Shown here: positions 1-64,000 of the stretch, piece by piece
Layout: each line of letters opens with the position of its first letter
How positions within the stretch are numbered: the first letter of the stretch is position 1
NCBI RefSeq assembly: GCF_028641065.1
Contig: NC_073389.1
Coordinates: 4,154,001-4,218,000 of the forward strand
Direction: 5' to 3'
From: Leucoraja erinacea
Taxonomy: Eukaryota
Length of the DNA stretch: 64,000 bases
The notes under the pieces: generated by a model
Told to the model about the DNA's origin: nothing
The model's input: the letters and a program-made list of their open reading frames with translations, nothing else
The model's database searches: none
Translations under genes and position numbers: made by a program

Positions 1-210
1 GTGCTGATCAGCGATCACCCCGTACAATAGCACTATCCTACACACTAGGTACAATTTACAATTACACCTCAGCTAATGAACCTGCAAACCTGTACGTCTT
101 TGGCATGTAGGAGAAATTGAGGCACCCGGAGAACATCCATGTGATCACAGGAGGAATGTACAAAGTTGGGCCTCTAACGCTGTAAGGCAGCTACTCTGCC
201 ACTGTGCCCC
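1..210 (-). mobile_element. HE1/V-SINE-type tRNA-derived SINE, partial
   Basis: Reverse-complement match to the SINE body at 44635-44942. Confidence 0.7.
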
Positions 211-620
211 CATGGAGTTTGGAAGGAAGAGGGGGAATCTCATTAAAATTTACCAAATAGTGAAAGGCCTGGATATAGTGGATGTGGAGAGGATGTTTCC
301 ACTAGTGGGAGAGTCCAGGACCAGAGGCCATAGTTTCAGAATAAAAGGGCGTACCTTTAGAAAAGAGATGAGAAGGAATTTCTTTAGTCAGAGGGTAGTG
401 AATCTGTGAAATTCATTGCCACAGACGGCAGTGGAGGCCAAGTCAATGGGTATTTTCAAAGCGGAGATTGACAGCTTCTTGATTAGTGCCGTATCAAAGG
501 TTATGGGGAGAAGGCAGGGGAATGGAGTTGAGAGGGAAAGATAGATTAACCATGATGGAACAGCAGAGTAGACTTGATGGGCCGAATGGCCTAATTCTTC
601 TCCTATGACTTATGAACCTC
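211..620 (+). mobile_element. CR1-clade LINE 3' fragment
   Basis: ORF2 C-terminus ESRTRGHSFRIKGR...FFSQRVVNL followed by the CR1 3' UTR (gggccgaatggcct). Confidence 0.85.
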
Positions 621-1182
621 CTCATGTGTACTGCCACACACAAAGCCGTAGACAAACCTTCAAAGGAATTTCAATTTGACAGTAAGGTATTTTGTCTAGT
701 TTTAATTCCTTGCCTGTTTTAGCTGGTTTTGTAAAAAGATCGAACCATTTTAAAATGTTTGAACCGTTTCCAGTTGTCCCTGACTGTCAGAGGGACATTT
801 GAACTTCCCATCAACATTGACATCAGCGGGTGGATGACACAACTGTGGTGCCCTGGCATCTTGCCCAAGACAGGGGCGTTGGAGAGGCTGTGAGCCGCTG
901 TGTTTGGTGCTCAGGGTCGGGATGTGGTAGCGCAGGTGTGGAGTGGGGGTTGATTGATGCCTGGGCAGGGAACTGGGTCAAAAGCAGTACTCAACACACA
1001 ACGCAACTCTGGTCTATCCAACCAGTGCACACGCTACCTACCGGTGGAGGTTTCTGGCAGTGCCACAAATGCAGGCAGCCTGCGGGAAGACCAGGAAGAC
1101 CAGGAAACTGTAACAAGGTGTGTGAATAAGCGTGGCAGTAAATCCGACCTGAAGCTGTTATTAAATTTAATTATTCCCTGTT

Positions 1183-1797
1183 AAAATTGTACAAGGCATT
1201 GGTGAGACCAAATCTGGAGTATGGTGTACAATTTTGGTTGCCCAATTATAGGAAGGATGTCAACAAAATAGAGAGAGTACAGAGGAGATTTACTAGAATG
1301 TTGCCTGAGTTTCAACAAACCCTTACAGAGATAGGTTGAATCCTGTTAGGTACTTTATTCTGGATGGGAATATCCAATACCAGAAGGTTAATTGGAGGGG
1401 ACCTGATAGAGGTCTTTAAAATGATGAGAGGGATAGACAGAGTTGATGTGGACAAAGACGCTTTTCCTTTGAGAACGGTTTAATAACTGCAAAAAAGATA
1501 TACTTACTTCTGGAAAAAAAGGGACAGAAGTTCCCACAGGGTAATATGAGGGGGAACTACTTCTAGACGCAGAGAGTTGTGGCGGTGTGACAAATGAGCT
1601 CCCAGTGGAAGTGGTGGAGGCAGGTTCATTGGTATCATTTAAAAATAAATTGGATAGGCATATGGATGAGAAGGGAATGGAGGGTTATGGTACGAGTGCA
1701 GGCAGGTGGGACTAAGGGGAAAAAAATTTGTTCGGCATGGACTTGTAGGGCCGAGATGGCCTGTTTCCGTGCTGTAATTGTTATATGGTTATATGGT
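1183..1797 (+). mobile_element. CR1-clade LINE 3' fragment with 22-bp flanking duplication; interior garbled
   Basis: ttaaatttaattattccctgtt on both sides (1161-1182 and about 1798-1819); LVRPNLEY..VQFW motif; (atatggtt)n tail. Confidence 0.85.
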
Positions 1798-1973
1798 TAA
1801 ATTTAATTATTCCCTGTTCATAAATAGTCTGACATTTGCAGCATTAGCATTTCTCTGGAGATAAATTGTGATTGATTTTGAACAGGTAACAGGTAAAAAT
1901 TCAGATTCAAACTTAATTATCATTGTGCAGAGTACAGTACAGAGACAACGAAATGCAGTAAAGATCAGGGGCA

Positions 1974-2628
1974 CCCTAACCCATTCTTTTGTATCCTGTA
2001 TAAAAATACAGAACTTCTGGATGGGAATATCCAATACCATTTCTAAAACACTCAAAATTCAATTGGAGTCAGATTCAAAATTAATAATAGTAGGAATGTC
2101 AGAGGGCTGCCCTAAGTTGATGATATTCCAAAGACGCTTCCTTGACTACGGTTTAATAACTGCGAAAAAACATATACTTAAATTCTGGAAAAAGGTACCA
2201 GTTCCCACAGTGAAGATGTGGATCACAGACACTACATCTAGAAAAAATAAGGCTTGTTTTGTCTGACAAATCAATTTTCCAAAATATGATCTCCATTCAT
2301 TGAATTTCTTCAACAACAGAATGGTTGAACACAAACTCAAAACCGACGCTAGGGTCAGGTGAGTGGGCGTAGAGTGGGATATATCTTCGCATTTTTCACT
2401 TCTTCGTTAGTTCAGGGGTTTTTCTTCTTTCTTTTTCGTATCTTTTCCAAAATTCTTTCTTTTCTTTTTCCTTTCTTCTTCCCTTCTTTCTTTTTTTTCC
2501 CCCCGATTCACTTACTAGTTTATAAAATGTTAAAACTGAAGCTGTACGAAAAGTGTATAACTGTTATGTCGATTACTTTCTCCCTTGTACAATTGCTTCT
2601 AATAAAATAAATATTAAAAAATAAATAA
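1974..2628 (+). mobile_element. L1-clade LINE, 5'-truncated
   Basis: ORF2 C-terminal peptide FW..ISNTISK...LITAKKHILKFWKK.P.PT; AATAAA and A-rich tail; TSD atcaggggca at 1964-1973 and 2629-2638. Confidence 0.8.
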
Positions 2629-3826
2629 ATCAGGGGCAATATAGGATTTTTTTAAATCATGGAAAGCTAAAATAACATCGGGCTTGTAAAAGTGATTTAA
2701 TGAACAATATTTAATAAGTTAACGGCACATGACGTCTATATTGCTAACATAATTAAAATATTCGGTCATTAATGTGTCAAATGACTGGAAAACATCAGTG
2801 TTGGATTTAGCCGTTCTGCATCATATCCCAAAGTATATTCTAAAACAATATATTTCTATTTCATCCATAATTTATTTATTTAGTGAAAATGCTTGACAAA
2901 AACCAATGTGTACTACATTTTATTAAAAATATATTATTGTTGTCTATAGTATTATTGTATATGAAATATATGTGTATAAAATATATGATAGTGTTTTATA
3001 ACATAATATACTATTCTGAAGAATAGTTTCGAAGAAAGGTTTCGGCCCGAAACGTTGCCCATTTCCTTCGCTCCATAGATGCTGCCGCACCCGCTGAGTT
3101 TCTCCAGCACTTTTGTCTACATACTATTCTATATTATCAATGCGTTATTCGTGGGGCTGTTTAGATGCAGGGAGAAGAATGTAATTGCTTTGTTGTCGGT
3201 ACATTGGTGTTTAATTGTTGTGTATATCAGTAACGGAACAACGAAATCCCCACTTTCTGCATCTTAAGCCCCCCTGAAAACAATAACACACAGATAAATA
3301 TATAATCAACAATACAATAAATGAATATACATCATACTCGGTAACCAAAACAATGCAAAAACCAAGGTGGGTAGTGCAAGCTAAGACACAGTCTGTAGAA
3401 GATCATCATTGCTGAGGTTAGTGCTATGTTATGACATCTACAGTTTTAATTTAATATAATTTAATTGGATTTAAATTTAATATTGGATTTCACTTTTCCT
3501 TTTTGAAAATAATATATCAACAAAATACCAGAGGTAAACAGAAAATATTTAACATCCTGGTAAGAAGCTTTAGATTGCCCCATGTATACCAGTTCTAAGC
3601 TGCTACAAACACAGTGACTGTAGATGGGAGTAAAATCAACATGTGTCGGAGGGAGTTTCCGCAGGCAGCTGGCAGCTTCAGGCTGTTTCCAGGTTTGACT
3701 TCATTGTAGTTATGCCGACAGACAATGGTCAGAGAGGGGGGGGGGGGGGGTAAATATGTGAATGGTGTGAGAAGGAGCTGGCAACAGGATGCCAAGAATT
3801 ACTTGCAAACCCACAAATGTTAGTTC

Positions 3827-4112
3827 ACAGTGGCACTGTGGTAGAGTTGCTGCCTTACAATGTCAGAGACCCAGGTTCAATCCTGACTATGAGTGCTGTT
3901 TGTACAGAGTTTGCCCGTTCTCCCCGTGACCTCCGGGTGCTCCAGTTCCCTCCCACATTCCAAAGACGTGCGGGTTTGTAGGTGAATTGGCTTCTGTAAA
4001 AAAATTGTCCCTTGTTTGTAGGATAGAACTTGTGTATTGGTGATGGCTGGTTGGCAGGGACTGGATGGGCAGAGAGGCCTGTTTCCATGCTGTATCTCGA
4101 AACCAAACTAAA
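3827..4112 (+). mobile_element. HE1/V-SINE-type SINE
   Basis: tRNA-like head with B box ggttcaatcc, conserved body, CR1-derived tail ggcctgtttcc..ctgtatct(aaact)n. Confidence 0.8.
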
Positions 4113-4790
4113 ATGGTAGTTTACAACTTGCCCAGGAGGTTGAGGATCCTTGATGACACCGTCCAGCTTCCTGCTGCATTTAGAATCAGGGTATAGTGTG
4201 CATAGTTTGTCCATATATGGAACGCAGGACACAGAACAGTCCAGCACAGGAGCAGGCCCTTGGGCCCACAGTGTCAGTGCCAACCACAATGCCAGATTAA
4301 ACTAATCCCACCTGTGTGCTTGTGGTTGATATCCTCTATCCCCCGCATGTCCATGTACATGTTTACATGCTCGTTAAAACTGGCTTTCATATCTGCTTCC
4401 AGCAGCGCGTTCCAGGCACCCATCACACTCTGTATAAATTAATCTTGCCTCGTACATCTATTTGAAACTTCCCCCTCTAACGTTAAAGCTGTGCCCTCTA
4501 ACATTTGGCATGTAAATCCTCAGAAAAGGGTTGTGCGTCTATCCCGTCTGTGCCTGATAATTTCATACACTAACTTCAGGTCTCCCCTCAATCTCTGGCG
4601 TTCCAAAGGAACCAATTCAACTTTTGCCCAACCTCTCCTTGTAGCTCTGCACCCTCTCTCACGCCTCCATATCCTTCCTGTAATGTGGTGGCCAGACCTG
4701 CATGCACAACCCCCAATGCAGCCGATCATACAGCTGCAATGTTACTTGTCAACCTTTCACTGATGCAGGCGGGCTAGCATTCCATATGCC

Positions 4791-5490
4791 TTTTTTTTTC
4801 ACTTAAAGTTTTATTGATTTTTCACAGAGATATATACAAAACAGTGCAACACCATCGCCATAAATAAAACAAAATTAGGAAACCAGCAATCAATATAAAA
4901 AATAGATAGGGAAAAAAAAAGAAAATAAATAAAAAAACTGGAACAAGAGCGTGTGGTTCACTTACCAAATTAAAAAAAAAGTCACATTGATTAGTTATCT
5001 GGAGATATTTCAATATTCACACAAACATACCATCTAGTTCTATATAACACAATCTTCCCATATCTAGCTCAGCATTTATCTAGTTGGTGTCATGGCTCAA
5101 ATAAAGGGTCCATTTATCCCAGATCTTCTCAAATGAATTCTCCTTGACTCTCAAGGAATATGTCAGTTTCTCCAGAGTAAAGATGACTCGCACAATTTCT
5201 AGCCACTGTTCCTGTTTTGGACTTTTTTCATTAAGCCACTGCCTGGTAATGGCCTTCTTACTTGCTACAAGCAAAACTTTAATCAAATATGTATCTTCTA
5301 TCTTTATTATATCTTTAATCACAGGGCAGGTATCTGAGATTTTATAACCCAAGATATTTTTAACAACTGCGTTAACATTTTCCCAGTATGGCCTTATCTT
5401 TACACAGTTCCAGAAAAGATGCGAGTGGTCTGCCTCCGTACTCCCACACAGCCTCCAACAGGTCCAACTTGTTGGACAGCAAGTTGTCTG
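4791..5490 (-). mobile_element. L1-clade LINE, 5'-truncated, inserted in an older CR1 fragment
   Basis: Minus-strand CWRLCG...HSHLFWNC..I..YW Cys/His motif of L1 ORF2; poly(T) at 4791-4799; TSD ccatatgccttt at 4782-4793 and 5491-5502. Confidence 0.85.
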
Positions 5491-6351
5491 CCATATGCCT
5501 TTATTAACCTCCATGCCCACTTGTACTGCAGCTTTCAGGGAGCTATGGACTTGCAGCCCAGGAACCCTCTGTATTGAAATGTTCCGTAGAGTATTTAAGA
5601 CTTTTGGATAGGTAGATGGATATGCAGGTAACGGAGGGATGGAGATATTATGCAGGCAGTTAAGAGATGGTCTTTGGATCATGTTCAGCATTTGGGCCAA
5701 AGGGCCTGTCTTTGCACTGTACTATACTTCATATGTCCTGCCATTTGCTGTAATCTTTCCTCTTACATTTGACCTTGTTTGATAAAATGAAAATGAATTA
5801 TACTAAGATACTCACAATGACTGATGAATAATTATCAATGCAAACTGCACTTATAGTTGCACTAATATGATGTTACAATCAATTCATTTACGTTGATTAG
5901 ATTTAAAAAAAATGAAAAAAAGACACTTAAAGTGCTTGTAGTAGAAAATATTCTGGGTGCTAGTGAGATTGGGAGTTGCTTTCATGAAGTGCGAACCGTG
6001 AGGTTGCCATAACCTACATCCGAGTTCAACGTTTTTGGTTCGTTTTATCGTAAATTAATACATAATTTGGAATCTTGGTATTTTTTAACTGTAAAAAAAC
6101 AACTATATATAACCAAATATTCTAAGCAGTTTTGGAAGAGTTCTGAATCGTGTAACTAAAGTATGATTGAACACAACCTTATAAATTACAATTGCGAAAT
6201 TGCATAAAGATTTTATATGTTTTATATGTTTATGCTACATGTTGTGTCCTGTTTATGCATTTTATTATTTTGTTAACCCATCATTATGCTTTGTATGGAA
6301 CTGATTTTTAAATTATGTAAAGCACTTTGGGGTCAATAAAATGTGCTATAT

Positions 6352-7190
6352 ACAAGATACAAGATACAAGATACATTTAATTGTCATTTGGACCCCTTGA
6401 GGTCCAAACGAAATGTCGTTTCTGCAGCCATACATTACAAACACATAGACCCAAGACACAACATAATTTACATAAACATCCATCACATCGCTGTGATGGA
6501 AGGCCAAATAAACTTATCTCTCCACTGCACTCTCCCCCCCCCCATGTCAGAGTCAAAGTCAAAGCCCCCGGCTGGCGATGGCGATTGTCCCGCGGCCATT
6601 AAAGCCACGAAGGCCTCAGAAGCCACGTGGCTCAAGAATGGAAGGTACATTACGTATGGTAGGCATGCATTCATTCATGTGTAAGAAAGAACTGCAGATG
6701 CTGGTTTAAATCGTAGGTAGACACAAAATGCTGGAGTAACTCAGCGGGTGAGGCAGCATCTCTGGAGAGAAGGAATGGGCGAACATCGCCCATTCCTTCT
6801 CTCCAGAGATGCTGCCTCACCCGCTGAGTTACTCCAGCATTTTGTGCCTACCTTTGTATTAATTCATGTAAACCTTTGTCATTGGAGTGCAATGGTCACA
6901 TTTTGGAGTGGGACTCGCAAGAATGGCTGAGTTAGTTGTTAGAAATGTGAGCAGATAATAGTTTTGTGGCAGACTACAACGTTTTATTAAAGCCACGCCG
7001 GGTGATGCAAGGTCGCACACCGGGTCTTGGTGTCAGAGCCCCCGGCGTGCGCTCGCAGAGTCCCGCGGCCATTCCAAGCCGCGCGGGGCAGTGATGTAGG
7101 CCCCGCTCCAGGAGCTCTTCAACCCCGCAACTCGGGCGGGAGAAGTCGCCGTTGCGAGAGCCCTGAAAAGCGGTCTCCCTCCAGGGATAA
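6352..7190 (-). mobile_element. Non-autonomous LINE-tailed element interrupted by a templated duplication
   Basis: (caagata)n tail, shared cataaacatcca..ctgtgatggaagg core and GC-rich body as at 33310-33945 and 52170-53045. Confidence 0.55.
6610..6985 (+). repeat. 376-bp direct duplicate of 8401-8776
   Basis: Colinear copies with about six substitutions, all transitions. Confidence 0.95.
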
Positions 7191-7904
7191 ACTTATTATT
7201 ATTATTATTATTATTAAAAACACAGAATCATTCTCTGAACCAAAATAAAATAATTTAACTTTATTATAGTGAATATTTACTGTTGGAGAGTATTGTGTAT
7301 GAATTAGATTTAGAAAGCCACGTTACAAATAAATCTTGTAACCGCTACACAAAGTATGACAGGATTTAAAGCCAAATTAAAGATATTGAAAATATTGTAC
7401 TTGTTTGACTGAGTCGACACCAGTTGAAGTGATATCAATGAAGGAGGTATTTTTAGCTACCCTTTGATTTTAAAATGTAGTTCCTTCGTAACTGTGCTTT
7501 GTTCTTCTGTGCAGCTCCTTGAGAGCAACCGACCATTTCTCTCAAGACAATGTGCAAGTGATTCTGTTGCCTGGTTTAAATATTTTGTGGCCCGCTGTAG
7601 TTTTTGAACTGGAAATCGACCGATTCGGTGTCCACATGTCACAGAGCCGTACAGCACGGAAACAGGCCCCACATGCCCATGCCAACCAAAACGCCCTATC
7701 TACGCTAGTCCCACCTGCCTGCATTTAGCCCATAGCCCTATTCTATCTAGTAGCCTATCCAACTGTCTTTAAAACGTCAGGATAGTACTTGCCTCAACTA
7801 CCTCCTCTGGCAGCTTGTTCCACATACCACATTTCCACGGTGTGTGAAAAAATGCCCCTCAGGTTCCTATTAAATCTTTCCCCTCTCAAATTAAACCTAT
7901 GTCA

Positions 7905-8370
7905 TAAGGTCATACTTCCTGTGGCAGCTGAGGAAGCACAATCTGCCACAGGCAATGATGGTCCAATTCTATACGGCCATCGTAGAGTCTGTCCTCGCCT
8001 TCTCCATCATGGTCTGGTTTGGCTCAGCCACCAAGCACGACATCCGGAGGCTGCAGCGAATCGTCCGATCAGCTGAGAAGTTTATTGGCTGCCACCTTCC
8101 CTTCATTGACGAGTTGTACACTGCAAGGGCCAGGAAGCGAGCGGGCAGGATCATCTCTGACCCCTCTCACCCTGGCCACAAACTCTTTGAACCACTTCCC
8201 TCTGGAAGGCGACTCCGGACTGTCAAAGCTGCCACAGCCAGACATAAAAACAGCTTTTATCCACGAGCAGTAGCTCTACTCAACAGCCAAAAATCTGTAG
8301 CCTCCCTTTGATCTGGTATTTTATTTTATTTCATTCACAAATTTAAACTATAATGTTTTATTTTTAATTA
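7905..8370 (+). mobile_element. Rex1/Babar-like LINE 3' fragment
   Basis: FYTAIVESVL.FSIMVWFG...DPSHPGHKLFEPLPSGRRLR C-terminal motif. Confidence 0.8.
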
Positions 8371-8849
8371 CTTACTGTTGCAATATTTCTATCACAAACG
8401 AAGGCCTCAGAAGCCACGCGGCTCAAGAATGGAAGGTACATTACGTATGGTAGGCACGCATTCATTCATGTGTAAGAAAGAACTGCAGATGCTGGTTTAA
8501 ATCGTAGGTAGACACAAAATGCTGGAGTAACTCAGCGGGTGAGGCAGCATCTCTGGAGAGAAGGAATGGGCGAACATTGCCCATTCCTTCTCTCCAGAGA
8601 TGCTGCCTCACCCGCTGAGTTACTCCAGCATTTTGTGCCTACCTTTGTATTAATTCATGTAAACCTTTGTCATTGGAGTGCAATGGTCACATTTTGGAGT
8701 GGGACTCGCAAGAATGGCCGAGTTAGTTGTCAGAAATGTGAGCAGATAATAGTTTTGTGGCAGACTGCAACGTTTTATTTTCCACTTCACTTTAAATATT
8801 AGCTGCAAGCATATCCCTGTTGCAACTTGGTCTCTGGTTGGTGCCTGGA

Positions 8850-9490
8850 ATGTTGGCCTTCACAACAAGAGGATTTCAGTATAGGAGTAAAGAGGTTCTT
8901 CTGCAGTTGTATAGGGCCACATCTGGAGTATTGTGTACAGTTTTGGTCTCCGTATTTGAGGAAGGGCTTCCTCGTGATTGAAGCAGTGCAGCGTAGGTTC
9001 ACGAGATTGATCCCCGGGATGGCAGGACTGTCATATGAGGGAAAGATTGGAAAGACTAGGCTTGTATTCACTGGCGTTTAGAAGGATGAGGGGCTATCTT
9101 ATAGAAACATATACAATTATAAAAGGACTGGACAAGCTAGATGCAGGAAAAATGTTCCCAATGTTGGGCGAGTCCAGAACCAGGGGCCACAGTCTTAGAA
9201 TAAAGGGGGGGCCATTTAAGACTGAGGTGAGAAAAAAAATTTTCACCCAGAGAGTTGTGAATTTGTGGAATTTCCTGCCACAGAGGGCAGTGGAGGCCAA
9301 GTCACTGGCTGGATTTAAGAGAGAGTTAGATAGAGCTCTAGGGGCTGGTGGAATCAAGGGATATGGGGTGAAGGCAGGCACAGGTTATTGATTGGGGACG
9401 ATCAGCCATGATCACAATGAATGGCGGTGCTGGCTCGAAGGGCCGAATGGCCTCCTCCTGCACTTATTTTCTATGTTTCTATGTTTCTAT
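8850..9490 (+). mobile_element. CR1-clade LINE 3' fragment
   Basis: [12 protein letters not shown]...[12 protein letters not shown]...ESRTRGHSL; (ttctatgt)n tail. Confidence 0.9.
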
Positions 9491-10522
9491 GGTACAGGAG
9501 GAGGCTCATCAGCCCCGTTCTCAAGATCTTGTACATTTCCAACCCTTTCCGAAGAAAAGCTTTTCCAGCGATGAGCAGGTCTTGGCTACAGAGAGAGGTT
9601 GTTTTTCCCTGGAACGCCAGGGAGACCTGAGAGAAGTTTGTAAAATTGCGAGATGCATTGATAGGATGGAAAGTCGGAGCTTTTTTTCCCAGGGTGGGAA
9701 AATCATAAACTAGAGGGAAGATAGGCACAAAAAGCTGGAGTAACTCAGCGGGTTCGGCAGCATCTCTGGACAGAAGGAATTGGTGACATTTTGGGTCGAG
9801 ACCTTTCTTCAGGGCATAGTCCTGAACTAGAGGGTACAGTTTTCAGGTGAGAGGGGCAAAGTCTAAAGGAGATATGGGGGGCAAGTTTTTTACACAGAGA
9901 GCGGTGGGTGCCTGGAACGTGCCGCCGGGGGTGGTGGTGGAGGCAGATACCATAGAGGTGTCTAAGAGGCTTTTGGATAGGCACATGGACATGCAGGGGA
10001 TTGGGGGATTTGAACCACACGCAGGCAAACAAGAGTTAATCTTGGTTTCATGTTCAGCATGGACATTGTGGGCTGTTATTGTGCCGTACTCTTCTATGTT
10101 CATCTTCATAAGTCATAGGAGTAGAATTAGGCTGTTCGGCCCATCAAGTCTAACCCGCCATTTGATCATGACTGATCTCTCTCAACCCCGTTCTCCTGCC
10201 CTCTCTCTGTAACATTTGACTATTGCCAGACCAGCTGATAAATTTCATGTTGATTTCTTTTTTTGCTGCACTTTGGAAACTTTCTTGTGTGTGTTGTTGG
10301 GGGAACACCAAAACCTGTAGGTGGGAGCATGATCTTAATTTCATTTGTGACTCATATACAGTCTATGACAGCCCAGTGAAGCATCTTTCCATGTGCAGCT
10401 TGCCACCCCTCCCATCCCACGGATCTCCCAGTGTGACTCTCTGCCACCTATCGGTGGTTGTCCCACTTGTCAGTACTTAAAAACATTCTTCATCTTTATT
10501 CAGGTGATGCCAGTCAAGTATA

Positions 10523-10907
10523 GGGTGATTTCACCAAATGTCAAATGAGCGTAGATCCCCCCTCACGTGACCGAAAATTTTAACTGGAGGACATATGTCA
10601 GTTCGGTACATGTTAGTGAATGGGGAAACACGCATTTTCCCACCCGTTAAAAACATGGAAAACGGCCGATTTTTGAGCTGAAATTTTCTGTGCTAGTCGG
10701 GGTGACCGTGAAGCACAGCGACCTAAATTTTCAGGCAAAAACAAAGATAGAAAGTAAGGTAATTACAAGAGGGAATTGAAGGTAGAACACAGCGGAAGTG
10801 AACAGCCGACATTTGCCGTGGAGATTTAAAGATCCAAAATATCGGGAATTATCGCGTTTGCTCGCTGAATTTCATCAAAAGTAATTTGACATTTGGTGAA
10901 ATCACCC
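10523..10907. mobile_element. MITE with perfect 24-bp TIRs
   Basis: GGGTGATTTCACCAAATGTCAAAT at 10523-10546 and its reverse complement at 10884-10907; TATA on both flanks. Confidence 0.85.
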
Positions 10908-13014
10908 TATACATCTCTGTAAAACCAGGATAGACACAAAATGCTGGAGTAAGTCAGCGGGCCAGGCAGCATCTCTGGAGAGAAGGAAAGGGACCCTCCT
11001 TAAATTTAGTCCCGACCCGAAACGTCACCCCTGTTTCTCCAGAGATGCTGCCTGACCCACTGAGTAATTCTGTTTGAAGTCTGTGTTTCGAGAACATTGC
11101 TTTTACAATTTGCCAAAACCTTCAAACTTTGGAAATGTTTCGAAAACTTAATTTAAATGTTCCTTTTGTTAAGTCGTTGCAATTATGTTGGCTGCTGTAG
11201 GAGCTGCACAAAACACACACACCCTCCAATTTTCTTAGGATTAAAATGATTAAGATGCTTCTCATTTGGCTGTTTCTTTCATTTGACTGCAGGATCTGAA
11301 AGTTTGTTTCAACAAGCTTTTGCAAACTTTATTATGCATTAGTTGACATTTTATAGGATATTGATAGGAAGGAGGCAGTGTTAAGAGAAACATACCAGAG
11401 TGCAGAATATAGTCTTTCAGCATTATAGCATTCAGTTCCAGAGAAAAAGTGCAAGGTGTGCATTGAGGTAGATTGGAAGATCGGGACTACACCCTAGCTT
11501 ATGGGAGGACCATTCAATATTGTAATAACAGCAGGGAACAATCTGTTCCTGAGTCTGGTGATACGTGCGTTCAAATCCTTTGTATTCTCTGTCCAATGGG
11601 GAAGAAAAGAGTTTAAAAACAAATAAATTAATAGACTTTTATTTCCTTCAAAATGCGGAATCCTAAATAAAAATTAAAGTCTTTAATTTATTTATTTGTA
11701 ATCGACAGATCTCATGTAATGAGTTGGATATTGGTTTATCTTGCTCTAATTATAAATTTAGTTAAATACAATTACACAATATAAATACTAGTATTAGTTA
11801 AGTATTAAAACAGAATACCTTTTCAGTGAGGGTTAAAGGTTTGTTTCCAATGTTGTGGTCACTCTCAATGTTCAACCTATGGCTGGTCGATATAAACAAG
11901 GTGACCAGGAATGCCCCTGGACTTGGTGCTGAGTGCAGAGACAGAGGGAGAGATCAGAAATGTGGACGCAGCCCAGACCAACCCTTTTATTGACCCATGT
12001 AAACCTCACGCTGCCTCGACAAGGCCAGCAGCATAATTAAAGATGTGTTGCACCCCAGCCACTCCCTCTTCTCCCCTCTCCCATCCGGCAAGAAAATGCA
12101 CATCTCCAGATTCAGGGGCGGTTTCTTCCCAAGATAGACACAAAAAGCTGCAGTAACTCAGCGGGACAGGCAGCATTTCTGGAGAGCAGGAATGGGTAAC
12201 GTTTCAGTCTGAAGAAGGATCTCAACCCGAAACGTCACCCATTCCTTCTCTCCAGAGATGCTGCCTGTCCCGCTGAGTTACTCCAGCTTTTTGTGCCTAT
12301 CTTCAGCTTGTATGATTTACAAAAGGAACATGAAAGTTTTTTCTATTTTTACAGCGATGATTAACTAAGTTTGAGGATTATTTTCACGTTGATTGATAAA
12401 TGGATAAACCCGCCATGTTCATTCTCAACTGTTTAAAATAGGTAAAGATTTTCATTTCAAAACCATTGCCTTATAGCAATGTTTGTATCAGTCTTTCTTG
12501 CAAAAAATATCTTTCAGATGTGGTGTAAAGGGAGTGTATATTTGAGAATCTGACAAAGATCTTCAGTTCTTTTTCTACTAATAGTCACCGTTACAGATCG
12601 CGGCATATCAGTATCAGTAAATCAACGTGATCCAAATCAGAATCTTGGCTGTGGGAGTTACGATATCTCCCTTCCATCTCTATTTGGAAATAGAATGCAT
12701 CACCATCCTAAATATATAGCTTTTACACTCTTTATAACTAGAATCTCTGGTTATCTTTGATTTAGTGGGTTTGATTTCCATGGAAAGTTGTGTTGTGAGT
12801 TTTACATTTTATCAACTGCACTTGGTATCCAGACTGAGCGACATCACCAACGTCTATCACTGTTTGATTACAGCACAGTTTATTCCAGTTAACAACATTA
12901 TCTTGAGGGCTAACATCATTCATTGATTCCACTCAGTATTCAACATTTGGACTTATTTTATTAACCAGACACATTTTATTTTAAAGAACAAATTTCAAAC
13001 ATTGAGGGTTTCAC

Positions 13015-13745
13015 ATAGACATAGAAAATAGGTGCAGGAGGAGGCCATTCAGCCCTTCGAGCCAGCATGTGATCATAGCCCAATCAATAACCCGTGCAGG
13101 CCATCTCCCCATATCCCTTGACTCCACTAGCCCCTAGATCTCTATCTTATGCCCCTGTCCCACTTAGGAAACCTGAACGGAAACCTCTGGAGACTTTGCG
13201 CCCCACCCAAGGTTTCTGTGCAGTTCCCGGAGGTTGCAGGTAGTTGCCGGAGGTTGCAGGTAGTGGAAGCAGGTAGAGAGACTGCCAAAAACCTCCGGGA
13301 ACCGCACGGAAACCTTAGGTGGGGCGCAAAGTCTCCAGAGGTTTCCGTTCAGGTTTCCTATGTGGGACAGGGGCATAATTCTCTCTTAAATCCATCCCGT
13401 GACTTGGCCTCCACTGCCCGATGTGGCAGGGAATTCCACAAATTCACAACTCTCTGGGTGAAAACGTTTTTTCTCACCTCAGTCTTAAATGGCCTCCCCT
13501 TTATTCTAAGGCTGTGGCCCCTGGTTCTGGACTCGCCCAACATTGGGAACATTGTTCCTGCATCTAGCCTGTCCAGTCATTTTATAATGTTATGTTTCTA
13601 TAAGATATCCCCTCATCCTTCTAAACTCCAGTGAATACAAGCCTAGTCTTTTCAATCCTTCCTCATATGACAGTCCCGCCATCCCAGGGATCAATCTCGT
13701 GAACCTACGCTACTCTGCCTCAATCACAAGGATGTCCTTCCTCAC
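13015..13745 (-). mobile_element. CR1-clade LINE 3' fragment split by a MITE
   Basis: Minus-strand MFPMLGESRTRGHSLRIKGR peptide; host sequence resumes across 13150-13375. Confidence 0.85.
13150..13375. mobile_element. PIF/Harbinger-type palindromic MITE
   Basis: Near-perfect arms of more than 70 bp starting TGCCCCTGTCCCAC; flanks tta/taa (TWA-type TSD). Confidence 0.85.
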
Positions 13746-14821
13746 ATTTCTTGGCAAAATCAATGAATGAGGCTTAATTATGTGTTAGCTAAAGTGTACA
13801 TGGTTTATGTAATGTAAGGATGGCCATCCATGTAGTTGCCAGCTCATTATTGTAATCTTTAGCTCATTAATACAGAGATGGAATTTTGGCAATGATGTAT
13901 TTACTGAATGAACACATAACTCCGATACAGTGCATTTTGTTGTGAAATTTCAGATACACCTCACATCCTCAAGACAGAAATAGGTTCCATTTAAAACATG
14001 CAGAGTTTATAACCAGGGGTTTAAGTTATTCACCGACAACCGCATTATAGCGAGGTGCTCCAAGACATGCCCGAACGTTTTTTTAACTGATACGAAACTG
14101 GGGAATTTCACAGAAAGCCATTGAATTAACATTAGTGACTTTTGCAAGATTTATTTCTAAAGAATGCATCTGCATAATGCTTCCAAAGATGCACAGCATC
14201 CTATGGTGCTAGTACAAGAAGAGACTGGACATAAATAAGTTAGGAGATGGTCAAATATCTCGTTGAAGAGTTTGGTGTAATGAAGCTTTTGAAAGTGTGA
14301 CACGGAGTAGTGGGACTTTGTTGTAAATGGCTTGGACAAGAATGTAGAGCAGGGATTCACAACTTTTTTTGTCCTGTTTACCCCTGGCAACTTTATAGCA
14401 CATAACAATGTCATTTCACTATTTTTATTAGTCAAGTCAAGTCAAGTCAAGTCAAGAGAGTTTATTGTCATGTGTCCCAGATAGGACAACAAAATAGGAC
14501 AACGAAATTCTTGCATGCTGCAGCACAACAGGATATTGTAGGCATGAATACAGAACAGATCAGTGTGTCCATATAACCATAGATATTATATAAACACACA
14601 CATAATTAAACAGATAGAGTGCAAGGGAGACTAAAAATTTAAGAAGGAACTGCAGATGCTGGAAAATCGAAGGTAGACAAAAATGCTGGAGAAACTCAGT
14701 GGGTGCAGCATCTATGGAGCGAAGGAAATAGGCAACGTTTCGGACCGATACCCTTCTTCCATCCAGCATTTTTTGCTACCTTTGATTTTGCAGCATCTGC
14801 AGTTCCTTCTTGAAGATAAAT

Positions 14822-15235
14822 TGCAGTAGGTTGTTATAGTTCAGAGTTTGTTTGAAGTAGTGTTTAATAGTCTGATGGCTGTGGGGAAGTAGCTGTTCCT
14901 GAACCTGGATGTTGCAGATTTCAGGCTCCTGTACCTTCTACCCGATGGCAGCGGAGAGATGAGTGTGTGGCCAGGATGGTGTGGGTCCTTGATGATGCTG
15001 CCAGCCTTTTTGAGGCAGCGACTGTGATAGATCCCCTCGATGGTAGGGAGGTCAGAGCCGATGATGGACTGGGCAGTGCTTACTACTTTTTGCAGTCTTT
15101 TCTGCTCCTGGACGCTCAAGTTGCTGAACCAAGCCACGATGCAACCGGTCAGCATGCTCTCTACTGTGCACCTGTAGAAGTTCGAGAGAGTCCTCTTTGA
15201 CATGCCGACTCTCCGTAATCTTCTCAAGAAGTAGA
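14822..15235 (-). mobile_element. Rex1/Babar-like LINE 3' fragment
   Basis: NFYRCTVESMLTGCIVAWF...KDPHHPGH...LPSGRRYRS. Confidence 0.8.
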
Positions 15236-16349
15236 CTCAGAGTCTGAAGAAAAGTCTTAACCTGAACCTATTCCTTTTCTCCAGAGATGTTGTCGGTTCC
15301 GCTGAGTTACTGCAGTTTCTTGTGTCGATCTTCAGCTGAGAGTTACTGTTCAGTTAAACTCATGAGAATATTTGCTATTTTATTGCATCAGTTCATGCCA
15401 AAAGGGATATTTTGAAATGATGGTGCAAATGTTTATGAACATTGTGAAAAATGATGCAAAGGGGTGCAGAAGAGATTCACCAGGATGTTACCTGGGCTTG
15501 CGGGCTTGAGTTATACCTGGAGGTTGGATAGGCTGGGACATTCTTCTTTGGATCGTAGGAGGCTGAGGGGCGACCCTATTGAGGTGTACAAGATCATGAG
15601 GGGCACGGATAAAGTGAACACTCACAGTGCTTTTCCCACGGTAGAGGATTCTAAAACTAGAGGGCACAGGCTTAAGGCGAGAGTGGAGAGATTTAAGAGA
15701 TACATCAGGGCAATTTTTTCACTCAGAGGGTGTAATCCATATCTGTAATGAGTTGCCTGAGGAAGCGGATACATTTACAAGAATGAAAGTACATCAGTAT
15801 CGATATATGAATGGGAAGGGTTTCATGTGATACAGGCTCAATGTCGGATAATTGGACGAGCAACTTGGTCAGCATGGACAAGGTGGGCTGAAGGGCCTGA
15901 TTCCGTGCTGGAAAGTGAAAAGACAATACATGATTACAATCGAGCCATCCACAGTGGTAAAGGGAATAACATGAATAATGTCTAGTGCAAGATAAAGCAT
16001 GTAAAGTCCAATCAAAGATAGTCTCCGATGAGTTAGAGGCAGCTCTCTAGATGCAGTAGGATGGTTCTGTTGCATGATAACAGCTGGGAAGATACTGGTT
16101 TGTGTGATGGTCTGGGCTGCATCCACAATTCTCTGCAATTCCTTGCGGTCTTGGGTGGAGCTGTTCCCAAACCATGCTGTGATGCATCCTGATAAAATGC
16201 CAAACTTCTGAAGCTTTCTAAGGCATTTAAGAGGCTTTTGGATAGGCACAAGTGTTGCAGGGAATGGAGGATATGTGCAAGTAGATAATTAGTGTTCAGC
16301 ACGGATATTGTGGGCTGAAGGGCCTGTTCCTATGCTGTACTGTTCTATG

Positions 16350-17207
16350 TGGCAAGAACAAGGAGGCAGATTATTATCTCAAGGTGTCAGATTTGGAAAA
16401 AGGGAGGTGCAACGAGACCTGGGCATCCTTGTACACCTGTCACTGAAAGTAAACAAGCAGGTACAGCAGGCAGTGAAGAAAGCTAATGGCATGTTGGCCT
16501 TCATAACAAGAGGATTTCAGTATAGGAGTAAAGAGGTCCTTCTGCAGTTGTACAGGGTCCTGGTGAGACCACATCTGGAGTATTGTGTGCAGTTTTGGTC
16601 TGCTAATTTGAGGAAGGACATCCTTGCTATTGAGGCAGTGCAGCGTAGGTTGATGAGGTTAATCTCCGAGATGGCGGGACTGTCATATGAGGAAAGGTTG
16701 GAAAAACTGGGCTTGTATTCACTGGAGTTTAGAAGGATGAGGGGGATCTTATAGAAACATATAAAATTATAAAAGGACTGGACAAGCTAGATGCAGGAAA
16801 AATGTTCCCAATGTTGGGCGAGTCCAGAACCAGGGGCCACAGTCTAAGAATAAAGGGGAAGCCATTTAAAACTGAGATGGGAAAAAAACGTTTTCACCCA
16901 GAGAGTTGCGAATTTGTGGAATTCCCTGCCACAGATGGCAGTGGAGGCCAAATCACTGGATGAATTCATAGGAGTTCAGATTCAGATTCAGCTTCAATTT
17001 TAATTGTCATTGTCAGTGTACAGTACAAAGACAACAAAATGCATTTAGCTAGATAGAGCTCTAGGGGCTAGTAGAATCAAGGGACATGGGGAGAAGGCAC
17101 CATGGGTTACTGATTGGGGATGATCAGCCATGATCACAATGAATGGCGGTGCTGGCTCAAAGGGCCGAATGGCCTCCTCCTGCACCTACTGTCTATGTTT
17201 CTATGTT
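16350..17207 (+). mobile_element. CR1-clade LINE 3' fragment
   Basis: QRDLGILVH...AVKKANGMLAFI...[14 protein letters not shown]; CR1 3' UTR and tail. Confidence 0.9.
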
Positions 17208-18621
17208 CTACATTCTATTTTGCCAGGAGCTGAGCTGAGCTGAGCATGGTTTGTGTAGGTTCTGTGGGTTACCTGAAACTCATTATTGAAACAAGACGAG
17301 ATGATTCACAAGGGTGGAACCCCCTCACAGTGCCTCAGCAATGTTGAGCGTTTAGCCGTGCAGTCATTGTGGTCGTGTAGGGAGCGTCTGACAAATTCCA
17401 CACTGAGGCCAGTTGACAATTATGCAAAACACCAAGAGCTGGAGGAACTCGGTGGGTCTGCCCGCATCTGCGGAGGGAATGGACGGACGTTGTTTCCTAG
17501 CCTGCCCAGCCTCTCCCTGCAGCTCAGGCCCGCGCATGCTGGCATCTCATGGCTGGCGTTGCCCGCAGTGTAGTTTACAGCTTGCTGCTTCTCGTGCATC
17601 GCAGGTGTTCACTACAGGTGCCGCTGGATCTTCTAGACAAAGACCACCGTGATGTTGCCAGGGATCCGACCATCACCTCAACCTCACCACTGGGCCAATC
17701 CAGAGAGTGGTAGAATCTGGCTGTTGTTGTAGATTCTTAGCCAAGGAGACTGGCCCTTTGGCCCAACTCGTCCATACTAACCAACATGTCCCATCTAAAC
17801 TAGTCCCACCTGCCCGCGTTTGGCCCATATCCGTCAGAGCCTTTCCTATCCATGTACCTATCCAAATCTCTTAAATGTTGTTATAGTCCCTGCCTCAACT
17901 ACCTCCTCTGGCAGCTCGTTCCATACACCCACCACCCTTTGTGTGGAAAAGTTGACTCAATTTTCTATTGAATCTTTCCCCTCACCTATTCCCTTACTCT
18001 GGGTAAAAGACTCTGTGCATTCAGCTTGTCTATTCCTCTCGTGATTTTATACACCTCTCCAAGATCACCCTCTTCATCCTGTTCTTCACCATTGTCTGTT
18101 TCATTTCATATATTGGACACTTTTAACAGTAATGTCACTGATTTTGAGAGCAGCCACATTTCCACCAAGTCCCAACTTGCCCAACCTCTCCCTTGTAGCT
18201 CAGGCACTCAGGCCCTGGCAACATTCCCGTAAATCTTGTCTGCACTGCACTCTTTCCAGAGTTGTTCCTGACATTGTTCGTGTAGCAGGGGTCCTTGGCA
18301 ACACCCGTGCGAATCTTCTCTGTGACGATGAGAGTCCAGGGTCCCCCCAGCTCCAGGCAGCCCCTGGTGCGGTGTCCCATGGAGCTCACCACCAGTGTTG
18401 GCACTCTCGGACCATGTGGTGCTTGGGGCAGCACCTCCGTTGCAGGCTGGCATCAGTTGCACCCATGGTGCGATGGTAGCCTGCGAGGGACCCCATACCG
18501 TCCACGTTCAGCTTGCCATCGCACGTAAAGCGTTGCGTTGCCCCGAGGACGTTTCACTGAGACCTGCCACGGTGCGACCATTCAGCAGCAACCACAAACC
18601 TCCACACGCCTAGGTGATTGA

Positions 18622-18915
18622 CACAGTGGCGCAGCTGTAGAGCTGCTGCCTCACAGCGCCAGAGTCCCGGGTTAGATCCTGACTATGGGTACTGTCTCTG
18701 TGGAGTTTGCACGTTCTCCCTGTGACCGCGTGGGTTTTCTCCGGTGCTCCCTCCCGGTTTTCTCCCACATACCAAAGACGTGCAGGTGTGTATGTTTTTT
18801 TGGCTTGTGTAAATTGTCCCGTAGTGTGTAGGATAGTCCAGTGTTTGGGTGATCTGTGGTCAGCAAGGACTCGGTGGGTTGAAGAGCCTGTATCTCTAAA
18901 GTAAGCTAAACTAAA
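18622..18915 (+). mobile_element. HE1/V-SINE-type SINE
   Basis: A box tggcgcagctg, B box-like ggttagatcc, (aaact)n tail. Confidence 0.8.
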
Positions 18916-19037
18916 TCTGCAGGAGGACAGTGCCGGCTGTCGTCTATGCACTTCAAACGGTGTCTCATGGAGCTCACATACCACAGGCTGATGTGCTGAA
19001 ACTCCTGAATTGAATTGAATTGAATAAATGCTATTAG

Positions 19038-19672
19038 TCAAGTATGTACACATACAATGAATTTGCCTTGGTGCTTTGCTCGCAAGTACAACACAATATA
19101 CAGTAAAAATAATACATTATAATTTACACATGTGAAGAATGAAATAAAATACCAGATCAAAGGGAGGCTACAGACTTTTAGCTGTTGAGTAGAGCTACTG
19201 CTCGTGGAAAAAAAGCTGTTTTTATGTCCGGCTTTGACAATCCGGAGTCGCCTTCCAGAGGGAAGTGATTCAAAGAGTTTGTGGCCCAGGGTGAGAGGGG
19301 TCAGAGATGATCTTACCCACTCGCTTCCTGGCCCTTGCAGTGTACAGTTCATCAATGGAGGGAAGGTTGCAGCCAATAACCTTCTCTGCTGATCGGACGA
19401 TTCGCTGCAGCCTCCGGATGTCGTGCTTGGTGGCTGAGCCAAACCAGACCATGATGGAGAAGGTGAGGACAGACTCTACGATGGCCGTGTAGAATTGGAC
19501 CATCATTACCTGAGGCAGATTGTGTTTTCTCAGCTGCTGCAGGAAGTACATCCTCTGTTGGGCCTTTTTGACTGTGGAGTCGATGGTGGCCTCCCATTTA
19601 AGGTCCTTGGAGATGATGGTTCCAAGCAAGTTAAATGACTCCACAGATGTGACAATGGTGTTGTTGATGGTG
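19038..19672 (-). mobile_element. Rex1/Babar-like LINE 3' fragment, same family as 7905-8370
   Basis: KKAQQRMYFL..LRKHNLPQ.MMVQFYTAIVESVLTFSIMVWFG. Confidence 0.85.
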
Positions 19673-19826
19673 AGTGGGCCTCACACCCTCACTCCCCATG
19701 CACCGCACCACCACGCCTGCTCCAGCAAAGAAAGTTTGGAGTAACTCAGTGGCTCAGGCAGCATCTCTGGAGAATACGAACACCTATCCTTTGTCTCCAG
19801 AGCCTGACCTGCCGAGTTACTCCATC

Positions 19827-19969
19827 ATGTTTAAGAAGGAACTGCAGATGCTGGAAAATCGTAGGTAGATAAAAATGCTGGAGAAACTCAGCGGGTGCGA
19901 CAGCATCTATGGAGCGAAGGAAATAGGCAACGTTTCGGGCTTAAACCCTTCTTCAGACTGATGTAGGGT

Positions 19970-20001
<32 letters not shown>

Positions 20002-20150
20002 CTGAGTCTGAATCTGAGAGTCTGAGGAAGGGTTTCAGCCCGAAACGTTGCCTATTTCCTTCGCTCCATAGATGCTGCTGCACCCGCTGAGTTTCTCCAG
20101 CATTTTTATCTACCTTCGATTTTCCAGCATCTGCAGTTCCTTCTTAAACA
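19827..20150. mobile_element. Foldback pair of Penelope-type terminal repeats around a poly(G) tract
   Basis: tgtttaagaaggaactgcagatgctgg... and its reverse complement ...cagttccttcttaaaca; poly(G) at about 19970-20001. Confidence 0.75.
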
Positions 20151-20483
20151 TCACAGTTCATGTGGTAGTTTGGCCCATTTCAAAATCAAAATCTGAAGTA
20201 AACTAAATAGATTCATACAACATGGAAACAGGCCCTCTGGCCCAACTTGCCCATCCCGACCAACATGCCCCATCTACACTAGCCCTGTCCATGTTTGGCC
20301 CATATCCCTCTGAATCTTTCCAACCCATGTACCTTTCCCAATGTATTTTTAAATGTAATTGTGGTACCGTTAAAACGTCGTTAAACGTTGTTGAGCTGTC
20401 TCTAGTGCTCAAGGTTTTGTATGAGGAACGGCAATACAAGTATGTCATGCCTTTTCATGTTTTAGAAACATCTGGTGATATAG

Positions 20484-21055
20484 TTGTACAGGGTCTTGGT
20501 GAGACCACACCTGGAGTATTGCGTACAGTTTCGGTCTCCAAATCCGAGGAAGGACATTTTGCCATAGAGGGAGTGCAGAGACGGTTCACCAGACTGATTC
20601 CTGGGATGTCAGGACTGTCTTATGAAGAAAGCCTGGATAGACTTGGTTTATACTCTCTAGAATTTAGAAGATTGAGAGGGGATCTTATAGAAACTTACAA
20701 AATTCTTAAGGGGTTGGACAGGCTAGATGCAGGAAGATTGCTCCCGATGTTGGGGAAGTCCAGGACCAGGGGTCACAGCTTAAGGATAAAGGGGCAATCC
20801 TTTAAAACCGAGATGAGAAGAACTTTTTTCACACAGAGACTGGTGAATCTCTGGAACATCTCTGCCACAGAGGGTAGTTGAGGCCAGTTCATTGGCTATA
20901 TTTAAGAGGGAGTTAGATGTGGCCCTTGTGGCTAAGGGGAGCAGGGGGTATGGAGAGAAGGCAGGTACGGGCTACTGAATTGGATGATCAGCCAGATTTT
21001 GAATGGCGGTGCGGCAAGGGCCGAATGGCCTACTCCTGCACCTAATTTCTATGTT
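20484..21055 (+). mobile_element. CR1-clade LINE 3' fragment
   Basis: [23 protein letters not shown]...KSRTRGHSLRIKG. Confidence 0.9.
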
Positions 21056-23330
21056 TTAGAAGCTATCTTTCTATTCTTTGTGCAAAGAACACACAGTGCT
21101 GGAGGAACTCGGCGGGGTCAGGCAGCATCGGTGGGGGAAATTGACAGGCAACGTTCTGGGGCGTGGCCCTTCATTGCCTTCACAGATGCTGCCTGACCCA
21201 CTGAGTTCCTCCAGTACGTTGCATTTTGCTCACGATTCCAGCACCTGCAGTTCCTCGTGTCTCTAAGATTCACTGAGCAGAGGTTGCAGCTATTTTTCTG
21301 TAGGTGGTGGCAGTGTTTTTGTGCTGGCTCACAAGAGGCCTGTTGTTATCCATCTTCACACAGTTTCCACACAGTGCTTGTGTGTGCCCTCACACCAGCT
21401 ACGCACTGAAAGTGGAACTGAAAACGCTTGGGGCTTCGTGATGGAACAAGAAGCAACATAACAAAGTCATTTTTCACACAATACCACTCACGTTCTCCCC
21501 AGTAATGATAAAACAATATCACATGGTCAGAATGCGTAGGTAGGAACTGAGGTCCATTATGGAGTCCGCCCTTCCTGAGGTCATCTGCTGCCGACCCTGT
21601 TTAGCCTGAAGAAGGGGTCCCACCCAAAACGACACCTATTCCTTCCATCCAGAGATTCTGCCTGACCCGCTGAGTTACTCCAGCATTTTGTGTCTAGCAT
21701 AGACAGAAGGCTTTCAGTACATTGGCCTTCATCAGTACAGAGTGCAGCAACGAAAAATTGCAGGCGCTGATTTATACCGAAGATAGACACAAATGCTGGA
21801 GTAACTCAACGGGTCGGGCATCATCTCTGGAGAAAAAGGATGGCCGCCATTTTGGGTCAGGACCCTTCTTCAGACTGACCCAAAACCTTGCCCGTCCTTT
21901 TTCTCCAGAGATGGTCCTGAGCCAGTGAGTTACTTCAGCACTTTGTGACCATGTTAAGTAGAGAGGTTGGGTTGTTATGTCACAGTTTTACAAGTCATTA
22001 GTAAGGCCACATGCAGCATATTGTCGGTGCACAAAAATGGTGGAGAAACTCAGCGGGTGCAGCAGCAGTATCTATGGAGCGAAGGAAATAGGCAACGTTT
22101 CGGGCCGAAACCCTTCTTCAGACATATTGTCATCTGTTTTGCTCACTCTGTTGTCGGAAGGATGTCATTAAGTTGGAAAAAGCGCAGAGAAGATTTTCAA
22201 GGATGTTGCCAGGACTTGAGGGGCTGGGCTACAAGGAGAGGTTGGGGCAGACTAGGACACTATTCCTTGGAGTGCAGGAGGCTGAAGGGGTGATCTTGTA
22301 GAGATGTATCAGATCATGAGTGGAATAGATAGGGTTAATGTATGTGATGTTTAACACAGAGTAGGGGAATCAAGAACCAGGAATAGGTTTAAAGTGGGAG
22401 GGACAAGATTTAGTACAAACCTGAGGGGAAACTTTTCACTTAGAGGGCAGTGAATCTATGTCATAAAATCATGAGGAGAATAGATGGGGCGAGTTGGGCC
22501 GAAGGGCCTCTTTCCGTGCTGTATAACTCTATACCAATTACAAGTACTACACTGTCGTTGCTTCAGATAGATTGCATGAGCTCTGGCTCAGCCTCTATCC
22601 CAACTTCATGGATTCACCTCCCTCTGAAGAACCCAACCATCCAGGCAGCTGGTCCAGTCCAATCCTGAGGCTGCACCATTTTATATGAAAGTTGTGATGA
22701 GAAGGCCACGAGTGTCGTTTCAAATGGATATAAAAGATAATAATTCATCAACGAACAGGCACAGAAAGAAGCTGGGGAGAGGCTGTTCTTGAACCTGGAG
22801 GTGATGGTTTTCAGGCTCCTGTACCTCCTTCCCTCAGTGGCATGAGGGTTTGGCCGGGGTGGTGTGGGTCTTTGATGATGCTGGCTGCCTTCTTGAGGCA
22901 GTGCCAACTGTAGACCCCTTTGACCATGGGGGCATCTTCACTCGTGATTCTCGTGCTGGACAGTGTCTACCACTCTCTGTGGCCTCCTTAATTGTCACCC
23001 AGATAGTTTGTTAAGTGTAATGTGTAAAGACTCTCTGGAATCGCCACCATCACAGTGGGGCATTCTTCCACGCCCGCCTGATCACGGTCATGCCTGCTGC
23101 TGCCATCCACCCACTTGTCCTCAACCACAAACACTTCTACTATCCTGGCATGAACAAAAGGTCTCGTAGCAAGGAGATCTCGGCACTGCCTTCAGTAGCC
23201 ATGGCTACCACAACCAGTGGGCCTGCAGATGCTGGTTTACAAAACAATCCACAAAGTGCTGGAGTAACTCAGCGGGTCAGGCTGGTCTGAAATTCTCTTT
23301 GAACCCCAACCGAGAGCTGGAAGCCATGGG

Positions 23331-23459
23331 NNNNNNNNNNNNNNNNNNNNNNNNNNNNNNNNNNNNNNNNNNNNNNNNNNNNNNNNNNNNNNNNNNNNNN
23401 NNNNNNNNNNNNNNNNNNNNNNNNNNNNNNNNNNNNNNNNNNNNNNNNNNNNNNNNNNN
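23331..23459. other. Assembly gap (N run)
   Basis: Run of N. Confidence 1.
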
Positions 23460-23469
23460 CGCACCACCT

Positions 23470-24027
23470 TCACACACACACAGTCACATGAGGGTTTGGC
23501 CAGGGTGGTGTGGGACACACATGATGCTGGCTGCCACACACAGGCACACACACACACTGTACATACACCACAGTGATACACACACACACACAGTGATACA
23601 CACAGTGATACACACACCACACACTTAATTGTCACACCACACAGTTGACAAGTGTANNNNNNNNNNNNNNNNNNNNNNNNNNNNNNNNNNNNNNNNNNNN
23701 NNNNNNNNNNNNNNNNNNNNNNNNNNNNNNNNNNNNNNNNNNNNNNNNNNNNNNNNNNNNNNNNNNNNNNNNNNNNNNNNNNNNNNNNNNNNNNNNNNNN
23801 NNNNNNNNNNNNNNNNNNNNNNNNNNNNNNNNNNNNNNNNNNNNNNNNNNNNNNNNNNNNNNNNNNNNNNNNNNNNNNNNNNNNNNNNNNNNNNNNNNNN
23901 NNNNNNNNNNNNNNNNNNNNNNNNNNNNNNNNNNNNNNNNNNNNNNNNNNNNNNNNNTGGAAGCCTCACACACACAGCAAGTGTTGAGGGCACACACACA
24001 CACACACACACACACGCACGCACACAC

Positions 24028-24064
<37 letters not shown>
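23470..24064. repeat. (CA)n-rich microsatellite region spanning a gap
   Basis: Imperfect and pure CA runs, longest at 23991-24064. Confidence 0.95.
23657..23957. other. Assembly gap (N run)
   Basis: Run of N. Confidence 1.
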
Positions 24065-24068
<4 letters not shown>

Positions 24069-24605
24069 TTATTTAATTGCCGTTGCCATAATGAACAATG
24101 CAGAAGCCTATATTTAACATTTACAGAAGATGTTGGGACAGGTATATGGATGGAGGGTGTAGAGGTCCATGAGCCAAATGACAAATTGGACCAGCGCAAT
24201 GTTCCAACGTGTTGGATGGACAAGGTGGGCTGTGCTGCATATGTCCATGACTCTAAGAAGCTTTAGTTGAAGTGAATGCCCAGCCATAACTAGAGGCAGT
24301 GATGATGGGCATGGTCTCAGCTCAATGCCGTGAGCTCACCACAGGAGCCGCTGTGCCTGTGGACCAACAATGTTAGCCAGCTTTCCACTGCCTCTACTGC
24401 TGATGTCACGGAATCTGCTGAACTCATCAGAAAACTAATGGTTAGAAACAAATGTCAAAATGACTGCACCATTCCCGCAATGTTTACATGGACGTCACGT
24501 GTAAAATGGGGCTATCGGAAAAAGTTGCTCAGTGTAATCGTAGATTGTGAGTTTATCAATGCACTTATTACCTCCATATAACATTTAACAAAGCAGCATT
24601 AGTAA

Positions 24606-25502
24606 AGTCCCTGTCCCACTTTCATGACCTAATTGGCGACCTCTGCCGAGTTTGCCCTTGACTCGTACTCGCAGCATGGTCGCCAAGAGGTCGTAGGAGG
24701 TCTTCGTAACTCTTCCTCGTGCTCGAGAGTGGTCTCCACGTACCCGTGGCCTCAAGTAGGTCGCGGCATTTTTTCCAGCCTGATGGAAAAATGTCCGTGA
24801 GTGAAAAAAAGTTTGGCATGGAAAAAAATGATACTTTTTACACGTAGGTCGGTCGCAGGTAGGTCGTAGTAGGTGGTAGTTGTAGGCAGTCGTAGGTCAG
24901 TAACTGGCCTGAGGAAAAAAATGCAAACATGACATAATTTTATCATGTGATCATTTTCCACTCGTAGCTCGTCGTAGTTGGTCTTAGGTGTGGAAGACTT
25001 AGGTTGGTCAAGGTGGAGGTCGTAGACATAGTCGTAGGAGGTCTTTTACATCGGCATGTCAACACGGCCGTGACATTTTTTTCAACTCGTTTAGGGTCTT
25101 CTAAACTCGTGGACTAGGTCAGGGGTGGGCAACCTGCGGCCTTCTAGGCCATTAAGTGCGGCCTTTTGAATGAATCCAAATTTTGTAGAACAAATCCTTT
25201 TATTATTATTAATATGTTTTTGTTCATCTTTTATTATTGTTATTTTAATCTTAAAATGAACGTATTTAAAATACCAAAGAGTAAAAGAAGATTCAACAAA
25301 ATAATCCTCCCCGACTGATGGCCATAATTAAAATATTAGTAAGTCATGAGGGCTATTTTAACAAAACATTGTACATTTTGAAGTATATGTAATTGAAGTT
25401 TCTGGGATGCGGCCTTATTAGATTACAACTAACTTAATGCGGCATTCCAATATGAAAAGGTTCCCCACCCCTGGATTAGGTTGTCCAAGTGGGACAGGCA
25501 CG
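24606..25502. mobile_element. PIF/Harbinger-type MITE containing a nested hAT MITE
   Basis: TIRs ..CCTGTCCCACTT / AAGTGGGACAGG..; TAA at 24603-24605 and 25503-25505; interior gtcgtag repeats homologous to 56107-56554 in the opposite orientation. Confidence 0.85.
25120..25473. mobile_element. hAT-type MITE
   Basis: TIRs CAGGGGTGGG(C/G)AACCT; 8-bp TSD gactaggt (25112-25119) / gattaggt (25474-25481). Confidence 0.9.
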
Positions 25503-25778
25503 TAAAGGTCTGTGTGGTTGTCATTCTAGATTGAGAATGTTCTTACATTTTTAAAACATTTTGTTATTGAGATTTCTCACACCCCACTGATTAACGCACT
25601 GTGTGTAGAGTGTAAGAGAAGTTGGCGCCAAATTATCAGATCATTTAATGACTTTGTCATACCAGTGCACAGGAATCTACAGTGGCAAAGAACTTGGGTT
25701 TATTGAATGTCTCCGTGTCTCAGCATATTGAACAAATTATCTTTATTGATTTTTTTTAAATGGACTGATTGACCATTA

Positions 25779-26108
25779 AAGCCCTGTCCCACGGTACGCG
25801 TTCATTCAAGTGCTCTCCCGAGTTTAAAAAAAATCAAACTCGTGGTAAGTACGGAGAATGTACGTAGCGGGTACGTCGGAGCTCGGGGACGTCTCTTAGC
25901 GGCCCCTAACGCTAACGGCAGGCACTCGGGAAGACTCGCTAACGGCAGGTAAGCACGGGAAGACTCGTGAAGATTTTTCAACATGTTGAAAAATGTCCAC
26001 GAGAGCCCCCGAGTACTAACGAGCGGCCATTACCGTAAATCTCCACGTTCGAATCAGGGCAAACTTGGGAGAGCTCTTGGAATGAACTCGTACAGTGGGA
26101 CCTGGCTA
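25779..26108. mobile_element. PIF/Harbinger-type MITE
   Basis: AAGCCCTGTCCCAC terminus, TTA on both flanks; same subfamily as 37114-37412 and 52235-52414. Confidence 0.85.
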
Positions 26109-26577
26109 TTAAGAATCATTCTACATGCCACAAATTGGTCACCCTTCTTCAGGAAGCACGTCGTTAAGATGGAAGGAGTGCAGAGAAGATTTACGGGGAT
26201 GTTGCCAAGACTTGCGGGGCTGAGCTACAGGGAGAGGTTGGGCAGGCCATGGGACTTTATTCCTTGGAGCTCAGGAGGATGAGGGGTGATCTTATGAAGG
26301 TGAATAAAATCATGAGGGGAATAGATCGGGTGAATGAATAAAGACCTTTACCCATGGTAAGGGAATCAAGAACTATAGGGCACGGGTTTAAGGTGAGATG
26401 GGGAAGACATAACAGGAAGCAAAACAGAAAGGGCTGGAGGAATCCACGGGGTCAGGCAGTATCTGTGGAAGGAATGGACAGGCAACATTTTGGGTCAGGA
26501 CTCCTCCTAATACAGGAAGCAAAGGGTTCCATGCCAGGGATGTTCTCAGTCTTTAGGGAGCCCCCAGCTCTCCCATC

Positions 26578-27592
26578 ATAGATGAGACCCTCACTCGTGT
26601 CTCCTCAGTGTCACGCAGCTCCGCCTTGCTCCCCCTCCCCCCAATCGCAACAGAGACAGAGTCCCTCTAGTCCTTCCTCTTCACCCGATCAGCCATCGCA
26701 TACGACACATAATCTTCCAACATTTCCTCCACCTCCAACAGGGTCCCACCACTAGCCACATTTCCCCATCTCCACCCCTTTCTGCCTTCCGCAGAGACCG
26801 TCCCCTCCGCAACTCCCTGGTTAACTCGTCCCTTCTCATCCAAACCACCCCCTCCCCAGGTACCTTCCCCTGCAACCGCAGGAGATGCAACACCTGTCCC
26901 TACCACCTCCTCCCTCGTCCAGGGACCTCGACAGTCCTTTCAGATTAGGCAGAGGTTCACTTGCACCTCCTCCAACCTCATCTACTGTATCCATTGTTCA
27001 AGATGTGAACTCTTGTACATCGGCGAGACCAAACGCAGACTGGGTGATCGTTTCACGGAACACCTTTGCTCAGCCCGCCTGAACCAACCTGATCTCCCGG
27101 TTGCCAGACACTTTAATTCTCCTTCCCATTCCTACACAGACCTTTCTGTCCTCTGTCTCCTCCATTGTCAGAGTGAGGCTAAACGCAAATTGGAGGAACA
27201 GCGTCTCATATTTCGCTTGGGCAGCTTACAGCCCAGTGGTATGAATATTGATTTCTCTCACATCAGGTAGCCCCGGCATTCCCTCTCTCTCTATCCCTCC
27301 CCCACCCAAGTCGCACCAGCTTCTCGTTATCACCCAACAAACAGCTAACAATGGCCTGTTTCCTTTATAATCGTTACGTTTTTGAATATCTTTCATTCAT
27401 TGTTCTTTATCTCTCCACATCACCATCTATATCTCTCATTTCACTTTTCCCTAACCAGACTGAAGAAGGGTCTCGACCCGAAACGTCACCCATTCCTTCT
27501 CTCCAGAGATGCTGCCTGTCCCGCTGAGTTACTCCAGCATTTTGTGTCTATCTTTGGTTTAAACAGCAGGTCCATCTGCAGTTCCTTCCTAC
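26578..27592 (+). mobile_element. Penelope-like retroelement 3' part (GIY-YIG endonuclease plus terminal repeat)
   Basis: CNRRRCNTC linker, YIGETKRRLGDRF.EH...HFN GIY-YIG motif, frameshifted; terminal repeat with hammerhead-like core. Confidence 0.9.
27460..27487 (+). ncRNA. Minimal hammerhead-ribozyme-like motif in the Penelope terminal repeat
   Basis: CTGAAGA-A-GGGTC(TC)GACCC-GAAA-CG-TC: CUGANGA box, 5-bp stem II, GAAA box, GUC triplet. Stem I is weak. Confidence 0.6.
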
Positions 27593-30500
27593 AGCAAAGA
27601 ATAATAGTTGATGGAACCATAAGGCTGGTGCTAGTGGTGTTGCTGTGACTCCAGAGGCAACAAGATCATGAGAGACCCCTTCCACCCCAGCAACGGACTG
27701 TTCCAGCTGCTACAGTCAGGCAAACGTTGTGAGAACGGAGAGGATGAGAAGGAGTTTCTTCCCAGAGGCCATTCGGACTGTAAACGCCTATCTCTCCAGG
27801 GACTAACCTTACTGAACCACTCTACTGTTGTGTGGTGTCTTTTTAAAATTGCTGTTTTTTTTCCTTTTCTTCCCCCCCTCCCACAAATATGTAATATGTG
27901 AATATTTTGTTTGTAGTTTTGTTTGTTTTTTGCACAATCCGCGAGCTTTGCAACTTTTCATTTCACTGCACATCTCGTATGTTTATGTGACGAATACACG
28001 TGACTTGACTTCATCTAATGACCCAGTTCAGAGAGAGTCAAGAGTTGTCATATGTACCGGCAACAGGCAATGAAACTAATACTTGTTGCAGCTTTACAAG
28101 TCTGTTAATGCGATAAATCATAAATACATATAATAATCGATAATATAGTAACAGTAATACCCAGTAACCACAATAGTGCTAAACTCAAGTCTGTGGTGCA
28201 AGATCAAGGATGTTGATGAAGAAATTCAAATTATATTTTCGTGTCCATCTTCCATGTTTCAAATGTTGACCTCACTGTCATCGTCTGCTCTGTGGGAGCC
28301 ATCACTTGTTGCAGTAGATGGTGGTAGTAGAATTAGCTCGGGATACGCCCAGTTTGCAGCCCCGCGATGTGGACGCTTCTGCTATGGGGCCGATATTCAA
28401 ACCAGAGGCGTAGATAGTCAGAACCGTTTTCCAGGGCGTAAATTTTTTTTACACCGTGCAGTGGAGGCCGGGAATGCATTGCCGGGGGTGGTGGTGGAAG
28501 CAGATAGTTTAAGATGCTTTTAGATAGGTACATGGAAGTAAAGGAATAGAGGGGTCTGGATCATTTACAGGCAGATGAGATCAATTTAACTTGGCATCAT
28601 GTTCAGCACAAACATTGTGGGCCAAAGGGCCTGTTCCTGTGCTGTACTGTTCTATGTTGAGAGCGAGATAAAGGCTGGAGCTCATTGTTTGAGTTGGGGA
28701 CAGGGACACGAGCAAGCACTGGAAGGATGACTGGCACAGAGGAGACAGGCTAAACGTCCTCCATCAGCCCTGGGAATTTTTTTCCGAGTCCCTGATACTT
28801 TGTACCGCCAATATATATTGTTTTAAAAAGTATTGGCGAACCGAGAGAGCAAGCAGATGGAGAACTCTGCTTTGAAGGTACGTGTGAAGAGAACTTCCGG
28901 GGCCCGCTGACTCCCCATTGCACCTGCCGCAGGATTACCGCAGAGGCAGGCTGCTCGCTCCTGCTCTTCCTCGATGCCCTCACCCTCATAAACACCAGGA
29001 AGGATTCCGCCCGCAGGATTAGCAGGTACACACTTCATGGGAGGATGTTTTGTAACCAATTCACAATCAATCAAGTGGTGCGTGTTCAGTTGTTCCAAGA
29101 TGGTTCTCAACTAACAAACGGCACTTAGTGATTGTGAAGCTGCTGTGGAAACTTCTGCTGCTGGGATGTGAGGCATGCACGTTATGTCAATGGTCTGCCG
29201 ATCAGAGAAAATGTGAAGTGTAGGAGGAATAATGTTGTTTTAAAGAAGTTTAGAGAGCTGGGTTAACAGGAAACCACATGGTGGGTGGTGTCAGAAAATG
29301 GGCTCAGTCTTTGGTAACATTTCCATTCTACAAAAATATTTGCCTCTTGTCTACTGACTTCAGACTGGTGAATGAGACGCAGTTGATGTATTCCTTCAGA
29401 AGTGTGTTGAGGACTGGAGTATGGTACTGTACTTGTTAACAGGGGAAGGGTATTTTGTGTGAGCGAGAGCTAGTTTACAGCTGGTGCACACTTCACTCCA
29501 CATGCAGTGACACCGTCCTTTCAGGTAAGCATAAAATGTCGCTTGTTATAGTCATAGCGTCAGCTCGTGCGGAAACAGGCCCTTCAGCCTGACTTGTCCA
29601 TGCAGACCAAATACCCCTTCTAATGCCGTGGGCCCACATCCTTGTGTCTGTCCAAATGATTTTTAAATGTTGCCTCAACTACCTCCTCTGGCAGCTCGTT
29701 CCACACACCCACCACCCTCTGAGTGAAAAATGGTTTCTATTAAATCTTTCTCCTCTCACCTTAAACCTCTAGCTCTTGATTCCTCTATTCTAGGTAAAAG
29801 ACTGTGCCTTTACCCCTCATGATTTTGTACACCTCTATTGCATCACCCCTCATCCTCCTGTGCTCCAAGGGTTAGAGGCCTAACCTACTGTGCTGCTCCC
29901 TCCAGCCTAGGCCCCGGAGTCCTGGTCACACCCTCGTGAATCTTCCCCCCCCCCCCCCCCCCCCCCCACCATTCAAGCAGGAGGGTGACCACAATTGGAC
30001 ACAATAGGCCGGGCGTAGAGTCATCCGCAGCTTGGACAATCTCCCAACTTCTGTACTCAGCGACTCGACTGGCAAAGGGCACTGTGATCAAAAGCTGCCC
30101 TCACCGCCCGATCTAGTCATGACGCCACTTGTCCTGCCCGATCCCTCTGCTCTGCAACACTCTCCAGGGGCCTAACATTCGCTGTGACAGTCGTGCCCTT
30201 GTTTGCTTTCCAAAATGCAGCACCTCGCGCCAAAGTACACTCCCGACAAGGCCATCATCTCCTTTTTATTACTCAGCGCCATCCTTACAGCCTCCGTGGA
30301 TAAACCATCAGTAATGACATCTCAGTCTACTGCCCTCAATCAATAAAACAACGCCACCCTGTTAATTCCCTCCGGCAGACAGTGAGGTTAACATTTAGGA
30401 ATGACTTCACTTTATCCAATGGTATGGATCATTATTCATGTTGAATGTGTATCTCAGTGTTTTTGAATGATGAAACATTATCACAAATGATGTTTACTTA

Positions 30501-33309
30501 GAAAAGAATTTAGCTCAAAGTGTTTCCAGGGAATAAATCTCAAAATATTTAGTGTCTGCCCTGAGCCTCTGATTTGTCCTCTGATTATAAAAATACGTGA
30601 GTGAATATTTTTGATTACATCCCAGTTGTTGTTGGTGTGCCCCTGTGCTGGGGATTTAGTGAGAGAACTGGGCGGTGGTGCAGTTTACAGTGTTGTACAT
30701 ACGCTGTAGGATTCGTAGCCTCCACTTCCCAGAACATTATGTTTAACAGTAACACAGCTGGTAAAGCTACTGCCTCACGGTGTCAGAGACCCAGATTCAA
30801 TCCTGTCCATGTGGAGTTTGCACGTTCTCCCTGTGAGCGTGTGGAATTCCTCCGAGTGCTCCGGTTTCCTCCCACATCCCACAGCCGTGCAGGTTTGTTG
30901 ATTCATTGTCCCTCTGCAAATTGCCCCTGGTGTGCAGGGAGCGGATGAGAAAATGGGGATAGTGCGAATGGGTGATCGATGGCCGTTGTGGGCTCGGTGG
31001 GCCGAAGGTTCCGTTTCCATTGCTATATCTCCAAAACCAAACTCTGAACAGGCTGCCGTGAGAATCAGAGGCCACATCTCGGCTGGATGGCTGTCATTGT
31101 GTTTGTGCCGTTGAATTCATTCTAATATTACTGCCACTGGCGGTGCTGCATATATTAACGACAGTCGTGGTAAGATTGCAAAAGCGGGCTGCAAAATGAC
31201 AAAAAGGGTTGACAAAAAGTGTTGCTTCAGTCTAATAAAGAAAGCGTACATTGTCACATTTTCTGTTGCCCACTTGCAATGATTCTAATAATATTCAGTT
31301 AAAACCGTAATTCAGACCCTCAACTATGAATAAACCATTACCTACGGATAACATGCATTGAGCCAAGATTGCTTGAACAAATGTTCGTATGTATTACAGT
31401 GATATTTGAAAAGGAACTCCTTAGCCTCCAGTTACTTTTTAACAAAGGTTTTGTTGTGTAAAAGGCCTGGACTGTCGCTGTTGTTTCTGAAAGTGACTTT
31501 TTTGCATTGTTTTCATTACCTAACTGTCGAACCGTAAGAAAACTGGCCGATTGGAAAACTTCAATCATTTTATTAGAGTTGACAGAAACTGAAATTGTGA
31601 TCAGTAGTTGCGTTTAAAGATACAACATGGAAATAGGCCACCGAGTCTACACCGGCCATCAGTCACCAGCTCACGTTAATGCTGTGTTATCCCCCTTTTT
31701 CTCATCCACTCCTTACACATGAGCGACAGATTCACACAGGGCCAATTAACCTACAAACCTGCAAGAATTTCGGATGTGGGAGGAAACCAGAGCACCCTGA
31801 GGAAACCCACATGGTCACAGGGGAAGTGTGCAAACTCCACGCAGACAGCCACCGAGATCAAGATCAAACCCGGATCTCTGGCGCTGTGAGGCAGAGCAGC
31901 TGGGAGGCACTTAGTATTTGGTTCTGTTGTCTCTTTGCAAAGATATATTTGCAAATTAATTAATTTCCCTTTGTTCCATGCGTTGCATGCTGCGGGATTC
32001 AATTAAAAGTAGAAGGGTTCCAAATAGGATGAAGATTTACGGTGCCAGCGTTAGGCTGTCACTTGTGTCGAGGGCCAAACTGTTTACAGTGCTGAGGAAG
32101 CAGCGAGCTGGAATGGCAGCTCTGCAAATGGGCTGGCTGCCTCAGCCTAGCTCTCGGATGGTAGATCAGACTGCGATAAGGTGCAGAGTAACACCATTAC
32201 ACAGGAAATCCACACGCTCACAGGTAGCTCCACTCATTTGAGCTACCGCAGCTCAGTAGCTTTTGAATCATTTTTAAACCACACTGAGAACACAGCGCAC
32301 AGAACAAGAAATGCGTTATGCCACAAGGAAGACAAGAGTTCACACCGTTTTTAAGAAACTTTGCAATATATTGAAGCAGAATTCAGATGGGACGGGTCAT
32401 TAAGTTTAGAGATACAGCATGGAAACAGGCCCTTCGGCCCACGGATGTGCAAGGAAACTGGAAACCCACGCGGTTATGGGGGAAAACATGCAAACTCCAC
32501 CCGTAGCCAAATTCTGGATGAATGGCAAGCAATGGCAATGTATTGAAGGCAAACTCTATTTGACTCATTTGGTTCGTGATCCAGTTTCCCTGCAAACTAA
32601 AAATGAATACAAATCAGGAATTTACTGCGTGGATTGTGAAGTCCAAATGTTCAGGAGGTCTTTATGTTAAACTACATGAGAATGGACTTGTTAAATGATC
32701 CTAGGCCAAGCAACCAATGGGGCAATGAAGAGAGGCAATGACCTCGGCCAAGTTCGACATAGATAGCAACGGTTTAGTGAGATATGGGCCAACCACAGGC
32801 AAATGGGACCAGCGTTGATGGGGATCGTTGGTCTGCATGGACAAGTTGGGCCGAAGGGCCTGTCTCCCTGTTGTACGTCTCTAAGATGCTGGAAGCTGCC
32901 TTGTTGAAGAGCAAAGGGCAGCTGCAAGAGAGGTGTTTTGTACGATATGTTGGAAGGAAGAGTGAAGGGTTAAGATGGCAACTAAATGTTCAAGACAAAG
33001 AGGGATGTAGGAACACAGAGATCTCAAGTGTTTTCATATTAAAAAACTTCTCAAGGTGCTAGTTTAAAGTGGAGAGCATGAAAAGTTGAAAAGCTTACAA
33101 GTCTCTTGGCGTGTAGACACAAATGCCTTGAAGTTGGACCCTGATGCGACATGTTTTAATGTGCTATGTGATCCAAAATAGGATAGAAATGAAAATCAGT
33201 GACTGCATTCATCATTAAGTTCTCAATTTTCATTGTCTCTGCGTTCCACATGGAATTTGTAGTGAAGACAGCAAGTGTGTAGTTTTCTCCATTGATGTGA
33301 AGTGTGGGA

Positions 33310-33945
33310 GGGTTTCAAGATTTCAAGGCCAGTTTATCGTCACATGTACCAATTAAGATACAGTGAAATTCTAATTACTATACAGCCATACTAACAAAAA
33401 ATGCAACAAGCCACACAACTAGATAAAAGTTAACATAAACATCCACCACACTGGGTTCCCCACGCTCCTCACTGTGATGGAAGTCCAATCTTCTTCCTCT
33501 TTTAGTCTCCCGCGGTCGGGGCAGTCAAACCATCCGTAGTCGGGGCAGTCGAAGCTCCGGCAGCCAGCGGTCGAAGCTCCCGCGTCAGGGCGGTCGAAGC
33601 TCTTGCACTTAGAGTCCCTGAAGTCGGTCTCTGACCAAAGATCGCGGGCTCCGCGATGCTAAAGTCCGCAGGCTCCCGTGGTGGCGCTCTCGAAGTCGGT
33701 CTCCAGCAAAGGCTCCGCGATGTCAGGCCGCAGTGCGGACGGAGATACGATACGGAGAAAAATCGCATCTCCGTCAAGGTAAGAGATTAGAAAAAGTTTT
33801 CCCCAACTCCCCCCGTCCCCACCCCACACATAAAACAAGCTAAGGAACACTAAAAACATACATTTAACACGTACAAACAAACAACAGAGAAGGAAGGGAC
33901 AGACAGACTGTTGGCGAGGCAGCCATTGCTAGCGCCACCTGGTGC
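33310..33945 (-). mobile_element. Non-autonomous element with GC-rich head and LINE-type 3' tail
   Basis: Shares head (ggtggcgc..atggctgcc..gtctgtc) and tail blocks with 52170-53045; internal gtcgaagctc repeats; no credible ORF. Confidence 0.6.
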
Positions 33946-34899
33946 ACGAGTAGTGTTATAGTGTCCTGCCAGCTGCATCGAGCCCTGGTGAGACTGCTTT
34001 AATTCTAGCCTTCTTACCTAAGAAAGGATATACCTGTGAGAGAGATTATAATGAATCGATCCGATGGATAGTGGGTCTGAAGAAGGGTCTCGACCCAAAA
34101 CGGCACTTACACATGTCTCTCCAGAGATGCTGCCTGATCTGCTGGGTTATTCCAGCACTCTGTGATTCCTTGCATGGTGGGCTTGTTGGATACAGACCAA
34201 ACAGACCCATCTTTAGATTCTCCTAAGTTTAGAAGAGAGAGATGATCTCATTGAAAAGTACAAAGGTCAGACGAGGCTTGATGAAGGGGATGATTTCCTG
34301 ATCGACCCCGTCACCCAAAGACATCTCCAACAATCAAACAACAGCCACCGTTAGACAGGACCACCTTGCCCAGCAGTCCCCAACAGCAGTTACAGCCCCA
34401 TCTGGCAACATCATTACTGACCCTGCCTCAAATTCCCAGCGCACCTTCCCCACCCCACCACCAAACTGTGACCAATGCTCCCCGGACAGAGCCCAACTCT
34501 TTGTTATGCCGTACATTGAGAAAGGTTGCTCAGTTGAACACAGATCTTGGGTCTGTATAGGCACTTCACCACTTAATCCACTTTCAAAGGCACTGAAGAA
34601 CATGGAGGGGAGGCTGGCTGGACTATGGTGCCATCCTCACCTTGGTGCCATTTATGTTATGTTGTGTCGTGGACTTTGTGTAGTGCTTTTTTTTTTTTTT
34701 TTATTCAATTTCAATGTTATTTTTAATATGTTTTATTATTTATTTATTATTTATTTATGATTTAAAAAAAAAAAAATTTAATGATACTGCCTGTAAGGGA
34801 AATTCATTTCGTTGTCTCAAATTGAGACAATGACAAAAAATTTGAATACAATACAATACAATCAAAGGTGCTGCAAAAGAATGCAGGGGTAAATAGAGT

Positions 34900-35355
34900 G
34901 GTTCTATGCTGAGAGAATGGAGCAGCTGGGCTTGTACACTCTGGAGTTTAGAAGGATGAGAGGCAATCTCATTGAAACACATAAGATTGTTAAGGGTTTG
35001 GACACGCTAGAGGCAGGAAACATGTTCCCGATGTTGGGGGAGTCCAGAACCAGGGGCCACAGTTTAAGAATAAGGAGTAAACCATTTAGAACGGAGACGA
35101 GGAAACACTTTTTCACACAGAGAGTGGTGAGTCAGTGGAATTCTCTGCCTCAGAGGGCGGTGGAGGCAGGTTCTCTAGATGCTTTCAAGAGAGAGCTAGA
35201 TAGGGCTCTTAAAAATAGCGAAGTCAGGGGATATGGGGAGAAGGCAGGAATGGGGGACTGATTGGGGATGATCAGCCATGATCACATTGAATGGCGGTGC
35301 TGGCTGGAAGGGCCGAATGGCCTACTCCTCCACCTATTGTCTATTGTCTATTGTC
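34900..35355 (+). mobile_element. CR1-clade LINE 3' fragment
   Basis: LGLYTLEFRRMRGNLIE...ESRTRGHSL; (ctattgt)n tail. Confidence 0.9.
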
Positions 35356-36054
35356 TTGAGAATACGTTTGAAGCTGGGTGGAGATTTAGTAGATGCATAA
35401 AGTGATGAAGGATTTTGAGAATGTCAGCAGGTAAAAAACTATTTCTGGTTACAGACGTATCAGTAATCAGGGAGTACTTTGGTCATAGATCGGAGGGGAT
35501 GTGAGGAATATGGTGTTTACTCCATGAGTTGTTCCGATCTGTAAAGTGATGGCTGGAACAAGAATTACAATATTCAATGATAGCGCAGCGGGTAGAGCTA
35601 CTGCCTCACAGCGCCAGAGACCCGGGTTTGATCCTGACTATCGGTGCTGTCTGTACGGAGTTTGTACGTTCTCCCCATAACCTGCGTGGGTTTTCTCCAA
35701 AATCTTCAGATTCCTCCCATACTCCACAGGTTTGTAGTTTTAATGTGCGGGGGTCGCTGGTCGGGGCGGACTCAGTGGGCCGAAGGGCCTGTTTCCGCGC
35801 TGTATTTCTAAACTAAACTATTAACAGTACGTTGAATAAATACCACGGGGAACAGATGAAGCCGAAAGTGGATAGCGCAGGGAAGCTTTGATTAGATAAC
35901 TCTTTCACACAGCTATGGAAGACCTTGTGTATGTCATTTCACGATGACCCTTTTTTTGAAGAAAACAAGGAACTGCAGATTCTGGTTTACAAAACAAAAG
36001 GCACACAGTCTGAAGTAGCTCAGTGGGTCAGGCAGCATCTGTGGAGAACATGGA

Positions 36055-36705
36055 ATTGAATTGAATAACCTTTAATAATCCTTTACAGGAAATTACAGTG
36101 CCACAACAGCTTCAAGACAGACATAACACCACACATTTCCTCAGATAGCTTCAATAAGTTAAAATACAATGAATGAATACTAAAAAACTAAATCCAAAAT
36201 TATTTTTGTGCATTATAAAACCTTATAGCAGCTGGTATACAAGACTTCCTATATCTCTCCGTTTTGCACATTGGTGCAATCAGTCTCTGACTGAAGATGC
36301 TGCTCTTGATCACCTTCAGGGCGTGGAGTGGGTGAGTGGGGTTGGTCATTATTGAACCCAGTTTGTTCAGAGTTCTGGCCTCTGCCACCAGCTGGACCAT
36401 TAGATGCTCAGCCCCGACCACTGAGCCGGCCTTCCTGACCACCTTGTCCAGTCTGTTTTTGTCCGCAATGCGGGCCACCTTCTCCCCAACAGGCCACAGC
36501 AAAAAACAGAGCACTGGCCACCACTGAATGGTAAACACTGCACAGTAGGGGTTGGCAGATGTTGAATGACCTTAGCCTCCTTAAGAAATACAGTCGACTT
36601 TGTTCGTTCCTGTACACCGCCTCCATATGACTCTTCCAGTCCAGCTCACTGTCAAGCTGCACACCAAGGTACCTGTGGTTGGCAACCACCTCCACATCCA
36701 CCTCA
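36055..36705 (-). mobile_element. Rex1/Babar-like LINE 3' fragment
   Basis: RYLGVQLDSELDW...QSRLYFLRRLRSFN...YHSVVASAL...NPTHPLH. Confidence 0.8.
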
Positions 36706-37113
36706 GGTGGGTTGGGTCAGCGCCCTTCTTCAATCTCTGAAAAATTATTTTAGTTTTTGTTAAGATCTCCCTGTTCTTCAAATTGATGTCGGGTGTGCTA
36801 ATCTGATCAAAAGGAGAAATGAACCAGGTCACATTGATCCAACCACGTTTTGTGATGGATGGCTACATTGGTTGTCAGCCAGGTGTGGCCAGGTCTGCGT
36901 TGGTCAAGTTGAGACCAGCGAGATCAGGGAAGAGGAACAAAGTTTGTTTCTTGTGGAAATCGGGTTCACAAATGATGTGAAGAGGATGGGAAGAAGGAAA
37001 TACAAGCGTGGCTGTGGTTTGTTGTGGCAGCAAGAAGGAATATATGTGGTGAGATGTCCACAACTATCTGATACTAAAGCTTTGATATTATAGGATAGAC
37101 CACCACCGACCTA

Positions 37114-37412
37114 CGGGTCTGTCCCACTGTACGAGTTAAGTCAAGAGTTCTCCCGAGTTTCCTCTGATTCGAACTCGGAGAATTACGGTAATGGCCGCTC
37201 GTCGGTACTCGGGGCTCCCGTGGGCATTTTTCAACATGTTGAAAAAACTTACCCGCATTTCCCTAGTACCTGCCGTTAGCGTTACGAGCCGCTACGAGAC
37301 GTCCCAAGCTCCGACGTACCCGCTACGTACATTTCTACGTACTTCCACTTGTTTGATTTTTTTTTAAACTCGGGAGAGCTCTTGAATTAGCTCGCACAGT
37401 GGAACAGGGCCA
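37114..37412. mobile_element. PIF/Harbinger-type MITE
   Basis: GGGTCTGTCCCACTGT ... ACAGTGGAACAGGGCC termini; cta/tta flanks. Confidence 0.8.
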
Positions 37413-38256
37413 TTAGTTTGGCACATGATAAGTAAAGCTAAGCAAAGAAGGCCCAACTCATCCATACAAAGCCAGATGTCCCATCCAAGATAGACCCACC
37501 CACCTAGCTGTGTTTAACATCAATGTAACTGTCCAAATGTCATTAAATGCCATATATACACAGAAGTTGGTGGTGTTTATCTGGAACAGTTTCCTAGACT
37601 GTAGAGGAATGGATTGCTTGTTCTGCAATGATCAGTCTTGTTTTTTGGATTCCACTTGTCATATTATTAAAAGTCTACACCTCTCCTTAGGCATGTTCAA
37701 TGTTCCAGGTCATATCCTGGATGGAGTCTAAACAACTAAAGGCCCTAGCGGGACTTTGTACCATCGTGCCATCCTATCGGTCCAGTGTTGGTTTGGGTTA
37801 AGAGATGTTTGGAGGCAAACCTTTTGAGCTAACCCATTTACATTTAAATAATAACCCGGTTTGTTCCCCACTGCAGCTTGTTATTGAAGAAACTAGTAGC
37901 ATCAATTGGAAAAAATGACTGCTGTTCCTCATTGTGCTAACCTTACAATGTCAAAATATTTTTTGAATTCATATGTACGGCATATGTGGAACAGGTATCA
38001 TCTTTCCACAAACAGGCAGAGAATGAGGGTATGATTCTTAATGAAACTTACCGGGCCACAGCCACAGAAAGTGATATGTGAAACTGATATAGAACATGTC
38101 CAGAGATGGGTGAAGGCTGACAAATAACATGACCTGGTGGAATCCAAGACAAAAGACTGCCGAACAACACTCAATATCCTACGGTTCAGGAAACAGTTCC
38201 AGATATACACGACTAACTTCAATGTTCATACACTGCAGACAGGACAATGAGACAAG

Positions 38257-38475
38257 GTTACACAAAAAAGCTGGAGAAACTCAGCGGGTGCAGCAGCATC
38301 TATGGAGCGAAGGAAATAGGCAACGTTTCGGGCCGAAACCCTTCTTCAGACCCGAAACGTTTCGGCCCGAAACGTTGCCTATTTCCTTCGCTCCATAGAT
38401 GCTGCTGCACCCGCTGAGTTTCTCCAGCTTTTTTGTGTAACCTTCGATTCTCCAGCATCTGCAGTTCCTTCTTAA
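38257..38475. mobile_element. Short foldback insert made of Penelope-type terminal repeats
   Basis: Near-perfect inverted arms of about 85 bp; 13-bp flanking duplication acaatgagacaag at 38244-38256 and 38476-38488. Confidence 0.8.
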
Positions 38476-38539
38476 ACAATGAGACAAGTATTAGTTCATC
38501 AGTATCGCAGAACGATCATGTTAGATTTCTCACAGGCAA

Positions 38540-38772
38540 GGGCCCGAGCTACTTGGGCGTCATTTGCGCCTAATTTACGCGTCATCATTTACGTGTCACG
38601 ACGGTCGGCGCGCGCGCTGTGCCGCGCACGTGCTGGAGCGCATTACGTGCGCATGGTGCCAGGTGACGTAGGCAGTGACGCGCTGCGGCCCCAGGATTTT
38701 GGTATTTACAAAATCTTCGCCTGCCATCTGCGTGATGCACAAATGACGCCCCTGTACCTGTAGGTTGGGCTC
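38540..38772. mobile_element. CpG-rich MITE related to 53561-53716
   Basis: Inverted subterminal motif gggcgtcatttg / caaatgacgccc; degenerate termini. Confidence 0.65.
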
Positions 38773-40737
38773 GAATTTCTTCCTTCAGCACGGAAACAGG
38801 CCCATTAGCCCAACTCGCCCATGCTGAACAAGATCGCCTATCTACGCTAGTCTCATTTGCCACATTTGGCCCATATCCCTCTAAACCATCAATGATTCCT
38901 TATTACCACATGTCAGTGAAATTATATATTTTTTTCATACAGATCAGTAAATTATTAATACACGCAGGCATAATCCCAAATTAAGTACAAAGTGTACAGA
39001 AATAGTCCACCGAGACAAGAATCATCAGCTTTCAGCACCACTTTCAAAGCCCTATCCATGAATCCTTTCCTATCCATGTATGTTCACCACTGCACCGCTT
39101 CTTATATGCACCATTAATACATTATTTGGACCAAGGGGAACAATATCTGTCCTCAACCTTATGCCACTGTCTCTATTTCTGAAACATGTCCACTTCCACC
39201 ATTCTCTCCTCTGGTCTTTCAAGCGACTTTTCACATCCAAGGTACACAAAAATGCTGGAGAAACTCAGCGGGTGCAGCAGCATCTGTGGAGCGAAGGAAA
39301 TAGGCAACGTTTCGGGATGATTTTACACAAGGAAATAGGCAACGTTTTGGGCCGAAACCCTTTGGGTTTCGGCCCGAAACGTTGCCTATTTCCTTTGCTC
39401 CATAGATGCTGCTGCGCCCGCTGAGTTTCTCCAGCATTTTTGTGTGCCTTCGATTTTCCAGCAGCTGCAGTTCCTTCTTAAACACCTTTCACGTCCGTTC
39501 CCTTCTGCCAGAGCAGATGGGGCATCACGGAGCTAGATTTCAGCCTGTAATCCCACAGTGCACACAGGCCTAGGCCTTCAGGCTTTTTACTGCCACTCTA
39601 CCCCCTCCTCAGTCTTCTGACAGTAGATTCTGGTGACATTAACACGACCAACATTAAACCAACAAATCTCCAGGTTGCTGGGGAAACGAGGAACTGCAAA
39701 TGCTGGAACCTAGGCCAAACACATAGTGTTGGATGATCCCAGCAGGTCAGGCAGCATCTGTGGAGGGGTCGGCCCAATGGATACACAATGGGTGTGTCGG
39801 GTTGGGACCCCCTCTTCAGACTAATGGAGTAAGGGGAAAGAAAGCTGGAAAGGAGATGGAAAGTAGAGGAAAGGAGGAGTGCAATGTGAAGCTGGAGGGA
39901 GGAATTATGGGTGGAAATAAAAGAGGAATGTGGGACTAGAGGATGGAAGCTGAGTGTATGGAGAAGGAGAAAGGAGAAAGGAGAAGGGCGACTGGGGAGG
40001 TGGGAGATGGTGGGAAAATGTGTGCACACCAGGGTGGGCTACAGAGGAATGACAAGGGGGTAGGCATGAGGGGGTCTTACTTGACATTGAAGAAATCAAT
40101 GTTCATTGCCTCTACTGTCAGAGGGAAAAAAGGTGGAAAAACAGCTGAAGAAGGGTTTCGGCCCGAAACGTTGCCTATTTCCTTCGCTCCATAGATGCTG
40201 CAGCACCCACTGAGTTTCTCCAGCAATTATGTCTACCTTCAATTTTCCAGCATCTGCAGTTCCTTCTTAAACAACAAACGTCTGTCCATGTTTTTATGTT
40301 AACAAGCCCTCTATCCTTGTGAATATATTTGTTATATATATATATATATATATATATAAAAAGTTGTTATTTTAATTATAGACCATAGACAATAGGTGCA
40401 GGAGCAGGGTATTTGGCCCTTCAAGCCAGCACTGCCATTCAATATGATCATCCCGGGAATTAACCTTGTAAACCTACGCTGCAGTCCCTCAATAGCAAGA
40501 ATGTCCTTCTTCAAATTAGGGGACCAAAACTGCACACAATATTCCAGGTGTGGTCTCACTAGGGCTCTGTACAACAGCAGAAGAATTAATTATATTTTTT
40601 GATGGAGATTTATAAAATACTAGATTGTCAGACACCTACCTTGCTAGTTACATTTTCCAAAACCTTACCATAGCCAACCAATATAATTTTCTCTTCCTAC
40701 AACTATATTTCATCATACTATTTTACAAATAGACCTT

Positions 40738-43700
40738 TAGCCCAGAGACATTAGGTTAGATGAACTAGGTACCAATGTGTGACTATGGGAGTGTGTAGGG
40801 GGGTCACCTGAAATGAACGGTCTGCCGGGTACCACCCGCTGCGTGTAGACCTGGGGGACCCCCCAAAGGGCCAAACAATGGGTGCTAAATAGATGAGTGA
40901 GGTGCCTCTTAAATCCACTACCATGGTGTGCTCACTGCCACACCTGTATCAACAACACAAACGGCAGACATTTTTCCCGCTGCTAAAGGCCCACCAGACC
41001 CCCCACAAAAGGCCTGTAAATGTGCTAGCATATAGACGAGCAAGGTACCATTCAAAAATAATGTCAAATGAACAAGTTGAGTTCATAGAGTAGAAAATGG
41101 GTTACGCCAGACAAATAATCTGCTGCACTACAGCTACCAGACACCCCAAAAATGGACACTCCAGACCCTGCTGTCCCACTAGGCTAGCCGAGATATTGTG
41201 GGTACTAGCTAAAACCAAGTTTAAATGATCTACCACACCACGTGGAATATAAAGTGACCTATGACAGAACAATTATCTGCTGCAGTGAGCCTGCCAGACC
41301 CCATAAATGGGCCCTTGGGCCAATCTAGGCTAGCCTAGATATTAAAGGTACCAGCTAAAACCAGGTTTGGATGATCAATCACAGCCTAGGAAATATAAAA
41401 TGGCCCCATGCCAGGATAATAATCGATTGCCTTGGTCCTAACAGACTCCCCAAATAGTCCCTTAATTGCCCAACTGGGGGGGGAGGGGGTCTGATAGCAC
41501 AAGGTAACAGATAATTGCTCTGGCATCGGCCATTTTGTATTTCCCAAGGTGGGATTGATCATTTAAAGCAAACATCAAACATTGATCATTTAAAGCAAAC
41601 AATGGCAAACATGTGGTCCAAAATTGACATGTTGGTCACAAGCTCATTTGTATATGGCCCAATGTATTTTTAGTGTTTATTATTAATGTACTAGTGTAAG
41701 GAATGATTCATTAAAGAATGACAGACTCAAATGTTAACCCGACCCCTAAGAAACATTTATTTTGTTATGTTACACAGTTACATTAAACCTTTAAACCTTT
41801 AAATTCGAATGATATTAACTCCAAATTGTATAGCATATTCTGTACTTCAATATTTTTACCTCAGAATAATTTTGAAAAGAAAACTGGGTCTACCGTTACT
41901 CAGCTCTTAGATGTGGCCATTTCAAAACCAACAACTGCACCAAAAGCAGTCTGAAGTTGTCTTTAGCAAAATTGGCAAAAAGTGAACAGCTGGGACATTT
42001 GTTGCAATGAGAAAAAAATTAGCTTGATAACTGTTTCTAAGTTTTATATATGTTTTAATATAGATGATATGATCTTCACAACCATGTGGAAAATTTAGTG
42101 GGTTGCGCATCGAGATGTCAAGAAAAATCACAAATATGCAGTAAAATGCTCATCTGCATTTATTTCTAGCTCATTGCGTGCTACAATTTCCCAGTAGTGT
42201 AATGGAATGGTAAACCATCATTACAGTTTACAGGACACTCCATGTACATTGTCTTACTACTAGAGGTTTGGTCATTTGCCCAGGATAATATTAGCCTGAA
42301 CTGTACTAGAAAGCTTTTAATGGGAGAACAATGTGGACTAATAATACTCTCTTTCAAAGCTTGTTCCTCCATTTGAATGTAGATAACTTTAAAAACCTAG
42401 GTCATCAAAGTTATTTTTATTAGTTTGTTTCAGGGTGGTAAACCTAACAAACATAACTAGCAAATTATCAGTTTATGAATCACTAAAAAATTCACATTAT
42501 TGTAGCAATTATCTTCTTGATCTATGAATCGAGGGAGGTAAATATTGCAAACGTTCCACTGTGATATAAGATAAGTAAATATTGCAAATGTTCCAAAATT
42601 CATACTTACAATTTGAAACACGAGACTGAATATAAAGTACAGAACAAGTATTTGCAATCTATTTGCTGACCACGTCACAGATAAAACATCCTATAGTCGT
42701 ACAAATTGATCCTGACAATAAACAACATTATTGAGTTTAATATTTTAAGCATACACTCACCGCATCACTACTGATATTGCAATTATGTCCATACTATAGG
42801 ATGTCTGATACGGCTGTCCGTAGTTTTTCTTACAGTCGGGAGATGACTCTGTAAGCTTATCAAATTAAAGTCCACCCCTATATAAGATAAATCTCCATCA
42901 AATAACATAATATTCCAGCTTAAATTGCACTCAGCCCTATAGAGTATAGTTTATTGCACCAATTCCACAGGGATTTTATATGCACTTGCTGATACTTGAT
43001 CCTAACCACGTGTCAGCCATTGTCTGTACCTCTCTGCAGGCCACGTGCTCTGGGCATGGCATTGGTTGTAACGTAAAGTGAACACTATAACTGAACCCTG
43101 CATTATAATAGCAAACTATAACTATGTAGCAAAGTAAAACAACTTACCTCAAACAGCCGTAAACAGTGATTCGTTACTGCAAAAAATTCCATCCAATCCA
43201 ATGTTGATATATTGTTTGGCTGCAGCTTGTCACCGCCTTCAGCCAAATGGCCAAATATATAAAAAGTATAACAGTTTATACCTACTATTAGCCTCTTGTC
43301 CCCCTTTTCTCATTAAAATGGGCTGATGTGGAAATGGTTGATAAAGTGGTTACATTTTTGACATGAGTCATTTTGTATCACTAGCCGAAGTTGTATACCT
43401 GGCTCAGCTCATACCTAGCCTCCTACTTGGGGCCAAGGACTTTTGGGGGGGGGGGGGGGGTGGGTCATTTTGTATTTCCCGGGCTGTGATTGATCAATTA
43501 AACCTGATTTTAGCGGGCACCTTTAATATCTAGGCTAGCCTAGATTGGCCCAAGGGCCCATTTAGGGGATCTGGTAGGCCCAATGCAGCAGATAATTGTT
43601 CTATCATAGGTCAATTTATATCCCCAAGGTGTGATAGATCATTTAAACTTGGTTTGAGTTGGTACCCACAATATCTAGGCTAGCCTAGTTGGACAGCAGG

Positions 43701-44067
43701 GTCTAGGATGTCTGGTACCTGTAGTACCAGCTGCCTATTTGTCTGGCGTAACCCATTTTGTACTCTATGAACTCAACTTGTTCATTCGGCATTATGTTTG
43801 AGTAGTACCTTGCTCGTCTATATGCTTGCCCATTTTCTAGGCCCTTTGTGGGGGGTTTTGGCGGGCCTTTTGCAGCGGGAAAATGTCTGCCGTTTGTGTT
43901 ATTGATACAGGCGTGACAGTGAGCACACCTTTTAAGTGGCACCTATTTCACCAGGCCCCTTGGGGGGTCCCCCAGGTTGATCGGATGGTAAACCAGACTC
44001 CCATTCCATTCATTACACACTCCCATAGTCACCTTTACCTAGTTCATCTAATCGCTAGCCTGGGCTG
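40738..44067. mobile_element. 3.3-kb DNA-transposon-like element with long (about 600-670 bp) imperfect TIRs
   Basis: 40740-41410 is the reverse complement of 43460-44065 (e.g. atgaacaagttgagttcatagagta.aaaatgggttacgccagacaaata); termini agcccag / ctgggct; arms contain about 160-bp subrepeats. Confidence 0.85.
41783..43281 (-). pseudogene. Candidate decayed multi-exon gene of unknown identity inside the long-TIR element
   Basis: GT-AG segments of 50, 49, 51 and 52 nt and a GC-AG segment of 53 nt; flanking frames partly open but with stops and frameshifts; AATAAA at 41756-41761 on the minus strand. Confidence 0.45.
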
Positions 44068-44634
44068 AGATTAAAATGCCAATTTCCACATCCTTAATTT
44101 TCCTGACAAGCAGAATCATCAAGCACTACAGAATGAAACAGGCCCTTCAGCCCACCTTGTCTATGCCAGACATGTTAGCATACTGGGCTAGTCCAATTTA
44201 CCCGCATTGCCCCATAGCCCTCAAAAACCTTGCGATCCATATACTGTAAATGACAAATGTCTATTAAAAGTCATTTTTATTCCACCTCTATAGATTTCTC
44301 AGGCAACTCATTTCAATAGACATCATCCTCTGAGTGAGAAAAATTGTCTCTGAGGTCCCTCTTAACACTCTCTCCTCAACATAAGTCTACGCCCTCTAGT
44401 TTTAGAATCCTCTATCCAGGGGAAATGACTGTGAGTGTTTACTTTATCCATGCCCCCTTGTGATCTTGTATACCTCTATAAGATCGCCTTCAGCCCCCTA
44501 CACTAGGAAGGAAAATGTCCCAGCCTTCCCAACACCTCTATAACTCAAGCCCGCAAGACCAATTGATTGGACATAGTTCTCCATTTCCTTTGTCCTGCAT
44601 TTCATTAATAGAATATTAATTTCTCTAAATTCAA

Positions 44635-44942
44635 GCTCAGTGGCGCAGCGGTAGAGTTGCTGCCTCACAGCGCCAGAGACCCGGGTTCGATCCTGACTAT
44701 GGGCGATCTCTGTACAGAGTTTGTACGTTCTCCCCGTGACCTGCGTGGGTTTCCTCCGAGATCTTCGATTTCCTCCCACATTCCAAATACGTACAAGTTT
44801 GTAGGTTTATTGGCTTAATATTAATTTAAATAGTCCAGACAGTGTGTAGGGTAGTGTTAATGTGCAGGGATCGCTGGCCAGCGCAGACTCGGTGGGCCGA
44901 AGGGCCTGTTTCCGTGCTGTATCTCTAAACTAAATTAAACAA
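44635..44942 (+). mobile_element. HE1/V-SINE-type SINE, near full length
   Basis: A box TGGCGCAGCGG at 44641-44651, B box GGTTCGATCC at 44684-44693, CR1-shared tail gggccgaagggcctgtttccgtgctgtatctctaaactaaa. Confidence 0.9.
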
Positions 44943-45270
44943 GTAACCCTTGCCTTCCCTCTCTCTCCATCCCTCCACCATCCTTGTTCTCTGACTAGTT
45001 TCACTGTCCTGATCACATTTTACAGATTGTATGCCACCTTCTGCTAACAATGAACCGTTTTGCATTTCCTGATGGTTTGGTTTGTTCTGTGTTTTCACAC
45101 CTTACCATTCCATATCTCTAATGTCTCCCTTTCCCCAGACTCAGTCTGAAGAAGGGTCTCGACCTGAAACGTCACCCATTCCTTCTCTCCAGAGATGCTG
45201 CCTGTCCCGCTGAGTTACTCCAGCCTTTTGTGTCTATCTTTGGTGTAAACCAGGATCTGTAGTTCCTTGT

Positions 45271-46033
45271 GTAAGAAGTCCACATCTTGAACAACGGATA
45301 CAGTAGATGAGGTTGGAGGAGGTGCAAGTGAACCTCTGCCTAACCAGAAAGGACTGTCGGGGTCCCTGGACAGAGTCGAGGGAGGAGGTATAGTGACAGG
45401 TGTTGCACCTTCTGCGGTTGCAGGGGAAGGTACCTGGGGAGGGGGTGGTTTGGGTGGGAAGGGATGAGTTAACCAGGGAGTTGTGGAGGGAACGGTCTCT
45501 GCGGAAGGTGGAAAGGGGTGGAGATTGGAAGCTGTGGCTCGTGGTGGGATCCTGTTGGAGGTGGCAGAATTTTCGGAGGATTATGTGTTGCATGAGACTG
45601 CTGATAGGGTGGAAGGTAAGGACAAGGGGGACTCTGACTCTGTTGCGACTGGGGGGAAGGGGAGCAAGGGCGGAACTGCGGGGTACCGAGGAGACACGAG
45701 TGAGGGCCTCATCTATGATGGGAGAGGGGAACCCCCATTCCCTAAAGATTGAGGACATCTCAGATGTTCTAGTATGGAACATCTTATCTTGGGCGCAGTT
45801 GCAGTGTAGATGGAGGAATTGGAAGTAGGGAATAGTCTGTGCAGGGTGGGAAGTGGGCTTGTAATAGACGTCAGTCAATAGTCTATTTCTTCTGATGGAA
45901 ACTGAGATCAAGAAAGGGGAGGGAGGTGTCGGAGATGGTCCAAGTAAATTTGAGTGCAGGATGAAAATTGGTGGTGAACTTGATGAAGTCCATGAGTTCT
46001 GCCTGGGTGCAGGAGGTACCACCGATGCAGTCA
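45271..46033 (-). mobile_element. Penelope-like retroelement fragment, inverted arm
   Basis: TDVYYKPT...VPLVLTFHP...CNRRRCNTC...FTCTSSNLIYCIRCSRCG. Confidence 0.9.
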
Positions 46034-46795
46034 CCAATCCCTGTTCCAGGCGTACACTGGCCCTATCCCCGAACTCTATCTCCGTTACATTGATGACTGC
46101 ACTGGTGCTACCTCCTGCACCCATGCAACACTCATGGACTTCATCAACTTCACCACCAATTTCCATCCTGCACTCAAATTTACTTGGACCATCTCCTCCA
46201 ACCTCATCTACTATATCCGTTGTTCAAGATGTGGACTCTTGTACATCGGCGAGACCAAACGTAGACTGGGCGATCGTTTTGCTGAACACCTTCACTCAGC
46301 CCGCCTGAACCAACCTGATCTCCCGGTTGCCAGACACTTTAATTCTCCTTCCCATTCCCACACAGACCTTTCTGTCCTCCGTCTCCTCCATTGTCAGAGT
46401 GAGGCTAAACGCAAATTGGAGGAACAGCATCTCATATTTCGTTTGGGCAGCTTACAGCCCAGTGGTATGAATATTGATTTCCCTCACTTCAGGTAGCCCT
46501 GGCATTCCCCCTCTCTCTATCCCTCCCCCACCCAAGTTGCACCAGCTTCTCGTTATCACCCAACAAACAACTAACAATGGCCTGTTTCCTTTATCATCGT
46601 TAATATTTTGCATATCTTTCATTCATTGTTCTTTATCTCTCTACATCACCGTCTATATCTCTCGTTTCCCTTATCCCTAACCAGTCTGGAGAAGGGTCTC
46701 CACCCGAAACATCATCCATTCCTTCTCTCCAGAGATGCTGCCTGTCCCGCTGAGTTACTCCAGCATTTTGTGTCTATCTGCAGTTCCTTCCTACA
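46034..46795 (+). mobile_element. Penelope-like retroelement fragment with internal deletion
   Basis: ctctatctccgttacattgatgac = LYLRYIDD RT motif, joined directly to LYIGETKRRLGDRFAEH GIY-YIG domain; terminal repeat follows. Confidence 0.9.
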
Positions 46796-47509
46796 CAAGG
46801 ATGATACTGGGTACAATTGATCTAAACCCTAAAGCAACATTAATCTTTCTTTACTGTGGAGGTGGAAAAATATCTATCCTAGTTGAAATGCCTTGGATGA
46901 TCTCATTGCTGAGAGAGAAGCAACACTGTTGACCTAAATAACTTTTAATTTCATTTATATTTTCCATCCTCCCTTTAATGCAATAGAAAGGCCTCTGGAG
47001 AATCACTTCTAATGTTGAGCCCATCTGAAGAATGTTTGAAACCCAGTTTAATTTATGCTCTCAGATGTAGCAGCTTTGGAGTTTCCAACCTACAAGTCCT
47101 TCAATAATTTAGCATCAATTTATTCGAGCGACAGATCAAGAGGAAAATCCCTCTTGGATTCTCACAGTTCTTACAGTAAACAATGTTGGTGAATTTGTGA
47201 ACTATTAGGGTCCACCAGTTCTATTGAATCTATTAAATAAAATTGGTTGTACGTGTGATCCATGTATTGAGCTTGCCTTGATGGGAGAATATTTCAAGGA
47301 GTTCCATTGTTTTAGCTGTTGGCTTGCACATTGACTTCTTTTACTGAACCTCTTACTCCAAGCCGAGGGCTGGATTTACCTCACAATTTAAATTCTACTG
47401 GGAAGTTTAAATATGCATAATTAATTGTTTGTCTTTAATATTTTTACATGTGCTTTTAATTTGAGGAGCCAAGGATTTTATACATTCTATAAGTAGTTTT
47501 GTAAACTGA

Positions 47510-48568
47510 CTAGTACACTTTGTAAAGTGAAATGTCCAGCATCCTCAGCTTTACATTTAAATAAATCTCCTTTCCGACCAAAGACCCCATAGCGAGCAAG
47601 ATAGATCACTCGACGAAAAAGACGTGGTACGGTCACGGGCAGATTCATGGGTAATTTTCGGCCCCATTTCCGTAACCGGCTTCCGTCTCTGCACCAAAGA
47701 TCCCGGCGCGGAGCAAAGATACTAATGCCTATTCTCAAACGGAAAAGCTTGTACGGAACTCTGTCTATCCCTAAAAATAAAAGACCTCTTATTTGGTAAA
47801 AAACCTGCTGCTCATTTTCAGAATAAAGACCTAACTTACACAAACCTATCTCCCCCGCAACGTTGTTGACACTGCGAGGCAACATTCGGTAAATTCCTCT
47901 GAACTCTCTCTATGGTTGACAAAAAGGCCCACCAAAATTGTCCGCTCTGATTGCGTACCAATGCCTTGTCAGCCATTACATCCCATTTAGAAGGCTCTGA
48001 GTGATCTACCTTGCTCCTTCCGCTTTACCACCTTACTGTTTCTGACTGAGAAGTTTAAAATGCATAATCCCATTGTTATTTTGTTCTTACAGTGATAAAT
48101 GCTTTTTACCTTTCCAACTGGATACATTCTAAACACTGGGAATGTAAAGTAAGCAATGATGCTTTGGAGAATGAAATGTTTGGCACTCTGAGCTTACATT
48201 TATATCACGATGGTAACACACCAAACAATACCTACAATACTGCGAGTGATCACTCGAATGCACTCTCTGTGGTGGTCTGAGCAGGGGACGGACTTCTTTT
48301 CGGCCCCATTTAGACTCCTATTCCGTGATCTGCTGTGTTGTTGATACTCTCAAAGATACTAGTGCGGAACGGAACCACGGAAACATCCTCGTACCAAATA
48401 AAAGTACAAAAAACGTCTCAGCGTTTTAATCGGGTCAGATGTAGCCACAATGACATATTGATCCCAAGCTAGTACACTTTGTAAAGTGAAATGTCCAGCA
48501 TCCTCAGCTTTACATTTAAATAAATCTCCTTTCCGACCAAAGACCTACAGCGAGCAAGATAGATCACC
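47510..48568 (+). repeat. Direct repeat of about 99 bp (47510-47608 and 48469-48567) bracketing a mosaic segment
   Basis: ctagtacactttgtaaagtgaaatgtccagc...gcgagcaagatagatcac occurs twice. Confidence 0.85.
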
Positions 48569-49594
48569 CCTTAAGGATGAGGTTAGAATAACCCCTTTTA
48601 AACCGACATGAGGAAAACTTACCTTTCCAACACACTGAGATAAAGTAAGAATCTCTGGAACTCTCTGCCACTCTGAGTGTAACTAATAGGCCGATGGTAA
48701 TTGGCTATATTGCGAGGGATTCCTGATGCATTCCTGTGTGTGGCTAAGGGGATCAGAGGGTATCAGAGAGTAGGCAGGTATTGTGATAGCTGAGTTGGAT
48801 GATCATACATGATCATATTATATGGTGGTGGTGCAGGCTCGAAGGGCCGAATGGCCTACTCCTCCATCTCAGCGTTTTATGTTTCTATGTTTCTAAGCAT
48901 TGAACTACTTGAGTTTACATCTTACCTTCTCATGGCCCAATGTTGGCACCATTCTATAGTTGGTCTTCCTTGACATCCTGGAGAAACAAGACGTTTACAA
49001 AAGGAGACACAAAGTGCTGGAGTCTGACCCGCTGTGTTGCTCGGGCACTTTGCACCTTTCCTTGATATCCTCTTTGGACCTGACACCTGGTGTAAACAAG
49101 CTGAGACACGTGGAGCTCGAGTCAAGAGACCCAGTGAAGCGGAACAGGTGTGTGGTACATGCTCGCATTATTTACAACTTAAGAGAGAAGTAGCTTATTA
49201 GGTTTAGCTTTCCCATTGTCACGTGGACTGAGGTACAGTGAAAAGCTTTGTTCTGCCGCATGTCATCCAAACAGGGCAGATAATACCATACAAGCTCAAG
49301 TACATTAGACAGAGCAAAGGGGAAGATACAGAGAGCATAATATAGTTCTCAGCATGGTAGCACCACAGTTCAAGGGACAAAGTTCAACATCCGCAATGGG
49401 GTAGAGGTGAATCGGACATTTAGAAACATTGGTACATGCACTGACCACAGGCGAGCCACCATTAATAAGGGTCCAGTTCTCCCCTTGTCCTCTAGAGGAG
49501 AGTCTTGTCGTACCTGGCTAGCAGGTGTTTCAATGATAGTTTTACAATGCTTTGCAAGGAAGACAAAGTGTATCGGTACCTAATTGGAAATATA

Positions 49595-49895
49595 GTTTCA
49601 GTTTTAGAGATACAGCGCGGAAACAGGCCCTTCAGCCCACTGAGTCCGTACCGACCAGCGATCCCCGCACATTAACACTCTCCTACACACACTAGGGACA
49701 ATTTACATTTATACCAAACCAATTAACCTACAAACCTGTACGTCTTTGGAGTGTGGGAGGAACCTGAAGTTCTCGGAGAAAACCCACGCACGTCACGGGA
49801 GAACGTAGAGATAAGCACGTCTCGTAGCCAGGATCGAACCCGGGTCTCTGGTGCTGCAAGCGCTGTAAGGCAGCAACTCTACCGCTGGGCCACCA
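49595..49895 (-). mobile_element. HE1/V-SINE-type SINE
   Basis: Reverse-complement B box ggatcgaacc and tail tagagatacagcgcggaaacaggccc. Confidence 0.85.
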
Positions 49896-50984
49896 AGCCG
49901 GCCAGGAAACAAAACATTGCAGATGCTGCAATCTTGAACAGAACACAAAGTGCCGGAGGAACTCAACGGGTCAGGCAGCATCTGTGGAGGAAATGGGCAG
50001 ATGGTGTTTCAAGTTGACATTCTTCTTCAGACTGCGGAAGTAAGATTGAGGGTCCCCAACCTGAGACGTCGCCTGTCCATTCCCGCCACAGATGCTGCCT
50101 GACCTGCTGAGTTCCTCCAGCATTTTGTGTATTGCTTTGGAAATATATTTGGGTGACATGCCACCTGTGCTTGTGTGGTGTACAATCTATGAGCTTCATG
50201 AGTCTTGAGGCAATAGTAAGTGTGAGAGGCTGTGATGGAAGCTGCGAACCTCATGTAATGGTCCAGTCAATGTGAGGGCATTGGTAACTTAAAAGTAATA
50301 GCTGGCAAAAAATGTGGTGAAAAAGGACTAGTAATTGAAATTTTGATTCAAAGACACGGCATGGAAACAGACTACGGATCCACGCCAACCATCGATCACC
50401 CGATCACTCTAGTTCTATGTTATCCCACATTCTCATCCACTCCCTACATGCAGTATGGACAATTTACAGAGGCCAATGAACCTACAAACCTGCATGTCTT
50501 CGGGAGGCGGGAGGAAACCAGAGCACACAAAGGAAACCCACACATGGTCACAGGGAGAACGTGCAAACTCCCAAAAGACAGCGCCCGTGGTCAGGATCGA
50601 AGCTGGGTCTTTGGTGCTATGAGGCAGCAGCTCTACCCGCTGCTCCACTGTGCTCTATTAAGAATAAGGAGTAAGCCATAGACGAGGAAACACTTTTTCT
50701 CACAGAGAGTGGTGAAGTCTGTGGAGTCTCTTCTTCATAAGACAGTGGAGGCAGGTTCTCTGGATGCTTTCAACCAGAGAGCTAGATAGGGCTCTTAAAA
50801 AATAGTCAGAGTCAGGGGATATGGGGAGAAGGCAGGAACGGGGTACTGATTGGGGATGATCAGCCATGATCACATTGAACCTGGCGGTGCTGGCTCGAAG
50901 GGCCGAATGGCCTACTCCTGCACCTATTGTCCTATTGTCTACTGCTGCCCAATGACTGGTGTACCATCTACCCATATCTCAATT

Positions 50985-51612
50985 ACAGCACGGAAACAGG
51001 CCCTCTCGGCCCTACACGTCCGTGCCGAACAAATTTATTTCCCCCTTAGTCCCACCTGCCTGCACTCATACCATAACCTTCCATTCCCTTTTCATCCATA
51101 TGCCTATCCAATTTATTTTTAAATGATACTAATGAACCTGCCTCCACCACTTCCACTGGAAGCTCATTCCACACCGCTACCACTCTCTGAGTAAAGAAGT
51201 TCCCCCTCATATTACCCCTAAACTTCTGTCCCTTAATTCTGAAGTCATGTCCTCTTGTTTGAATCTTCCCTATTCTCAAAGGGAAAAGCTTGTCCCCCTC
51301 CACTCTGTCTATCCCTCTCATCATTTTAAAGACCTCTATCAGGTCCCCCTTTGGTGCTAAGGCAGCAGCTCTCCAGACTGAGCTCTATTAAGAATAAGGA
51401 CTTATTCAACCTATCTCTGTAACACTTAGTTGTTGAAACCCAGGCAACAATTCTCTTGTAAATCTCTAGATCTTTCAAGAGAGAGCTAGTAGGGCTCTCA
51501 AATAGTTGACATCCTTCCAATAATTGGGCGACCAATATTGTACACCATACTCCAGATTTGGTCTCACCAATGCCTTGTACAATTTTAACATTACATCCCA
51601 GCTTCTATACTC
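50985..51612 (-). mobile_element. CR1-clade LINE 3' fragment, partly garbled
   Basis: MMRGIDRV...QTRGHDFRIKGQKF...FFTQRVVAVWNELP; same subfamily as 1183-1797. Confidence 0.85.
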
Positions 51613-52169
51613 AAATAGATTTCACAAGACGTGGATGAAGCACACGGTAGATTAAATTCACACAGCGAATCATGAAACGTGGATGGAGAGACAAAGCAAG
51701 CAGACGCAACATCTGAAACAATCGCAGCCGACCTGTGGTGGTGGATGCAGACAAGACATTGAGGCTGCTTTGATGAAGAAATGCATGGCTGAGAAAGCTG
51801 ACAAAAGCACAAATGGTGCACAGACAGCACAAAAACATCAGAAAGGCAGCGTAGAAACGAGGGGATTCTGCTGAATCTGTATAAAGGTGGGCTCTGCCTC
51901 AAAAAGTCTATACTATCTCAGGAAAGATCTCAAGACCACAGCAAGAATTCTACAAACTGCCGGGGATTGGTGCTAAAAATCTGAGCTGCAAACATCAAAT
52001 GTTGAAAAGACTCAGCAGGTCAGGCTGCATCTGGAAAAGAGAAACGGAATGAATGCTTCAGGATGCATCTTCAGCATCCAGATTCATATATACCTCAGAA
52101 AATCTTTAACATTATTGCAATGTGTTCAATTTGGCTGTTGATTAAAATAATATCTGGTACTAAGTCCTA

Positions 52170-53045
52170 GATTCAGATTCAGATTCACGTTTATTGTCAA
52201 TTGCACCATTTAATGTGAAGTGATATTTGAGTTAAAGCCCTGTCCCACGGTACGGGTTCATTCCAAGAGCTCTCCCGAGTTTGCCCTGATTCGAACTCGG
52301 TGATTTACGGTAATGGCGAGCTCCGACGTACCCGCTACTTTCATTCTCCGTGCTTACCACGAGTTTGATTTTTTTTAGCTCTTGTAATTTACTCGTGCAT
52401 GTGGGACAGGGCTTTGACCGAGCTGCCATACAATTACAAGAACGATAGAACTTAACATAAACATCCACCACAGTGATCACTGCGATGAAAGGCAATAAAG
52501 TTCAGTCAGTCTTCCTCCTTTTGTTCACCCATGTTTGGGGCCTTGACCCTCCGTAGTGTCTGCTGTGGACGGCCCAATGTACAGGCCCTCTCGTCGGGTA
52601 GATCAAACTCCGACGTTGGGGTGGATGGAACACACTTGCAGTGCCCGAACCGGCCACTTTCTTACCGGAGACTCCGCGGCTTCTCCATGTTATAGGCCGC
52701 AGGCAGGCCTGCGGTCGGAGCTCTTCTCCGGCGATCCCCAGCAAGGGATCCCTGGCTCTGGGATGGTAAAGTCCTCTCCACGCCTGCTGCTGAAGCTCTG
52801 GGCTGTCTCCGGGAAAGGCCGCACCAATCCAAGTTGTTAGGCCGCGAGGGCGGACAAAAATGTCACTAGGAGAAAAGTCGTATCTCTGCCGAGGTAAATG
52901 ACTGGAAATGGTTTCCCCCCTTCCCCCTCCCCCCCCCCCTACATAAAAACACACCAAGAAACATTAATTCATACATTTAAACATACAGAAAAAGTCGAAA
53001 TGACAGACACACCGCTAGCGATGCTGCCACGCATGGCGCCACCCG
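52170..53045 (-). mobile_element. Non-autonomous LINE-tailed element with nested MITE at 52235-52414
   Basis: (attcag)n tail, blocks shared with 33310-33945; nested AAGCCCTGTCCCAC...GTGGGACAGGGCTT. Confidence 0.65.
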
Positions 53046-53560
53046 ATGACGATAGCGTTGGCAAAGTCGTTTTGTAAAGATGGTGTCAGTACGTATTGTT
53101 AGCAAACGTACAAGTGACCTGGCTGGAAAACAATATGATGATGTTTAACTTTTTTCGAGCTACTGGTGCCTGTACCTGCACACCGTTGAACGTTGGAGAC
53201 CGGGAATTTCCACAGGAGATCATGGGCAAAGAATGAAGCAGTACTAATGTTACCAAGGCCAGTGCAGATAATTGTATCACTCAATTGAACGAGGCCATCA
53301 AAAACAAATATGCCCGAATTCACCAACATTGATTTCTGAGGGCAGTACAATCTGGTTTCAAAGAGTAGAGATATATTACTGGCCTTTTTTGTTGAGTTGC
53401 TGAGACAATGTTTTGGTTATCTATTTTCATCCACAAGAGGAGAGAGATGACTCAGCAGTCGTTCAGGAGGGAAGGGAAAATTTGCCATTTGTTTCCACAA
53501 CATTCAATATTGCTGCTGCTTACTTGAATGGCCGTGTTTGATCTCCGCTGCGATGATTTA

Positions 53561-53716
53561 AGGGCCTGTCCTACTAGGCCGTCATTTGCGTGTCATGCAG
53601 ATGGCGTGCGAAGATTTTGTACATCACTGCCTATGTCATCACGCACCATGCACGCATCACGTGCGTGTCGCGACACGTAAATTACGCGCAAATGACGGCC
53701 AAGTGGGACAGGCCCT
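53561..53716. mobile_element. PIF/Harbinger-type MITE
   Basis: AGGGCCTGTCC..ACT / AGTGGGACAGGCCCT; TTA at 53558-53560 and 53717-53719. Confidence 0.88.
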
Positions 53717-53824
53717 TTAGTCGTTGAATAAACTGGCATTGTAGTCTCAGCCCGAAACATCGCTTGCCCATTTCCCTCCGCTCCTTGAGTTCCTCCAGCA
53801 CTTTGTGTTTTGCTCAAGATGTTG

Positions 53825-54108
53825 GGTGGCATGGTGGTGCAACACTAGAGTTGCTGCCTTACAGCGCCACAGACCCAGGTTCGATCCTGACTACGGCTGC
53901 TGTTGGTGCGGAGTTTGTACATTCTCTCTGGTGATCACGTGGGTTTCCTCCCACACTCCAAAGATGCGCAGGTTTGTAGGTTAATTGGTTTGTGTAAATT
54001 GTCCCTAGTGTGTGCAGGATAGAATTAGTGTTCGGGTGATCGCTGGCTGCCGTGGACTCGGTGGGCTGAAGAGCCTGTTTCCATGTTGTACCTCGAAACC
54101 TAACTAAA
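53825..54108 (+). mobile_element. HE1/V-SINE-type SINE
   Basis: B box ggttcgatcc, conserved body and tail. Confidence 0.8.
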
Positions 54109-54802
54109 ATATCAGCACCCACAGTTTCAAGGGCCTGCATTTTACTGATCCGCGGCAGAACCTCCTCAAAGTGTGGAGTTTGTATAATTAGGGAACTTTG
54201 TGTAATTCGAGTTTCACTGTACCTTAATTGGTAAGAAACGGACAATACACTGACCTTTGAACCTTTTGAACTGTGCCGACTTTGAAGAGGTTCTTCCCCT
54301 CCTCTCTCTGATGGGAGTCCTGTGACTCTCACTGCTCCCCCTCTGTGATTCATAGAAACATAGAAAATAGGTGCAGGAGGAGGCCATTCGGCCCTTCCAG
54401 CCAGCACCGCCATTCATTGTGATCATGGCTGATCGTCCCCAATCAATAACCCGTGCCTGCCTTCTCCCCATATCCCTTGACTCCACTAGCCCCTAGAGCT
54501 CTATCTGACTCTCACTTAAATCCATCCAGTGACTTGGCCTCCACTGCCCTCTATGGCAGGGAATTCCACAAATTCACAACTCTCTGGGTGAAAACGTTTT
54601 TTTCTCACCTCAGTCTTAAATGGCCTCCCCTTTATTCTAAGATTCCTGCTGCTCTTCAACCATGTGCTGCATTTAGCCAGTAGCTGTGTCCCATCACTAC
54701 TCATCCTTTCTAGCTTTGTCCCCTCTACTCCATCAGCTCCATCAGTCTGAAGAGGCGTTGTCTGTCCATTCCCTCCACAGACGCTGCCTGTTGTTCCTCC
54801 AG

Positions 54803-55081
54803 CGCTAGGCGTACGCCGTCAAGACGCTGCGTACGCCGTCAAGACGCTGCGCACGCCTGTCGAGGCGCTGCATGCGGCTGCGGGCCGACAGGCCGTTGCC
54901 GCGCGGAAGTTTCGGACAGTGTCAGTTTTTCGGAGCCCTGCGCGATGTCGGGACCAGCTCCGCACAACTCCATACGGCTCCGGCGATCGAAGTGGGACCG
55001 GCCCCGCGAGGCCGCACGGCTCAAGCGACCACGTTAGATCGCGCTTGCCGCATGCAGTCGCATGCTCGTGGGACAGGCCCT
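54803..55081. mobile_element. Truncated GC-rich Harbinger-type MITE
   Basis: Right terminus GTGGGACAGGCCCT followed by taa; left terminus missing; 21-bp tandem gcgtacgccgtcaagacgct. Confidence 0.6.
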
Positions 55082-56106
55082 TAACTACCACCTCAGCAAC
55101 TATGTCTTTGGTTGCACTCCATACTTCAGTTTTGCACTCTTACGGATAACTAATATTACGGTTATTAACTCATTGTATTATTGCACATTACACACTATCT
55201 GTGTGGAATTGTGCTTACAGGCCTGTAAAGTTGCGGAGGGTAAGAATTTCATTATTCCATTGCCGGTAGATATGACAGCTTGTCTTTATGAACTCCTTAA
55301 TGCATTATCAAGGTATGTTTAACCCTGACATTGGATGTCTGGGCAAATGGTAGCAGGATTTAGATCCGATTTGGAAGAGAGACACATGTACATATGTGTT
55401 TAAGAAGGAACTGCAGATGCTGGAAAATCGAAGGTAGACAAAAGTGCTGGAGAAACTCAGCGGGTGCAGCAGCACCCGCTGAGTTTCTCCAGCACTTTTG
55501 TCTGCATGCACATATGTACTCCTTGGACTGCAGTCACTGATGTAATGATGACATTTGTGTACAACAGTTTCCTAATGACAGCAATGATCAGAACATCTGG
55601 ATATTCAGTTATGTTAATTGATAGCTGAAATGATCATTGCAGACAGTACATAAAGAATGTTCAGGAGATTACTGACATAGCCCGGGGCAGGGCCATGACA
55701 GGATTTTAAAACAACAATGACATTTAAAATATTAGTGAACTGGGAATAAGAAGAGAACAATGTGACCAACCGCATCTAAAATAATTTTGCCAGTCAATAA
55801 TATCATATTGAGTGGCAAAATTATTTTAGATACGGTTAGTTTTTGTAAGAAACGGAAACGGTGAGCATTGGAATAACAGCTTCATGACAATAGCATAAAT
55901 GAGTGGGCCAGATAGCACAATGTGTGATTCGGGCAATATCAGATGTTACGAAGTGTGAGTGTACACATTATCGATAGGAACAGACCAAGAATTATCAATG
56001 AAATCATCACATTCTCCAAATAGCTTTCAATATTGAAATGAAATATAATGACATACAACCATGGTTATTTGTTGAAAACTACTGATGGTATACAATGGAA
56101 TCGTTA

Positions 56107-56554
56107 AGGGGCTGTCCCACTGCAGCAAACTAATTGGCGAGTTTAGAACAGTTTAAGAGAGTTTGAAAAAGTGCCATGTTGAAGACCTCCTTCAACCTCC
56201 CTTCGACTATGATGAAGACTATCTACAACCACCTTCAACTACCTTTAACCTCCCTCGATTATCTACGACTAACATGCCGACCTCCTACGACCTACTTCGA
56301 CTAAACCTATGAGTAAAAAAAATAATATCGATTTTTTTCCATGGCGACCTTTTTTTACTCGTGGGCATTTTGTCAGCATGTTGAGAAAAACGCCGCGACC
56401 CAGCTGAGGCCTCGAGTACGCGGAGACCACTCTCGAGCATGAAGGAGAGTTACAAAGACCTCCTAGGACCTCGTGTCGACATTGCTGAGAGGATGAGTCG
56501 AGGGCAAACTCTTCGAAACTCGCCAATTAGGTCACGGCAGTGGGACAGGCCCCT
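56107..56554. mobile_element. PIF/Harbinger-type MITE just upstream of the CD247 TM exon
   Basis: AGGGGCTGTCCCACTGC / GCAGTGGGACAGGCCCCT; TTA at 56104-56106 and 56555-56557. Confidence 0.88.
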
Positions 56555-56609
56555 TTAGATATTGTTTGGATGGGTCATTGACCAGACTTTTTGTTTCCAA
56601 CTTTAACAG

Positions 56610-56713
56610 ATGCTGGCACTATGGACCTGAATGACCCGAAACTTTGTTACATCCTGGATGGAATTCTCTTTATCTATGGCATTATCATCACTGCTCTCTA
56701 CCTTAAACTGAGG
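56610..56713 (+). CDS. CD247: CD3 zeta chain, transmembrane exon (equivalent to mammalian exon 2)
   Basis: Acceptor tttaacag|, donor AGG|gtaagt; 104 nt, phase 1 to phase 0. Reads (x)[34 protein letters not shown], matching the zeta TM signature [15 protein letters not shown] with the dimer Cys and intramembrane Asp. Confidence 0.96.
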
Positions 56714-57219
56714 GTAAGTTATTGAGACATCTTTCCAAAGTGGTATACAGATTGAAATGCTGCCAGACACTAGGAATAGCTATTCAGGTCCCTACATCAT
56801 ATCGATGAAGGGCCCTGACCCGAAACATCACCTATTCAGGTCCCCTGAGATGCTGCCAGACCTGCTGAGTTACTCCAACATTGTGTGCCCTTTTTTTAAA
56901 CCAGAATCTGCAGTTCCTTCTTTCCACAAAAAAAAATGGATCATCGTTAAAAGACATACACGAGGTCATTTGTGCAACATTTTGTGTCATCTGTTGTATG
57001 AATGTATTCTCTCCAAAATGTCAGAGTGTGTTGTAAAGTAGGGGGTTCTCCAATTATGAATTCTAAACCAACATGCGTGCAAATATCATTCTGGAGAGTC
57101 ATGGATATGTGGCACTTGCCTGACTCTGCAATTCCTACCTAAAGAACCTTCCCATGTCCAACACTTGCCCTGGTTAACCAAGACCACGGCTGAAATGACT
57201 CTATGAAATGCTATAAATT

Positions 57220-57505
57220 TGGGCAGCACAGTGGCAGAGTTGGGACCTCACAGTACCAGCGACCCGGGTTCGATCCTGACCACGGGTGCTGTCTGTGCGG
57301 AGTTTGTACGTTCTCCCTGTGACCCGTGTGGGTTTTCTATCCCCTCCCCCCCACACTCCAGACCTACAGGTTTGTAGGCTAATTGGCTTTGGTAAAGATT
57401 GTAAATTGTCCCTAGCGTGTAGGATATAGGAATCACTGGTCAGTGTGGACTCGGTGGGCCGAATGGCCTGTTTCCATGCTGTCTTTCGAAACTAAACTAA
57501 ACTAA
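57220..57505 (+). mobile_element. HE1/V-SINE-type SINE in a CD247 intron
   Basis: B box ggttcgatcc and (aaact)n tail. Confidence 0.8.
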
Positions 57506-58063
57506 GCCTGCCAACACCAGGTGCCATTGGACACTGTAGCTCTGAAAGGGTTTCTGTGGGGAGTGCCTACTTTGGGCATGGTGCAGTCGTACAGCTATGG
57601 GTTGTGGAGTGGAGGAGGGGAGAGGGGAGGTTATTGGGGTGGGTACAGTCTGCGTGAGCAGGAAGGAGTGAGAGGTAGTACACGAGGGATATTAAGGGGG
57701 AATGAGGAGGGCGGCAGGACTTGGTTGGTGGGTGGGAAATGGTTGAGTGGGGCTGGTGTGGGTCAAGGGAGAATGGGAGGGGCAGTGAGTTGCAGGAGAA
57801 ACAGGGGTGCCCTGTGGGAGAATTAGATTCCTCGCAGTGAGAGGAGGTGGGTGTCGAGGGGGTTGGTGGAAAGAAGAGTGGGTGGTTGAGATGGGAGTGT
57901 GGTTGTGGCAGCCACAGTGAGAGGGGTCGGGGAAGTGTGGGGGCGATGAGCTTGGTGTGGGGGAAAGGCTGGGGCAAATGGGCATGGAGGGGAGTGGTTA
58001 CAAATACATTCATTTCTGGCATAGAATTGAAAACTGCAAACTTTTTTCATTTTGATTTCAAAG

Positions 58064-58132
58064 CTGACCAAGGCAAAAAGCAAGTTAGAAGATACTGCTG
58101 CAAACCAACCAAACACGGAAGGACCATACGAG
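58064..58132 (+). CDS. CD247: CD3 zeta chain, first cytoplasmic exon (exon 3 equivalent)
   Basis: Acceptor cattttgatttcaaag|, donor GAG|gtaagg; 69 nt, phase 0/0. LTKAKSKLEDTAANQPNTEGPYE ends in Y-x, the way zeta exons split their ITAMs. Confidence 0.9.
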
Positions 58133-58274
58133 GTAAGGAGTTATCCTGGGGATCTGGACAGTCTGGAGTATTCCACATTGCTCCTATTAACCCACCAAAA
58201 TATTTAATTCACCTTTTAAAAAGGCATTGCAGGGCGATATAATGAACCAGGTGACTTTAAAGGGGGTGCGGGAA

Positions 58275-59070
58275 ACATAGAAACATAGACAATAGGATAC
58301 AAAGGACATTTATTATCACATACACCAAATGGTGTAGTGAAGTTTGACTTGCCAATGCAGCGCACAAATAAAGATAAGACACAACATTAGAGAATTTAAC
58401 AACATAAAAACATCCCGCCACAATGGTTCCCACTGTGGGGGAAGGCAGCAAAGTCCAGTCCCATCCCCTGTTCACCCATAGTCGGGCCTATTGTGGCCTC
58501 CGCAGCCAGTCCGAGTTGCTGGAAGAGGCCATTCGGCCCTTCGAGCCAGCACCGCCATTCATTGTGATCATGGCTGATCATCCACAATCAATAACCCGCG
58601 CCTGCCTTCTCCCCATATCCCTTATATCCCTTGATTCCACTTACCCCTAGAGCTCTACCTAACTCTCTCTTAAATCCATCCAGTGACTTGGCCTCCACTG
58701 CCCTCTGTGGCAGGGAATTCCACAAATTCACAACTCTCTGTGTGAAAAAGTTTTTTCTCACCTCAGTCTTAAATCGCCTCCCCTTTATTCTAAGACTGTG
58801 AATGAAGAATAAGACCCTGGTTCTGGACTCGCCCAACATTGGGAACATTTTTCCTGCATCTAGCTTGTCCAGTCCTTTTATAATTTTATATGTTTCTGTA
58901 ATATCCCCCCCTCATCCTCCTAAACTCCAGTGAATACAAGCCTAGTCTTTTCAATCTTTCCTCATATGACAGTCCCGCCATCCCAGGGATCAATCTCGTG
59001 AACCTACGCTGCACTGCGTCAATCACAAGGATGTCCTTCCTCAAATTAGGAGACCAAAACTGGACACAAC
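58275..59070 (-). mobile_element. CR1-clade LINE 3' fragment with a nested insertion near 58295-58520
   Basis: [30 protein letters not shown]; MFPMLGESRTR. Confidence 0.85.
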
Positions 59071-59233
59071 GGCGTTGTGTAATTTTAAAGGGAGCGTGGG
59101 AACGAATTGAGTTAGATACCGAATCGCTTGGATCGGAGCACATTGTCAGAGTTTAACTGCCTAAAGTAAGAGAAGATAGATTGATCCAATTATTATAGTA
59201 TCTGAAAATAACAGAAGCTTCTAATCTTTACAG

Positions 59234-59323
59234 GCCCTGCAGAAGAAGAGTCAAGAAACCTATTCAGATCTCAGGTTTAACAAACGACAGCAGGACACTG
59301 AAGCGGCAACTGGAGGCAGGCGG
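59234..59323 (+). CDS. CD247: CD3 zeta chain exon 4 equivalent, completes ITAM1
   Basis: Acceptor ctaatctttacag|, donor CGG|gtaagg; 90 nt, phase 0/0. ALQKKSQETYSDLRFNKRQQDTEAATGGRR; joined to the previous exon it gives the ITAM YEAL-x7-YSDL. Confidence 0.92.
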
Positions 59324-59434
59324 GTAAGGTTTCACTTTTCTTCCACAAAGGAATAACGCTTTCCAAAGAAAGACACAGAATATAAATTCTGTAACAGGAG
59401 CTTAATCCAAAGCGGGCCGAGGGCCCAGGGGAGT

Positions 59435-60090
59435 TGTATGTTTCCACCAGTGGGAGAGTCTAGGAACAGAGGGCGCGGCCTCAGAATAAAAGGACGTACC
59501 TTTAGATCGGAGATAAGGAGGAATATCTTTAGCCAGAGGGTGGTGAATCTGTGAATTCACTGCCACAGATGGCAGTGGAGGCCATGTATTTTGGTATTTT
59601 TAAACTAGAGATTGGTTGGTTCTTGATTAGTAAGTGCATCAAAGGTTACGGGTAGAAGTGGGGTTAAGAATGAAGAATAGATCAGCCTAATTCTGCTCCT
59701 ATGTCTTATAGAAACATATAAAATTATAAAAGGACTGGACAAGCTAGATGGAGGAAAAATGTTCCCAATGTTGGGCGAGTCCAGAACCAGGTGCCACAGA
59801 CTTAGAATAAAGAGGAGGTCATTTAAGACTGAGGTGCGGCAAAACTTTTTCACCCAGAGAGTTGTGAATTTGTGGAATTCCCTGCCACAGAGGGCAGTGG
59901 AGGCCAAATCACTGGATGGATTTAAGAGAAATTAGATAGAGCTCTAGGTGCTAGTGGAGTCAAGGGATATGGGGAGAAGGCAGGCACGGGTTATCGATGG
60001 GGGATGATCAGCCATGATCACAATGAATGGCGGTGCTGGCTCAAAGGGCTGAATGGCCTCCTCCCGCACCTATTTTCTATGTTTCGGTGT
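59435..60090 (+). mobile_element. Two adjacent CR1-clade 3' fragments
   Basis: Two successive ESRTRG/QRVVNL-type blocks and CR1 3' UTR. Confidence 0.8.
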
Positions 60091-61699
60091 TATGGAGGAT
60101 TCCAGGCAGACAAAACCAAGGGAACCGGGATCCATGGGTGTGGGTAGGATGTGCTGTCGGTCAATGGGTGATTGAAACGGAAAATGGACGTTGAATAAAG
60201 GAGGGCAGGATTTGTTGAGAAACTATTCCTCAGAGTGAGGAGAGGTGGGGGGACGGGGGGTGGAGATCAAAAACAGAGGACATATATGAGAGGTGCAAGA
60301 TTTCATGTGAATCTGAGGGTGATCTTTATCACACGGAGAGAGGTGGGGTATAAAAAATGAGCTGCCACAGGAAGTAGTTGAGGCAGCTATAATATCAACA
60401 TTGAAAATCACTTGGACAGAGACATGGATAGGAAAAGTTTAGAGGCACAAGTGCAAATGAGACTAGCCGTAGGGCCTGTATCCTTGTCGTATGATTCTAT
60501 AAATGTTTTCTGAGCTGCTAAATATTTCCATCAGCTGCAGTGTTTTACTTGTGTAAAGATCTTTCTCGCCTTTATTGCAAGTAAGATGGAATACAAAATC
60601 AAAAAGCTTTGGTGCCAATATGCAGGATTTTAAGACACACTTATAGAGTATTGCAAAGTCAAAATCTTGCAGATGTTGCAATTATTTTTGCCTGCCTTCG
60701 CAGCAGAGTGGGTTTACTAGATTGATCCTGGGACGGGCTCTCTTGTGAGGACAGATTTTGCAGCTTCATCTGTTTACTCGGACGCAGAAGAATTGGAGGT
60801 GATATTCTGAAACACAATCGAACCTTAACTGTCTTGCTGTGGGAAGATGCTGGAAGAATGATGGTTCATTCTTTTTAGAATAGAATAGAATAGTTTCTTT
60901 ATTGTCATTGTAACATGAACCATGTACAACAAAATTTAAATTTTACACTTAAAACCTTGAATAGGTCAGTGTGGATATAGTTTTTAATATTGACACAGAT
61001 ATTTAAACTCAAAAAGTAGGAATATCACCGTACGTCAGGCAACCTGCAAATCTCTGAGCAACAATGTCTGAATACCATGTGCTGTTTTGCAGCATGTTCA
61101 ATGATTTATTGAGGTCTACATAGACAAGGTAAATAATGCCACATGGCGACTTTTCTTTCAATTAAAATGAAAGAAAATTAAATATTACATTATGTAATGT
61201 ACACTCATTACACTCATGTTGGGCCTCGCCAAGTGCCTGGGCGTTTCCACTAACGTAACATCACATGTCTGGCTGCTGTGGTGATGGGTTTTGAAACTTA
61301 CCCTGGAGTTCCTCCCAGTGGCTGCTTACAGAAACTGCTAGAGTCAGTGGCAGTGAGTGAAGCCCAGTTTGTAGTCATACATGCAAGCACAGTGAGGTAC
61401 AAGTACGGTGAAAGTCTTGCTTGCAGCAGCATCACACGCACGTAGACTTAGACGGCGCACAAAGATAAATGATACTAAACGTGAAAAAAACTGCAAAAGC
61501 AAGACAGTGGTGCAAAAACACAATTAGAAATGAGTCCATGGGGGTGCAAGAGATGGTCCGCAGTGTTCTTGTCCTGGGGTAGGATTAGGTTAGTGCGGGT
61601 GGGTTCAAGAGCCGGATGGTTGCTGGATGGTTGATGGTTCCTGAACCCGGTGGACTGGGACTTCAGGCATCTGTACATCCTGCCCTACGGTAGCAGTGA

Positions 61700-62050
61700 G
61701 TTGATCTACTCTGATCAAGAAGGCTCATCAGCGTCTCTTCTTCCTGAGGAGACTGAAGAAGGTCCATCTGTCTCCTCAGATCCTGGTGAACTTCTACCGC
61801 TGCATCGAGAGCATCCTTACCAACTGCATCACAGTATGGTATGGCAACTGCTCTGTCTCCGACCGGAAGGCATTGCAGAGGGTGGTGAAAATTGCCCAAC
61901 GCATCAGCGGTTCAACGCTCCCCTCCATTGAGTCTGTCCAAGGCAAGCGCTGTCTGCGAGGGCGCCCAGCATCGCCAGGACTGCTCTCATGATGGACTGT
62001 TTACCCTCCTACCATCCGATACGCTGCAGGTCTCTCCGTTGCCGAACCAG
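61700..62050 (+). mobile_element. Rex1/Babar-like LINE fragment
   Basis: KKAHQRLFFLRRLKK...NFYRCIESILTNCITVWYGNC. Confidence 0.8.
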
Positions 62051-62544
62051 CAGGGTGCAGCTCTTTCCGTAGAGGTTGTGTACTCAAAGTATTCGGTGAC
62101 TGCATGCCAAATCTCTTCAAATTTTGCTTGGTGTTGACATGTTGGCGTGCCTTCATCATGTTCACATGCTGGGCCTAGAGACATCACTGGACAGGAGTAT
62201 GAAGCTGCTCTCCCCAGCAGTAAACGCTGGCACGAGGTGTCCTGACTTCCCCACCAGCTGTGCCACAACCGTACACTTGCAGATGATGGCTGGCAGCCCC
62301 TGCAGAGTTGATTTGAAACATGCTGTGTTGTGACCACCTTCAGCTGCTTTACCCGTGGCATAAGTTGACAAGCAATTACAACCATGCAGGTCCGAGTGCT
62401 GGGACCTGGAGATGTCTATGAGCTGGAGCTAACCCGTTGAAAAGGTTCAGGCTGGGAGCTGTTCACCTGAGAAACATTTTGATCACAGGCCTGTCTAAAT
62501 TTGCTGATACAAATAACAGTGTGGCTTCAGTGGGTACATTGAAC

Positions 62545-63895
62545 AATCCCTGTTCCAGGCGTACACTGACCCTATCTCCGAACTCTATCTCCGTTACATT
62601 GATGACTGCATCGGTGGAACCTCCTGCACCCATGCAACACTCATGGATTTCATCAACTTCACCACCAATCTTCATCCTCTGTGCTCAAATTTACTTGGAC
62701 CATCTCCGACACCTCCCTCCCCTTTCTTGATCTCAGTCTCCATCACAAGAAATAGACTATTGACTGATGTCTATTACAAACCCACTGACTCCCACAACTA
62801 TCTCAACTACACTTCTTCCCGCCCTGCTTCCTGTAAAGATTATATCCCCAACTCCCAATTCCTCCGTCTATGCCGCATCTGCGCCCAAGATGAGGTGTTC
62901 CATACTAGAACATCCGAGATGTCCTCATTCTTTATGGAACGGGGATTCCCCTCTCCCATCATAGATGAGGCCCTCACTCGTGTCTCCTCAGTACCCCGCA
63001 GTTCCGCCCTTGCTCACTCTCCCCCTAGTTGGAACATAGACAGAGTCCCCTAGTCGTTACCCCATTAGCCATCGCATACAACACATGATCCTACAAACTC
63101 TCTGCCACCTCCAACGGGATCTCACCACAGGCCACATTTTCCCATCTCCACCCCTTTCCGCCTTCCACAGAGACCGTTCCCTCCGCAACTCCCTGGTTAT
63201 CTTCCCACCCATACGACCCCCTCCCCAGGTACCTTCCCCTGCAACCGCAGAAGATGCAACACCTGTCACTATACCTCCTCCCTCGACTCTGTCCATGGAC
63301 CCCGACAGTCCTTTCAGGTTAGGCAGAGGTTCACTTGCACCTCCTCCAACCTCATCTACTGTATCCGTTGGTCAAGATGTGGACTCATATATATCGGCGA
63401 GACCAAACGCAGACTGGGCGATCGTTTTGCTGAACACCTTCGCTCAGCCCGCCTGAACCAACCTGATCTCCCGGTTACTGGACACTTTCTGTCCTCTGTC
63501 TCCTCCATTGTCAGAGTGAGGCTAAACGCAAATTGGAGGAACAGCATCTCATATTTCACTTGGGCAGCTTACAGCCCAGTGGTATGAATATTGATTTCTC
63601 TCATTTCAGGTAGCCCCGGCATTCCCTCTCTCTCTATCCCTCCCCCAACCAAGTTTCACCAGCTTCTTGTTATCACCCAACAAACAACTAACAATGGCCT
63701 ATTTCCTTTACATTCGTTACTTTTTTGAATATCTTTCATTCATTGTTCTTTCTCTCTCCACATCACCGTCTATATCTCTCGTTTCACTTTTCCCTAACCA
63801 GTCTGAAGAAGGATCTCGACCCTAAACGTCACCCATTCCATCTCTCCAGAGATGCTGCCTGTCCCGCTGAGTTACTCCAGCTTTTTGTGTTTTTC
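62545..63895 (+). mobile_element. Penelope-like retroelement, 5'-truncated (RT C-terminus, GIY-YIG, terminal repeat)
   Basis: YLRYIDD, TDVYYKPTDSHNYL, IPNSQFLRL.RIC, YIGETKRRL motifs with frameshifts; ends about 35 nt before the CD247 exon at 63931. Confidence 0.92.
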
Positions 63896-63930
63896 TTCAA
63901 TCATCACCTTTGTGTTTTGCTCTCTTTCAG

Positions 63931-63975
63931 AATGAAAGGATGAATGCTGCTGCTGCCTCCAGTGACACCTATTCT
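63931..63975 (+). CDS. CD247: CD3 zeta chain exon 5 equivalent, start of ITAM2
   Basis: Strong acceptor ttttgctctctttcag|, donor TCT|gtaagt; 45 nt, phase 0/0. NERMNAAAASSDTYS again ends in Y-x. Confidence 0.85.
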
Positions 63976-64000
63976 GTAAGTATGGCTTAAACTCCAGGTC

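What the first reader, a model, noticed from the sequence alone, without database searches (positions are those of the whole stretch)
41756..43281. Cargo of the long-TIR element looks like a decayed gene with uniform 49-53 nt mini-introns
Seen on the minus strand: GAG|gtaagt..tgcag (43147-43098, 50 nt), gcaagt..ctatag (42989-42937, 53 nt), GCG|gtgagt..gtcag (42760-42712, 49 nt), ATT|gtaagt..cacag (42609-42559, 51 nt), AAT|gtgaat..gttag (42495-42444, 52 nt). Intervening 102-nt and 63-nt segments keep frame. Peptides include GDKLQPNNISTLDWMEFFAVTNHCLRLFE and WNVCNIYLPRFIDQEDNCYNN. A stop at 41785-41783 is followed by AATAAA at 41761-41756. Established: vertebrate spliceosomal introns rarely fall below about 65-70 nt, while about 50 nt is common in nematodes, fungi and some other invertebrates. 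Inference: a transposon-borne gene with non-vertebrate architecture, possibly horizontally acquired. I cannot identify the protein, and this copy has stops and frameshifts. This is the strongest candidate for something undescribed.
Basis: partly seen in the sequence, partly recalled or inferred. Interest (0 to 1): 0.75.

Follow-up and report, generated by a model that had tools for sequence, protein, structure and literature searches.

The report
Dead transposon carrying tiny-intron fossil cargo
This is a broken copy of a known kind of jumping DNA (an Academ-type transposon) in a jawed vertebrate, and it carries a 1.1-kb stretch with about 50-base intron-like units that likely came from a former invertebrate host but gives no open reading frame even in the family's majority sequence.

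Summary
The five intron-like units and the AATAAA are at the stated coordinates. They lie in a 3.34-kb element (window 40730-44073) with long inverted arms, TAG ends and a 3-bp target duplication (13 of 15 two-ended copies). Copies are 2-8% from their majority sequence. Two copies with the same ends keep broken pieces of a transposase with a nuclease-like C-terminus, 67% identical to a Priapulus protein. The element is a non-autonomous AcademX-type derivative, and the cargo lay just upstream of the deleted transposase. Three GTRAGT donors with their best acceptor 49-51 nt away exceed chance (P about 0.002 without choosing the length), and intron interiors are AT-richer (24% vs 37% GC). The gene itself is not recoverable. 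The spliced majority has 27-33 stops per frame, with no coding trace and no homologue. Two quoted peptides come from a copy-specific deletion and a 37-nt duplication of intron sequence, and the AATAAA follows the transposase's end. Best reading: a relic spliced unit from a short-intron invertebrate host, already dead when the element spread here. Horizontal transfer is likely but unproven; no splicing evidence was obtained.

The parts
40727..40729 (.). Target-site duplication AAA, left
   Evidence: matches 44074-44076
40730..41567 (+). Inverted arm starting TAGACC, with inner sub-repeats; lies 3' of the transposase strand
   Evidence: 40756-41406 pairs with 44051-43462 at 79%, sub-repeats reach 41567; end defined across copies
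41756..41761 (-). AATAAA, likely the polyA signal of the lost transposase transcript
   Evidence: Present; lies downstream of the transposase-stop junction seen in L081 and L093
41575..42023 (-). 3' trailer that follows the transposase stop in fuller copies; some copies hold about 580 more nt at window about 41832
42024..42202 (-). 180-nt segment found only in this family, standing where the transposase gene was lost; origin unknown
   Evidence: 19 matches, all at family loci; no tblastn match to 22 transposase relatives
42203..43345 (-). Cargo with five intron-like units; directly upstream of the transposase 5' region in the inferred parent
   Evidence: Junctions in L072, L093 and L081; the same junction in contigs of runs X1, X6 and X8
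42444..42495 (-). Unit I5, 52 nt, weak donor (GTGAAT here, GTTAAT in 22 of 23 copies)
42522..42558 (-). Second copy of a 37-nt tandem duplication of the 3' half of I4 (source of WNVCNIY); lets I4 also be read as 88 nt
42559..42609 (-). Unit I4, 51 nt, GTAAGT..CACAG
42712..42760 (-). Unit I3, 49 nt, GTGAGT..GTCAG
42937..42989 (-). Unit I2, 53 nt, GC donor in 23 of 23 copies
43098..43147 (-). Unit I1, 50 nt, strongest donor GAG|GTAAGT
43461..44073 (-). Inverted arm 5' of the transposase strand; its terminus is eroded in this copy
44074..44076 (.). Target-site duplication AAA, right

Best explanation
The element is an internally deleted, non-autonomous AcademX-type DNA transposon that has lost its transposase, and its 1.1-kb cargo is likely a relic piece of a spliced gene picked up in an earlier invertebrate host with roughly 50-nt introns and likely already dead when the element spread in this vertebrate lineage. 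Shown: ends, 3-bp duplication, copy family, transposase remnants in two same-ended copies, the cargo's position upstream of the transposase 5' region, and no open spliced frame in the majority. Inferred: cut-and-paste mobilisation in trans by the parent's transposase acting on the long arms; entry by horizontal transfer; capture of host DNA between the arm and the transposase start; decay by stops and small indels before the burst. The units are predicted not to be spliced at 50 nt in this host.
For: Carrier: TAG ends and a 3-bp duplication in 13 of 15 two-ended copies. AcademX makes 3-4 bp duplications and encodes a nuclease (PMC10045372, passage). L081 and L086 hold transposase pieces 39-72% identical to 1400-1590-aa relatives, with SDTDV and HAFTGCD motifs (reading them as XPG/FEN-like is recalled). 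Metagenome relatives have the same TAG...SCCCAGA end and a 3-bp duplication in 5 of 6. Position: L072 keeps more of the transposase 5' flank and L093 keeps the transposase C-terminus, so their common ancestor held cargo plus gene. Introns real: P about 0.002 without length choice; GC contrast P=0.0008; same strand as the transposase, antisense 0. Foreign: the transposase's own first intron is 86 nt; none of 10 related elements or loci scanned shows a comparable array apart from microsatellite-driven counts in L159; the nuclease domain groups with Priapulus and two metagenome proteins (SH-aLRT 98, quick tree), apart from this genome's two other families. Dead early: five stops checked are fixed in 17-25 of 18-26 copies.
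Against: No trace of coding: best spliced frames are no longer than shuffles; exon composition P=0.16-0.97 while 3 of 4 transposase controls score P<0.05; the fewest lesions needed for an open path is 9 against 10.2 in shuffles (P=0.34). So 'gene' rests on splice signals and GC contrast alone. Decay deep enough to erase coding should also erode donors, yet three are perfect. No homologue or donor genome was found. Only 6 of 22 transposase hits carry organism names, and vertebrate transposons are rarely annotated as proteins, so the invertebrate link may be sampling. The tree is the quick version with no clade test. No single copy holds cargo and whole transposase together.
Confidence: 0.45

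Rival explanations
1. The units are introns of a non-coding 5' leader of the transposase mRNA, kept spliceable in a short-intron host without any reading frame.
For: Same strand as the transposase and directly upstream of it. TATAAA lies just before the first segment. Splice sites survive while no frame does. The full-length relative L148 also has a 1.1-kb 5' region with a GTAAGT donor and a YAG 53 nt on.
Against: The spliced 826-nt leader would hold 24 ATGs against 16.5 expected, with no depletion. Five introns in a leader are unusual (own knowledge). Four shorter relatives have only about 0.5-0.75 kb between the element end and the transposase match, and no such sites on that strand.
Confidence: 0.22
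2. The pattern is chance in AT-rich element DNA, picked out afterwards.
For: Two of five donors are non-canonical in nearly all copies. An equally strong donor lies on the antisense strand. No coding trace or homologue.
Against: P=0.002 without length choice, and each donor's best acceptor falls at 49-51 nt where the per-donor chance is 0.16. 0 of 190 own-genome tiles reach 3. The GC contrast is a separate signal.
Confidence: 0.2
3. The parent element carried a working second, intron-rich protein gene, and the copies seen here descend from a damaged sub-lineage.
For: Several segments have a frame with only 1-2 stops. Two stops in segment 2 are TGA, which could come from CpG decay. A second gene in some Academ lineages is recalled, not checked.
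Against: L072 and L093, the copies nearest the parent's layout, match the stop-bearing majority at 88-94%. No homologue among 1.84 billion representatives for one frame or in word searches for two frames.
Confidence: 0.1

Closest known systems
AcademX (Academ superfamily DNA transposons with a nuclease domain)
   Same: 3-bp target duplication, TAG termini, inverted arms over 600 nt, and an about 1400-1500-aa transposase with a C-terminal nuclease-like domain in fuller copies; estimated parent size near the 5.6-kb mean of bivalve Academ elements (PMC10294476, passage) plus cargo.
   Different: This copy is non-autonomous. It carries a 1.1-kb cargo with about 50-nt intron-like units upstream of the transposase, not seen in the related elements retrieved.
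AcademH
   Same: Same superfamily; a distant relative (P0021) and, below cut-off, the Priapulus protein match DUF6589 (the DUF6589-Academ link is recalled).
   Different: AcademH makes 9-10 bp duplications and encodes a helicase (PMC10045372, passage); here the duplication is 3 bp and no helicase was seen.
Pack-type non-autonomous DNA transposons (Pack-MULE, Pack-CACTA; PMC8903248, search listing only)
   Same: Non-autonomous inverted-repeat element moving a piece of intron-bearing DNA between its arms.
   Different: Described in plants with pieces of the same host's genes. Here no source gene exists in the host search, capture is inferred, and it predates the loss of the transposase.
Polinton/Maverick
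   Same: Long inverted arms in vertebrate genomes.
   Different: Those have about 6-bp duplications and integrase, polymerase and capsid genes (recalled); none seen here.

Membership tests
AcademX | 3-4 bp target-site duplication (PMC10045372) | tested here: met
   3 bp in 13 of 15 two-ended copies, and AAA/AAA in the window
AcademX | TAG...CTA termini and long inverted repeats (recalled; the defining paper PMC7165386 was not held) | tested here: met
   Ends; arms of about 650 nt plus sub-repeats
AcademX | Academ-type DDE transposase in the parent | tested here: inconclusive
   Remnants in L081 and L086 match 1400-1590-aa proteins that lie in TAG-ended elements. No Academ profile is in the libraries; DUF6589 is over cut-off only for the distant P0021 and found nothing in this genome. 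The catalytic triad was not mapped.
AcademX | XPG-like nuclease domain C-terminal to the transposase | tested here: inconclusive
   SDTDV and HAFTGCD motifs are present in L086 and recalled as XPG/FEN-like; no Pfam or PDB match confirmed it
AcademH | 9-10 bp duplication and helicase | tested here: not met
   3-bp duplication; no helicase family in the remnants or relatives scanned
Spliceosomal intron-containing protein gene | Canonical donor and acceptor pairs above chance | tested here: met
   3 of 5 units are canonical; P about 0.001-0.002
Spliceosomal intron-containing protein gene | Open frame after splicing | tested here: not met
   27-33 stops per frame in the majority; best path no better than shuffles
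Spliceosomal intron-containing protein gene | Junction reads | not testable with these tools
   No raw RNA reads were offered
Pack-type element | Cargo traceable to a cellular gene | tested here: inconclusive
   No source found in this genome or in protein collections; invertebrate genomes could not be searched

The most novel reading that the evidence does not exclude
An AcademX transposon jumped from a marine invertebrate into a vertebrate lineage carrying a captured gene piece whose 50-nt introns still record the donor's intron size, a fossil postmark that could name the donor. A 37-nt duplication then lengthened one intron to 88 nt, into the range vertebrates can splice.
Probability: 0.35. 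Interest if true: 0.55.

Novelty: new member of a known kind. Interest (0 to 1): 0.33.

Why it matters
If the reading holds, cargo with donor-sized introns gives a handle, independent of transposase trees, on where a horizontally moved element came from, and shows gene capture by an Academ element. My searches did not find that in print, but the main Academ paper and Repbase were not readable. It also gives a small natural test of how 50-nt introns fare in a vertebrate. It does not reveal a new protein or a working system: the cargo is dead in every copy seen.

Tried and rejected
Cargo as part of the transposase: no tblastn match to 22 relatives (best E 0.68). Homologue searches, all blank: Pfam on 13 window ORFs and 12 read-through frames of two copies; word searches on two frames; phmmer over 1.84 billion proteins on one frame, 0 hits; ESM Atlas on two ORFs, best 0.77, unusable; phages; Rfam; 80 metagenome loci (best E 0.09). 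Antisense and the remaining frames were not run through the large searches. Large inserts in L061 and L064 are secondary Gypsy-type retroelements, not parent sequence. The 70% region of L092 is an interleaved mosaic, likely an assembly fault, and was dropped from divergence counts. Expression: no RNA holder listed. Four contig sets, two guessed to be RNA, showed no 49-53 nt skip, and some contigs bridge the units unspliced; contigs of uncertain kind cannot show absence of splicing. The five units do not resemble each other by eye, so an Introner-like origin was set aside without a formal test. No full-length parent was found among about 65 stretches fetched or by transposase searches. Earlier scan notes held nothing. 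No structure was predicted, as there is no credible protein.

Full report
Observation. The five units, the TAA and the AATAAA are at the stated places on the minus strand. They lie between long inverted arms (40756-41406 against 44051-43462, 79%). A genome search gave 64 matching pieces, with only the best 40 of 49 candidates scored, so this is a lower bound. I aligned 54 pieces from 28 loci. The 27 pieces over 500 nt are 2.5-8.4% from the majority, mean 5.1%, and they look like independent decay from one master.

Are the introns more than chance? The majority has the same five sites. Three have GTRAGT. I2 is GC in 23 of 23 copies and I5 is GTTAAT in 22 of 23. Three GTRAGT donors with a YAG 45-56 nt on compare with 0.25 in shuffles (P=0.001; antisense 0). 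Because that length range was chosen after the fact, I repeated the test with a scored acceptor anywhere in 40-130 nt: P=0.002. For each donor the best acceptor is the one at 49-51 nt, against a per-donor chance of 0.16. In the window copy the best I4 acceptor is instead the duplicated one at 88 nt. 0 of 190 tiles from this genome and 4 of 562 metagenome tiles reach three, and 3 of those 4 involve short tandem motifs. Interiors are 24% GC against 37% (P=0.0008). Against this, an equally strong donor sits on the antisense strand, and a 64-kb window offers about 80 such tiles. I put the chance that the units are real relic introns near 0.8.

Is there a gene? Not a recoverable one. The spliced window has 22-26 stops per frame and the spliced majority 27-33. 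A search over all donor-acceptor paths found frames no longer than in shuffles, with or without tolerance for TGA. Amino-acid composition gave P=0.16-0.97 for six cargo segments, while 3 of 4 transposase controls gave P<0.05. An open path needs 9 lesions against 10.2 in shuffles. The five stops checked are fixed across copies. The first quoted peptide depends on a 10-nt deletion private to this copy. The second is a 37-nt duplicate of intron sequence, found in 15 of 26 distinct copies (L078 and L099 counted once, L062 does not cover the site). The 102-nt segment is 111 nt in the family, and another segment is 176 nt, so frame-keeping is not general. All homology searches were blank.

The carrier. 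The element runs 40730-44073, starts TAGACC, and is flanked by AAA on both sides. 13 of 15 two-ended copies have a 3-bp duplication. AcademX makes 3-4 bp duplications and encodes a nuclease, while AcademH makes 9-10 bp and encodes a helicase (PMC10045372, passages). TAG ends and long arms as Academ marks are recalled; the defining paper was not held. Two copies with these ends, L081 and L086, keep broken transposase pieces on the same strand as the cargo. The L086 piece finds 22 proteins at 29-67% identity. The six with names are all invertebrate: Priapulus 67%, Holothuria 59%, two sea urchins, a crab and a firefly. Metagenome contigs with such proteins hold whole elements ending TAGACC or TAGAGC, with SCCCAGA a few bases in, and 5 of 6 have 3-bp duplications. 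L148 is a 6.7-kb complete example. No Pfam or PDB family confirmed the domains, so membership rests on ends, duplication and overall layout.

Where the cargo sat. In L072 and L093 the cargo's end (window 42203) runs into a short stretch that in L081 lies about 110 nt before the transposase ATG. L093 then jumps to the transposase C-terminus and L072 to the 3' trailer. Neither can derive from the other, so their ancestor held the cargo and both ends of the gene. Contigs from three other organisms cross the same junction, and two of them run on into the transposase C-terminus (X1, X6, X8). In L081 and L093 the transposase stop leads into the sequence at window 42023 and below, so the AATAAA at 41761 likely ended the transposase transcript. 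The inferred parent is arm, cargo, transposase, trailer, arm. The window's subfamily lost the gene and was moved in trans. The DNA is held by 20 listed runs in 12 studies under ten organism codes, with shares of 0.27-0.47 for 18 of them. I laid 8 of the 23 listed runs.

Origin. The host is a jawed vertebrate (RAG1); its repeats look like those of cartilaginous fish (recalled, untested). Vertebrate short introns peak at about 76 bp, the likely minimum, against about 50 bp in C. elegans (PMC9438311, passages). The human threshold is 65 nt (PMC4463651, search listing). The transposase's own first intron is 86 nt. A quick tree of 47 nuclease-domain rows (rows aligning over 150 residues or fewer left out; no clade test) puts this family with Priapulus and two metagenome proteins (SH-aLRT 98), inside an invertebrate and metagenome clade, away from this genome's two other families. 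This fits horizontal entry from an invertebrate, but vertebrate transposases are under-annotated, and Academ traces also occur as old fossils in amniotes (PMC9004415, passage).

Mechanism. Most likely (0.45): a piece of a spliced gene from a short-intron host was captured between the arm and the transposase start, decayed, and rode along. Next (0.22): a spliced non-coding leader of the transposase mRNA, which explains intact sites without a frame but would hold 24 ATGs. Chance is 0.2, and a live second gene in an unseen parent is 0.1. The identification of the carrier is much firmer, about 0.9.

Novelty. The carrier is a new or uncatalogued member of a known superfamily; Repbase and Dfam could not be checked. 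Eight paper searches were run; seven concerned Academ, and their listings showed no report of mini-intron cargo in Academ. Other papers seen: PMC10294476 and PMC10799480 (passages), PMC8903248 and 10.1101/656579 (listings only). No supplements were read. The finding is a real oddity with value as a possible marker of the donor, but it is a dead relic and not a new gene system.

Noticed in passing
L063:2800-3390, L067, L080, L091, L093, L094, L100, L072, L081: About 580 nt missing from the window's subfamily at window about 41832; AT-rich, with a short inverted pair at its ends and TGTTA microhomology. L072 and L081 join into it, so it may be ancestral trailer or an old nested element.
   Followed up: partly
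window 42522-42595: The 37-nt duplication gives intron 4 a second acceptor at 88 nt, above the vertebrate minimum; it is in 15 of 26 copies, including those nearest the parent layout.
   Followed up: partly
window about 42300-42355, minus strand: A possible sixth unit of 51-56 nt with a dead donor (GAGAGT; GT in 1 of 22 copies).
   Followed up: partly
L118-L136: At least two other, distant families of the same transposase type in this genome (35 matches, 25-32% identity), several with open frames of 250-390 aa.
   Followed up: partly
L061:3430-7390 and L064:2866-5505: Gypsy-type LTR retroelements inserted into copies of the element; L064 keeps an 879-aa pol-like frame.
   Followed up: no
L092:3573-4378: Interleaved mosaic of two offset parts of the element at 70% identity, likely an assembly or polishing fault.
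   Followed up: partly
L083:582-693, L139, L082, L145, L144: Miniature derivatives of 112-1259 nt made almost only of the arms, with intact 3-bp duplications.
   Followed up: no
L187:3217-6122 and L174, L175, L181, L188, L204, L206, L207: Non-autonomous relatives in metagenome contigs with arms 66-79% like this family's; L187 carries unrelated filler between transposase stubs.
   Followed up: partly
L160:13470-15582: A 2-kb self-complementary repeat array inside a TAG-ended element.
   Followed up: no
window 6607-8697: Near-identical direct copies 1791 nt apart (99% over 300 nt), possibly a recent local duplication or an assembly echo.
   Followed up: no
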